Shown: piece by piece, positions 1 to 64,000 of the stretch
Layout: each line of letters opens with the position of its first letter
Numbering within the stretch: position 1 is the first letter of the stretch
The notes under the pieces: generated by a model
Told to the model about the DNA's origin: nothing
Database searches by the model: none
The model's input: the letters and a program-made list of their open reading frames with translations, nothing else
Translations under genes and position numbers: made by a program
NCBI RefSeq assembly: GCF_000315625.1
Contig: NW_005434642.1
Coordinates: 3,080-67,079 of the forward strand
Direction: 5' to 3'
Length of the DNA: 64,000 nt
Source of the DNA: Guillardia theta CCMP2712
Taxonomy: Eukaryota; Protista; Cryptophyta

Positions 1-796
1 CGCTGCTGGAGATCTGCTGCGGGGAGACAACCTACCGCACGGAGACGGCGTGGGGGAAGTACGCGGGGTCATGGAATGAAGAGGTGAGGACAGGGAGGGA
101 GGGAGGGAGGGAGGGAGGGAGGGAGGGAGGGAGGGAGGGAGGGAGGGAGGGAGGAAGAGCAGGAGGAAGAGCAGGAGAATGGGACTGATCGATGGTTTCA
201 GTTTGTGTTTGCGATCGACTCACTCAGCATGGACCTGACGCTGATGCTCTACGATGATGTGAGGGGAAGCGAGGGAAGGCGTGTGGGAGGAGGGGCCGGG
301 GGGCAGAGGGCGGAGGGAGGAAGAGGGTACAGAGTGAAGAGTTGGAGGAGGTGAAGGAGGTATGAAGGGGAAGCGGACGAGGACGGACAAGGAGAAAGAG
401 GGTGCTGATATGTGAGCAGAACCGAGGGAAATTCAAGGAGCTGATCGGGAGGGCAAAGATAAAGATCAAAAGTATACTCCAGTCGGTACGGAAGAGGAGG
501 AAAGGGGGGGGAGAGGGGAGCAGCAGAGCAGAGGATGAGGGTTCATGTGATGGAAGCACAGGGGGAATGTTGGGTGGAGATGAAGAAGAAGAACGGGGAG
601 AGCGTGTTGGGTCAGAACAAGAAAACGACGAGAGTGAAGGTGAGGTTTTTTATTCATCTCACTCAACCTAACCTCTCGAAAGACATCCGTTTCATCATCA
701 TCATCATAATCATAATCATCATCGTCATCATTATCATCATTATCATCATCGTCTTCTTCATCATCGTCATCACCGTCATCATCATTTTTGTCATCG

Positions 797-857
<61 letters not shown>

Positions 858-3085
858 CATCTGAGTTCTTATCACTCGTTGCTCGCATGCTCTACTTGCG
901 CACCTTACTTCTTCTTCATCACCTCAGATCTCTGTGGACCAATGGACGCAGAAGAATCATACAGCTCTCGATCACAATCAGATCTCTCCTCTGGTCGCCT
1001 CCCCTCTGCCACCTGTTCTCCTCCTCATCTTCAAACTCTTCAGGAGCTCACCAACTTTGTGCAATTCCTCGAGGACGAGGAGTGGACGTTCCGGGTGCGA
1101 GGAGGATGATTCAGGGCTAAGTTCCCGTCCTGATTGCTCCCTGGCAGTTTCGAGTGACAAGGGTCGGCTACCTGTGCTGCAGATTATGGGAAGGGTGACA
1201 GAAAGTTGTTGTTTCGTTCCTGTCTCGTCAAGTTTTCCCAGGATTGCTCCGGATTGCTATGTGGAGACGATGTTTGTGAATCAGGCCGGGAAGAGGGTGT
1301 GAGTTGAACACAAGTCCAGTCTGTTTGATACTTTGACGATGTTTGTTGTTATTCACGACGTTTATTTTCTGTTGTTGTCTGACAGCGATGTCTGTCAGCG
1401 ATGTCGATGATGATGATGATGATGATTGTGTATGATGATTGTGTATGATCTCAGCCGTATATTCGCGATCTTTGTTGTCTATTGACGATCATCTCTTCTT
1501 CCTCGCAGGAGCGAGGCCCAGTCGACTTCAGTGTGCAAGAAACATGGAGGATTTCCAGGATGGACGGAGAGTATGACTGTAAGAAAGCGTATAGCTCTCA
1601 TCCTGTTCCTCTTCCTGCTCCTCCCCCTCGTCGATCACTACTAGTACCACTCTTCCTCCTCCTTCTCCTTCTCCTCTTTGTTCCCTTTCATGTCCTCTTA
1701 TATCCTCTCTCAACTTTCCCCCTTGCGCTCCCCACTTTGGCATCCTAGCCCCTCCCCTCTTCTCTCCCTCTCCCTGCCCTTCTCCCTCTCCTTCCTCCTC
1801 TCTCTCTTCACCGCCATCTCTCCTCTCCCCAACCCATTCCTTCTCCCCCTCTCCCTCCTGATCTCTCACTTCCTCCTGCCCCTCTCCCCACTCCCTCTCC
1901 ACTTCCTTCGGATGATGCTTCCTTCTCAGCTGAGGGTCCCGAAGAACGAAGACATTCAAACCCTCCAGCTCCTCCTCGCCTTCAAGTCTTCCTCCATGCT
2001 GCGCCTTACCAAGTCCTCCGACTTGGGTCCATCGAAACTCTTGAGGCAAGCAAGTGACAACAGAGCAGGTCTGACCAAGGCCAACCTGTTTCAAGTGTAT
2101 TTCGAGTCGAAGAGCAAACCAAAGATCGATCTTGACCTTCATGTGATGAGTTGTGTGATGATAGGACAGTCATTAACTTGACTCTGATCCCCAGGCCTTT
2201 GAGAACGGGTTCCGTCTCCTTGACAACCACGGTCTTCACCTACCTCCCTCCTGTCCCTCCCTCCTTTCCCTCCCTCCCTCCTTTCCCTCCCTCCCTCCTT
2301 TCCCTCCCTCCTTTCCCTCCCTCCTTTCCCTCCCTCCCTCCCTTCCTCACATCTTCGTCAAGGCGTGCCCATCACCGTCACGCTGGAGACTATCTTCACC
2401 AAGGCAGAGACCAGGTTCACGAGCTCCCGCGCGCGCCTCTCCATCTCCCTCCGAGAGCACGGCGAGTTCCTGGACCAGCTCAAGGACCTCGAGGAGCAGA
2501 TCCAACGGCTGAGCCAACGGGAGTATAAGGTGCGAGCCTCGGCCCTCGGCCCTTGAACTTACAGCTTCCTGCCCCAGCTCGTCTCTTTCTCGGCCACCAA
2601 GTCGAGGAGGGTCTCTCCGTCTACATCCCCGTCCGCTGCCTCATGCTCAGGTGCAGGTGCAGGAGATGCTGCAGGAGCTGGAGGAGGTCCGAGCGGTGAC
2701 GTGGCCCTCTCCCCTTATCTCGCCTCCTCACCTTGTCGGACAGGAGATGGAATCCTTGCCTGCGAAGAAGGAACTCGCGCCTGTCTCGCTCCCTTGCGGC
2801 TCTAACGCTCCTTGCTGCTCAGGATTCTTTGGTCCTGTCATTCAACAAAGTCGCAGACATGCTTCGCCCGGATTCCATGAACACAGATGGTGCTATGCCT
2901 CCTCTTCCGTCCTCCTCCGTCCTCTTCAATTCCCTCCTTCGCTGTTCAACATCTCTGACTGCCCTTCTCTTCAGTCGCAGCGGGGTCGTCGCAGCGAGAC
3001 ATTCTCCTTGCCATGTCTGCCAGTCTCTTCTTTGTTCTCCTCTACTCTCTCTTTCCTCGCCCTTGAACCTATCAGCCCCCAATAA
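1..3085 (+). CDS. C2-domain-containing protein with C-terminal coiled coil (5' partial, multi-exon)
   Basis: Spliced exons read LLEICCGETTYRTETAWGKYAGSWNEE / VLICEQNRGKFKELIGRAKIKIKSI / CWVEMKKKNG, resembling the C2 pattern (..YRT..P.WNE.F..D..IG...I.l..l...W..L). Later exons give EFLDQLKDLEEQIQRLSQREYKVQEMLQELEE (heptad-like). The 3' end is approximate. Confidence 0.55.
692..860. repeat. (CAT)n microsatellite in intron
   Basis: Direct reading; source of the poly-D/I/M/S ORFs. Confidence 0.95.
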
Positions 3086-3099
3086 ATCGTCTGAGTCTC

Positions 3100-3700
3100 A
3101 CTGGCCGCTGCGCCGTCTCTGCATCCGTCATGGAGGCCCCCGCCGTGCGGCTACTCAGCACTGAGGGCCCGGTGACTTACTCAGTCAGCCTGCAGTGAGC
3201 GCGAGTCACGGCAGAGTCGTTTCAACTCTCAGTGTAGGGGGGCTATTCAGTCACGCCACTGTGTACTTGTTACTAGGCTCAGCATGTGGTGCCTGAGTTA
3301 CCCTGGTGGCTACCGGCGTCAGATCAGTGTCACGGACTCGCCCGCGGCCGTGACAAGCTCACGGTGCTCTCCAGCATTGTACCGTACCTGTCGGAAGTTG
3401 AGGGCGCCCATGATGAACGTTACCGTCACGGCGGACTCCGCGGTGCAGTCGGGCCCCCGCCTCTCCCCAGTCACCCGCAGTTAAGTTGACGGTACCCGGT
3501 ACCCTTCAAGGGTGCATCCTTTACTTTCACACTGTGCTATCCGCCCCGATCGATCCGACTCGTTGAACCCCCGGGCCCCCGTGCCGCTCAACCCGGTGAC
3601 CGAGTCCCGGCGGGCCGCCCGCGGGCCGGGCGCGGCCCGGCAGCCCGGCGGCCGCCGCCCGGCCCGGCCGGGCGCTGGTGACGTCGATGCTTTGATCAAC
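3100..3700. other. GC-rich intergenic block (CCGG/GCCGC/ACTCAG/GTCACG words)
   Basis: CpG-rich, no credible ORF; same word usage as 7735-8010, 32265-32865, 36090-36290, 39055-39210 and 61815-62275. Confidence 0.6.
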
Positions 3701-4025
3701 TAGCAGTACACCCACCCCTCCATTGAGTGGTTATCCACCCTGACCCTACCAATTACCTCAAATCAGACCCACCTTGCTGGGTTTGAGCCTTGCTCAACTA
3801 CCCCCCTTTTCAATGGTACCACGCTCGAGACCGGCGCTGGGAAACGGTGGGGTAGGGGGTGGCCTTTGAATTTGTTCATCATTGGAAAGGGGGGTCTTTT
3901 GCCAGACAATGTAAAGGGGTTTACAGGGGTACTGAGTTTACAAGGGTGGGTAGGTGGAAAGGGTGAAATCCAGGTTGGCTGTGGAAGGGGAGGAAGCAGT
4001 AATGGAAGGGGTTGGGATGCAGGGT

Positions 4026-4475
4026 ATGGAAGAAGCCATGGCAGCAAGAAAGGAGCCGGCAACATTCATCGACTACATTGAGGAGTATGGCTTCCTTGTC
4101 TTCATGCTCGCTGTGTTGCTATATTTCATTGTGCGCAAGCTGAAAGAAAGTTACGGTACCATGAAGTTGGAGGCAAAGCTCAAATCCAGAGACGACTCCA
4201 TGAGGAAGATAAGAGAACTGCAACAGGCAAGATATGAAATAGAAACTGCCGAAAAACGAAAACACCTTGCTGAAATTGAGGAAGAGAGAAGAAAACAACA
4301 GTTGGAGGAGATGGAAGCAGCAAGCCAAGGTAGATCTGCAAAGAAGCCGGAGACAAAGAAGCCCAAGGACACGAGGGACTATTGGGACAACGCAAGTGGG
4401 TTTAGTCATATGAACAATGGGGGGGGAGGCAGAGGATATAAACCATCATGCCGCCGGCGAGGTGGATGAGGTTAA
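4026..4475 (+). CDS. SELENOS: Selenoprotein S (SelS/VIMP)-like, Sec encoded by TGA 4467-4469
   Basis: Single TM (EEYGFLVFMLAVLLYFIVRKLK), charged coiled coil, Gly-rich tail GGGGRGYKPSCRRRGG-TGA-GGT-TAA = GGUG-stop, the SelS/SelK C-terminal signature; SECIS-like hairpin downstream. Confidence 0.9.
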
Positions 4476-4478
4476 TTG

Positions 4479-4507
4479 GCCGTGGTCGGGATTTGGTGGG
4501 CCACGGC
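4479..4507 (+). promoter_or_regulatory. Proximal stem-loop just 3' of the Sec UGA
   Basis: GCCGTGGTC (4479-4487) pairs with GGCCACGGC (4499-4507): 9 bp including one G-U, 11-nt loop. Confidence 0.6.
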
Positions 4508-4547
4508 ATATTTCTTCGCATGCTTTCAGATACATGGAGGGCAATAC

Positions 4548-4602
4548 CCGCGCATTGACAGACTTTCTTCAAACGGGACGACTGAGGGAAAGCCTTGAGC
4601 GC
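4548..4602 (+). promoter_or_regulatory. Candidate SECIS element (type II-like, UUGA 5' core)
   Basis: TGAC(4556-4559), helix AGACTTTCTTC, AAA (4571-4573), mini-stem CGG/CTG, AGGGAAAGCCT, TGAG (4596-4599), flanked by GCG/CGC; spacing TGA-N12-AA-N24-GA. Confidence 0.65.
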
Positions 4603-5038
4603 AAAACTCTGCAAAGCTGCAAAGGATGAAGGTGGGGTGCATAACATCGTCTGTGGTACTACACTTGGTGTGAGAGAAGTGAGATGGTGGAACGCGACCC
4701 TTGTCATGATTAGAATCTCTGAATAAAACTTAATCAGCACAGATGATTCTGATAGGAGAAGAGAAGCAATAATTCCCTCCTTCTTATTTCGACAATAATT
4801 TATTTGATCGATGCCAAACAAAATTGCTACATTGAGGCCATGGATCTCGACGAATCGTCGATGACAAAAGCCAAATAAATAACACTTCTCTGGCCCCCAA
4901 AACAGTTCAGTTGCTTTGATCACATCTCGATTTCTGTCTGACTCAAACCCAGCATGCTTAGATAGAAAACAACGGACGTCCGACATGCACAATGTGATCG
5001 ACCTTGCTGAACCTCTTGAAGATTAACCTATCTCTCCC

Positions 5039-5612
5039 TCATGTCTGCTGTTTAGCCTCACCCCCCTGACCCTCTGATAAAATCCTGTGTGCTACCTCGA
5101 TCTGTAGAACCAAGGTTTCACCGAACCTCACAGACTTTGCTCCAGATATATACCTTGGACTGCAAGTACTTCGATCCACCTCTTGAAGGATCGTTGTTTT
5201 CAAACAAGAGCTTGTATTTCTGTTGATAATCCATATCACGAACACGTTAGTATACCATGTAAAACGATACCTGTTTGATAGTTTCTATATCTGCCGCTTT
5301 CTCAACATTGAGAATCTTTATCGCTTCATCCCTTGACATCTTCGAGCTCTTGAGAACAGCCTGCCTTGCCGCCCCTCCAGCTTGTGCATCTACAAGGAAA
5401 ACAAAAACTCTCAGCCCTGCCTGGTCGACTGAACGTCTTGCAGACTCACTTATCATCGCTTGCTTGTAAGCATCCACAAGCGCACGCCCAACAATTGGTG
5501 CAGCCACAGCAGCCACACGAAAAACCGCAGAGAAGACAGAAGGTAACTGAAACAATTCTCTTGTCAGAGGCGTGAAAAAAATTCTTGGCCGCGTCTGACT
5601 TACCGGTGCCAT
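5039..5612 (-). CDS. PAM16: Mitochondrial import motor subunit Pam16/Tim16
   Basis: Spliced: ..IVGRALVDAYKQAMI..KMSRDEAIKILNVEK..IKQ|KYKLLFENNDPSRGGSKYLQSK|IEVAHRIL; GGSxYLQSK J-like motif. Confidence 0.9.
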
Positions 5613-6326
5613 TGCGAGTGGGAACCTAAAGACTCTCGGGTTCTTGTGAAAGGTTCTCCGCTCAGGAAGAGGTGTAGCTCGGCTTGCAGTAAGTGCTGGA
5701 AAGCAAGACGTAGATCGATCGAGATGGTATCACTCAGTAAGGCTGAGGAGGAGGAGGAGGAGGAGGAGGAGGAGGAGGAGGAGGAGGAGGAGAGCCTGCA
5801 AACACGCTTGCTTCGCGCAGCTTCTCAAGCAAGCGAAGGAAGAACGAATGTCAGCCAGTGGGTGGGTGGGTTTTATGGGGTAGGGTACTCTAGACTATCC
5901 TGAAGACTAGAGATGGTGGTGGGGGTAGCAGTCCCAGGGTAGAAGAACTGGGGTCTGAGAGGGGGTGGTCGTGGGTGAAGAACCTGCACGATCGGAGTGA
6001 TAACAATTTTGGTAGAATTTTCAGAGTCATCCAAAATGTTAGGCAGATATTCAAAATTTGGCATCTGACATATTGATTTTAGCGGAAATTGAAGAAAATC
6101 AAACACTCGCCCATACAATAGCCCCCACCCCTTACATCCCATTCCTACCCCACCTCCCCCATCCACCCCACCCACCCCACCCCACCCCACCCCACCCCAT
6201 CCCTCTCACCACCACCACTCCCCCTCGAACTTCTCCAGTGTTTTAAAACTACTGGAGGAAGACAGGGTGGGTACCCTCATTCGCCAAGTAAACGTGTTTT
6301 TGACGGTAGGTCATAGGCTCTCCACA

Positions 6327-6410
6327 GGGGTGGGTCCTTCCCTCTGGGTCCTCTAGGGGTCCTCTAGGGGGTCCTCTATTGCGTCCTCGAGGGGGTCCTC
6401 CAGGGGTCTC
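6327..6410. repeat. Degenerate 11-12 bp tandem repeat (GGGTCCTCTAG) in a divergent promoter region
   Basis: GTCCTC at 6348, 6359, 6371, 6383 and 6395. Confidence 0.75.
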
Positions 6411-6512
6411 AGTCCACTTTGGTCAGTGTGGGGATGTGGACAATCTTGCCATGTCAGGGATGGGAAGCATGGGTGCGATCAGATAGGCTTGCGAGGGGAA
6501 GGAGGAACGAAA

Positions 6513-7818
6513 ATGTCGACGGTGGACGATGGAAAGAGATCAAGACAAGCTCAAGGACAAGAAGCGAGGACAAGGTATAGCCGTGGTACACAGCAGCAGC
6601 AATATTCCCTATTGGGCCATCGAAACCAGGAAGGGAGGTTTTCGGAAAGAACATCGGAATACATTTCGATATTGTAGGTTCTTTGTTCGATGTGATCTTG
6701 CGCGACATCTCGAAGCTATACCGTGTTTTCGGTGTCAGTGTTTTCAGTAATAGCGCTTACTTTTGTGTTTGTACAGAAACGGCGTTAACACGATGGGATG
6801 TGTAGTTACGATTACCTTCATGATCATCTTGTTCCTGTCGTCAACGGCTACTGGGCAAAGGCAGAGCTCCCGAGATTCACGCGAGACGATGGGATATGAT
6901 CCCTCCAAAGAGACGTTAGGGACAGTGAGCATGCCATCTATGCCTTCAAAGGACTCATCCTTCCTTATCGATGGAAACAAGCAGAACTCCCAGCCGATGC
7001 GGGCTTCAGGATTCCCAGATGTACAGAATCAGATCTCTGCTCCAAGCTCCTCCGCTCCATGCAAGTGCCCTGCAGGTGGTCACAAGATACCTCATGTTGC
7101 AAGTCGCTGACCATGTCTTAGGCAACCAGGCAAGAGGTGGGAATGTTGCGACTGCAGCTGCGACTCTCGGTGCTCTGATGTGGGCAGGAGGTCAGATTCC
7201 GCAAATGAGCAAAGTTTGGAAGTCTAAGAATGCTCAGTCATTCTCTGCGATGACTTTGTTCTTCCAATTGGGTGCATCTTTTCTCTGTGCAATCTATGCC
7301 TTGTTGTCTGGATCGTTCACTCTCACACTGTTTTCCATGTTCTTATTTGGCAGGTGAACCTTGATATTTTGTTGTTGCTTGTGCATTCATCTAACTTGTT
7401 CTTTACTTTCTTTTTCGTCTTGTTTTCTTGCGTGAACAGTTCTGGGCTTTATCTGTATGTGTATATCAAGCATCCGGCCATTCAATCTCCCGAGGAATGG
7501 AACCTTCAGAATGTACAAGCAGTGAACGAGGAGTTTGCTGACTTTGGCGATAAATTGGATGATCTTTGAAAGTATTCCGTTCTCTTGAAAAAGTTGCTGT
7601 TCATCGTTGGGGATACCGTAGTACCTGCTGGACTTTCACCCCAGGATCAGTCGGAACTTGAAGCCAAGTTTTCGAATTGCGAAAATTCCGAACTTCCACA
7701 CGACATGGCTTTGCATGGTTCCGATAGTCAAGTCACTACTGTGGTGGCTGCCGCAGTGCAGTGCAGTACCGTACCGAGCCTCCCGGAGGCTGGCTCGCCG
7801 CCGACAGTGAGTGCTTGA
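6513..7818 (+). CDS. PQ-loop repeat membrane protein (multi-exon, ends approximate)
   Basis: AATLGALMWAGGQIPQMSKVWKSKNAQSFSAMTLFFQLGASFLCAIYALL matches the PQ-loop pattern; additional hydrophobic segments up- and downstream. Confidence 0.7.
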
Positions 7819-8304
7819 ACTGACGGTCACCCGGCGGCGAGCCCGCTTCCGCCGTTGAAGCCAAGTGGGCCGGGCCGGGGCCGACCCGGGCCTTAGACTC
7901 AACGGTGAGTCCGGTGCCACGGTCACGCCGGCCCGGGGCTTGTAGCCTCCGAGAGGCGACTCTCGGAGGCTCGGTAGGCCCGCTCAGTCGGCAACTGAAT
8001 TGTGCTTGGGCCCACCTCAGGCACAAATGGGATTTGACATGATGGGTAACCCGGTGGTGTCCTGTGATGGGGTAGTGGGGGTACTCAGTGATACCGGTCT
8101 CCTCGAGACCAAGTTTTCAGAAAGAGTACGGGTGGGTGCTATGACGAGTACCCTACCTGCTCCCGCCAATCCAGCATCCGAGGCTTGACCACCCTCTTGT
8201 ATTACATTGACCCCTGGGTTGCCCCACCATTCCTACCCACCCCTACCCTACCCCCTCTAATTTTCTTCTCCAGCCTGACCCAGGTGATTTCTCGCTTGCC
8301 GCCC

Positions 8305-10064
8305 ATGGAACTTCAACTTCGCTCTGAGGGCGGGAGGACGACGACGAGAGCAGACGACAAGATGATGGCAGGAGAAAGGTTGGAAGAGCTGTTACATCTG
8401 CAGACAAGGCGCTTCTGAAGAGAAAGAAATCATCCATCTCTCCGATCTTACCCAATTCCCAAGACACAAACTTCGCTCACAACTCCTACAGCGACTTGTC
8501 CGAGAATTTTGATTTGGATTCCAGAACAAAGTCAGCAAGTACATCCGATTTGAAAAGGGCCATTGCAAAACATGCAGAGTCAAGGATCGCAAAACCATTC
8601 TCCACATCTCACAGTCAGAAAGGCTGCGGTATGCATTATCTGCATCGTGTCAAATCAGAAATGTGACATGTGGCTCAGGAAAACAACGCAGCAATGAACA
8701 AAGAGGATGAATCAGGTCCTTCTAACAAGAATTCAGAAAATGATCCAACAGACAGCACCCCTGAAAATTCCAGGTCTCCACTGAGCAGGTTCTGCCTAGA
8801 GGTTTTTTGTTGAATATCGCTGAAAGTAATGTACAGAGAAGACAAATTCAAAAAAATGTCAAACCTTCGTCAAAGACTCGGCAATTTGATCAGCGACAAA
8901 GATTCACCTGTAAGAAATAGTTTGATATCAGATTTGGCAATTGATCTTTTGTTTTCTTAGGGATCATCCCCCCCAAAGCGACCTTTGGTACCTTCGAATG
9001 ACATCAAGGTAAATCAAGTCATTCTGTCTGAAGAGCCACTAAAACCACACAGGATTCTCCACAATCAGCTAAACGGACTAGAGCTCAAGAGCTTATTGCA
9101 AAGTAATGCTGCTCACCTTTTCAATCGTTCCGTTGAGAAATGTTTTTTGGTATATTCCGGCTTACTCCCCTCGTCTTCAGATTGAGAGCGAGGACTGAAG
9201 GCCATATCAATTCTTTCACTCCACTCAACAAAATCGGAGAATTCAAAGATAGTTCAAGATTACAAGTACATCTCTCTTCTTTCTCTGCACCTGACCTAAT
9301 CCAAGTCATTTAGCAGGCAGGAAATTCATTTCCCAGCCAAGAAATGATTTACAGTAACATTCTCCCTTTTTGTGTAGCTTATATGAGTTCAATGCTGCAG
9401 ACCCAGACAAGTTTGGTTCGAACTCAGACTCCAAGGCAGTGAAGATGTCTGACAGCAGTAAAAAAGATGGGCCAAAGAAAGAGCGGAAGAACTTTCCGAA
9501 GGAGACAGTGGATGAATTGAAGAAATGGTTTGAAGAGCATATCATGCACCCTTATCCCGATGATTCAGACAAAGAGCTGCTCGCTGAGAAGACAGGCTTA
9601 ACAACCGCTCAGGTTTGCTCGCATCACGTACGATGTCTTCTCTTGATAGGGGAGCAGGTCAGCTACTGGTTTGTCAATGCCCGAAAGCGGATCTGGCAGC
9701 CGATGTTGCAAGACAAGCAGCAAGCTTCGCTGTCTGGGTATGCCAAGGTCACAGCAGCCGACGTGATGGTTCGAGGGATGGCACAGAAGTTGAAGGGTTC
9801 ACCGCAAGGGCTAGAGGGTCTCATGGATCTTCAAGGAGGTTCATGACTAGAGCACTGATAGACACGGCGAGCTGACTGGAATGTCGCAGGAGGCGGATCA
9901 TCTGGCGAAGAAGGCGAAGTTCTGGGCGATCTGATTTCCGGCATGGCACCTCCAGGAGCACCGATTGTAGTCAACAAGATGGCGCTCTCGACCAACGAGG
10001 CAGACAGCGAGCAAGAGAGAAGGGCAGAAGAAGGAAGCCGCGATACGCCAGCTAGTGAGAGGTA
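8305..10064 (+). CDS. TALE-class homeodomain transcription factor
   Basis: RKNFPKETVDELKKWFEEHIMHPYPDDSDKELLAEKTGLTTAQ|VSYWFVNARKRIW: HPYP TALE loop and WFxN; 45-nt intron 9613-9657. N-terminal exons uncertain. Confidence 0.9.
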
Positions 10065-10119
10065 GGAAAGAGAGGATCAAAAGGCGTCAGGTTAATTAAC
10101 AGCTTCTTCGTTGCGCTGT

Positions 10120-13100
10120 GTCATGTAAATTTCTGGATAGAGTAATATATACAACTTGTCCACCTCAGCACACACTCGATCTTCGAACCCGCCTCGGGTG
10201 CATGAATGATCTGATAGCTGGGCAGAAGGGGCTGTCATGTCATGTGGATAGTGAGGGACGAGAATCTACTTGGGCAGAAACCCTCCCGTGAACATGCGAA
10301 TGAGCGTGCGATCCAAGTCACCCTCCAACATTCCATGCACCAGCACGTCCCTCGAGGCCTGCGGGTGGCGTCAACCCCAGCTCCGACCCTCCTCAGCTCA
10401 CCTGGTAGCCGCTGAAGCGGATGGCGTGGTTGAGCCCCAGCTGGAGCACGCGCGGCACGACGCCCTTGAAAAGAGCTCTGATCCCTTCCTCCTCCACGAT
10501 CGTCTTCATCGTCCCCAGCATGTCTGTGTACCGGCGACTTTTGGCCCCTTCGGCCTTGCGAGCACCCGCAGGTGAAGCCTGGCCTTCCTTGCCAGCTTGC
10601 TCGTCCTCCTTGCCCGGGTTGAAAAACTCTATCGTCTTCTCAGAAGCCAAGGCAAGACGATCCATGACCCCGACGTTCGCCGCATCCTCCCCCTCCGCCG
10701 CCTCGGCTTCAGCCAGCGCGGAGTCCTTGGAGATGTTGTGGATGCCTTCCTCTATCCACGTCTTGAGCTCCGTCCACGAGCTCTTGTCACCTGCAGCGGC
10801 TCCCGTGTACACCGGCTCCTTCTCCTTCTCCTCCTCCTCCTCCTCCTCCTGGTCATTTCCCCCTGAGTCCATCAGAATTCGCGTGCTCGCCACTGACAGC
10901 GGGCATGTCAGACCCGCCGTGATGGCGGAGCAGATGAATCCTCCCACGAACTGATCGGAGATGGTGGGTTCGTGACCGAAGTAAGTGCTCACCAGTCCCT
11001 GGTAGGCTGTGAAGAGCGCGAAGTTGAGGATGGTGAAGGGAAAGTCCAGCTGAAGGAGCGGGATGTAACCGCGATAGAAGCCGTACAGCCCTTCTTTCAT
11101 CAGGATAGTCTGCCGTAGGAGTTCAGAGGGTGTAGTGTCAGAAACCCCCTCCCCCCCCCATCCTCTGCCTTCTCCCTCTCCCACTCCTTCGGTCTTCCTC
11201 CTCTTCCTCGCCCTCCTACCTTGGCACTCTCCACAAAGTTGGGCTCCAGGCCCGTCTGCACCCTCGTCTTCACGGTCTCAGCTGGACAACGTACGAGCCA
11301 GTAGACTGAGTCTGCCAGCACGATACCAGCAAGGAACGTCTGCAGGAGGATCAGCAGGGGGTGAGGAGAACGAGAACTCTTACCTGTGTGGGGTTGAAGC
11401 CTGAAGCAGGCATGACCTTCTTGAGCACGTCCTTGGCTCCAAAAAAGAAGGCTCCCTGTACACAGATGAGGAGAGGAGAGGAGAGGAGAGGAGAGGAGAT
11501 GAGGTGAAGGACAAGGTGAGGTGAGATGAGATGAGGGGACGAGACGAGCAAAATGGATAAAGAACAAGGAATCGGCAGGCAGGAGGGCAGGCGGGAGTGA
11601 AATGACGTCATGAGCAGGAGGGATCGCCAGGCACCTGGATGGGGCTGGCGAGCAGGACAGGCGTCACCCCCCGGTAGACATCGTTGAAGAGTCCCTGGGG
11701 GACTTTGATCGGGAGCCTCGACCAGAAGTTGGTGCTGGAGAAAGTGATCAGAGTCGCTCAGGCCCAGCAGGAGTCCAGCAGTACTTCATGATGCGGGTCG
11801 TCTCAGACCAGATCCTCTCTCCTCTCCTCAGTGTCACGGTCGTCTCGTTCCAGATCCGCTCGCCTCGTCGCCATGCTTGCAAGTTTTGCAGCTGCACCTT
11901 GTAGGGCTTCAGCGCCTGGCTGACCATGGCGGATCCTTGCTCTCCCAGCCGCTGTCTTCGCAGTCAGGCAAATTTACAATTCAGAGACAGGGGAGGGAGA
12001 GAACGAGAATCGATATCATGTGGTAGCTGTAAGTAAGAGCAGGGGGGAAGAGAGAGGTGGAAAGAGGTAGGTCAAGGAGGCAAGGCAAGAAGGGGGCAGG
12101 GGCAGGAAGTAGGAAGAGGGAGAAGAAAGCGAGGAGGTGGAGGAGGAGGTGGAGGAGAAGGAGGAGACGGAGGGGGACCTTGATTAGACGACGAGGATCC
12201 TCTCTGGGCTTGTTGATCATCACAGTTCCCCTCCCGACATCCTTTGTATAGAGCGTGAGGTCGATCTCCGGCCCCTCGACCACCGTCACTTGACCCTCAG
12301 TAAAATCCTCCTGCAAGAAAGCACGTCAGCCCAAGGCGCGAGGAGGAGGCGGACCGTGTACCTCCTCCGATGCCTCTGGCGAGTGTTTGGGGGGGAGGAA
12401 AGAGCCCTGCGTCATCAGCCTGGTACGGATCGTGTCCATGGGGAACGAGACGCAGTCCTTGAGAATCTCCCCTGCTGCTCCGGCGAGCAGACCTCCTTGG
12501 AGGACTTGCAGAGGGCTCAGCGTTGCCTTCTCCACCGTCATCTGCAAAGGTGTGAGAGAACGACGAGGAGGAAGGGAATCAGGATGGCAGGAAGGGAAGA
12601 GGAGGTGGAAGGGGAGGGGGAGAGGAGGAAGGCTGCAGCATGTTCTTACTCCTCCAAATAAGGGGAAGGTGATGTACTCTGCATCTCCCTTGATCTCCTT
12701 CTTGTAGAGATCGAAGGGCAGCACTTGATCCAGCTGCTTCAGCATGTCTTCATTCTTCAGCACCTTCTCCTCCACCACCCCCTGAGCAGCTCGAGTCACG
12801 CTCGCTCCTCCCGCACCTGCTTTCTCACCTGCAAGCTGCTCCATTGACGACGAAGCTTCTCCTTGAGCGAGAGGGGCCTTGTCGGGTCGATCTCAAGCAA
12901 GTCCATGGCTTCCTGCAGCAGCTGCTGTTGCAGATCCTTGTCGTTGACCTGAGCAAACAAGGCCGTCAGAAGGGGAGTCGGAGAAGGAAGAAACAGAGAC
13001 TGCCATTGTTGTCTAGAGTGACAAGGAGAACAAGGAGGGGAGTGAGTGAGCAAACAAGGCCGTCAGAAGGGGAGACGGAGAAGGAAGAAACAGAGACTGC

Positions 13101-14054
13101 CATTGTTGTCTAGCATGACAAGGAGAACAAGGAGGGGAGTGAGTGAGCAAACAAGGCCGTCAGAAGGGGAGACGGAGAAGGAAGAAACAGAGACTGCCAT
13201 TGTTGTCTAGCATGACAAGGAGAACAAGGAGGGGAGTGAGTGAGCAAACAAGGCCGTCAGAAGGGAAGTCGGAGAAGGAAGAAACAGAATATCTTCAGTA
13301 CCTTGTACGCCGTAGATCTCAACTCAGAAGCAAGTTCGATTTGTTTTTGCATGAATTCAGACTTGATCCCCCTTACCTCTCTCCTCATCTTCTCGTCCAG
13401 CAGACTTTCCTCCACCTCCTTGAGCGCGTTCACGATGCTCTCCTCCGACCCCTTCACCTGCGCCCGCACCATCGAGTCCAACGACTTGGTGTCCTTGGGC
13501 TTCAGGGGCTTCAGGTCCTTGTCTCCCTCCAGCAAGATATCCTCTATCTTCTTCAGCTCCGCGTCCATCCCGTTTCTGAGGTCCGCCAAGTCGTTCTGCA
13601 GCTCCTTCCTGATGTTCTGCAGCTCCTTCTTCGTGGCGTCCGCATCTGCTCTCAACGCATTCACCTTCGCTGCTGCACCCCTGCCGCCCGGCATGGCGAG
13701 ATCCTTCGCCTCCTCCTGACGCAGCCCAATCCCCAATGCGATGGATCCAAGGACGGCAGACGAGAAGAGGAAGATTCTCCGGGACTTGCGCGTGTTAGCG
13801 AGGAGAGAGTTCAGAGGTTTCTCCTCCTCTCCTTCATTTTCCGACATCCTGACTGTCAGACTCGCGCTCTCATGCCGGCAAACGCGCCGCGGACAACTGA
13901 GACCTGTTCTCCCCCCCTTCACATCGTGTCGGTTCAGCCTTGCCGCTGCCAAGTCAGCATTCCAGGAGAAGCCGCCTGATCCGATGCATAGGAGGAGCAA
14001 GACGAGAGAGACGAGCTGCACCCGAGGGACCAAACCCCTCCTCCATCTCCCCAT
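10120..14054 (-). CDS. Mitochondrial carrier family (SLC25, SAM-carrier-like) protein with signal peptide/plastid presequence and long N-terminal extension
   Basis: Signatures PMDTIRTRLM, PAETVKTRVQ, PLSVASTRIL; EGLYGFYRGY, EEGIRALFKGVVPR; N-terminus MGRWRRGLVPRVQLVSLVLLLLCIGSGG|FSW. Confidence 0.85.
12951..13288. repeat. 97-bp tandem repeat, ~3.4 copies, forming an intron of the carrier gene
   Basis: GAGCAAACAAGGCCGTCAGAAGGG starts at 12951, 13048, 13145 and 13242. Confidence 0.95.
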
Positions 14055-14624
14055 CTCACCCTCCTTGTCCTGCCGCTGCAATGCACCTGCTGAACTTGGC
14101 TCGATCAAGTCAGCCCGACACAACACCAGCACCCTGAGGCTCAGCCAGCTCGTCTCCTCCCTTGTTCACCGAGCATGACCCCTTTGCATCTTCTCTTCTC
14201 TCTTCCTCCTCCTTCCTCCCGCGCCCCCCGCCATGTTGCAAGTCCGAGCTTCGGCCATCGTCGCCTTCTAACCCGGCAAACTCGCACTGTTCCAAACCCT
14301 TCTCCAATACTTTCGATAAGGTCTCTAATCTGATCATGTATTTTGAATATTTACCTGCAATATTTAAAACTTTCGTCAAATTATTACATCCCAAAATGTA
14401 CAATGATGTATCAAATCTTGTCTTCAGTTTTCAAGAAATGTTACAACAATTTCAAGATTAATTTGAAATATATTAAAATTACCAGAAACTGATTGCTTTC
14501 AAAGACTATTTCGTTATTGATTGTCCTCGTACTGCTTTTTAACTTAACTTTGAGTAAAGGAGTACGGATCGTTATTGAGAACCTGAAACGATGTGTTATG
14601 ACGTCGCATCGACATGGCAGAGAA

Positions 14625-14799
<175 letters not shown>

Positions 14800-15012
14800 G
14801 GAGGAGGATGAGCAGGAGCAGGAGTAGGATAGGCAAGAGAGCGTGAGCATATCACAGACGAACTCGTACGCGAGAAAGGATGTAGCACATGTCTCACTGT
14901 TGAGGTGTAGATGTTGTGGAAGAGACACTTTTCCCGTCAAATCGAGTCAGGATTGTTTGGAGACAGCAGCGGAACGGCGCAGGTGACGGGGAATGCTGAG
15001 AGGAGGCAGAGA

Positions 15013-15603
15013 ATGACATTGTCGTTTCAGATTTTTGTGATAGGGTTTGGAGCGATCGCTGGAGCTCTCATCGGGTTCAAATATCAGGTCGCTGTGCGGA
15101 GAATAATCCTTCTGCTGCTTGCTGCTGCTGCTGCTTGCTGCTTGCTGCTTGCTGCTTGCTGCTTGCTGCTTGCTGCTGCTGCTTGCTGCTGCTGCTGCTG
15201 CTGCTGGTGCTGCTGCTTGCTTGCTTGCTGCTGATTGCTGCTGCTGCTGCTGCTGATGGTTGCTGCTGGTGCTGGTGCTGGTGCTTACTGCTGCTTATTG
15301 CTGCTGCTGCCGTGCTGCCGTGCTTCTGATTGCTGCTGATTGCTGCTGCTTGCTTGCTTGCTTGCTTGCTGCTGCTTGCTTGCTTGCTTGCTTGCTGCTG
15401 CTGCTGCTGCGGTTTCCCCTTCGGCAATAGTCCTTGTGACTAGATGGACGCAGAAGGAATGGATTCTCAAGGATGAGCAAATGAGGAAGGCTAGGCTGCA
15501 GGCGCGACTTGAGAGTCTCAGGGTAAGCAAGGCGGCTTCTTAGCTCTCCTTTCCTTACCAGAGGTGCAGGAGTTGGAGAAATGGGATGAGAAGGAGAAAT
15601 GAA
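15013..15603 (+). CDS. Small single-TM hypothetical protein (3 exons; intron 1 is a CTG/CTT repeat)
   Basis: MTLSFQIFVIGFGAIAGALIGFKYQ|..EWILKDEQMRKARLQARLESLR|..VQELEKWDEKEK-stop, with GT-AG junctions. Confidence 0.6.
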
Positions 15604-15687
15604 GGAGGAACGAGAGGAGAGAGAAGGTTGTTGTAGATTTAGAGCGAGTCCTGCTCAGGGATTCTTCGGATAGACTTGCGAATAGAT

Positions 15688-16799
15688 ATGTTGTGCTTGC
15701 GTTTGCGACAGTCTCCCTTCTTTGATCTCGTCCTCTTGTGCGCCATCGGCAGCTTCTCTGTCGCCATGGCGACGCCTGGAGGAGCGGTTCCGGCAGCATT
15801 GAAGAGGAGGAGAGCAGAGACCGTGGCCTTTCTGGTGCGGCAGGAAGCGAGTTGGGAGGAGAAGGAGGCGGCAATCCGCCAGTCCATGCGAGGATGTATG
15901 AAGGGGAGGACGGCGATCGTGACAGGAGGGAACAGGGGGCTGGGGAAGGAACTTAGCATGCTGCTGGCGGGGGAGGCGAAGGCGAGGACGATCATGGCAT
16001 GCAGAGACAGGAGGAGCTGCGAGCAAACGGCGGCTGAGATTCGATCCCAGTATGCAGGAGCAGACGTGACCTGCGCTTTCCTCGATCTCTCTGACCTCTC
16101 GAGCGTCAAGAAGTTTGCAGAGGAGAGGAGAGGAGCAAGAATCGACCTGCTGGTACACAACGCTGGAGTTATGGCCGTGCCCGACACGAAGACGAGGGAC
16201 GGGCTGGAGACGACCATGCAAGTGAACTTCTTCGCTCCTCTCCTCCTCTCGGCCCTGCTTGCAGACTCGATGAAACGCTCTCGATCTCCCTCTTTCTTCT
16301 CGTCCTCCTCCTCCTCCTCGTCAGGTGACAGGATGTGGGGAAGCATCCCGCGAATTGTTTGGATCTCCTCGGCACTGCATCTGCTAGGCAGCAGCGGCAG
16401 CGGCGGCTGGAGAGGAGGAGGAGGAAGGGGAGATGTAAGAGGTCTCGCCTTCCAGCAGAGAAGATTCTTAGGGAGGTGGCGAGCTTACGCTGACAGCAAG
16501 GTGAGAAAGTTTGCGGGGAGGTGGAGGGGAGCTGAGAAGCGCGCCAGCTGCTGGGGGTGATGGCTGTGAAGGAGCTGGAGGGTGAGCTGGGGGTTGAGAG
16601 CGTCGCTGTGCGGCCGGGCACGATGAGGACAGACATCACGCGGGAGTCTGCGACAGCTGGGGTGCTGTTGAGGGCGATGGACGAGCTCGGGCTCCTCCGC
16701 CCGTTGAGGAGAGCAGCGTACGGGGTAATGCTGGCGGCTCTCTCCCTTGAAGGAGGAGGAGGAGGAGGAGGAGGAGGGAGGGAGGGAGGGAGGGAGGGA
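15688..16799 (+). CDS. Short-chain dehydrogenase/reductase, retinol dehydrogenase (RDH11-14/WWOX)-like; 3' end lost in gap
   Basis: TAIVTGGNRGLG, MACRD, LDLSDLSSVKKFA, HNAGVM, DGLETTMQVNF, RIVWISS, YADSK (YxxxK), VAVRPG. Confidence 0.92.
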
Positions 16800-17503
16800 N
16801 NNNNNNNNNNNNNNNNNNNNNNNNNNNNNNNNNNNNNNNNNNNNNNNNNNNNNNNNNNNNNNNNNNNNNNNNNNNNNNNNNNNNNNNNNNNNNNNNNNNN
16901 NNNNNNNNNNNNNNNNNNNNNNNNNNNNNNNNNNNNNNNNNNNNNNNNNNNNNNNNNNNNNNNNNNNNNNNNNNNNNNNNNNNNNNNNNNNNNNNNNNNN
17001 NNNNNNNNNNNNNNNNNNNNNNNNNNNNNNNNNNNNNNNNNNNNNNNNNNNNNNNNNNNNNNNNNNNNNNNNNNNNNNNNNNNNNNNNNNNNNNNNNNNN
17101 NNNNNNNNNNNNNNNNNNNNNNNNNNNNNNNNNNNNNNNNNNNNNNNNNNNNNNNNNNNNNNNNNNNNNNNNNNNNNNNNNNNNNNNNNNNNNNNNNNNN
17201 NNNNNNNNNNNNNNNNNNNNNNNNNNNNNNNNNNNNNNNNNNNNNNNNNNNNNNNNNNNNNNNNNNNNNNNNNNNNNNNNNNNNNNNNNNNNNNNNNNNN
17301 NNNNNNNNNNNNNNNNNNNNNNNNNNNNNNNNNNNNNNNNNNNNNNNNNNNNNNNNNNNNNNNNNNNNNNNNNNNNNNNNNNNNNNNNNNNNNNNNNNNN
17401 NNNNNNNNNNNNNNNNNNNNNNNNNNNNNNNNNNNNNNNNNNNNNNNNNNNNNNNNNNNNNNNNNNNNNNNNNNNNNNNNNNNNNNNNNNNNNNNNNNNN
17501 NNN
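16800..17503. other. Assembly gap (N run)
   Basis: N bases flanked by (GGAG)n on the left and C-rich repeat on the right. Confidence 1.
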
Positions 17504-17547
17504 CCCTCCCCTCCCTTCTCCTGCCCCCCTCATTCTCCTCCTCCTCA

Positions 17548-20500
17548 CCTTTCGGCCCTCGTCTCGTCTGATCTCTCGGAGAGCTTCGAGGGCCCCTTGA
17601 TCTCCTCCTCTCATGCCCGCTCTTCGCCTGCATGTACGCTTGCTTCGCTCGCTGCAGGTAGGCGGCCTGTCCTAAACATTATCCTCTTCGTTTTCGTCTC
17701 CTCCTCCTTGTCGTCTCCACCACCACCTCCTCCTCGTCGTCGTCTCCTCCTCCTCCTCCTCGTCTCTTCTTCCTCCTCTGCCCTCCTCTCTCCTCTCCAT
17801 TCCTTCTTCACCCCGTCACTTGCTCCTCCTTCCCCCTCCTCCTTTCCTCAGCTCTTACGTCGCTCTCCTCGTCCGATTGGTCATCTTGGTGCATGGAAGG
17901 AACTCTGTTGGCCTGGTACGTTCCTTGCTGCTCCCTGGGAGAACTCTGCAATCGTCGTCAGCAAACAAGTATCCTCCTCCCTGCTGCTGCTGCTGCTGCT
18001 GCTGCTACTGATTCTTGTGCTTCTTCTTCTTCTTCTTCTCCCTCTCTTTCTCCCTCTCTTTCTCCCTCTCCTCCCCTTCCTATCTCAACATCACCACAGC
18101 CCTCACATCGTAGTGAAGTGACGCCTCCTCCATGGACGCTTGTGGGCGGCCAGCGAAGTCACGGAGGGTGTAGGTGGTGCCTTCGGAAGGAGAGAAGGAG
18201 GCAGACTGAGGAGGTTTCCCTCCGCTCCCGCTCGATCGCACGGAGAACTGCTTGGCCGGCAGCCGACGAGGAGACTGAGGACGAGGCTGTGACTTGGCAT
18301 CCTGTCGAGAGACAGACTTTCCTGCAATCGAAGTCAGGGAGGAGAGGGGAGGACGAGGAGAGCAAGAGAAACAAGAGAGGAAGGCGTAAGGGAAGGCGAG
18401 GAGGAGAAGAGGCGAGGAGGAGAAGAGGCGAGGAGGAGAAGAAGCGAGGAGGAGAAGAGGCGAGGAGGAGGAGGAGGAGGAGGCGGAGGAGGAGGAAGAG
18501 GAGGAGGCGGAGGAGGAGGAGGAGGAGGAGGAGGAGGAGGAGGAGGAGGAGCATACTTATGCGATCTTTCAGCGTCGACTTCAAGTCCATCTCAGACCCC
18601 TCAGTCTCTTCTTCGTAATCTCCCACCATCTTCGACGCTCTAAGTTTGTGACCATCTGACTCGAGCGACTGTACCAAGATCAACAGGACAACAAACCTCC
18701 TCCTCCTCTCTCATTCCTTCCTCTTGATTTCTTCTCCCTCAATCCCTCCCTCTGACTTCCTCCTTCTGCTTGCCTCTCTCTGTCCTCCTCTTCCTCCCTC
18801 CCCGCTCCTCCCTTCCCCACTGCTGTCCTCTCGCTATTTCTCCCTTCCTCCCTGCATCCATCGCGCTCCTCCATCTTCATCTCTCCTCCACTTCGTCCCC
18901 CTCCTTCCCCCTCGCAATCCTCAGTATCATCTCACCGATACTCTCTCCAAAGCTTCGTCCTTGTTCTTGTTTGTGACAACCTCCTTGCTGAATTTCGCAA
19001 ACTCCTCCTCATCCACTCCTGACTCTATCAGCTTTTTGTCGAAGTACATCTTGAAGTAGAGAAGGGCGAAACCATAACCTAGTCGATTCATCATCATCAT
19101 CATCATCATCATCATCGTCGTCGTCGTCGTCGTCGTCGTCGCCATCATCATCATTGCAGAACAACAACTCACAAGATTTTGCAATGACATCTAGGATGCA
19201 ATGAAAGACCTGAAAGGTCGCGGCATGTTACTCATATGCGGTTACAGAAAAAGAGATCACATGGTTCAAGTCACTGCCGATCAAGTTTGCTGCTCTGTCC
19301 GACAGGATCCAGAGGACAGGGAAGAAGATCCAGATGCCTCGAGGAAAGTCAGCCGAGGACTCGTCAATGAAGAGTCATGTACCGAAATAGCAAAAGCAGG
19401 CTGTCTTCAAGTATCTTTCATAAAGCTCCATCAGTCCCCTCTCTTCTCCCCTCCCATCAATCCTCCCTGTTCCTCTCCATCTCTTCCGATCTGCCCTTCC
19501 CTCATTTTTTTCAGGGAAGCGCCATCACCTTCGCCCTGCATCCCTCCCCTCTCTTCCTTCTCTTCCCTTCCTCTCTTCATCTCACCCTCACCTGATACTT
19601 CTCTTGGCGTTGTTGTCTCGTGCGCAGAAGGTGTAGAAATCAAGTCTCTCCCTCACAATCGACAGGATGAAGACGTAGGTGAAGATGAAGAGGCAGAGGC
19701 CCATGGCGAACCACGCGTAGGAGGCAGGAGGTGGAGCCAGGAATGAAGCTACTGCATGCACCTGGCAAGCACTCCAGGATTACTCCCCGACTTTTTTCTC
19801 TGTTCTCTCTCTTCTCTTCTCTTCTCTTCTCTTCTCTTCTCTCCGTTCTCTGCACTGCTCTGCCCTCCCCTCCTCCCCCTTTGTCCCCTCTGCTCTGCTT
19901 TGCTCTCTGCTCTGCTCTCCTCCCCTTTCCCCTCCCAACGCATTACCAGGCACGTCAACACCAGCAGGGCACTGGTGACCTTGTATGGAGCATCGAGATT
20001 CCACATGAGGTCAAGTGTGAGGATAGGACAGCTGCAGATCAAGAACGTTAGCAAGTGACACAGGAAAGGCTTGACAGCATGGATGGATGGATGTAGAAAA
20101 TGGATGGAAGGATGGATGAAGGGAGGGGGGAAGGAGGGAGGATAGGGAGGACTGAGAGCAAAGCGAGGATTACGTCATGCAGTAGTCAACGTATCTCAGC
20201 GTTGTGAAGATCACGAAGCCATCGTTGTTCGATTGAGATTGAATGATCTTTGCAAAGTACGAAACAGCGCACCTGAAGTTTCAAATCAGCATGGAAGAGT
20301 CGAAAACAGTTTTCTCCAACCATAAGTTGATGAACACCCCCAGCATGTTCTGTTCACGATAACCATTGTAATACTTCTCCTGCCCGCTAAAGCCCCAAGA
20401 AACAAGTCAGAAACATGATCGTCAGAAACACAATCACCCCCCCTCTGCTCCTGCTGCATCTACCTTGGTCCCTTGTAGCGCAGAGCTTGAGTGATAAGAC

Positions 20501-20618
20501 AGATAAAAGCTGATTCAAGTGAAAGGAATGAAATCTGCATTCACAGCAATCAAGCAACAAGACGCACTCCCAAGTCACTTACCCAGTTTGATGCGATCAC
20601 TGCGCTCGAAGAAACCAT
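17548..20618 (-). CDS. Bacteriorhodopsin-like cation channelrhodopsin (cryptophyte BCCR, DTD motif) with long cytoplasmic tail running into the gap
   Basis: Exons 20618-20583, 20534-20464, 20386-20321, 20272-20174, 20031-19947, 19761-19592, 19414-19383, 19337-19261, 19209-19173 and 19078-18936 splice in frame with GT-AG. TM3 is LRYVDYCMTCPILTLDL; TM7 is FHCILDVIAKSCYGF with the retinal-binding Lys. Confidence 0.95.
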
Positions 20619-21264
20619 CTCGATCGTGCAGACAAGACAAGTATTTACACAAGACCAAACTGATACGCCAAGTGTTATCCCATCGGTTCACGATTTCTCC
20701 TCTCAAAAGGAAACTTGTTGCTCCACCAACTTATTCAACATGATGTATTCAAGGAGCCAAGTACGATGCATTTTGATGTCCACCTCAAGAGGAAAATCCA
20801 TTCTTTGTAGCACACATGACTTGATAGCTCAATCCATGAGTCTATCGTGAGTGAATTCTCTCTTGCTTGATTCTTCCTTGCGCTCGTACTTCTCGATTTC
20901 CTCACGCCCTCGCTCTCTCGCTTTTTGTATCTACATACCCAGAGTTTCACTTCCTTATTATCATCAAGAACCTAATTGTCTTGGTTCTTCTGCAAACCTA
21001 TCATCCATGCATTGCAAGCCTCTTCTCTATCCCTTAACCTTCTTCTCTATCCCTTAACCTATCCTTTCCTCTCGAGAATTCCTCCTTCTTCACAGAAGCT
21101 TCGCTAACCCTTCTCTGTAGACCAGTCGACTGCAGTGGTACCAGCCACACCTAACCTCAACATTCCTCCTTTTCCTTCTGCTTCTGCTTCTGCTTCTGCT
21201 TCTGCTCCTGCTCCTGCTTCTGCTTCTGCTCCGGCTGCTCCTTCTCCTGCTCCTGCTGCTAATG

Positions 21265-21315
<51 letters not shown>

Positions 21316-22117
21316 CGCTCCATCTCATTCCTCGTCTGATTGCCCTATGAAGGCATTTCCTCTCCGCCCATGCCTTTGTAACATGCCATGCATGTTCCCC
21401 CTCCATTTCCATTTCCATTTCCAAAGGGGGTGATCCTGAGTACCCCTCCTCGAAAAATATCCCAATTTTCATGGAATTTGCAGGGGTAGAGATGCAGATT
21501 TAGTCGACATTTGAACCCCCTGCGCGAAAGATTTCAATCAACGTTTGACTAGCATATGGTCCCCATTAATCGTACTTCCTACTATAGATTTAGGAGTAGG
21601 GTGGGTGGTAGGCCATGGGATCGCGATAATGGTAGGGTGGTCAGTCGATAATTTCAAATTCGATAAGGGTAGGGTGCAGAAAATAGGGGGTAGGGTGTAT
21701 GGCCATGGAGGGGTGCATGTGTATAAATCCGAGAAATAAGGGGCATTGGACTACCCTACCCACTGGCACTTGCTCAACCACCCCCTGTCCGCAACTGAAG
21801 TGGGCCCTCGATGACCTTTCCACCCCAAGATATTCACTCAAATACCCACCCCATGTCTTCGACTACCCCACCTACCATTCGAAACGTATAACCCATCCCC
21901 TACTAAAGTGCCCCATTTCTATACTTCCCTAGAGGGTCCTAGGGTACTTTAGGAGCACTAGGACCAATAAAATGGGGGATGAGGCAAGGGCTCACTAAAG
22001 GGATTAGGGTTGAGGACCGGAGTTCGAGCCCGAACCGTGACAGGAGGAGGAGGAGGAGGAGGAGGAGGAGGAGGAGGAGGAGGAGGAGGAGGAGGAGGAG
22101 GAGGAGCTCGACTTCCT

Positions 22118-25100
22118 CTAGTCCATGCAGTCCAGGCCGGTCTCGCTTTCCCCACACGTCAGCTCCACCGTTTGCTGTGCGCTCCCTTGTTGCGTCTACA
22201 GCAGATGTCAGAGCTGCTGGGGGCGAGGAGGAGTAACCTGTAGCATAAAGCTCGAGCGCCGCACGAGGTCAGGAAGCCTTTGTAGGAACCCTTGCGACCT
22301 TGCGGCGAGCTGACATGTTGATCAGAGGAAGCAGCAGGTACGAGGCAAGAAGGGAAGGTAGAGGAGGAGAGATGAATGGATGGGTAGATGGAGAGAGGGA
22401 GGGGGGAGGGACACCTACCTCAAAAGAACCAGGAGGCAACCGGACAAGCTCGAGGCTTTCATTCGCTAGTTGTTGATGCTGCAGGAGTCATGAGGAGACG
22501 GGGAAGTTGATTCACGTCACCCACAAGGCGGAGGAGGAGGACGGCGCACGAGAGGCGGATGGGGCGGTCGGAGGAGGCGAGGAGGGACTCGAGAAGTGCT
22601 CCCCCGTCAGCCTCCCAGAAGAGCAAGCCCCCCCCATTGTTACGAAGACATCGTCCTGGAGAAGAAGGCAAGAGCGCACTGAAAGCGTTCTGTTCCCTCC
22701 CCTCCTCGCTCATGTCCAACGTCCACGACCCTCCCGGAGAAACAAGCGGAGGATCCGCGATCCCTCCCAACCTGACAAGCATGAGCACACATCAAGACTT
22801 CTCGTACTCGTGGTTCTCCTTGTCCTTGTCCTTATCCTCGGCGTTCTGCTCCGCCTGCTCGTCGTTCTCTACCTCCTGCCCTCCCTCCATTCCCCTTCTC
22901 TCCTCCTCCTCCTCCTACCTCCTCAGGAGCTCGAGCCCTCGAAGCTGAACCTCCCAGTCAACATCATCGCAGATCTTCTTGCAGATCTGAAGCTCCTGCA
23001 TGAGACTACCGCGCGCTCTCCTTCCTCTCACCTTGCTCCACTGCTGCTTCGGGGCTTTCTCCTCCCCTCCACACCGAGTCGCCCACCAGGTGCCTCCAGC
23101 CAGCGACTTGCCCAGCAGGAAGCAGCTGCTGTTGTCGTTCACAGCCCAGCTCTGAGCCAGCAGTGTCAGAGCTGGGAAGGCGGGTCAACTTGACAAGGCG
23201 CCTGCAGGGTTGACATGGAAGCCCGCCTTACGATCGCCTCGCTGGTAGGGTAGGTGAGAAGGGGAGAGGGCAAGCGGCGGCGACACCTGTTCACGAGGCC
23301 CCGGTAGACGTGCGTGCTGACGTCATCGGCAGCCTGAGGGGCAGCTGAGAGGAGCAGGAGGGTAGAGGTGAGGGCAGAGGGGAAGGGGGGAAGGCACCTG
23401 CGGGCTGAGAAACTTTTGAATGTGGTGAACACACGATAAGGATGAGATGGCTGCCTGAGAAGACATTGAGAGGGAGGGAGAGGGAGGGAGAGGGAGGGAG
23501 AGGGAGGGAGAGGAAGGGAGGCAGAGGGGGTGCAAGGGAGAAGAGGGGAGAGGAGGAAGAGGTGTAAGAGGGGAGAGGAGGGGAATCGGAAGGTCCTTTA
23601 ACTAGTCGGACTGGGTTCTCACCGCCTGCACAAAGTCCACCTTGTCGACGCACAAGCTGCACAAGACGCGAAAGATGGAAGGGGCAAGAGAGGAGAAGCT
23701 TTCTGCTCGCTCCAGCACTTCCGTCCTCGTGAGGACCATGGCGATGAATTCAGCTGATATACATCGGATTTCCCAACTTGCAGACAACCAGTCAGTCCAA
23801 CAGTTTCGGCATGTTGGGACGGACAGCCATGGCTCGCCTGCTAGACATGGAAACTCGCTCTAGTACGTCGACGACGTTGTTTGAGTTGGCTGAGAGTGAG
23901 AAGACGCAGTCGTCGTCGGGTGCTGAGCCGGAGACCGCAGTCTGCTCCAACCACTTCCATGAGAGGACGGGAAGGTTGTCAAAGACTCTGAAGACATGAC
24001 GAGTGAGAGTTTGAGAGAATGACGAGGGAGGGAGAGCGAGAAAGAGCAGGAGGCGATACCTCAACAGGCATCGGAAGGCTGCTGTTGATATGCCAACATC
24101 CTTCCTGCATCGCAGCTTGTCAGAGATGGAGCCGGAGTGTGATGGTTGTACCCGAAGAGAGTCTGACGGAGGAGAGAAGCAAAACACGACTCGGTGAGAT
24201 TCATCCATTCACCACTGTTCACAGCCTCTTCTTTCGACTCAGACATCATCATGGCAATACTGGAGAAAAGAGGGAGGTAAGACAGCAGAATACAAGTCGC
24301 CTCACTGACCATTGCGTCAAGCTCCCAATGGCCGACACAACATTCCGCTGAAGGTGGATGTAGACACGGATCTTTGAACCAACTTGCAGCATGTTGTCAA
24401 CGAGCAGCATGACTAGTTGTGCCCACGAGAAGAAAGCTTCGAGCGGTTTGCAGTTGTCTTCCGCAGCATTCAGCCGCAAACATTGAAATGCCTGATCCGA
24501 GGTCATGAGGAAGGTGCGTCGACACGAGCTGTAGACCTTTTGATAGGCTTCAAACATGTCGTTGACGATGGCGACGTTGTTGTTGTTCAGAACATCCCGT
24601 GATGGATCTAATGTCTTGTACGTGTCATCGACAGTCTCAGTGAGGGAGAACAGTTGATAAACACCTTCATTGCAGTCTTGAGCGACATAGGGATCATTCT
24701 CAACACGTCAAGTTGAGACTGCGGGCAGCTCTCAGCCCCGTTCCCCTTTAAACTGTCAGCTGAGAGGAGGCAGGCAGATCGTCACCTCCGCTGCCTTGCG
24801 ATGGCTGCAGACAGTCTTGAAGACGGAGAACCCGGACCTGTCCAAGTCTCTCCCTCAGTCTCCCGCATGCTCGGGATACACTCTGAGGTTTCACTTGATC
24901 ATCGCCGCGTCTTCGCTCTCCCATAAGAGTCTCATCATGTTGGAGAGGTCGATAGCCCCCCACGTGGACGCGTGACCTGGACCTCACCTCACCTCCTCCT
25001 CCTCCTCCTCCTCCTCCTCCTCCTCCTCCTCCTCCTCCTCCTTCTCCTCCTCCTCCTCCTCCTTCCTCCCACCCTCGCCTCTCTCGCGCATCCACCTTCG

Positions 25101-25634
25101 ACTTGACTCTGTGGATGGAAATATTAGGAGGGAAACGGAAGGAAAAAGAGAAGGAAGAAGAAGCAGACAAAGATAGGGGGGAGGAAGAAGGAGGAAAGAA
25201 GGGCAGGAGAGGAGAGGAGAGCAGGGGAGAGGATAGGATAGGATAGGAGAGGAGAGGCAAACTGACATGCTGATCGAGAGGGAGGACAATCTCCGCAGAG
25301 TTTTCAGTCCTACAAAATCGATTGAGCTGAGGCTCTTCTAGTCGTAGACTCGACCTTGAAGCCATTACCAGGAGCTCAAGAACAGCATGACGGACTTCAA
25401 CGTCGTTGCTGGCAACACCATGAGAACTGCTCTTACTCGTCGTCCTCCCATCGCAAGTTCTAGTGCTCCCTACCCTCTTCCATTCCGCATTTCCTTCTTT
25501 TCCTCCCTTTCCTCTATCTCTCCCCCTCAGCCTCACCTCTTGAGCAACACGAGGATGCTGAGCATAAGGTCGTACCTTCGGATGGTCCTACAACCAAATC
25601 AGGAGCAGGAGCAGGGGCAGGGGCAGGGGCAGGG

Positions 25635-25675
<41 letters not shown>

Positions 25676-27541
25676 GGCAGGGGCAGGGGCAGGGGCAGGG
25701 GCAGGGGCAGGGGCAGGGGCAGGGGCAGGGGCAGGGGCAGGGGCAGGGGCCTGGGCAGGGGCAGGGGCCTGGGCAGGGGCAGGGGCAGGGGCAGGGGCAG
25801 GGGCAGGGGCAGGAGCAGGAGTAGCAAGCACCTCCTCCCTCTCGCAGTCTGCAGCAGGTGCCGAGTGACTTCGATGAGAGCTAGACGGACACTTGACGTC
25901 TGCGATGAGGCTCAGGTGCGCAAGAGAGCTGAAGGCAGGGAGCAGGCATATGCGTCGATCAGAGATGATCGCCAGACAGACAACGAAGAGAACAATCGCA
26001 CGTCACACATAACATAAAGATATCTGACTTGCTTTCACCTGCATGCAGCACTCTCGCGGGAGATCTCCGTCTTTCAACTGAAGCACAGCCTCGAAGATCT
26101 TGTTCCACAACTCATCTCGTCGCCTATGCTCAAGTCCCAAACACTTCCTCTTGCTCTCTCGCTCAGCAACCTCCTTTGCTCCTGCTCCTGCTCCTTCTCC
26201 TTCTTCTCCTCCTCCCATCATCTCGGTCTCCTTTCTGCCAACGTCTCATTGTTCCGTCATCGCCTCCAGCGCCATTACATGAACATATCCACCTCCGTCT
26301 CCACCACCATCGTCCCGACGCCGCGCAAACTTCTCCTGAAGAACCTCCTCCTGCCCACATCGTCACGGCGACCACGGAGAGGAGGCGCGGGCGCTTACAG
26401 CTCTCTCTCCGAGTCTCTCTGCAGCTCCAGCTGGAGCAAGCAGGACAGAGCCCTCCCTGCTGTCTTTGACACCATCCGGCTGCTGACCTGGACGGCGAAC
26501 GTGAAAGGGAGCAGCAGAAGGAGGAGGAGGAGGAGGAGGAGGAGGAGGAGGAGCAGAAGGAGGAGGAGCAGAAGGAGGAGCAGCAGGAGGAGCATGGCAC
26601 CTGAAGGCATTGGATGGTACATCGTACCATCTTGACTGAGGTGCAGAGATACAGCAGGCTCTCAAGTCGCGGCGAGCAAGGTCGCAGCATGTAAGTCGAC
26701 AACTTCGCTAGGAGGTTGAAAGCTGCCCGGCAACATCAACCTTCAATCTCCAGCTCCTGCTCCTGCTCCTGCCCCTGCCCCTGCCCCTGCCCCTGCCCCT
26801 GCCCCTGCCCCTGCCCCTGCTCCTACTCCTGCTTCTGCTCCTGCCCCAGCCCCAGCCCCTGCTCCTACTCCTGCTCCTACTCCTGCCCATCCTCTTACCC
26901 CTCTTACCTGCTTCTCTCACCGTCGGCTCCTCACAGTCCATCGGGTTCTCACAGCACATCTGATTCACATGCCTCTGAGCTGCGGCAACGTCCTCATCCT
27001 CAGTCCTCGGAGCTCTTCCATGCCCCGCCACTCCCTCCTCGGCCTCCCTCGCAGGAGAATCCTCCTCCCCCTCCTCCTCCCCCTCCCCCTCCCTCTCTTC
27101 CTCCCTCTCTTCCTCCCTCGATTCTCCCCCATCCCGTGCCAGCTCAGTCGATGCCTGCTGGCTGCCTACTGCCGGCTCCTGCTCTTCGCACAGAGCGAGG
27201 GCGGCATGTGCCAAGGGAGTCTCAGCGTCAGCAGCGAGGATCTCCAACACGTCAAGGTCAGGAGCGTCCAGAAGGGAAGCGACGCAGTCAAGGAGGGTGG
27301 ACTGAGTGCGAAAAAGACCCGATCGTAGCCCAGCTATCATCAGGTAGCATGCCCTGTGGTTGGAAGGGTCCGTGAGGAACTTGGAGGGTTCAGCCCTTGC
27401 CTGACTGACGACCATGGAGGCGGTAGCCGCGTACCAGGCGCCATCGGGTACAGGAGGAGGAGAGAGCAAGGCCCTCAGTGCTTGCAGTCCCCGCCCTCCC
27501 TCTTCCTCCTCCTGCACCCCATGCGGCTCCGACATTTCCAA
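22118..27541 (-). CDS. Large multi-exon hypothetical protein, Leu-rich helical (ARM/HEAT-like?)
   Basis: Succession of minus-strand exons with GT-AG borders from MEMSEPHG.. to ..GLDCMD-stop; amphipathic Leu/Ala helices; no family motif recognised. Confidence 0.5.
25600..25821. repeat. (GGGCAG/GGAGCA)n hexamer repeat in intron
   Basis: Direct reading; source of the poly-PA/GQ/LP ORFs. Confidence 0.95.
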
Positions 27542-27639
27542 GGTACGAGAACCAGGAGCGGTAATGCTCGCAGCTTGTTACAAGCTATCGCAGTGCCTTC
27601 CATCTTCACGTGGCAGCATACTGATCCTCATCGTCATCA

Positions 27640-27689
<50 letters not shown>

Positions 27690-28142
27690 AGCTTTTTCCT
27701 TCCTTCATCTGCTGATCGGCCATTGTCAATTTTCGACGACCCATTGGGGTGGTGGTACACGGATTACTCTCTACTACCCCTATGTTCGACCTTGATTCTA
27801 AGGACAATCCAGTGGGTGGGGGTCATTGCAGACGGGTAGCCGGGGCGCAGAAATGGTGGTAGGACGAGCAGGAGACGGGAACGGAACGAAGGAGGGGAAG
27901 GGAGGAGGGAGGAGGAGGGAGGAGGAGGAGGAGGAGAGAAACGGGAAGAGATAGAGGCCGACGAATCGTTGGAGGGGATGGCGAATCCTCCATAACTGGT
28001 GGCTCCTCTGCTACCGTTGTCAACATAGCACTCCCCCCTGCGCCAGCCTCGCCATACATCTCGTAACTCCTCGTACGCTCCTTCCCGCCCTCTTCTATCC
28101 GCTCGTTTCGTTGCATCCTTTTGCTCTCAGACTTCTTGCGGG

Positions 28143-31100
28143 ATGAGTGGCCGGCGGCCTCTTGCTCCCGATGCTGCAATGCCAGCGGTCGAGGTTGACG
28201 GGACGGACATGGCCAAGGATCCAGCAGAGAGCCATGCAGGGATGCGAGAGGAGGCGAACAGATATGCAGAGAGCGAGGATGCACACAGAAGCGCAGAGAG
28301 CGAGGCAGGAGAGGAGGAGCAGGAGGAGATCTCCGGCATGGAGTGGAAGCTGGGGGACGCTTGCCGAACAGAGAGCAGCATGGCGTGGTCAGGGGACGGC
28401 GTCCTGTCGGTGCTTGCCGGGCCGCTCGTGCAAGTGATCGACCCGGTGAAGGAGAAGATGGAGGCTGTGAGCCTGCGAGCACTTGCTGAGGTAGTCGGTG
28501 AGATGACTGGCAGGTGCCGGTGGAGCGGGGGGAGCCGATGGTGCTGTCCGGCGTTGAAGTATCGGAAGAGACGCTGGACGACGAGCTGCACCTGCTGATG
28601 CTCGAAGTTCGCAGCCCCTCTCAGTTTGTCGCTTCCTCCTGGTCGCCGCTGGGAATGTCGAGCGAGGTGAGAGCTGAGCACTGGAGGGTCGAAGGTGACG
28701 TGAGGTGGTCGGAGCAGACCTGCTGCCTGCTGGCGCTTGCGAGTAGCGATGGAGCGATAACGCTGCATGATATGCAGAATGTTGTCAAGCCAGTTCACTC
28801 GCTCTCTCGCTCGGTCCATTCGTCGATGATGCAAGCTGATGCGATGCAGCTCAGTCTGTCGAGAGACGATGGGAGGTTTGCAGGCATATCACAACTTGAC
28901 GGGGCTGAAGATGAGGATGAGGATGAGGATGAGGACGAGGATGAGAATAAGAATGGAAAAGAAGGAGCGGAAGAGAAAGGGAAAGGGAAAGGGAAAGGGA
29001 AAGGGAAAGGGAAAGGGAAGGCGAAGGGGACAGAGAAAGAGGAAGAGAAAGAGAAAGAGAAAGAGAAAGTGAAAGTGAAAGAGAAAGAGGAAGGTAGCAG
29101 AGAGAAAACCAAGTCCAAAAGGGCACAGCAGACTCCAAGAAGGTCGAGGAAGGTCTCAGCTGGCAACGGAGAGGAGGAAGTTGCGGGTAAAGGTGTCTAT
29201 TGTTGATTGCTCTGTGTTCTGATCTTCTTGACAGCAGATCAGGCTGATAGTCGTCAGGGGAGCAACGAGAATGGAGACCTGGCGGAGGCAAAGGAAGAGG
29301 GAAAGGTTGAAAAGTCTGCAAGGAAACCCAAGATGAGTGCAGAAGACAAGAAGGAGAAAGCTGAGAGAGAAAAGCGAGCGCTGGTGAGAAGAGGTGCGGA
29401 GTCAAGGGGAATCGTGTTGAGGTCTGGACGCAGGAAAAGTCTGCAGCGCTGGCAACCGAAGAGCTCCAACGGAGATGTCAGAGCTACGGAACGGCCGACC
29501 AGCTGTCAAAAGACATGTCAGATGTGGAGGAGGCGGCAAAGGGACTGTTGGGTATGAAGTTGTTGGATGACAACAAGAGCTCAGTTTGACCCGTGCTGCA
29601 GCCTGGCTGGAGTTGAACCATGTTGACATGATGGGAGATGTCAACGTGCCGACGTTGAAGAAGTGAAATCCCTGTGGTGTAATTTCCGTCTGACTTCGTT
29701 GCCCGCAAAGGAAACTTGTGGCAGAGGTCAAACGCTGCTTGCGGGTCAAGGTGAAGGAGCTCAAAGATGAGGAGAAGAAGGCGAAGAAGGCGAAGAAGGC
29801 AGAGGAGACGCCAAAGGGAAGCAGGAAGCGGAGGTGACGAAGACGTTGTGTAAAGACGCGGCAAGTGTGACTTGTGGTGGTGTAGGCGGGAGAGCGGAGA
29901 AGAAGAGCTCGAGGTGGAGAAGGAGCGTTGCTGTGTGGAGTTGGTTGATGGTTTGTGTCAGGAGAAGACCAGCGAGAGGCCGATGTCATCACGGAGAAAG
30001 TCTGCAGGGCGAGCAAGAAAACAGGAGGAGGAGGAGGAGGAAGAGGAAGAGGAAGACGAGAGTGAGGAGGAGGAAGAGGAGTTCGTGATGGACAAGGTCA
30101 AGAATCGGCGGAGGTCAGCCACACCAAAGCGTACAGGTCGCAACGGGCGAGGAGGGCGCGGAGGGCGAGGAGGGCGAGGAGGAGGAGGGTCAGTGGAGCT
30201 GGCGTGTGAGGTTCTGAGTGACAAGCTGGTGACAAGAGAGGAGGCGAAGGAGGAACGGGAGACGCTCGTCCCTCTGGCCCTCGCATGGTTTCCTCACCTT
30301 GTCCCTCCTCGAAGACCTCACACCCTCTCTGCGCTGCTCTGCATCACCAGCATGAGGCGCGTGAGCTTCTGGCGGCTCGAGAGGGAGGGCAGCGAGCTAT
30401 CGCACACGCTCGCTGCCTCTGCCTCCTCCTCACAGAGACGGTTCTCCGCCATGAGCTGGTTGCCGTCGCAGCATCCTCCTCCACCAGAACTCAGCTTCTC
30501 CTCCCTCCTCGCCCTTGGCTTCACCGATGGCTTCGTTGACATCCTCCGATTCCAGGAGAAGGGAGCGCAAGGGGCTCTAGAGCTCCTCCACCGGATCCAG
30601 CTGAGCCCGGGAGGACTCGCAGTCTGTCATCTGCTGGGCATCCCCTCAGATGGGCTGAAGAGGATGGTGGCGGGGACTGCGAGGGCTCTGTACATGTGGC
30701 AGGAGAAGGAGCCAACCAAGGTCAGGAGGAGCACAGAGCACGAGAGCGAGATCGCTGGCATGGCAGGGGACGGGCTGTTCTCCAAGATCTTCACGTTGAG
30801 CAAGGCCGGAGTCGTGCGGGTGTGGCTGATGCCGGAGGAAGCTTCCGGTGACAAGTGGCCGCCCCTCCTTCAGTTCGACTGCAGAAGGCAGCAGCAGCAG
30901 CAGCAGGGTGACTTCGGGTTCCGAGCCCTGGGGATCGCAGCGAGTTTTCATGGGACGCACATCATGTTCGTAGGAAGGTGATTGCCACCGTCTCGTAACT
31001 TCCTCCTTCATTCCGCTGCTCCTTCGTCTTCCTCTCTCCCTCAACGTTCCCTCCTCCTCGTCCTCCTCGTCCTCCTCCTGCTTTTTGCCTCCTGGTCTTC

Positions 31101-32317
31101 TTTCTCCTCCTGGTCCTCCTCCTCCTGATTTCTTCGGTTCATTCACATCGTCTCGTCCAGGCGAGTGACCTCCGACAAGGGAAGGCAAACGCTCACCTTC
31201 CCCTCTGGCGTTGAAAGTTTCGTCCGCACGGTTCGCGTCCCTGGATACGTCGAAGCTCATGCTCAGCGCCTCGAGCTCTTCGTGCAAGTTTGCCGGTAGA
31301 GTCCACTACTCCCTCCTCCCTCCTCCCTCCTCCTTCGTCCCTGCTCCCTCCTCCTTCTTCCCTGCTCCCTCCTCCTTCGTCCCTGCTCCGATCTTCTTTT
31401 GTCTCTTCTCTTCTGTGGCTCCATCTCCTTCCCTCTCTACCATCCCCTCGCCTCTCTCCTCTTTCTCCCTCACCACCAGCGCAGGTACATGCACGAGTCT
31501 GCTACTCCAGCTGCTCGACAGTCGCTGGGGGACGTGAAGGTGACGGAGACCTTCAAGTGGTGGTGGGATCTCGAGCAGCTGGCGAGGAAGGAGGTGAAGC
31601 AGAGGGAGCGAGCGCTGATCGTCGAGGCTCTAGAGGAGGAGAGGAAGCAGTTCCACAGGTCAGAGCACGAGGACGAGCACGGCGCCGCGACGCAGCACAG
31701 GAGCAGTCCTCTCCACCTGAGCTGCAAGAACGGCAACGTGTGGATCAGTAACCTGCTGGTCCTGCTTGGCTCAGATGTGAATGCGAGGGATAAGAACGGC
31801 TGCACGCCGCTGTCCCTCGCCTCCTTCAACGGCAGCCAGGAAATCGTTCGCTGCCTCCTGGATCACAGAGCGAGTGAGTCCTCCTTTGGTGTCCTGATCT
31901 GCTGAGAGCATGTCGTCGTCCTCGCCCTCCTCTTCCTCCTCGTTCCCCTTCCCCTCTCGTCCTCGTCCTCGTTGTCCTTACTGATCCTCCTCGTCCTGCT
32001 CGTCCCCGTGTCCCTCCAGTCCTTCTTGTCTCCTCCCTGCTACGCTCTCTCCGCTCCTCAACTGCTACATCGTGACTTCTCCCCCATCAGATGTAGGAGC
32101 AGCCGACTCAGACAACCTCACGGCCCTGCACTGGGCGAGCGCTCGAGGCCACCGAGGCATCGTCGAGCTCCTACTCCAGCACAGCCCGGACATGGCAGGA
32201 CGGGGAGGAGGGCCTTCAGTGCTCGAGGTAGCGCATGAGATGGTCAAGGACTTGATCCTCGCAGCCGGCGGCGCCTGCAGCTCTGAGCCCCCGCCGGGCC
32301 GGCACTGCCAGGACTGA
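28143..32317 (+). CDS. TFIIIC90/GTF3C4 (TFIIIC-delta)-like WD40 propeller protein with C-terminal ankyrin repeats
   Basis: MAWSGDGVLSV and SWSPLGMSSE|TCCLLALASSDGAITLH resemble the TFIIIC-delta N-terminal motifs; further WD-like strands; ankyrins SPLHLSCKNGN, TPLSLASFNGS, TALHWASARGH; linking exon ~31161-31296 keeps phase. Confidence 0.7.
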
Positions 32318-33141
32318 CTGAGCCGCGCCGGAACTAGGCCGGGCTGATCCGATGTAACTAGTAAAGTAAAGTTAAGCGATCAAGTTCTCAGTGGCGTCAG
32401 CCTCAGAACTTAACTTAACCGTTGAATTTACCGTAGTACCACGCCCCCGCTCCGAGTCGGCACTGCGGCGCGTGCTGAGCCCCGCTAAGGCGGGGGCTGC
32501 CAGACTCTCAGTCGGAGGGGGCCACAAGGCCTTGGTACCATACTACAGTACTACGATACCCTCCCCGGACCGTCCGTCACAGTACCCATGGCGGCTGCGC
32601 GCGGCGGCCGGGGCCGCGCGGCCGGGCGTGGCATGCCCATTCGCCAGACGCCGGGTCAGTTGACTAATGCGGCACTGCGGCCCGGAGGGGCGGCCGTCTG
32701 AGCCGCCGCGCCGACGGCGACCGACTCGCCTTGCCAGTGTCCGCCGCTCGCGGGCCCCCGCCCGCCGGGTCCCCGCCGACTCGGGGCCGCGGGACTCCCA
32801 GGCACGGCACTCAGGGCCTCACTGACAGTGTCACGGCTCAGCGCCACTGTCCGACGGGGGCCATCAACTAAAATCTTCGATGAGGCTCATAACCTGTTTT
32901 GAGGAAATTCTGCTGATGATGAGGCGTAAAGGGAGCAAGAATGAGGCAATTACTGGGGTGGGGTACTCATAGTACCGGTGCTGACATGACTGATTTTGTC
33001 TGTAAGGATAGGGTACTCTTTCCTCAGCTTTGGTTTGCAATGAGCTCAGGGGGGGTTGCACTCCCAGGGTTGTTGGGCAGAGAGGGGGTGGGGGTAGTGG
33101 CTCAAGATATAAAGAAGCACTTTTGAGGGAGGAAGCATTTC

Positions 33142-33973
33142 ATGTTCAAGCGAGCGGCAGCGGCGACGGCTCTGCTTGTGACCATCGGAGGAGCATCGGC
33201 GTTCTCTGCTCCCCTCCCTCTCGCGCGTCTTACTTCTAGGATCGCCAAGACCACCGCTGGTACCATCTTCCGCTCTCCTTTCACAAGGACCGTCTGTTTG
33301 TTCGGGCTGGGGGGTGAAAGCAGCAAAGCATCCTCCGAGAAGGTGCGTGAACATCTGGCTGAACAAGCTAACTTCCGATGACTTCTCTCGACAGGGGATG
33401 TATCCTATCGTTGGCGGCGAAGATATCATGCGCCAGAAGGCGCATGGTACCAGCGAGAAGCCTGTCATGAAGAACCTCCGCTGGGGCTGTGACTACGAGA
33501 CAGCAGACAGGATCTGCAACTTCAACAGGCATTACGCTGAGTTCGCAGGATACTGGACAACGACCAAGTTTCTTCAAGAGGTCGACAAGGAGAAGGAAAC
33601 CACCTACTATGACTCGGTGACTGGGAAACCCCTGTTCATTGCCCCCCGTGGACGTACCTTTGAGGAGTTCAAGGCGGAGAGCATTTCTCATGGATGGCCC
33701 TCTTTCCGAGACGAAGAAGTTGTGTGGGAGAATGTCCGCTGTTTGAACAATGGAGAAGCTGTACTCGTCGACGTGCTTGGCGAGCTGTCGTAGTGATGAT
33801 TCTTGGCAGGTCTCGGTAGATGGAACCCACCTTGGCCACAATCTCCCGTGAGTATCTCTGGTGCTTTCTTGTGACATGGACGATGACATCTCGTGTCTTT
33901 AGTGACAGGAAGGGCAATCGCTACTGCATCAACCTCGTTAGCGTGGCTGGAAACCCTAATCCTGAGCACTAAG
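33142..33973 (+). CDS. msrB: Methionine-R-sulfoxide reductase MsrB-like, plastid-targeted
   Basis: Signal peptide ..GGASA|FSAP; YYDSVTGKPLF, HGWPSF, DGTHLGHNLP|DRKGNRYCIN (catalytic Cys codon TGC). Confidence 0.9.
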
Positions 33974-34117
33974 ATCGTTTCGGAGGAACACCAAAAATGT
34001 GTTGCGGTAGAATAAACACTGCTCAAATCATTCGCGATTTCGTGTATCAGTTTATTGTTACAAAAGCCTCTGGGAAAGTCTCGATATGCACAACCATCGC
34101 ATCGCACCACTCTGTCT

Positions 34118-35077
34118 TCATGTGCGTTGCCTCTTGATCCTAGGTGCCTCCGATGTCGGAGAATCAGGTGGGCTGCGGCTTGTTCTCGGCGAAGATTTTA
34201 GCACTTTGTCGGCACTCGGACTTGCAGGCTCTTGCTTGACTGAGCTGGATGTCGCCTTGCTTTCTGGCGAAGCGCTTCTCTCGTATCGAATGGTTCTGTA
34301 GTCACCAAGGGTTTTTACATTCTCGAAGTGCAGATAGTCAGATATTGTCATCGAAGGACCCTGCCTCTCAGGAGGACACGACATTGCTTGTATGGGGCTG
34401 GCGACCTCCAACGCTTCCTTCTTTTTCTCAGTGCAGGTCGTATGTGTCTGTGGGCTGGACACTGTGACTGTCACAGTTCCTGCCGATGTGGCTGAAACCT
34501 GCTTTGAAGATTCCATTGGCACAACTTGACTGGAAGGCGAGATGCTTTGTTCTTTAGTTTTCGGCATCTTTTTGCTGCTCCCAGAAGCCGAGCCTGAGTC
34601 TGTCTCGTGGCTCTTGATCAGCCAAGAAAGGTCCTGGAAGTGTGTGACTGTGCGCTTCCTTGAGTAGGGCCACTTCCAAATCCCTGCCCTCCGACACATG
34701 TTCTTCATGGCCGTCAGAGAGATTCCTAATTGTCTTGCCGCGTCGATTTGCTTCAGGTGAAACAGCTGCGAGATTTGCTCGTATGATAACGTCGCGATCT
34801 TTCTGTTCTTGCCCTTGCTCGGCGTTTCCTCTCCATCGTTCTCGCCAGCTTGCAGCCCGGACTCACTTGCCCTCGAGCTGTTGCCATCGGAAAGCTCCCC
34901 ATCCTCGTCATTGTCCTCCGACAAGCAGCTCTCGGCGTTGGAGTCTTCTTCTGGGCTTCGATTTTTGTCATCCGACTCTTGGTTCTGCTCACTGATCATG
35001 TTGAGAGAGTCCGACCCAAAGGCGTGCTCTATCGACAGGACAAAGCTGTCCTGGTCGATAGAGAAGCCGTGATACAC
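34118..35077 (-). CDS. RWP-RK domain transcription factor (start uncertain; first in-frame ATG at 34999)
   Basis: LSYEQISQLFHLKQIDAARQLGISLTAMKNMCRRAGIWKWPYSRKR. Confidence 0.9.
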   Translation of the reverse strand: MYHGFSIDQDSFVLSIEHAFGSDSLNMISEQNQESDDKNRSPEEDSNAESCLSEDNDEDGELSDGNSSRASESGLQAGENDGEETPSKGKNRKIATLSYEQISQLFHLKQIDAARQLGISLTAMKNMCRRAGIWKWPYSRKRTVTHFQDLSWLIKSHETDSGSASGSSKKMPKTKEQSISPSSQVVPMESSKQVSATSAGTVTVTVSSPQTHTTCTEKKKEALEVASPIQAMSCPPERQGPSMTISDYLHFENVKTLGDYRTIRYERSASPESKATSSSVKQEPASPSADKVLKSSPRTSRSPPDSPTSEAPRIKRQRT

Positions 35078-37826
35078 GAAGGAGAGAATGTTGAATATTC
35101 ACAAACAATCCCGTGTGCACCTTCTTTGCTCCAACAACTTGCGAGGCCTGACTGGACTATGAAGGCGGCGATGCCACAAAGTCTGGTTTCGAAATCGAGC
35201 TTCCTGTGAGCAAGACGAGTATGAAACCACCGAGCCCAACGCAGAAAACCCGACGACGGGGAGCACCAATAATGCTGATAACAGCAGTATCGATGATCTG
35301 AGAGTAGTGGAGAAGCCTTGTTCGGCAAGGGCGTCAGAGGCGAGCAGAACAAGCTGGGCGATGACGAGGAGGACCAAGCGCGGGCACTTGAACAAGCGTC
35401 TGGGTCGGGCGCCAGGTACGTAGTACGTCCCGGGTCAGCATCAGGTTTGTACCCCACCTATACCCACAGTACGTCACGAGGAAAGTACCGGTACGAAACA
35501 CAAAGTACGAACACAGCTCTTTTGAGTTTTTCATTGGATTTGGGAAGGGGTGGGGGTGCTTGAAATTTCGTATGTACCGGGTACTCTCGGTGTCATTTCA
35601 TGGATCATTATCCCCTACACAACTCAATTAAGGGGTTCAGTTGCTGATCCTCCATTGCTCGTGGAACGTGCGACCTATCACCGGTACATTTGATATTCAA
35701 AATGGGGGTCCGGGTACACCGCCCCCCTTCCTCGGAGGAATTCCGTGTGATCCATGACCTTAAAACATCCATTATAATGGATCTCCACCCCACCACCCGC
35801 TGTACCCCACACGTCATAAAGAAACAACCCCCTCCGAGTAGCCCCCATGTTCCCATTGAAGCTCCCAGTACCTTGCGACTCTAGCGAGACCGAGATGACC
35901 TACACAAGGAGCCTTACAGCACCCCCGCGCCGTGACGCCCTAAAAAAACCATCCGCGTGCCGCAAAAAACAAAGGAAAAGTTAACGACCAGTAATAAGAC
36001 CTGCCAGTGTGTGATAGTCGGATCCAAGATTGTGATCCGATCCCCAATGTAATAGTGCTACTAGTGAAGTGATTCCTGTTTAGTGTGTCACACGGTACTC
36101 CGGCTCTCTCGATATAATGAGCTCGATGCCGTCAGCCGGACTGCCGGCCGCGACGTGACGTCACGTCAGTCACTCAGCGGGACGTGACGTGATCCGTTGC
36201 GGTCTCCCTAAACCAGTATCTCAACGGTACGCCCGGCCCTCGGCATTCGTCCGGATGGCCGCTACTCTGACACTGTCAGCACTGTTGACATCTTGTGGTA
36301 CAGTCAATCTTGAGGAGCTAAATTGAAACTACAGTCACAAAGTTCATTATTGTTGTGATGATCTACGTTAGAGTCATGCTGTTTGTTGCAAGTTTGTAAG
36401 CAGGTACCCGGTGTAACTGACTTCCGGTACTCCTGGCGTTGCGTTTCAGTGGGATCTATGGCCTCATACCGGACCAGGTCCGTGGAGTGAGCGCATCAGC
36501 ACAGTTGGGAGAAAATGAAGCTCTACCCGATAGTGCAAAGGGGCAACAAGATGTTGATTTCTCAATGAATGACTGTGAGCATACTTCATACCAGTCTGGC
36601 GATCTTGTGATATGCTTTTCCACCAGAAATCTGGTTTGACCGAAGAACGATCAGAGTATGATTGAAAGTTTGAATCCAATCCATTTTAATTGAATACATG
36701 GATCAGGAACCAAATCAAGACCTTTTCCCAAGCCTTCAATACAGTGAAGAGTCAAATGATGAACAAAACTTCGTTCTGTCCGCATCCAACTAGAAGCTCG
36801 TTGTTGGCATCTTTGTAATTTCACTTCATTCAGTTTTTTAAAGAACGGCATAAATAAAGGCAGTCTATCGGATACGAAGAGCCTATAGTCATACGCGTCT
36901 GATGCAACTAAAAACATTGAGCAAAAGCTTAGTCCAAGTACTAGAGAGCAGAACGACAGATCAGAAAAAGTCTAGTATTTCCCCTTGGTGGCAGTTTGAT
37001 CCTAGAGGGTCAAGATGGGACTGGGAGGTGAGCCAAGGTTGAGAATGAAGAGGGGAGGGAGGGAGAGAGGGAGAGGGAGAGGGAGAGGGAGAAAGGGTGG
37101 GGTTGGGTGTGGGTGTGTGTTGGGGGGTTTCGGGGTCTAAAGGTAAATCGATGACACTGGAAGCAGGAGCAAGACTGGGTCACGTGAAGATGACTGCGCA
37201 CGTAGGCGAAAATACATTTTTTGGATATCGAGATCTTTGAGATCGGAGCAGTACGTTCACAGGAAAAAAACAATCCTTCACAAGTAAACTTTTCAATTCT
37301 GTACCCTCCCCCCACCCACCCTGTTCACGACTTTCTGCCTCCAGGCATGGAAAAGGACCCCTAGGGCCATAAGTCCCTCCGTCATCTCTGAACCGGCTGA
37401 CACCCTCACTGCCACCCCCCATAGCTCTCCTTTTTCCTAATTCTCGCATAGTGTAAAAGCCATATCCTCCTACCTCCTACCTCCACAAACTGCCTCTGGC
37501 TTTACACACGTTCGTTGTTCCACACGCTCTGCTAGCTCTCGTGGCGTCGGGTCCCTGTCGTCTCAGACGCCCTGCTAGTCTTGCGCCTCTCACCTTCGTC
37601 CTCCCTCCCACTTCCTCCCCCCCCCCCCTCTCGTCATCGCCAACACTTGTCGCCTCAAGCTCACCAGCTCCTTGCAACTCAAGGTGTACTGCGAAGACAC
37701 CCTCAGCTGGCAAAACGGCAAAACTGTTCTCTTGTCTAAAGCCGTATCTCTGCCCCAGTCAAGACATCAGCGGCTTATTCTCCTAGATTTCACAACACTT
37801 CTACAAGTTCAGAGCATCTTGATCGA

Positions 37827-38717
37827 ATGCTTGACATGAAGTCTCGTCCCTTCCCTACCAACAAGTCCATCGTCAGCCCTCTCGCCGCAAGCTTCGAGGC
37901 TGTCATCAAATGCAACATCCCGTTCGGCAAGAAGAAGAGCCCTCGCGACGCCTCCGCCCGATTCAAGAAGCCTGTCAAGGGTGCCAGGACCAACAACGTC
38001 AGAGCCAAAGTCTTTCCGAGGAGGAAGAAGGGAGAGCTCGAGCGCAGCAACAGTACCTCGCTCTCCCTGACGCTCAAGGACGTGAAGGGTCTCTTTCATC
38101 TCCGGCAGAGTGATGCAGCTCGCACGCTGGGCATATCGTTGACGGCGATGAAAAATGCATGCAGGAGGCTGGGGATCTGGAGGTGGCCATACTCACGCCA
38201 GCGGCCAAGGGGCTCAGCTACCACGGAAGGAAGCGGATGCGAAGAGGGGGCAGGCTCGCCAGAAGCATGCTGCATGTCTTCGGCAGAAGAGGAGACCGCT
38301 GTCTGGATGAACTTGGAGGAAGGGGAGGAGGAGCTCGAGTGCCAAGACGAGTATCCTGTGCATGGCGCGTGGGAGGGAGATCAGGATACGTGCAGCCTGT
38401 CGGAGCTGCTGGGCGATCAAGTGGAGGAGGGTGTGGGCAATGGCGGAATGGAGTTTCTGAGCATGGAGGAGAGCAGGCTGGGAGATGAGTGGGGGATACA
38501 GCAGGATAGGATGGGGAGTGAGCAGAAGCGTGAGGCAGCTTTGGACAACAGCAGAAGGCAGGAGAGGAAGGGGAGCACTCAACTGCCCGGCTGCTGCATA
38601 TCGGACTATCTTCACTGGCCGGAGGTGCAGACGCTAGAGCAATGGCGGACATGCATCACAGACGGGAGAGAGGAGGACTCATCTATGCAGAAATATATGA
38701 CAATGATGCTCCTTTGA
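37827..38717 (+). CDS. RWP-RK domain transcription factor
   Basis: LTLKDVKGLFHLRQSDAARTLGISLTAMKNACRRLGIWRWPYSRQR; single long ORF. Confidence 0.92.
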   Translation: MLDMKSRPFPTNKSIVSPLAASFEAVIKCNIPFGKKKSPRDASARFKKPVKGARTNNVRAKVFPRRKKGELERSNSTSLSLTLKDVKGLFHLRQSDAARTLGISLTAMKNACRRLGIWRWPYSRQRPRGSATTEGSGCEEGAGSPEACCMSSAEEETAVWMNLEEGEEELECQDEYPVHGAWEGDQDTCSLSELLGDQVEEGVGNGGMEFLSMEESRLGDEWGIQQDRMGSEQKREAALDNSRRQERKGSTQLPGCCISDYLHWPEVQTLEQWRTCITDGREEDSSMQKYMTMMLL

Positions 38718-40118
38718 AAGCCTGGGACGTCTGGAATTTCATAATCTCATTTCTCTCGGTTTTTCTTTTATTCCGAAGTTGTTCCGCGTGTTTGTTTGCG
38801 GACCCACAACCTGGGGGGGTGCCTCAGTCATTGAATTTTTTGTATTTGTTCTTAATCATAGTTGTGTTTTTATTGTCATGATCATCGCTGGCAAGCATAT
38901 CGGAAGCCATCATTGTGATACCGTACTTAAGTTACTAACTTAACTTTGAGTAAAGGAGTCAACAGTTATGAAGCCTAAGCTCGGGCCTTTTCGGGACCAT
39001 TTGATAGCCTCCGGGCACTGTCAAGTACCGTGAATCATTTCATAACATGATCCGTGTTGCCGCCGCAGTGTGCGGCGCCGGGCGCCGGGGCCGCCCGCCC
39101 ACAGTGATCGGACTGGCATGCATGATGGCCGGGCATTCAATCGGATAATGAAGGCTCAGGCTCCGACTCTCAGTTCCGGGCCGGCGGCCGGGCCGGACCC
39201 GCCTACATATCGAGCCTGCCTCAGGATAATTTGTTTTAATTAGAGGAGGCAGTACTTTTCTGCTACTTTTGATATCAGCGAAGGGCGGGGGCATCACGGG
39301 CTTTTCAAAGTACGGGTACTTGATTCTAGAAGGACCGGGTAGTGTCTGCAAGCAGGCATTGGTGCTGTCCCGGGCCATGCTTCCCAGAGCCTTCGCGCGG
39401 GGGTCGGGCGAGAGGAGGAGGGCGAAGGCGTGGGATGAACTAGAACGGCAGGAGAGAGCAAGTGATGCTGGTAGAGGAAGAGGACATGATGAGAAAGTGT
39501 GGGGAGACATGCTCTGCTGGTTGTCTGGCCTGCTCAAAAAGGAAGGGTACCGATCTACTTCCTGTGAGACGTAGGGAATGCTCGAAGGAGTTCGGGAAGC
39601 GAGGTCAGGAAAGAATGTATGTGAGACAGTGAGTGCATTATGTAGTGTGCTGAGAAGCTGAGATGATGTCCTTGTATAAGAGTTTTCATCCGCAGGAGAT
39701 AAATCGAAGAAAAATGACGTGGCAGGATTTTCGTTGTATTTTGATGAAGTTTTCTCGTTCTAGTTTCGTTGTGAGCATTATAGATAGGGTTTCCATGCTG
39801 GTGCTGCTGGTGCTGCTGGTGCTGCTGGTGCTGCTGCTGGTGGTGGCGGCGGTGGTGGTGATGCTGATGCTGATACCCGTTGATGCCGTTGATGCTGCTG
39901 CTGTTTTGTTTTTGTTGTTGTTGATGAGGATGATGGCCCTGGATATTTGCTGGCTGATGCTGATACCTACACTTCCTCACCATATCCTTTTCAAAACACA
40001 AGTTTGCAGCTGTCAGCTAGAATTGACCGTTTGGGCCCGAGGAAGAACTTTGGTAGGACATGGGGAGTGAAGAGGATGGTGTACTCCAAGAAAAATAGAA
40101 GTCCAGCAGTAGAAGAGG

Positions 40119-40465
40119 AGAGAAAAGTAGATGTAAACAGAGGAAAGTAGATGTAAACAGAGGAAAGTAGATGTAAACAGAGGAAAGTAGATGTAAACAG
40201 AGGAAAGTAGATGTTAACAGAGGAAAGTAGATGTAAACAGAGGAAAGTAGATGTAAACAGAGGAAAGTAGATGTAAACAGAGGAAAGTAGATGTAAACAG
40301 AGGAAAGTAGATGTAAACAGAGGAAAGTAGATGTAAACAGAGGAAAGTAGATGTTAACAGAGGAAAGTAGATGTAAACAGAGGAAAGTAGATGTAAACAG
40401 AGGAAAGTAGATGTAAACAGAGGAAAGTAGATGTTAACAGAGGAAAGTAGATGTATTCAGAGGAA
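40119..40465. repeat. 20-bp minisatellite (AGAGGAAAGTAGATGTAAAC), ~17 copies
   Basis: Near-perfect period 20; GTTAAC variants in the units at 40211, 40351 and 40431; no spacers. Confidence 0.97.
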
Positions 40466-40512
40466 CTGAAGGGCGTTGAACAAGTTTTTCACTCATTTCG
40501 CCAGAGTAGACG

Positions 40513-40938
40513 ATGCCGTCCGAAGATGAACAACATCGTGTCGCTATCCAAGCGCGCGAGAAGCAGGTCCTGCAGCTGCTCTCCCGTCCCTCCGCAGCCC
40601 TCAAGGCAGCTCTCACCGATCCTCCTTACAGCGCCAAATCGCCAGACGTGCGGGTGAGGGGAGGAGGAGGAGAGGAGTTTCGTGTGCTGAAGAAGAGCCG
40701 CCAGAAGTCGAGCATGAAGGTTGTGGTGAAGGCCATTCAAGGAGTGCAGGAGAAGGAGATCGCCGGTGTGATCGACGAGCTGTCGGGGGAGGAGCAGGAT
40801 GTGCTGATGAAGTACCTCTACCGAGGGCTGGAGGAGGTAGAGGCTTGCAACTCTCTGCTCAAGTGGCATGCGATTCTCACCGAGAAAGCGGGAGTTGGGT
40901 GCATTATGAGGGTTCTTGCAGATAGAAACAAGTTGTAA
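40513..40938 (+). CDS. ARPC5: Arp2/3 complex subunit 5 (p16-Arc)
   Basis: ALKAALTDPPY, DVLMKYLYRGL, LLKWHAILTEKAGVGCIMRVLADR; in-frame 51-nt intron 40654-40704. Confidence 0.95.
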   Translation: MPSEDEQHRVAIQAREKQVLQLLSRPSAALKAALTDPPYSAKSPDVRVRGGGGEEFRVLKKSRQKSSMKVVVKAIQGVQEKEIAGVIDELSGEEQDVLMKYLYRGLEEVEACNSLLKWHAILTEKAGVGCIMRVLADRNKL

Positions 40939-41108
40939 ATAGAACGATTAGCGCAAGCCATGGCTCTCGTCGTGTGAGGAGACAACGTCGCAGGACGCCC
41001 ATCCTCGAGATCAAGACTCCTCCCTTGCCTGCTCTCCTCTACTGCCTGCTCTCTTCTCATCCCTGCCCTCCTTCCTGCCCCTCCTCATTGCCCCCTCGTC
41101 GTCGTTGA

Positions 41109-41609
41109 TCATTCAGCTGGTCTCCTGAAGAAAGCATTCTTCATGCAGAGTTTTGCCTGTTGCAGCCTCCCGCTCTCACTCTGGTTACCCCTCCAGGTGA
41201 TGGCCATGTTGTCAAACTCCTCCTCCGTTAGCCCCCACCACACGTTCCCCTGCTGGATGAAGATGGGTAACGAGATGCCGCTCTTGCTCGAGGACAGCGC
41301 TGGGAACACATCGTCCCAGCCCAGGTCGGACGTATAGTGCATTTCATGCACCACTCCGTTCTGCCATAGCACCATACCGATCCGCTGGTTTGCTGGGTTG
41401 CCCAGTCGGGTGATAACTACCAGGATGCAGTTCTTGCTGGCTCCTGTGGCATCTGCACTGACGTCGTCGCTAGCAGGGAGCTGAGGGATGAGTTCAGTCC
41501 CCGTGAAGCTGACGCCCTTGGCTGAGATGCGAGCCTGAGGAGGAGGAGGGTTGTTCATGGCATACGCTCGCTCTTCTCTGCTCACGCTGCTGCTCTGCTC
41601 GTTGCCCAT
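41109..41609 (-). CDS. Hypothetical protein with N-myristoylation motif
   Basis: MGNEQSS start; intronless ~166-aa ORF with a globular-looking C-terminal half. Confidence 0.65.
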   Translation of the reverse strand: MGNEQSSSVSREERAYAMNNPPPPQARISAKGVSFTGTELIPQLPASDDVSADATGASKNCILVVITRLGNPANQRIGMVLWQNGVVHEMHYTSDLGWDDVFPALSSSKSGISLPIFIQQGNVWWGLTEEEFDNMAITWRGNQSESGRLQQAKLCMKNAFFRRPAE

Positions 41610-42328
41610 GAGATGCTGTTGCCGTCTGGATGCTGAGGAGCAGAAATGACAAGGAAGAGAAGCTTTCTCTTGCTCGCTCCCACTCTCTCCTCTCTTTCCA
41701 CTCGTCACTGCCGCTGCCCCCTCGTCTTGCCTTTCAAAGAGCAGGCGATCTTGACTAGGTCAATCGAAAAAATACGAAAGGAGAGGTAGGGGGGAGAGGG
41801 GGAGGAATGAAGAGAAGAGGGGAGAGGATGGATGGATGGAGGGAGGGAGGGAGGGAGGGAGGGAGGGAGGGAGGGAGGAGGAGGGAGGGAGGGAGGGAGG
41901 GAGGGAGGGAGGAGGGAGGGAGGGAGGGAGGGAGGAGGAGGGAGGGAGTGAAAAGGAGGGAGGGAGGGAGGAGGGACGTAGTGAGAGGAAGGATGGACGG
42001 AGGAAGAGCAAGGAGGACAGCATTGAGGGAGGGAGGAGGGAGAGGATAGGATGGTGATGAATTGAGGGTGGAGGGACAAACCAGGAAAGAAAGAGGACGA
42101 AGGGGGTGGAAGCAGGAAAAGAGGGGCAAGAGCGCTCTGCTGGGACTCTCATCTAATTCATGAACATCAAGGTCGTTGAAGTTGTTGAGCTAAGAGGGGG
42201 GTTGATGATTGATTGAAGACAATCATCCAGGTAAGACTTTACATGTAGCTCGCTCGTTGAAGACAATCTTCCAAGTAAGACTTTAGATGTGGCTTGTTCT
42301 CGCAACATTCGTTTAAAACTCAATCCAG

Positions 42329-45300
42329 TTACTCAGTCCCCCGGTCAAAACCGTTCTCTCCCTGTCTCTGCTGCTGCTGCTGCTGCTGCTGCATATTCCT
42401 CTCACGCAAGGCACTCGCCGCGCTCTTGTCTTGCATGGCAGGAGCTTTCTTGTTGACATGGACCAGCACCCAGTCCTTGCTCAGCGACCGCTCGTCCCCT
42501 GAGTCTTGAGCCTTCTGCTTGCTCATCCCATCCACCTTGTCTCCTCCTGTCTTCACGATCAGCCCCCACCATTGCAGACGCCTGCTGCCATACCTCTTCC
42601 TCCGCTACTTGGCCGTTCTCTCTTCCCCGAGGATGGCTGCGAGCCTCCTGTTGGAGTTACGGTCAGGAGAAGCGAGCGAAGGGAGGAACAGGAAGAAGAG
42701 ACCGCCGGGAAAGGAGGAGGATGAGGAGGAAGAAGAAGTGGAAGAAGTAGAGGAGGAAAAGGAGCAGGAGCAGGAGCAGGAGCAGGAGGAGCAGGAGGAG
42801 GAGCAGGAGGAGGAGGAGGAGGAGGAGAAGCTGGTGTAGATTTCTAGACACCTTCAGCGTGATTGGGCGGGTCACCAGAGACGTTGAAAACTTTTTTCGG
42901 GGAGTTGATGAAGTTGATGGTGGATAGAAACCCATGCAAAATCCGACTCGTCGATATCATTGGCAGCTGCTGACAGTCAGAACAGGTCTAGGAGGATGGA
43001 AAGAGGCAAAGCAGTGGGAAAGGAGAGTGAGAGAAGCGGGGAGAGAGACAGGGAGGGAGGGAAAGGGGAAGAGTACGGGGAGGAAGGGGGAGGGAGTGAA
43101 GAATGGGGAAGGTGAGGGGATTGGGAGGAGGGAGAGGGAGGAGGGAGAGGATGACGAGGGAGCGACAGGGAAGGGGAGAGAGGAAGGGAGCAGTGTTTGG
43201 GAGGGAGGAGGGGAGAAGGGAAGAGTGAGGGACAGAAAGAGAGGGAGAGGAGACAGTGAAAGCACCTTGATGAGAGTGGACATGAACTCGTTCAGCCAGA
43301 CTTTTCTGCATTCGATCAGGTCGGGGTCGAACCTATGGAACCAGGTCGACGAGCGCATTCCTCCGAACAACTCCTGCTGCCTCGTTAGAGCTCTTCCTCT
43401 CCCTCCACCCCCAGCACGAGCAGGAGCAAGGACCTTGGCAACAGCAGGCATCGGGACTTGCGGGTACATGACGGTCAGCTTGTTGTAAAGCTCAAGGAAC
43501 TCGCTGACAGGAAGTGGTGAGCTCCTGCTGGGCAGAGTCGTTGCCTTCTCAGCTCACCTGTATCGCTTCTCGAGCGTGAAGATCTGCCCGTTGGCAAGCA
43601 GGACGCTCGTGCGGTACTTGGTCAGCCTCTTCCCGTTCTCGAAGTGATCGACCGACTGGTCGACGCGGCAGCTGGACAAGCTGTGAGCGAAAATTTTGAC
43701 AAGCGCAGGTTGAGCTTACCCGACCACCAGGTTTGACATGTCAGCTGGAGGCTCTGCTGAGACTTGCTGGAGGTCAGCCAGCGATCGCTCGAGAGTCTCA
43801 ATGCGGGCGAAGAGCAACTCCTGCAGGGCCTCAGCTGGGGGCGAGCTGACTCGGACTGGTGGAGCTGGGGGCGAGCTGACTTGGACTGGTGGAGCTGGGG
43901 ACGAGCTGACTTGGACTGGTGGAGCTGGGGACGAGCTGACTTGGACTGGTGGAGCTGGGGACGAGCTGACTTGGACTGGTGGAGCTGGGGACGAGCTGCT
44001 TTGGACTGGTGGAGCTGGGGACGAGCTGCCTCGGACTGGTGGAGCTGGGGACGAGCTGACTTGGACTGGTGGAGCTGGGGACGAGCTGCCTCGGACTGGT
44101 GGAGCTGGGGGCGAGCTGACTCGGACTGGTGGAGCTGGGGACGAGCTGCCTCGGACTGGTGGAGCTGGGGACGAGCTGATCTCTGGGCTGTGGAGGATGT
44201 AGCTCAAGTTGTCCGCTGACCTGTCAAACGACGGAGTCGCCTGGGTAGCAGCTCGCGGTGTCTGCCTTGTGGGGTCCGAAGGGATCGAGTGAGCTGCTAG
44301 GGCTGTGCTCGCTGGTGAAGGAGAGGACGCAGCGGCTGCTTGCTGATCTGCATGGCTGACTTGAGCTCGAGGTCCTTCAGCAGGCGCCGGCGCGTCCTGG
44401 CGCAGGTTGTTCGCCGCTTCATGCTCCTGACGGTGCTGCTCCGGGTAAGGAGCGGAGCTTTCCAATACCTCCTCTTTCTTCTCCTGTTGGTGAACCTCCT
44501 CCTCCTGTTGGTGAACCTCCTCCTGTCGGCGGCTCTCCTCCTCTTGCACGGCGGTCTCTCCATCGGGTTGGATCTCATCTTCCTGCAGCGCAGACATCTG
44601 GAGGCGACAAGCTCCCTGCTGTTCTTCTCTCCCCGCATCGCCTCTTCCTCTCTGGCTGGACGCGCGCGGCGTCTCCTCCTCAGCAGCCCTCTCAATCTTG
44701 AGCGGGGTGAACCACTGGATCTCGTCGTCGGAGCTCCTGGGGTTCTCAAACTTGGACGCAACCACGTCCTGGGTCTTTTTGCGATCCTGCGACAGCAGCA
44801 TGCGGAGGTTTAGGAGCTGCTCGCCCACTGACTCGAGCTGGCCTTGAAGGTCGCGGGCTGCCACCACGTTGCTGGCCCACTTGTCAGTTGAGTTGCAAGT
44901 TTGATTCAAAGCGCTCGCTGTCTTGTCCTCTTGGACAGCCCTCGGCCTGGGAGGAGGGGAGAAGCAGGAGGTGTCGAAGAGACTTGAGATGTGCAACATG
45001 GTCTGTTCCATGTCAGAGCAGCAAGAGGAGCATCGGTGCAGAAGAAAGTCGACTTCGTTTGCACCCTGAGGATGGGCAATAGATTGTAGGGAGCAAGGAC
45101 GAGAAAATGACGGGGACAGTTGGAGTGACCAGAGTGCAATCAAGGAGGAGGAGGAGGAGGAGGAGGAGGAGGAGGAGGAGGAGGAGGAGGAGATCAGTAG
45201 GGTAAGGGAAAACAGTATCTTGTCAGTTATGTCAAGAAAATTGCAAAGAAATCCTCACCTCCAAAGATTGAGATCGTCTTGAGTCCAAAGTCTGCCAGAC

Positions 45301-48300
45301 TACACTTGAGTTGTTCATCTGCTTTTTATGTTAGCATAGAGAAATAAGGCGGGAGAGAGCTGCAGGTCAGGTTGAAACAGAACAAGAGACAGCGAGAAAA
45401 GATGGAGAAAAACATGAAGAGAGAGCTTTACTTGTTTCCACTCTGTCAGCTCTTCAATCTTTTCCATCGCATGAGTGAGTTGTAGATCAGTCTCAGACTT
45501 CATTCTCTTGATTTCCTCGCACTCTAACAAAGTTTCTTTCAAGACTCTTGATTGCACCTGACGTTTTATGCTCTCAGACAGGGCAAGCCAACAACAACAA
45601 AGTCACTTGGCCGATCTCTTCCAGTTCTGTAGCATGCACTTGTTTCTCTTTGGCAAGTTTCTTCGGCAAACGTGTCACAACTTGTCCAAATGGAACTGAC
45701 CGTTATCGAGACTTCACCTCCCGCGCCTCCTTTTCTCTCCTCTGGCTCTCATGTAACGACTTTTCCTACGAATCAGAGTGAGGGGGGTGAGGAAGGCTTC
45801 TAGAATGTCCAACCAGCATCTCCGCGCGATGTTTGATCTCGGAGACTTCAAGCTTTTGTTGTTCAGATTCAAACTCTTGTCTGTGAACCGTCGTCATCTC
45901 CAAGTGGATCAACAGAGAGCATTCCTTGACTCGTTTTCTTGCACTTGCAGAGATAACTTGTTGATGAACCTCTTTGCAACCGAGCAAACTGCGTCTTCCA
46001 TGAACTCGTGAATGACCTTGTAACGACAGTCAATTGAAAGCAAGAGTCCATTACATCCTGCTCTTTCACTGCTTCGACCTCCTGTACTCAACACATGTGT
46101 ACACGTACCACAAGAGCCGAGGGATGCTTTGGCGCTAGCTCGAAAAACCTAGCACGAACTCTTGACGAGCAGCAGCGTTAGCTTTCACAACTCTGACTCG
46201 CATCCACACCTTCTCCGGTCACGATCGTATTCACCGAAGTCTTGATAGACATTGCTGTGGATTTTTTCCTCCAGCTCTCTGAAAGAGCATTCAGTCTACA
46301 TGCCAAGTGTGCAGGACAATTGAACCTGTAGAGCTCATTGATAATCTTCAGCGATTTTTGCTCGCACATCTTTGCGTTCTCAGCAGAAACTCTTTCAAAC
46401 AGGGTCTGATACCGACATGCTCAGCTGAGATTCAAACCCCGAGGGTCAAACCTTGAGCTTCTCCTCCAGCTGCAGCTTGTATCGATTGACATTCTGCTTC
46501 TGCACGCCATTTCAAACTCAGGCAGCAACACGCCTCTGATGACCTGCAGGCCGCTCGTCCACGTCTTGTACACGTCGATGGCATCACGAGAGGCTGACAT
46601 GTGCCTGGGCACCACAGTGAGCACTCGCTCCCCCCGAACCTCGATCTGATCCTTCTTGTCACTCTTTCCTTCGCCCCAGGTCTGCTCCTCCTGCTCATGC
46701 TGCTCCTCCTACTCCTGCTTCTATTGCTCCTCCTCCTGCTGCTGCTGCTGCTCCTAACTTTCCTTTTCCATCCTTCCCTCTCCCCATTTCCATCGACTTG
46801 TTCTTCACAAGTAAGCACATCATCACATAACCAACCAAAATGAAATCTCGCTTGAGTCCAGAGGCAGTTTTCCCCGTAGATTCAGAAAGGCTTCTTCATA
46901 GCCGTCTATACACCTCTGCACTGCTAGTCAAGACTTCGAACACAAACCCTCCGTCAACTTCACCGAGTTCGCCCTCTCACAAGCACTCTGCGAGATTGCT
47001 CCAAAAGCATCAGGAATGCTTAAACATTGGCATCAGCATCTTTGCAATGAAAAGTAATGAGCAGGTTTCTTTACCTTATAGTGTTGCATGAATTCAGCAT
47101 CGAGATGTAATATTCGGCAAGTGAAACAAACAGCGTCCCCGTCACCTGGCAGTGGAGTGAGTTTTCATCCGCAATCACCCATGGCTTCTCTCACAATGCA
47201 TCCTGAAATCCTTTTGATCTCTGCATTCAACAAGATCTTGTCTCGCAGCACTCCAAGTTTCTTCACGATATCTGCATGATCCCAAGGTGAACAAACATCG
47301 CTATCAACCTTCTCCTCACCATTCAGAGAGGATATCGAGTCGGTCGAGTTGTCCGACATCTCAGTCAAGATGCTCTCTGAAAGCATGTTCTTCTCGACGT
47401 GAAAACAATCGCGATCGGGGAAAAGATGGCACAACCCGCCCTGCGCCCTCTCCGACCGAGCATCTCGCTTGAGGCAGACGTCGAACTCTTCAAACGCTCT
47501 CTCCATGTACTGCTTCGACGACAGCACCTTGGACGCTTCCTCTCCTCTACGATTGACAGAGGTCCCGCTCAAGATCCACAGCAGTTTCGGCATGATCTCA
47601 GATAAGTCCAGATCGTCGTCGTACCCGTCGGCACCGTCGAGGTCAGTCCTAATGGATCGGCGGAAGTTCGACACGTCCAGCCAGAAGGAGTTGAGGACGT
47701 CTCTAGACAGACCTCCCCTGATGTTGCAGACGACGAAGGAGCTCAGCAGGAGGGTGAGCGTGAAAAGCACCTCCCTAGTGCGCTGGCTGTCGCCAGGGAC
47801 CTCACTCATCTCCAGCACATACAGCAGAACCTCGACGCCGTCAGAGGATCGAGCAGGGAAGGGCTGGGTCCACATGGAGATGATAACGTCATCATCCTGT
47901 GCCTCCCTCGCATCTGCATAGTCGGAGTTGCATGCCGACTCTGAGAGCAGCGTCCGCATTACAATGTCCTGCTGTTCATGGACCGGATCAGGATCAGGCG
48001 GCACATCGCGTAAAAGGATCACGGAGCAAGGAAAGGGGAACAGGTAACACGACGGAGATAAAGGCAAGATAGAATCAAAACAATTCAAGATGAGGCAAGG
48101 GAAGGGGAGGAGGGGGAGTAGGCTGACCTTAGGGTTACCGAATATCCCCATGTTCGTTAGTATGCACAGAGGGCCCTTTGACTCCCTCAGAACCTCCACG
48201 GCTTCCGGGCACAGCGTTACAACGATATCGTCTGTGTCTTCTCTCATGCTTGCTTCTTCCTCCCTCCCCCTCCCTCCCCCTCCATGGACACGCGCTAGCG

Positions 48301-48319
48301 GTACCAGCGCTGGTGCCAT
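42329..48319 (-). CDS. Guanylate-binding-protein (GBP)-like pseudo-GTPase + coiled coil + Pro/Ser repeat + PX domain
   Basis: GBP-fold motifs EAVEVLRESKGPLCIL, ISMW, LFTLTLLLSSFVVCN, MPKLLWIL, LFPDRDCF; PX segment TKYRTSV..EKRY|SEFLELYNKL..YP..FDPDLIECRKVWLNEFM at 43260-43685; no intergenic-type spacer in between. Confidence 0.7.
43833..44179 (-). repeat. 30-bp coding tandem repeat, ~11.5 copies, encoding SSSPAPPV(Q/R)(V/G/S)
   Basis: GGAGCTGGGGACGAGCTGACTTGGACTGGT, period 30, inside the 43716-45143 ORF. Confidence 0.95.
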
Positions 48320-48693
48320 AGCAAACCTGCTCTGGTCTTCCAGCTTTCTGGTTGCACCTCGTCAACTACCCCCTTGTCCGATACCTCGGTACCCCCATTT
48401 TTCCCTTACACTACCCCCATTCTTCCATGGGGTTGCGCCTTCTTGTCTGGTGACCCCGAGCCCGCCTCAACTCAATTTATTCAATCCGGTTCCCATCAGG
48501 TACCCACCCCTTTTGACTTTAAATACCCCTACCTATCCCATTGTAGTATAACATACCGGTGATGGTACAGATCCAATCACCCCTACCCTCTGAAAGAATA
48601 TCCCTTACTACAACCTGGTGTTTTCATAAGTGTTTCGGGGGTGGGGGTGACGGGTGGTCAAAGGTTTGATCGGGGGCCAATGATGTACAGGCC

Positions 48694-50005
48694 GTGATGC
48701 AGGCCATGACGATGGGGAGGGGAACAATGGCAGCGATGATGGCGGCGATGATGGCGGCAGGAGTATCTAATGGGTTCATCATGGTCAAACCAGCGCCAGG
48801 ATGGATCTCAACACCTCCGTTAGCTCATATGCTGCATTCCTTGCCAGCAACAAAGGCAGATTTTGATAGGAGGGCAAGAAGATCTCTTGGTAAAGCTGTA
48901 CTTGTGTGTAGTATAGGGAGCGAACCTGGAACAAGAGTTGATGTCCATGAGATGACTACGAGCGATGTGCCAGCAGAATACATGGAGGTTCTGCACATGC
49001 TGAGACAAATCAGCCGGAATGGCTCCTGGCCGGGAACCTCAAGAAGGAGAAGGATGATTATCAGAGGAAGCGAGGAGGAGACGTTGAGCGACAGCTTCAC
49101 GATAGGCTTGTTTCCTCCTCCTCTGCGCATTCCGCACACAACCCACTTGTTCCCCTCCCTGCTGGACGCGCTTACGCGCCTGGAAGGAAAGATCGCCCCC
49201 TCTAGAACATCGAGCACCACCGTCACCGTCAACAGGAATGCTCAGTTCGTGCCGCATAAGGACTCGGGGGCAGGAGCCGGGCAGAGCAAGTCGCTCATCG
49301 TGGCGCTGGGAGACTTCGAGGGCGGGGAGCTCATGGTCGAGGGAAGGAAGCGCAACATTCGGTACCTGCCGCTCGAGTTCGACGGCTGGAAGGAGGTTGG
49401 AGGGATACTTTTTCCACTGTTCCGTCCTGACTGACTGGGTTTACAGCTACACTGGACGCGCCCCTTCCAAGGAGAAAGGTTCTCGCTTGTGTGGTACACG
49501 CCCAAGGGGCTGGAGGAGGCGGCAGACGCGCTGGACAAGGGGAGGGGATGGGAAGAGGTGATAGAGTCAGTGGGTCAGTTGGACCCTGTGAAGATGTTTA
49601 GGAGAGAGAGGATGGAGATACTGTTGTCTCCTCCTAGGAGCGGATGGATCCAGTCCCAGGGCTTCTCCATGGTCCCGCTCAACGTCAACTTCCGCAGTCA
49701 GATCACGCGGATGTCGATCTACAGCCTCGAACATGAGCTGTTTGCTACCAACGTGCTTCTGCCGGAGGGAAACTCTAGCTGCCCCATAGGCTTTCAGGTG
49801 AATGGAGAGGGGGGGAGGAGAGGAGAGGAGAGGAGATGGAAGTTTAGGAGCTAGAGAGGGAGGAAGAGAGAAGATTCTGACGAAGAGCAGGGGAGAATCT
49901 TGTTCGATTTTGATATGCCCGCATCTCTCTTGGCTCAATTGCAGGTGATAGTGGTGATGGTGCTGCTGCTGCGCATGATGATGATGATGATGATGACGAT
50001 GATGA

Positions 50006-50039
<34 letters not shown>

Positions 50040-51130
50040 GGTGGTGGTGGTGGTGGTGGTGGTGGTGGTGGTGTGGTGGTGGTGGTGGTGGTGGTGGTGG
50101 TGGTGGTGGTGGTGGTGGTGGTGGTGATGCGTTTATTCATGATATGGGTGATGGAGGTGATGGAGATGATGCTGATGATGGCTGTATCATGAGCAGATGT
50201 GCGAGAGTATCAGAGCTGTTCTGCTTCACCATGACTACCGTGAGGACCTTGAAGGTGAGGAGATTGAGAGGAGAAAGAAGCCTGTCCCATGCTGATGATG
50301 ACGAAGACAACTTCTCCATGAGGGACTTGGCCGACTGGATGGTGGACAAAGCACATTGGGCGCGAGGGCTGAGGGTGTGGGAGGAGGTGGAAACATCTCG
50401 CCAACTAGCGAGAGCTTCCAAGGGATACATGGTAGGACAGGAGAAGATGGGAGGATAGAGGAATAAAACTCGACCCCCTATATGTTTGGAATGTGTGCCC
50501 CACTAGCATCCATATCCCCTCTACAAATTTCGTCGACCACCTATTCCCTGCTTGCCGCAGGATTGCTGCATAATTCTATTTTCCCGCCCTTCCCTACCCG
50601 GGTGATAATTTCGACGCCTACTGGTATCTCATCCATGTTATTCTTCCACTCTATCACAAGGACATGCATAGCTTCCACGAGTTGTTCACGATGTCTCTTA
50701 TGTTTGTCACTCCAAACGACCACTCTGTGGAGTTACCTTGTGCTCTTTTTGCGACCAGTCTAGCTCTGTGTGGGTAGGCGTTGCCAGGGTACACGTTAGC
50801 TGATGTCTCATTCTGTAATCTCTGCTNNNNNNNNNNNNNNNNNNNNNNNNNNNNNNNNNNNNNNNNNNNNNNNNNNNNNNNNNNNNNNNNNNNNNNNNNN
50901 NNNNNNNNNNNNNNNNNNNNNNNNNNCCCTCCCTCCCTCCCTCCCTCCCTCCCTCCCCTCCCTCCCCTCCCTCCCTCCTTCACTGCATTATCTTCTCTCG
51001 TTACTTCGATTCTCAACTCACCAGCGAGCTAGTGGGAAGAACTTGCAGGAGCGCAACGAGCAGACATGCTGAAGAGGGCCCAGGAGGAGGGACAAGAAAA
51101 TCTTGTTTGCAGGAGTGAAGTCTTCCTGTA
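48694..51130 (+). CDS. 2OG-Fe(II) dioxygenase-fold protein, probably plastid-targeted (3' exons uncertain, span gap)
   Basis: TVNRNAQFVPHKDSG..IVALGDFEGGELMVE..FDGWKE|LHWTRPFQGERFSLVWY = HxD...H...RxS; N-terminus MAAMMAAMMAAGVSNG|FIMV. Confidence 0.75.
50827..50926. other. Assembly gap (100 N)
   Basis: N run. Confidence 1.
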
Positions 51131-51353
51131 GCAGCAGGCAGCCATGGAGGACAGCAGAGCAGATGACGGAGGAAGAGGGGAGAGAGGAGAGAGAGAGGAG
51201 ATGAGGACAAGGAGGAAAGAGGAGCAGAGGACGAAAAGTTGGGTTGAGACAGAGTCAGGAGAGGAGAATTGTCGTCAAGGTTGTTGATAGGACTTATTCA
51301 TGTTTCTCACAAAGAGCTTCTCGTACATGAATCGCTCAAACATCCTTCCAACT

Positions 51354-51818
51354 TCACCAGGGGAAGCAAACTCTTTCTCGCAGAACCTGCACAGGCTCAT
51401 CAAAACACGCAGACTGACTGAGAACAACAGCAGAGGAATAGAAGCGGAAGGGAAGAAAGGAGGAAAGAAGGAAGGAGGGAAAGAAACGTGGAAGGGAAGA
51501 AGGAAGCGAGTGAGGGAAAGAAAGGAGGATGGGAGGGAAGGAGGGAGGGAGGGAGGGATGGAGGGAGGGAGGAAGGGGGGGAGGGAGGGAGGGAGGGAGG
51601 GAGGGAGGGAGGGAGGGAGAGGTAGCATTATCTCAAGCAGACTTACTTGTATCCCCCTGTCTTGCCACTCTTTTCGTTTCACGAAGATCTCGCGGTAGCA
51701 TTCAGCAGCTGCAGGACAGCTCAGAGACGAGCAGCAAAGAGAAACGAAGAAGAGAAGAAAGTGAAGAAAGCGAGATGGGAGGAGGTTTGCAGGGTGGGGA
51801 GGGACGAGGAGGAGCAGG

Positions 51819-51872
<54 letters not shown>

Positions 51873-54800
51873 AGCAGGAGGATCACGTACATGCCACAAG
51901 CTTTCCGCCACACCAGGCAAGATGGAGGCTCGACCTTGACTTGGGGTTGACGAGAACAGTTGCCTACAGGAGGAGAGGAAGTTGTGAGATAAGGAGGGCG
52001 AGGGGAGAGCCGAAGGAAAGAGGAGCAGAGAGATCAAGTAGCTGTGATCAACATCGAACATGCCGAGAGGAAGACGAACAGGAGGGTGAGGTCGGGGAAG
52101 GATGAAGAGAACGGAGAGAGCGGGAGAGAAGAGTAGGAAGAAGGGAGCGGGAGAGAAGGAGGTACCTGATTCACAAACGCTGGTTTGATCTTGCTGAGTC
52201 GTTGCTCGATCGCTTCAGCGAGACCCTTGATACCTGAAGGTTCCCATCACCATCCTCCTCTTCCTCCGCTCAATTCAGCAGTTCTCCCTTCCCGCTCCCT
52301 CTTGCCCTCCGTCCTATCATCGTACCACTTTCTCCTCTCCCCTTCCCCCCCCCTCTCTCCTTCCTTTCCTCCCTTCTTTCTTTGCTCCTCCCTCCTGGTC
52401 TCCCTCTACCCTTCCTCTCCCCCTTCTCTCCCTCTCGCTCTCTCACCTGAGCATCCTCCCGCCAGGATGATGTTACCGTAGAGCTTCTGCGTGAACTCTG
52501 CCAACTTCGTCTCCTACCAGCGAGTGAGCGAGTGTATGGATCAATCCCACATGCCTTCGCTTCTCCGTCCTTATTCTCCTTCCCCTGCTGTTTCACGTGA
52601 GGACAACAGAAAAGCTTTCCTCCTCCACCACCCTCCTCCTCTCCTATCACATACACGAACAAACACAAGAACACACAAGAACGCACACACGCATCCTGCG
52701 TCATCCTCCTGCCTCCACCACATCCCCTCCTCTCTTCTCACCTTGCTCATCTCATGCATCTGCATCACTCGAGCGATCGCATCTCGAATCACGTCCGAGA
52801 GGCAGAGCGGAGAGCCCGAGGGTAGGAAGAGATACTCGTCGCGCAGCAGCAGCCTGCATCTTTGCCGTCACCAGGAGAGAGCAAGGCCCAAGGAACGAGG
52901 GGAAGGAGGAGAGGGAGAGGAGGGTATGGCAGTGGCTGGAAGAAAACGATTCGGCGGAGATGGAGAGACAAAGAGAGCGGGAGGGGGGGGGGTGAGTAGA
53001 GGAGACCAGCGGAGAGGAGAGAGGAGAGGAGACAAGCGGAGAGGAGAGGAGAGGAGAGGTGAGGTGAGGTGAGGAGAGGAGAGGAGAGGAGAGGAGAGGA
53101 GAGGTGAGGTGAGAAGAGGAGAGGGGAGAAGGGACGTGCCCCCCACCTATCCTCCTTGTCTCCTTGCCCTCCTGAGCGATTCTGAAGCATGTCAAGCACG
53201 AAGTCGTCATCCACAATCTCCTCGGCATCTATTTAACTCCGATCAGAGCAATTACCAAGAGAAAAAACATCTGTCAGCGGGACAGCAGCGAGGTTTCAGA
53301 TTGTTGGTCGTCAAGATGTTCGACAAGATTCGCCCGTACACCACCACACATGATTGTACGAGCCAAGTCAGCTTCACTACCTGCCCATCTCTTCCTCTTT
53401 GCCAACTTCCAATCCAGGGGCTCAAACAGCTGCCAAGGGCATCAGGACAGACCACGAGCAGAGAAAGAACGCATGAAACCTTGGGGTGGAAGAGACCCAT
53501 GGGAGGAAGGCATGCAGGAGACAAGATACGAAGTCTGACAGGACAAGCTCAGTCTCTCAAAGCTCGCAAAGATGTTCCAGTCACCTGTGGAGAGTCGAAG
53601 GCTGGTTGGGCAGGGCGAGACGCATCTCATCGTTCTTCCAGAAGATATCCTGAGACAAGTCAGACAGACTGCAAGGGGAGACAACATGCAAGGCTTGCAG
53701 TCGCAAGTGTGTGATTGATAAGGGAGCTAAAGCATCTCCTCACCTGCTGAGCGCCGAGGATGTAACACGTCCTCTCCTTGAACATCCGCAGCTCTTCACA
53801 GTGGTACGGCTGGACTTCCTCTCACTATCGCCCACATGCACACATCTCCTCCTGACCTCGTTCGCGTCGAACTTTGACAGGATGCTCTTCTTGCCTTCCG
53901 ACGACGGCGGCTTATCTGAAGCAGGGGAGGACTCTTTGAGCAAAGCAAGCAGCATCCTCTCCATGTCCAGACCCCCGTACCCGAGATGAAAACCTACACC
54001 ATCCTCAGCCCTAGCGCCTCTCCCACCGTCCTTCGTCCTCTCACTTGCACAGGGCACGCAACTGCCATCCTCCACCACCGTCACTGACGTCTTTCCTGCC
54101 CCAATGTCGACAACGCACGAGGTGTGCGAGTGAGCCTGGTAGCTAGAGCATGACGCGTCTTGTACCACCGCGAGGCTACCAAACTGCATTCTTGTCAAGA
54201 GGACATCCGCCATAATCTTGATGTCCATCTTGCAGATGTTTGCAGGGACAATCAGCACGCAAGCCATGTTCGCGAGCTCCTGCAATGGTATGCTGAGTAC
54301 ATCCCGGATGGCATGCTCCCAGATCGCCTGCCGTTCCAAGTGAGCACGAGGTCAGATGAGGAGGAGCAGGACACCTGGAGATCGCAGGCCGCCACCTCCA
54401 AGGAAGGCTTGGCGAACAGCCTGAGGAGCAAACAAGCATCAGAGCAAGGCAGAGTCACATCGTCCTTTCACCTTCCTCTCCTGAAGGGACGATGCAGCGA
54501 GTACCTCGTCCCGTCCGACCTCCTCTGGCAAGTGACTCGGAGAGCAGAAGAGCCGCAGTAGAACGCTGCCGACCCCAAGGAGGCCCCCAGGATCTCTGGC
54601 TCCTCCCCAGGGGCTGAAATTATCTCCTCATCGACTTTATCCCCCTCCCCTGTTCGTCAACGCTCAGCTTCACCTCAAACAGCAGGCAATCCTTCCAGTC
54701 AGACCTGTCGGCGTCTTCCTCGTCGGGCCACTCCATCTCTTCAGACTCCGCTCCACCTCCAGCATCTCCCTCTGCTTCTCCTGCAGCCAGTTCTTGTCGG

Positions 54801-55487
54801 AGGATGCTGGTGGAAGCGAGAAGTCCGCTGGATCCTCTGCATCCTCAACGAGCAGACGGGCGATGCAGTGAGGAACGACAGTCGGTGACTCATCCGTTGC
54901 CCGTCCTACCCTCAAGTTCTCCGTGCCAGGCTGAAGGACTATCGTGTTCGAGATGCGCTTCTTTGCTTCAGCGGGGCTCTCTTTCACCTGGTTCTCACCA
55001 GAGTCGTCCTTCTTGGAACCTTTCTTCTTCTTCACAGTCTCCTGCTCTGGCTTCTCCTGGTTTGCAGATTCCTCGTCCACTATCCCCTCATCCTGCACTG
55101 TCGTCGACTCCTCAGCCTCCTCGTCCAGCTCATCGTCTTCCTGCTGCAGGCAACGCACGTTACTCAGTCACCGCACATCAGAACGGATGATAATAAGGAA
55201 AGATCAGAGTGAGATAGCCAGGGAGAGCAAATGGTATGATGAGCAAGCAAAGCAAACGGGCGAAATAGTTAACACGATCAAGAGAGCTCTTGACTTCAGC
55301 AGCAAAATCCCAACACTGAGTGATCCTTGCAAGTTGTAGACAGTTCTCCATCAACATTCACTTTGACACATCACATCAACGTCAACTCAACATCACATCA
55401 ACGTCATGCGAACATGATATGAATGTTCATCTCTTCGTTTACTCAATGTCTCCAGCCATTCTCTTCGCTCACCTCCTCCTCTTCCAT
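51354..55487 (-). CDS. ARP8: Actin-related protein 8 (INO80 subunit)
   Basis: TIVLQPGTENLRVGRATDESPTVVPHCIAR, SCVVDIGAGKTSVTVVEDG, GYGGLDM, C-terminus EWQDRGIQ|VLRERVCFPW-stop. Confidence 0.92.
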
Positions 55488-56817
55488 GCTCGCTGTCTGC
55501 AGAGGCTCCGCCATTCCTTATTGCAACGACCGCAACCGATGCAACGAGTTCGTTACATTGGAGCCCCGGGCGAGCGGCCGGGCCCGAATGGTGAGCCCCG
55601 GACTTCGGGCCCGGTCATTAAAAGATGAAACGAGCTCTTTTCGGATCCTGAAGCAGCAGGTCACACGGGTAAGCGTGTAAAAGTATTCTTAAAATAGTGA
55701 CAAAACTCTCGGAAGGTCACGAGGTGAGGTCCTACCTTGCAACCATGACCCGAAAGAAGGGTATTTGGAGTTTTTAAAATTTATATAGTGCTCCTGTTGC
55801 TGGGTCGTCGGGGGAGAGGCAGTACCATATTATATACATTTTTAAAAATTGTACCATGCAAAATTCTTTATTGGAATATTTACTATGCACTTGTAGACGC
55901 TTGAAGCGACCGAAAGCGTGATGAATGAATATCAACGAGGGTCTCCAGATACAAAATTCAAATCAAAACGAAAGTTTAACTTTGCATTTGTCTAGAGTCT
56001 AAATTTGAACATTTATCATTATTACAATAAATGTACAACTGAGATACCCCTGCTGATAATTCGAATCAGCTCATTCGCCTTATGCGTGCCTGTCCTCTAC
56101 CCCACCCCGTTCCAGTCAGCCATTTTCTCTGTACCCTTGCTCAGTGTACCCCTACCCGTTATTTTCCAGTATAGTACCCCTTCTAGGCAAGGGTACTCTT
56201 GCAGAAAAATGATTCCCACCCGCTGGTGAAAAATACGTGTGATCATCAATGCATACCCTACCCCTAACCTGTACCCTACCCTTGGACCCCACCCCGTGAT
56301 TCAAAACCACGGGATGCCAAAAGAACCACCCCACCAGACTAATTCCAAATCAACTACCCCATCATCCTCACTTACACCCCTCATCGGGACTACCCACCCC
56401 ATCAACATATTTATGACCCATACCCACATTGCTGCCCACTGTCGTGGATTCCACCCCACCCCCTCCTAGCTATCCCACAACCCCCTCGTCTGCACACTTT
56501 TCACCCCACCCCCAGGTCATCAAATTGTCCCTACCCCGACATCCCCACTGCTCTCAAAGCAGCCGCCCATGGCGCCGCAGCAAAGGGTATAACATTGCTG
56601 CTGCCTGCTCCAGCCTGCTTGGGGTTGTTGTTCGCTTGGTCATTCCGTCCTGATCATTCTGCTGCGGATAAGACACCAGTCTCTTTGGTTTGAGCAAGTT
56701 GCTTCACTGTGTGTTGAGATTCTAGTGGCTAGGACTACCAAGTTGTTTGCGGCTTCGCTGGGTTGTTTGAAATCGGTATCGCACCCACAAGACAGCTGGA
56801 AAAACAGAGCAATCGAA

Positions 56818-58735
56818 ATGTTTGCTCGCACATTAAGCGCCTTTCTCATCCTCTGCTCCTACCAGAGTGCAGCGTTCTACTTCCATTCCAGCCCGATTTC
56901 AGGATGTAGAGGAGCGAGCAACGCAAGAGTCTGTAACTCGGCCAGGCCGTCGTGGACCATGAAGATGAAGTCTTTGGATGATATGCTTCTTCCTGGCAGT
57001 CGTCCTGTCGGCCCAGACCCCTTCCGACTTGTGCACGGGGACATGCAATTGATCAAGGCAAAGATCAAGCGACTTGTGGACGACGCCATGTCGTCAAGCA
57101 AGAACATGATCAAGAATGCGCCAGCCAAGGGAGGGATGGGAGGCCTTGCCAACAACTGGAAGGAAATCTTTGAACGCCCGGAGAAATCCTGGCGCCCGGC
57201 TGCGATCATCTTGCTCTTCCAGGCCATCAGCAAGACTGTGGCTGAGGAGCGCATGAACACTGTGCGAGTGGAGGCGCTCACTATGGCCGAGATTGTGGAG
57301 ATGATGCATCTTGCTACTCAGATTCACGACACGATCTTGGAGGACGGGGACGAGCTCGACAAGGGAAATCAGGCACACAAGATGTATGGAAGCACTACAG
57401 CAGGCAACAAGGTCTCGATCCTCGCGGGAGACTTTCTTCTGTCGCGAGCTTCTGTTCTCTCCGCCTCCCTCAAGAACGTTGCGATAGTAGAGGCTGTAGC
57501 GTTTGCCTTGCAGTCCCTGATGGAAGGGCAAGTACAGCTGCACAGACCGACGTCAGATCAGCCTTCGCTCAACCTCTACATCAAGAGCACAAGGAGGAGG
57601 GGAGGGATGCTGCTGGCCAAGGGGTGCGAATCTGTCGCTCTGCTGACTGGCTACAAGCAAGGGGATCAGATGACTGAGGCAGCAAAGGAGTACGGGCTCA
57701 ACCTGGGGATCGCCTATCAGATCCTGCAGGACCTTAAAGTGACGGAGCACAACTATGCCAAGGCCTTGCAGAAAGTGCAGAAAGAGCGTGCGCAGTCAGG
57801 AAGCGTGAACTACCTGCCAAGAGAGCTGAATGTGCCTCTGCAGACTGCTGGCCCACTGCTGTATGCTGCAGTTCTCTTCCCCGAGCTTCATGATCTCGCG
57901 AAGAGAGGCTTCCAGAACGTGTCGGAGATCATCCATGCTCGCTCCCTGATCGACAGGTGCGATGCGATCAACGGCATGAGACGCATGGCGAACTATCATG
58001 CCACGTTGGCTCTGGAGGCGCTCGAGCAGTTCCCAGCGTCTGAAGCCAAGGAGGCTCTCAAGGTCCTCGTTCACTACGCGTTGGAGCAAGAGCAGCCCCG
58101 CCTGGTCCGAGCGAACTACTCCCCGGACGGAAGCTTCGTGCGAAACAGCGCGTCCTCTGCTTCAGCGCATGCTGTTCTTGAGCGATCGGAGAGCGTGGCG
58201 AAGCAAGAGCTGTACGGAGCTCTTGACAGGCTGTACGGGAGAGCGCGTCTTGGGGTCAACCTCGTGAAGGATTCATTGGTGTGGGGGGTGATGGGGTTGA
58301 GGAACAGAGCTTCCAACGACATCAACCGTCTCCATCGGGTTGCCATACGTGATGCTGTGCTGCTGTATGGCAAGGGGGTCGACGTTCCTTCCGTCGTCAA
58401 GTTCGTCAACGAGCAGTGCGCGTTCAAGGTGTCAGCACTGGAGGTAGAGAAGATGCTGCATGAGGTGACACGCTGCTTACCCCATTCGAAATCCTCCTCC
58501 TCCTGTATGACTGGCGCTTGCTCCTGCTCTCCTCTATGTCCCAGCATTTCTGACCCTTTTGACTGATCCGCTCCAGGAGATTCAGTGGCAGTTGAGGAAC
58601 GGGATCGAGACCGCCGAAGATATCGACATCTTGGCTGGCAAGGGGTGAGTGAGGGAATTCAGACCTTTGGTAGATCATGACATTGGCTGCAGAGTGAGTG
58701 TTCCAGAGTGGCCGGGGGAGGAGAAGATGGCATGA
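56818..58735 (+). CDS. Trans-polyprenyl (solanesyl/decaprenyl) diphosphate synthase-like protein with degenerate DDxxD motifs, plastid presequence
   Basis: KSWRP, AEIVEMMHLATQIHD, GNKVSILAGDFLLSRAS, EGQVQL, YGLNLGIAYQI; signal peptide MFARTLSAFLILCSYQSAA|FYF; two small 3' exons. Confidence 0.85.
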
Positions 58736-59254
58736 AGGATTCGTAGATGTTATTGATTCTCTACAAGATGTTGCCGACATGATCAGTCATTGCAGTCATC
58801 ACATTTACATGTAAATTTAGGAACTCAGAGCAAGCAAACAGTAAACGATTGGTGGAAATCAATATGTGTTCGAGTTTTCAAGAATTATGCGCCATTGCAC
58901 GAGGTCAAAGGTTATCTATCCCGCAGACTTGCAGAGCTTTCACATCTAACGCTTCGACCCATCGTCGTTTCACTCTGTCCTTCACTCCTTCGGGACGAAC
59001 CGGAACATGGCAGGCGGGAGGGCCTCCTCTGCTGCAAGTTTGGGTCTCCACTCGAAGATCGGATCCTAGGAGAGAGTTAGTTCTTGTGATGTACAGGAGG
59101 AAGTGAAAGAAATGTTTTCACCTCTATGATTCCCTGGCGCTTCAACAAAGTGCTCTGGTCGTCGCTCATGATCTCCACGCACTGGAGATAAAAATTAAGA
59201 CACGGAACAGCAACATGCGCATGCCCGTCTACCTGAACTAGAGCATGAGAGCTG

Positions 59255-61151
59255 TCAGCTGACCTGAACGCCTTGAAGAACTGAAGGCCCACCAACGTCA
59301 CGAAAAAGCTGCTCACCAAACAGGTTTCATACCTTTCTCAACAATCTTAGCGGGATGTATTGCTCCATCACATCCACAAAGTCGTTCTCGAACTTTACAG
59401 AGACAGCTTCGAGGAGCAACGTCAGCATCTAGCGGGTAAGATCTCTCCTCATCTCACCGTCGTAGGGCGGCAGGACTGCCAGACATCGCTCGTCATTGGC
59501 CTGCACGAGTAAAATCATAGGCAGCTCAAAAGAAATGCACAATAGATCCAACCTGGCAATTTCCGTACGCATCTTTATCCTTGTCATCCAGCAACACGAT
59601 CGTTACGGGTTTGTCTGGCATTCCGCGCTCCCTGTGAGTATTGTTAGAGTAAACCTGCAGGAACAATCTTGAGCGATGTTACTTGTTCTTCTTCGAGATC
59701 AGCTTTGCGATTCTAGCCATATCTTTTTGTTGCCCTCTGACGCCAACAAGAGGTCTTTCTTCTTGAACAATTCCCGCGTGCTTGTTCGCACTGATGTCCA
59801 GCAGTTGCAGGGCCAGCTTGTTCGCATCCACTACAGGTCTCCCCGAAACCTCGTGGGGGTCATCTTGAAACATCCCTACCAGTCCATTCTCATCGGATAC
59901 ATCCCGAACAATCTGTCCAGCAACTGTACGATCTTTGTTCGTAAAAGTCCACCACTTTGCCTGCGGGTGGCAGTTTACAAATTCCTTCAAACCCGGACGA
60001 GACAAGAAATGGATCATGCTATCGAGAGCCTGAGACATATTGAACTGTTTGCAGTATTCGATGAATTCATGCCTGGTCTGCAGATCCACCTGTGGAGGAA
60101 TGAAATCCATGTCATGCTGCAACTCTTCCTTCCACCATAGCACGCATTTCAACACTAGCTCGACATCGTTTGTCCCCTCGCCGACCAACTTCGACTGGTC
60201 GACATCCCACACCAAGTGCAACTCTGTTCCCGCTGCATACTCATAATTTCCATCCTTGGTCTTGGTAACTCCATAGATCGGTATGCCATACCACGTCCCG
60301 ATCCTGAATTCATCCTCCAAATGCTGCGGGAGGGGCGTATCTCCGGCAGGGATTCCAGCGCCGAACGAAGGACCTCTCTGCATTTTCCCTGTAGTTCGCC
60401 CGTCAACCCGACGGATGGAAGGCTTGATCTTCTTCGCCTTCGTCAGCGTCTCATCCTCCTCGGAGTGATGGTCGGGAGAGCCGATCGGGGACGTGACGTA
60501 CTCCTCAACGGACGGCATGTCATACCATTTGCCGACATCATGCTCCTTGAGAATCGAGGCGATCTTCGACGCTGCGCCCTTCTGAAACACGCTGAAGTCT
60601 CTCTCGACCTGCTTGCTGCATGCCCTCCACTGAGTCACTTCGCTCGTTATCTCGGGAGGAATGTTCCCCCACCGCCCTCGGGTCACTATGATCCTTTCAA
60701 GCGCCATCATCCTTCGAATAGCACTCCTGCAACGGGCCGCCTGCAGCAGGAAGGATTTTTCTTGGTTCCTCATCAAGATCATCAAGTCTGCAAGCGGAGA
60801 CGCCTTGTCATGCAGAGGCAGCGCATGGCTGACATTCATGCGCCTCCCAGAGTCATGAGAGCTGCTCCCTGCATTGTAGCTGCTAAAACCGTAGGCTTCA
60901 AGCTTTGATGGCACGTAGAGGTCATTGTTCATCTGTAGATATTCGGGTTCATGCAGGTCGGAAGACATGCGATCTTTGAGCTGCAGGTTGAAAGATCCTG
61001 TCTTGTCAGAGGGGATCGCCGGCCAAGTTAGAACGCGTTTCAATGTGAACCTGTCAGGAGGGGATTGGACGAACATCGAAGTCCCAGCAACAAGGTGAGC
61101 CAGCAGAAGAAGGTGAAAGAATGCTTTCATCTTCGATACTATCGTTCTCAT
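59255..61151 (-). CDS. HAD-superfamily, FCP1/SCP (NIF)-like phosphatase with N-terminal signal peptide
   Basis: LVWDVDQSKL (motif I), SRPGLKEFV, WTFTNK (II), KDMA (III), spliced VTIVLLDDK (IV); MKAFFHLLLLAHLVAG signal-like; four small 3' exons end VLQGVQVS-stop. Confidence 0.7.
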
Positions 61152-62298
61152 CCTTCCTCAACCTTTTAATCCGCCTACCCAGGAAGATGGTTTGTCAATA
61201 CGTTTCTGACAACTACCACAGCATCCGATCCTGCTGGTACACTCAGAATGGTGGGATTAGCTTCCTTGGAAGGACGGTATCTTCACGAAATGACTTCATG
61301 CTCTGCGAAGAGAGCATCGAGGTTTCGCCACCTGCCCATCCCCCGGCTCCCGTCAGCCTGCGCTCTTCTTCCCTGCATGGCGCCGCAACCTCACACCCTG
61401 CTACGGCCAGAAGTACAGTACGGATAGATATCTATATATATATAATCATATATATATATGTACAGCTTTTGTACAATACAAAAAACAACAGTACAAAATT
61501 TTTTGTATTGTTGTCCCTTTGATCACTACCTGTCTACAATATATATGTGAGTAACTTAAATTTGGAGTTAATACCCTATTTCTCCACAGCAAAGATGAAA
61601 CTTCCATATCTGGTTTGACCAGACGCACCAACTTTTAAATAAATTTTTTATAAAATCATCCCAAAAATGATTACAAAGTGTACCTCTATATTCTTGGATC
61701 AAGGGAAAATAAGCCTTATAAAATATATTGGTACAAATGTAGGGGCGTTATATAAGTATGATAAAACCTTTTTCCAATAAAGTGTTGTTAATTTAAAACT
61801 GTATATAAGTGTCTGCCAGGGCCCCAGCCCGGCCGGCCGGTCCCGGCCCGGGTGCCACTAACTTGACCGCCGTACGGTGCCACCTGGCGTCGAGTCAGAC
61901 CGGGGCCGGCCGTCACCGTCCACGGCCCGGCGCCGCTGGGACTCCGACTGTGCTGTACGGTACCGTCGCCCGGCGGCGTCGTCACTGAGCCTCCCGGAGG
62001 CTCCGGCGAGGCACCGTGGTCCGGCCGGCCCGGGCGGCGGCGGCGGCCCACTGCGCCCGAGCTGCAGTGCGGCCCGCGGGCGGCGGGGCCGGGCCCGGCA
62101 GGCAGTCACTGCCGTGGCCGCGGTGACGGGAGTAGACTCTGACAGTGAGGGGCTGACTCTCACGGTGAGCCTCCTGAGTGCAGTGAGCCAGCTGGCACTG
62201 CGGCAGACTCCGAGCTGAGCCTGACTAAGAGTCCCCGGACCGTCACAGTGCCAGTCACCCGGTTGTGGCCCGGCGGCGTTGAAGTTCAACGCCGGAAG

Positions 62299-63497
62299 TT
62301 AGCCTTGAATCCTGCCCGGCATACCAACGACCTTGCCCAGCTGATTCTCAGTCTCAAAAGCCTCGACGAGGCTGAAAGACTTGTGCTGGTCGATTATTTG
62401 CTGCCGTTTGTCTGGCGATATTCTCTGATAATGCTTGACAACCACCATGATGTACCTGCGGCATTCTTGGTTCAGAAGCGTCGGAATGCTTCCCGACAAG
62501 TTCGAGCTGTTCTTACCTTAATTGTACATCCCCATCGAAGGAGACTTCCGGAAGCTGATAAGGCAAGATAATCTCATCAACCTTGGCTGCTTCTTGGCTC
62601 AAACTGCAGTCATTGGCCCCACAGTTTGCTCGTCGGTTTCCAATGGCCCAAAGGAGGGAGCTGGAGGACAGGAATCAGAGACGTCGAATCTAATAACATG
62701 CTTGTTTCTCCAACAACAATCCTAGACATGTCAGCGTTCGTCTCACATTTATCCTTCACGTGTCATTCTTTGAGCAGAAATCCTCGCACACGATAACACA
62801 CCGCGTTACCGACCGGGTATTTTTTCCATCGTGCATTCTTCTCAGCTCGAACATGAAGAAGCTGAACAGCATTGGCATATCTTGTTGGTCCGATCCCGGT
62901 GCAGGTGCAGGCCATGCGATCTGAGGAGGAGCCGAAAGCATCTTTGCGGGCAATTCTTCCGTTGAATCTAATCTGAACCTGCGGGGGAAATGATCACGCT
63001 ACAGCATGACTTGAAGTGAGTACACGCCTTAAGTCTTCGTACAAGAGCTGCAGATCAATCATTGTGTCAGCTAACATATCCTCTTCAACAACAGTAGGAA
63101 TGAATTCCATCTGCTTCGCACCAGCAACCAAATCTGCTTTCAATTTCTTCAATTTTTCCAACCTGGACTTGTTGCGACGTCCCAGGACGCGAAGGATAGC
63201 CTCTCTCTCCCTCTCTGTCTTCTCACTCCAATCTGATATCCTCCTCATGCTGCCGTCCTCATTTATCACCAGCGGGCCAAGACGATCCTGTAAACTCAGT
63301 CGTCCCCCAACCTCAAGCGTCCCGTCGGATTCTCCTACAGCCGGCAACCCTGGAGTTCTGTCCTTTCTCTCACTTGTGCATGCCCCCTCTGCATCTGCTG
63401 CAAGCGCAGAGCTCATGAAAACGCTGGAGCCCATAGCGAGCAGCATGAGGATCGGGCGGCTGCTGCTGCCATTAATTCCAGCACCAATCCTGTCCAT
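62299..63497 (-). CDS. Conserved uncharacterised protein with signal-like N-terminus (3' exons uncertain)
   Basis: LGPLVINEDGSMRRISDWSEKTEREREAILRVLGRRNKSRL resembles a small uncharacterised domain I recall from fungi and algae; hydrophobic ILMLLAMGSSVFMSSALA. Confidence 0.55.
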
Positions 63498-64000
63498 GGA
63501 ATTTCGGCCCGGAGTGAGCAGACTCTGAGGCGGGTAAACATTGTATAAAAAGTGAAAAGTATTTCTTTGGGAGGTTAATTGTCTATTTTTACATCTCCCG
63601 GTAGTATTCTTTTAAATGTTTATAGTTACCAATGCCAAGCTCCGAAAAAAGCATTTTATCCGCGCGCCATGGTGAGGTCCCGTACACCTGCAACGATTCA
63701 AGCACGCCCCCCCTTGCTAAGTCCACCCATGCTCCTCTACCGATCCTTCCTGTCATCATATCATGCTTGAACCGTCCTCCTGCCTCGTCTTCCTCCCTGT
63801 TGGTCTGCAACGGTTGACGTGGGTCTGTCCCGATCTCCGCTGTGCCACTCAATGCAGCAGCGAGATTTCCTTCTGCCCCTTTCCTGCGCAAGGGCGGCCT
63901 CGGTCACTTTGTTCAGCAAGCTTCTTCCTCCCCCCGTCCCCCGCCATTCCTGTCTTTCCTGTTCACCGCCCCTCCGCCAATTCTGTTCACTTCGCAATCA

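Follow-up and report, generated by a model that had tools for sequence, protein, structure and literature searches.

Gt_107989 of Guillardia theta, an intact rhodopsin gene and probable third paralogue of GtCCR1 and GtCCR2

Structure and conservation of the gene

The intron-fragmented rhodopsin locus in the window analyzed here (64,000 nucleotides of the Guillardia theta CCMP2712 genome) raises the question of whether it holds an intact cation channelrhodopsin gene distinct from the five already characterized (GtCCR1-5), and what an Arg at the position of bacteriorhodopsin (BR) R82 would mean for its product. We identified the locus as the nuclear gene Gt_107989 (GUITHDRAFT_107989), which occupies positions 20618-17504 on the minus strand. 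In the spliced model, 14 short exons encode a product of at least 464 aa, a microbial rhodopsin with seven helices (aa 1 to ~240; seven hydrophobic stretches were present in the spliced protein) plus a ~220-aa cytoplasmic C-terminal domain. A sequence-only reading of the same DNA had proposed ten phase-consistent exons and had seen only fragments in the list of open reading frames. Both points were borne out: the product spliced from exons 1-10 (20618-18936, minus strand) reproduced the earlier peptide letter for letter, and at each of their nine junctions only a single GT-AG pairing close to the open reading frame fragments kept the frame and avoided a stop.

Exon 1 (20583-20618; aa 1-12) carries the start codon (20618-20616) and an N-terminus, MV.SSAVI..NW, common to GtCCR1, GtCCR2, and the Hanusia phi orthologue described below. 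Exon 2 (20464-20534; aa 13-36) encodes TM1, including the codon of E19 (20516-20514), and exon 3 (20321-20386; aa 36-58) the start of TM2. The end of TM2, the following loop, and the first half of TM3 are in exon 4 (20174-20272; aa 58-91), which holds R84 (20196-20194), D87 (20187-20185), and Y88; this exon alone matched GtCCR2 (PDB 8YEJ) with an E-value of 6e-9, the GtCCR2 Pro being aligned to the Arg of Gt_107989. Exon 5 (19947-20031; aa 91-119) supplies the remainder of TM3 and TM4, with T91 (codon split between 20175, 20174 and 20031), C92, P93, and D98 (20012-20010), and exon 6 (19592-19761; aa 120-176; match to GtCCR2, E 1.6e-20) the end of TM4 with H121, TM5, and a GT donor at 19591. 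TM6 begins in exon 7 (19383-19414; aa 176-187), which is collinear with the H. phi transcript, and continues in exon 8 (19261-19337; aa 187-212) with F192-P193; exon 9 (19173-19209; aa 213-225) forms the core of TM7, with D219 (19191-19189) and the Schiff-base lysine K223 (19179-19177). Exon 10 (18936-19078; aa 225-272; donor GTGAGA at 18935) encodes the end of TM7 and a conserved juxtamembrane helix (YFDKKLIESG...).

The low-complexity tail that had been assigned to the region after exon 10 proved instead to comprise four further exons of the C-terminal domain, conserved with the H. phi orthologue: exon 11 (18557-18668; aa 273-310; GT-AG model), with 80% identity to the orthologue by tblastn; exon 12 (18107-18321; aa 310-381), in which 7 aa are inserted compared with the H. 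phi protein; exon 13 (17859-17945; aa 382-410); and exon 14 (17504-17666; aa 411 to at least 464). No stop codon was seen in exon 14 before the edge of an assembly gap of 704 N (16800-17503), behind which the gene's 3' end, stop codon included, is hidden. Since this gap begins with the frame still open, the stop codon is absent from the assembly, and the lower bound of the gene, placed at 17548 by the earlier reading, lies at or below 17504. The H. phi protein terminates ~10 aa past the last aligned motif.

The H. phi orthologue is A0A7S0EDV8 (P0024), a 456-aa protein derived from an MMETSP transcript and named 'uncharacterized protein'. All 13 junctions of Gt_107989 were collinear with it, and the spliced 7TM model showed 95% identity to it over 273 aa, gap-free at every junction; this agreement, like the match to GtCCR2 given below, far exceeds what chance would produce. 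The orthologue shares R84, E19, and H121, and its C-terminal domain is collinear with that of Gt_107989. Within the 7TM domain the two proteins were 96.4% identical; the corresponding value for GtCCR2 and HpCCR was 94.4%. HpCCR is the sole H. phi protein named in PMC7175095; P0024 was considered as HpCCR and rejected, the HpCCR row in the supplement of that paper matching P0021, the GtCCR2 orthologue. Between the coding sequences of Gt_107989 and its orthologue, dN/dS was 0.017 for the 7TM domain, 0.008 for exons 7-10, and 0.20 for the C-terminal domain, with dS above 1 and saturated in each case. In addition, six introns, after aa 35/36, 58, 176, 187, 225, and 272, occupy positions common to the GtCCR1 and GtCCR2 genes. 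Orthology and these conserved intron positions are what argue for the predicted splice junctions. We conclude that Gt_107989 is a real, intact gene of which only the last codons are missing.

The truncated public model and its consequences

The RefSeq protein of GUITHDRAFT_107989 (P0056) comprises 176 aa, identical to residues 1-176 of the spliced model. It runs through the intron-6 donor (19591) into a stop (AGG TGA) and ends after helix 5; this read-through thus leaves the public model without TM6, TM7, and the retinal-binding lysine. The Gt_107989 row in the alignment of Konno 2020 likewise has no TM6-TM7 and no Schiff-base lysine, and the primers of that study map to 20618-20600 (forward) and 19608-19591 (reverse). 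Because of the cut after helix 5, Gt_107989 figured in a published analysis minus its retinal-binding lysine. A rhodopsin without lysine (Rh-noK) is a complete protein that has no Lys at the BR K216 position, a description that does not apply to Gt_107989: exon 9 encodes the lysine, which seems absent because the model stops after TM5. At least one of the two G. theta entries described as clade-D "rhodopsins without lysine" is thus a truncated gene model, and probably both are. The corrected models alter the G. theta tallies of candidate channels as well as of Rh-noK genes.

The Pfam profile PF01036 matched the public model over profile positions 31-152 only, compared with positions 32-220 of 224 (63 bits against a cut-off of 24.6) for the H. 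phi orthologue, and a six-frame genome scan with PF01036 did not report the Gt_107989 locus because its exons are too short, so that the missing hit carries no weight. Gt_107989 appears never to have been expressed by anyone, apparently because the public model has no TM6-7, and the literature searched contained no report of a photocurrent for Gt_107989 or its H. phi orthologue.

Family placement and key residues

The spliced protein was compared with its relatives by local BLAST, MAFFT, and IQ-TREE; for comparisons with the PDB and Pfam, single exons or the 95%-identical orthologue P0024 stood in for it as queries. In the maximum-likelihood tree, Gt_107989 and its H. phi orthologue formed a lineage of their own (support 100/99), which fell within the GtCCR1/2 subfamily of cryptophyte bacteriorhodopsin-like cation channelrhodopsins (BCCRs) with support of 97/98, and GtCCR1 clustered with GtCCR2 apart from Gt_107989. 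These sequence comparisons support the membership of Gt_107989 in the BCCRs, the family named in the sequence-only reading, and in their GtCCR1/2 subfamily. Over aa 1-250, Gt_107989 was 70% identical to GtCCR2 and 66% to GtCCR1, and the spliced 7TM model matched GtCCR2 at 67% (E 6e-127). With the orthologue as query, the nearest solved structure was GtCCR2 (E 4.9e-131), followed by ChRmine (2e-49) and GtCCR4 (1e-48), in keeping with the earlier statement that the protein is closest to GtCCR1/2. Given its 70% identity to GtCCR2, which like ChRmine is trimeric, Gt_107989 is predicted to form a trimer. The match of the orthologue to HcKCR1 and HcKCR2 was distant (E 1e-19 to 3e-22), so that, judged by overall match, Gt_107989 is not close kin of the kalium channelrhodopsins (KCRs). 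Its position 84 is Arg; HcKCR1 has Trp at the BR-R82 position.

All residues named in the earlier reading were present, namely R84, the DTD motif (BR 85, 89, and 96; here D87, T91, and D98), the TCP motif (T91-C92-P93), DxxxK in TM7 (D219/K223), E19 in TM1, and H121 in TM4, and K223 was aligned to the Schiff-base lysine of all relatives. GtCCR2 (GUITHDRAFT_99928; PDB 8YEJ/8YEK), from the same species and subfamily, has the same 7TM length and aligned without gaps, so that D87, D98, F192, D219, and K223 correspond to its Asp87, Asp98, Phe192, Asp219, and Lys223 (for Asp219/Lys223, numbering of bioRxiv 10.64898/2026.10.19.760008); T91 and C92 are likewise identical in number and kind. The two genes share the six intron positions and a long cytoplasmic tail, but Gt_107989 has Arg in place of Pro84, E19 in place of a TM1 Ser, and H121 in place of a TM4 Ile, as well as four additional introns and a truncated public model. 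GtCCR1 (Gt_120390; LC591948) shares the DTD motif and intron positions, but differs by Pro at the R82 position and by Ala in place of C89 of Gt_107989. ChRmine (PDB 7W9W, 7SFK) and GtCCR4 (PDB 8YEL) have the DTD motif, TCP, and DxxxK in common with Gt_107989, but belong to other BCCR subfamilies, with ~35% identity and longer loops.

The residue at the BR-R82 position differs among these proteins: it is Arg in Gt_107989, Pro in GtCCR1 and GtCCR2, and Lys in GtCCR3, 4, and 5, in agreement with the Pro or Lys that the earlier reading gave for the GtCCRs. Arg is also retained in ChRmine and in several unnamed close relatives; since it is thus common elsewhere among the BCCRs, the Arg of Gt_107989 is probably ancestral. 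With this residue, Gt_107989 matches R82, D85, T89, D96, D212, and K216 of Halobacterium salinarum bacteriorhodopsin, a distant match (E ~1e-5 with the orthologue as query) from which it differs by Tyr for W86, Cys for T90, and Phe for Y185. For Gt_107989, these results establish how the gene is built, its identity and conservation, its place in the family, and its key residues.

Proposed mechanism and alternative explanations

We infer from the sequence and from what is known of the relatives of Gt_107989 (PMC7175095, PMC13078637) how its product would act as a channel, which ions it would select, and what R84 would do. By homology with GtCCR2, all-trans retinal would form a protonated Schiff base on K223, and D87 and D219 would serve as its counterions. 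On illumination the retinal would isomerize, and the Schiff-base proton would pass to D87; D98, which corresponds to BR D96, would then lose its proton in the direction of the cytoplasm and so open a passive path for cations, mainly Na+ and H+. D87 would finally reprotonate the Schiff base, and the net pumping of protons would therefore be zero. R84 is expected to lie beneath the two counterions, where bacteriorhodopsin and ChRmine also have their Arg, and to adjust the pKa of D87, the color, and the kinetics.

We consider it likely that Gt_107989 arose long ago as a third paralogue beside GtCCR1 and GtCCR2 within their BCCR subfamily and that the 176-aa public model is an annotation error. 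Other explanations were weighed against this one. That the locus is simply one of the characterized GtCCR1-5 has a negligible chance of being right and is already refuted: residue numbering as in GtCCR1 and GtCCR2 (D87, D98) would fit, and had suggested GtCCR1 in particular, but the gene identifiers of all five differ (GtCCR1, Gt_120390; GtCCR2, Gt_99928; GtCCR3, Gt_162755; GtCCR4, Gt_164280; GtCCR5, Gt_164579; PMC10172181, PMC7714340) and their loci are on other contigs, so GtCCR1, too, was rejected. The identities to GtCCR2 and GtCCR1 given above also speak against it, and by gene identifier and locus Gt_107989 is the uncharacterized variant that the earlier reading had considered possible. 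An intact rhodopsin of the BCCR lineage that pumps protons outward, or acts in sensing or regulation, instead of being a channel appears unlikely to us, though far less so. Because Arg is present, the full bacteriorhodopsin pump set R-D-T-D-D-K (R84, D87, T91, D98, D219, and K223) is complete and pumping would be compatible with the sequence alone; no current was obtained in HEK cells from several synthesized BCCR homologues (PMC7175095), and the long conserved C-terminal domain, at its dN/dS of 0.20, could signal. However, the retinal pocket is BCCR-like and not BR-like, with Tyr at the BR W86 position, TCP, and F192 as in GtCCR2, and the gene is nested with strong support among the passive conductors GtCCR1, GtCCR2, and HpCCR. 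ChRmine is a channel despite the same Arg, and whereas bacteriorhodopsin is a pump, all tested close relatives of Gt_107989 are channels.

A marginally less probable explanation holds that G. theta does not express the gene, or makes from it only a lysine-less TM1-5 product by retention of intron 6, the full-length protein existing only in Hanusia. The RefSeq model does end after exon 6, and there is hardly any RNA support: across 18556-20700 a single RNA run contributed 3 reads and 0 splice joints, two further runs presumed to be RNA (X1 and X2) gave unspliced DNA-like contigs only, and RT-qPCR in Konno 2020 could measure 25 genes, Gt_107989 not being one of them. A collection of 5.8 billion proteins yielded no transcript-derived product of this gene from G. 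theta, and metagenome contigs, from which the records of this genome were possibly excluded, contained neither an exact match to the exon 6/7 junction nor loci related to P0024. Against this, exons 7-14 read open without exception and carry canonical splice sites, the G. theta sequence shows just a few substitutions, all of a conservative kind, and the intron after aa 176 is conserved in the functional GtCCR1 and GtCCR2 genes. The TM6-TM7 exons are the most constrained part of the gene (the dN/dS of 0.008, at saturated dS), a constraint that would be lost in a dead region.

Returning to the third-paralogue explanation, we tentatively suggest, at a rather low probability, that Gt_107989 is the only G. 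theta BCCR with the complete bacteriorhodopsin set on a GtCCR2-type scaffold and may therefore differ from GtCCR1-5 in behavior. If so, mixed pump and channel activity, a shifted counterion pKa with another color, or altered gating kinetics or selectivity would be possible, and the Arg, Pro, and Lys paralogues would form a natural three-way mutant series on the change from pump scaffold to channel. Taken together, the results add a third, strongly conserved G. theta member to the GtCCR1/2 subfamily, the one whose study revealed the unusual Asp96-dependent gating mechanism, within a family whose members ChRmine and GtCCR4 are sought-after optogenetic tools; its Arg, set against the Pro or Lys of the other GtCCRs, offers a natural test of the role of the BR-R82 residue where a pump scaffold serves as a channel.

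Exon structure and extent of Gt_107989

In the assembly containing the window (87.1 Mb in 669 contigs; window at C32:3080–67079), the minus-strand ORF list from 20618 to 18927 showed only short open pieces, as the sequence-only reading had stated. Every possible GT or GC donor and AG acceptor around the ends of these pieces was considered; each of the nine gaps had exactly one in-frame, stop-free GT-AG solution (introns of 45–185 bases), and splicing the ten exons returned exactly the peptide proposed earlier, with the key residues R84, D87, T91, D98, D219, and K223. A search seeded with exon 6 found P0024, the orthologue from Hanusia phi (UniRef A0A7S0EDV8, 456 aa, an MMETSP transcript). When P0024 was compared with the window by tblastn, all ten exons were matched together with four additional minus-strand exons: exon 11 (18668–18557), exon 12 (18321–18107), exon 13 (17945–17859), and exon 14 (17666–17504). 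What had been taken for a low-complexity tail is instead a conserved cytoplasmic domain carried by these further exons. All four additional introns are GT-AG, and the 14-exon model yields a protein of at least 464 aa. Exon 14 adjoins an assembly gap, a 704-base run of N at 16800–17503, with its frame still open; thus, the stop codon and 3′ UTR are absent from the assembly. A second gap (100 N) lies at 50827–50926.

Intron 11 carries a (GAG/GAA)n trinucleotide repeat of ~170 bases (18385–18552), intron 9 a (CAT)n(CGT)n repeat of ~60 bases (19090–19150), and most other introns are filled by CT-rich simple sequence; because of these repeats, each strand shows long low-complexity ORFs that are spurious. 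The top match of the exon-6 search, P0001 (4885 aa), aligned in 18 separate stretches at 31% identity; it looks repetitive or polytopic, matching the TM4-TM5 piece many times, and is probably unrelated.

Four lines of evidence indicate that the full-length 14-exon reading is real. Exons 1–6 agree with the independent annotation GUITHDRAFT_107989, and all 13 junctions are collinear with the H. phi transcript, those within the 7TM domain being gap-free. The introns after residues 35/36, 58, 176, 187, 225, and 272 occupy the same positions in the genes of GtCCR1 and GtCCR2, two proteins that have been expressed by others; among these is the intron after residue 176, which the public model reads through. 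Finally, when the coding sequence was set against that of H. phi (L001) by the Nei-Gojobori method, with synonymous sites saturated (dS > 1), dN/dS values were 0.017 for the 7TM domain, 0.008 for exons 7–10, and 0.20 for the C-terminal domain, indicating strong purifying selection that is strongest in the exons omitted by the public model. The 7TM identity to P0024 (96.4%) was slightly above that of GtCCR2 and its H. phi orthologue HpCCR (94.4%).

Gene identity and the truncated public model

A six-frame genome search with P0024 recovered three loci at ~60% identity or more, namely Gt_107989 (C32), GtCCR2 (C3), and GtCCR1 (C178). The five characterised channels are GtCCR1 (Gt_120390, LC591948), GtCCR2 (Gt_99928, XM_005841372), GtCCR3 (Gt_162755, XM_005833981), GtCCR4 (Gt_164280, MF039475), and GtCCR5 (Gt_164579, XM_005827826) (PMC10172181, PMC7714340); that our gene is one of them was rejected by the different identifiers and by the separate GtCCR1 and GtCCR2 loci. 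The primers of Konno et al. (PMC7714340) for Gt_107989 (XM_005832876.1) map into the window, the forward primer at 20618–20600, spanning the start codon, and the reverse at 19608–19591, covering the end of exon 6 and the first intron base. The 176-aa GUITHDRAFT_107989 is identical to residues 1–176 of the spliced model, and thus it fails to splice at the intron-6 donor, where reading on gives AGG TGA and a stop after TM5. The gene is already annotated, but as a truncated model. Elsewhere in the genome, two pairs of rhodopsin-domain matches with identical scores were also observed (C38:270419–270805 and 327426–327812; C26:310696–311082 and 311846–312232), the members of one pair being inverted and separated by ~1 kb; other rhodopsin genes have been recently duplicated at these sites.

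Truncation also bears on the count of Rh-noK proteins, which are rhodopsin-like proteins without the TM7 retinal-binding lysine. Two of them are placed in clade D, the clade of cation channels (PMC7714340). The Gt_107989 row of the Konno alignment stops after TM5, and, in the part of that source consulted, only Gt_107989 and Gt_135937 lack the TM7 lysine among rows with the BCCR (bacteriorhodopsin-like cation channelrhodopsin) TM3 motif. Gt_135937, located outside the window, appears in the S1 dataset (PMC7714340) as a second BCCR-like sequence (TM3 motif KYFDYLITCPLLT); its row ends after TM6 and so carries no TM7 lysine. This gene is probably the second clade-D Rh-noK, and it, too, may owe the missing lysine to a gene model cut short. 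The two clade-D Rh-noK proteins are most likely the truncated models Gt_107989 and Gt_135937.

Family placement, the Arg residue, and a proposed mechanism

The exon pieces matched GtCCR2 (PDB 8YEJ) first, and for the P0024 7TM domain the E values were 4.9e-131 against GtCCR2, 2e-49 against ChRmine, and 1e-48 against GtCCR4, with potassium channelrhodopsins and bacteriorhodopsins far weaker. In an IQ-TREE analysis of 25 BCCR-type proteins, the Gt_107989 protein paired with P0024 (support 100/99), forming a separate lineage within the GtCCR1/2 subfamily (97/98), distinct from the group that joins GtCCR1 to (GtCCR2, HpCCR). Together with the gapless 7TM alignment to GtCCR2, these results support the kinship proposed from sequence alone. 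The subfamily is represented in H. phi by at least two paralogues, P0024 and P0021. HpCCR as published (MN585295) matches P0021, which is the orthologue of GtCCR2; the list of 19 BCCRs in PMC7175095 does not include P0024.

At the BR-R82 position, Gt_107989 and its H. phi orthologue have Arg, GtCCR1 and GtCCR2 have Pro, and GtCCR3, GtCCR4, and GtCCR5 have Lys, so the contrast drawn earlier is correct within G. theta. Arg also occurs in four of the five subfamily lineages (P0053, P0004, P0009, P0027), and the ChRmine group has it too; thus, it is most simply regarded as an ancestral state retained by Gt_107989, and the unusual residues at this position are the non-Arg ones (PMC7175095). E19 was found only in the orthologous pair, and H121 is also present in the unnamed relatives P0053, P0004, and P0002.

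The residues on which descriptions of the GtCCR2 structure and photocycle centre, Asp87, Asp98, Phe192, Asp219, and Lys223, recur unchanged in our protein under identical numbering. Given this identity and the gapless alignment, a GtCCR2-type mechanism is the best-supported proposal by homology. Following the photocycle of these relatives (PMC7175095, PMC13078637), the Schiff-base proton would move to D87, deprotonation of D98 towards the cytoplasm would open the channel, and D87 would reprotonate the Schiff base with no net pumping.

Expression and significance

One RNA run gave three reads at Gt_107989, with no splice joints, and contigs at the gene from two runs guessed to be RNA were unspliced. 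No G. theta transcript-derived protein was found in the protein collection searched, the exact exon 6/7 junction pattern had no match in metagenome contigs, and Gt_107989 was not among the 25 genes measurable by RT-qPCR (PMC7714340). The literature searched, which excluded subscription-only founding papers, contained no functional data on Gt_107989. The gene is a candidate optogenetic tool, and its full-length model corrects the rhodopsin inventory of G. theta.
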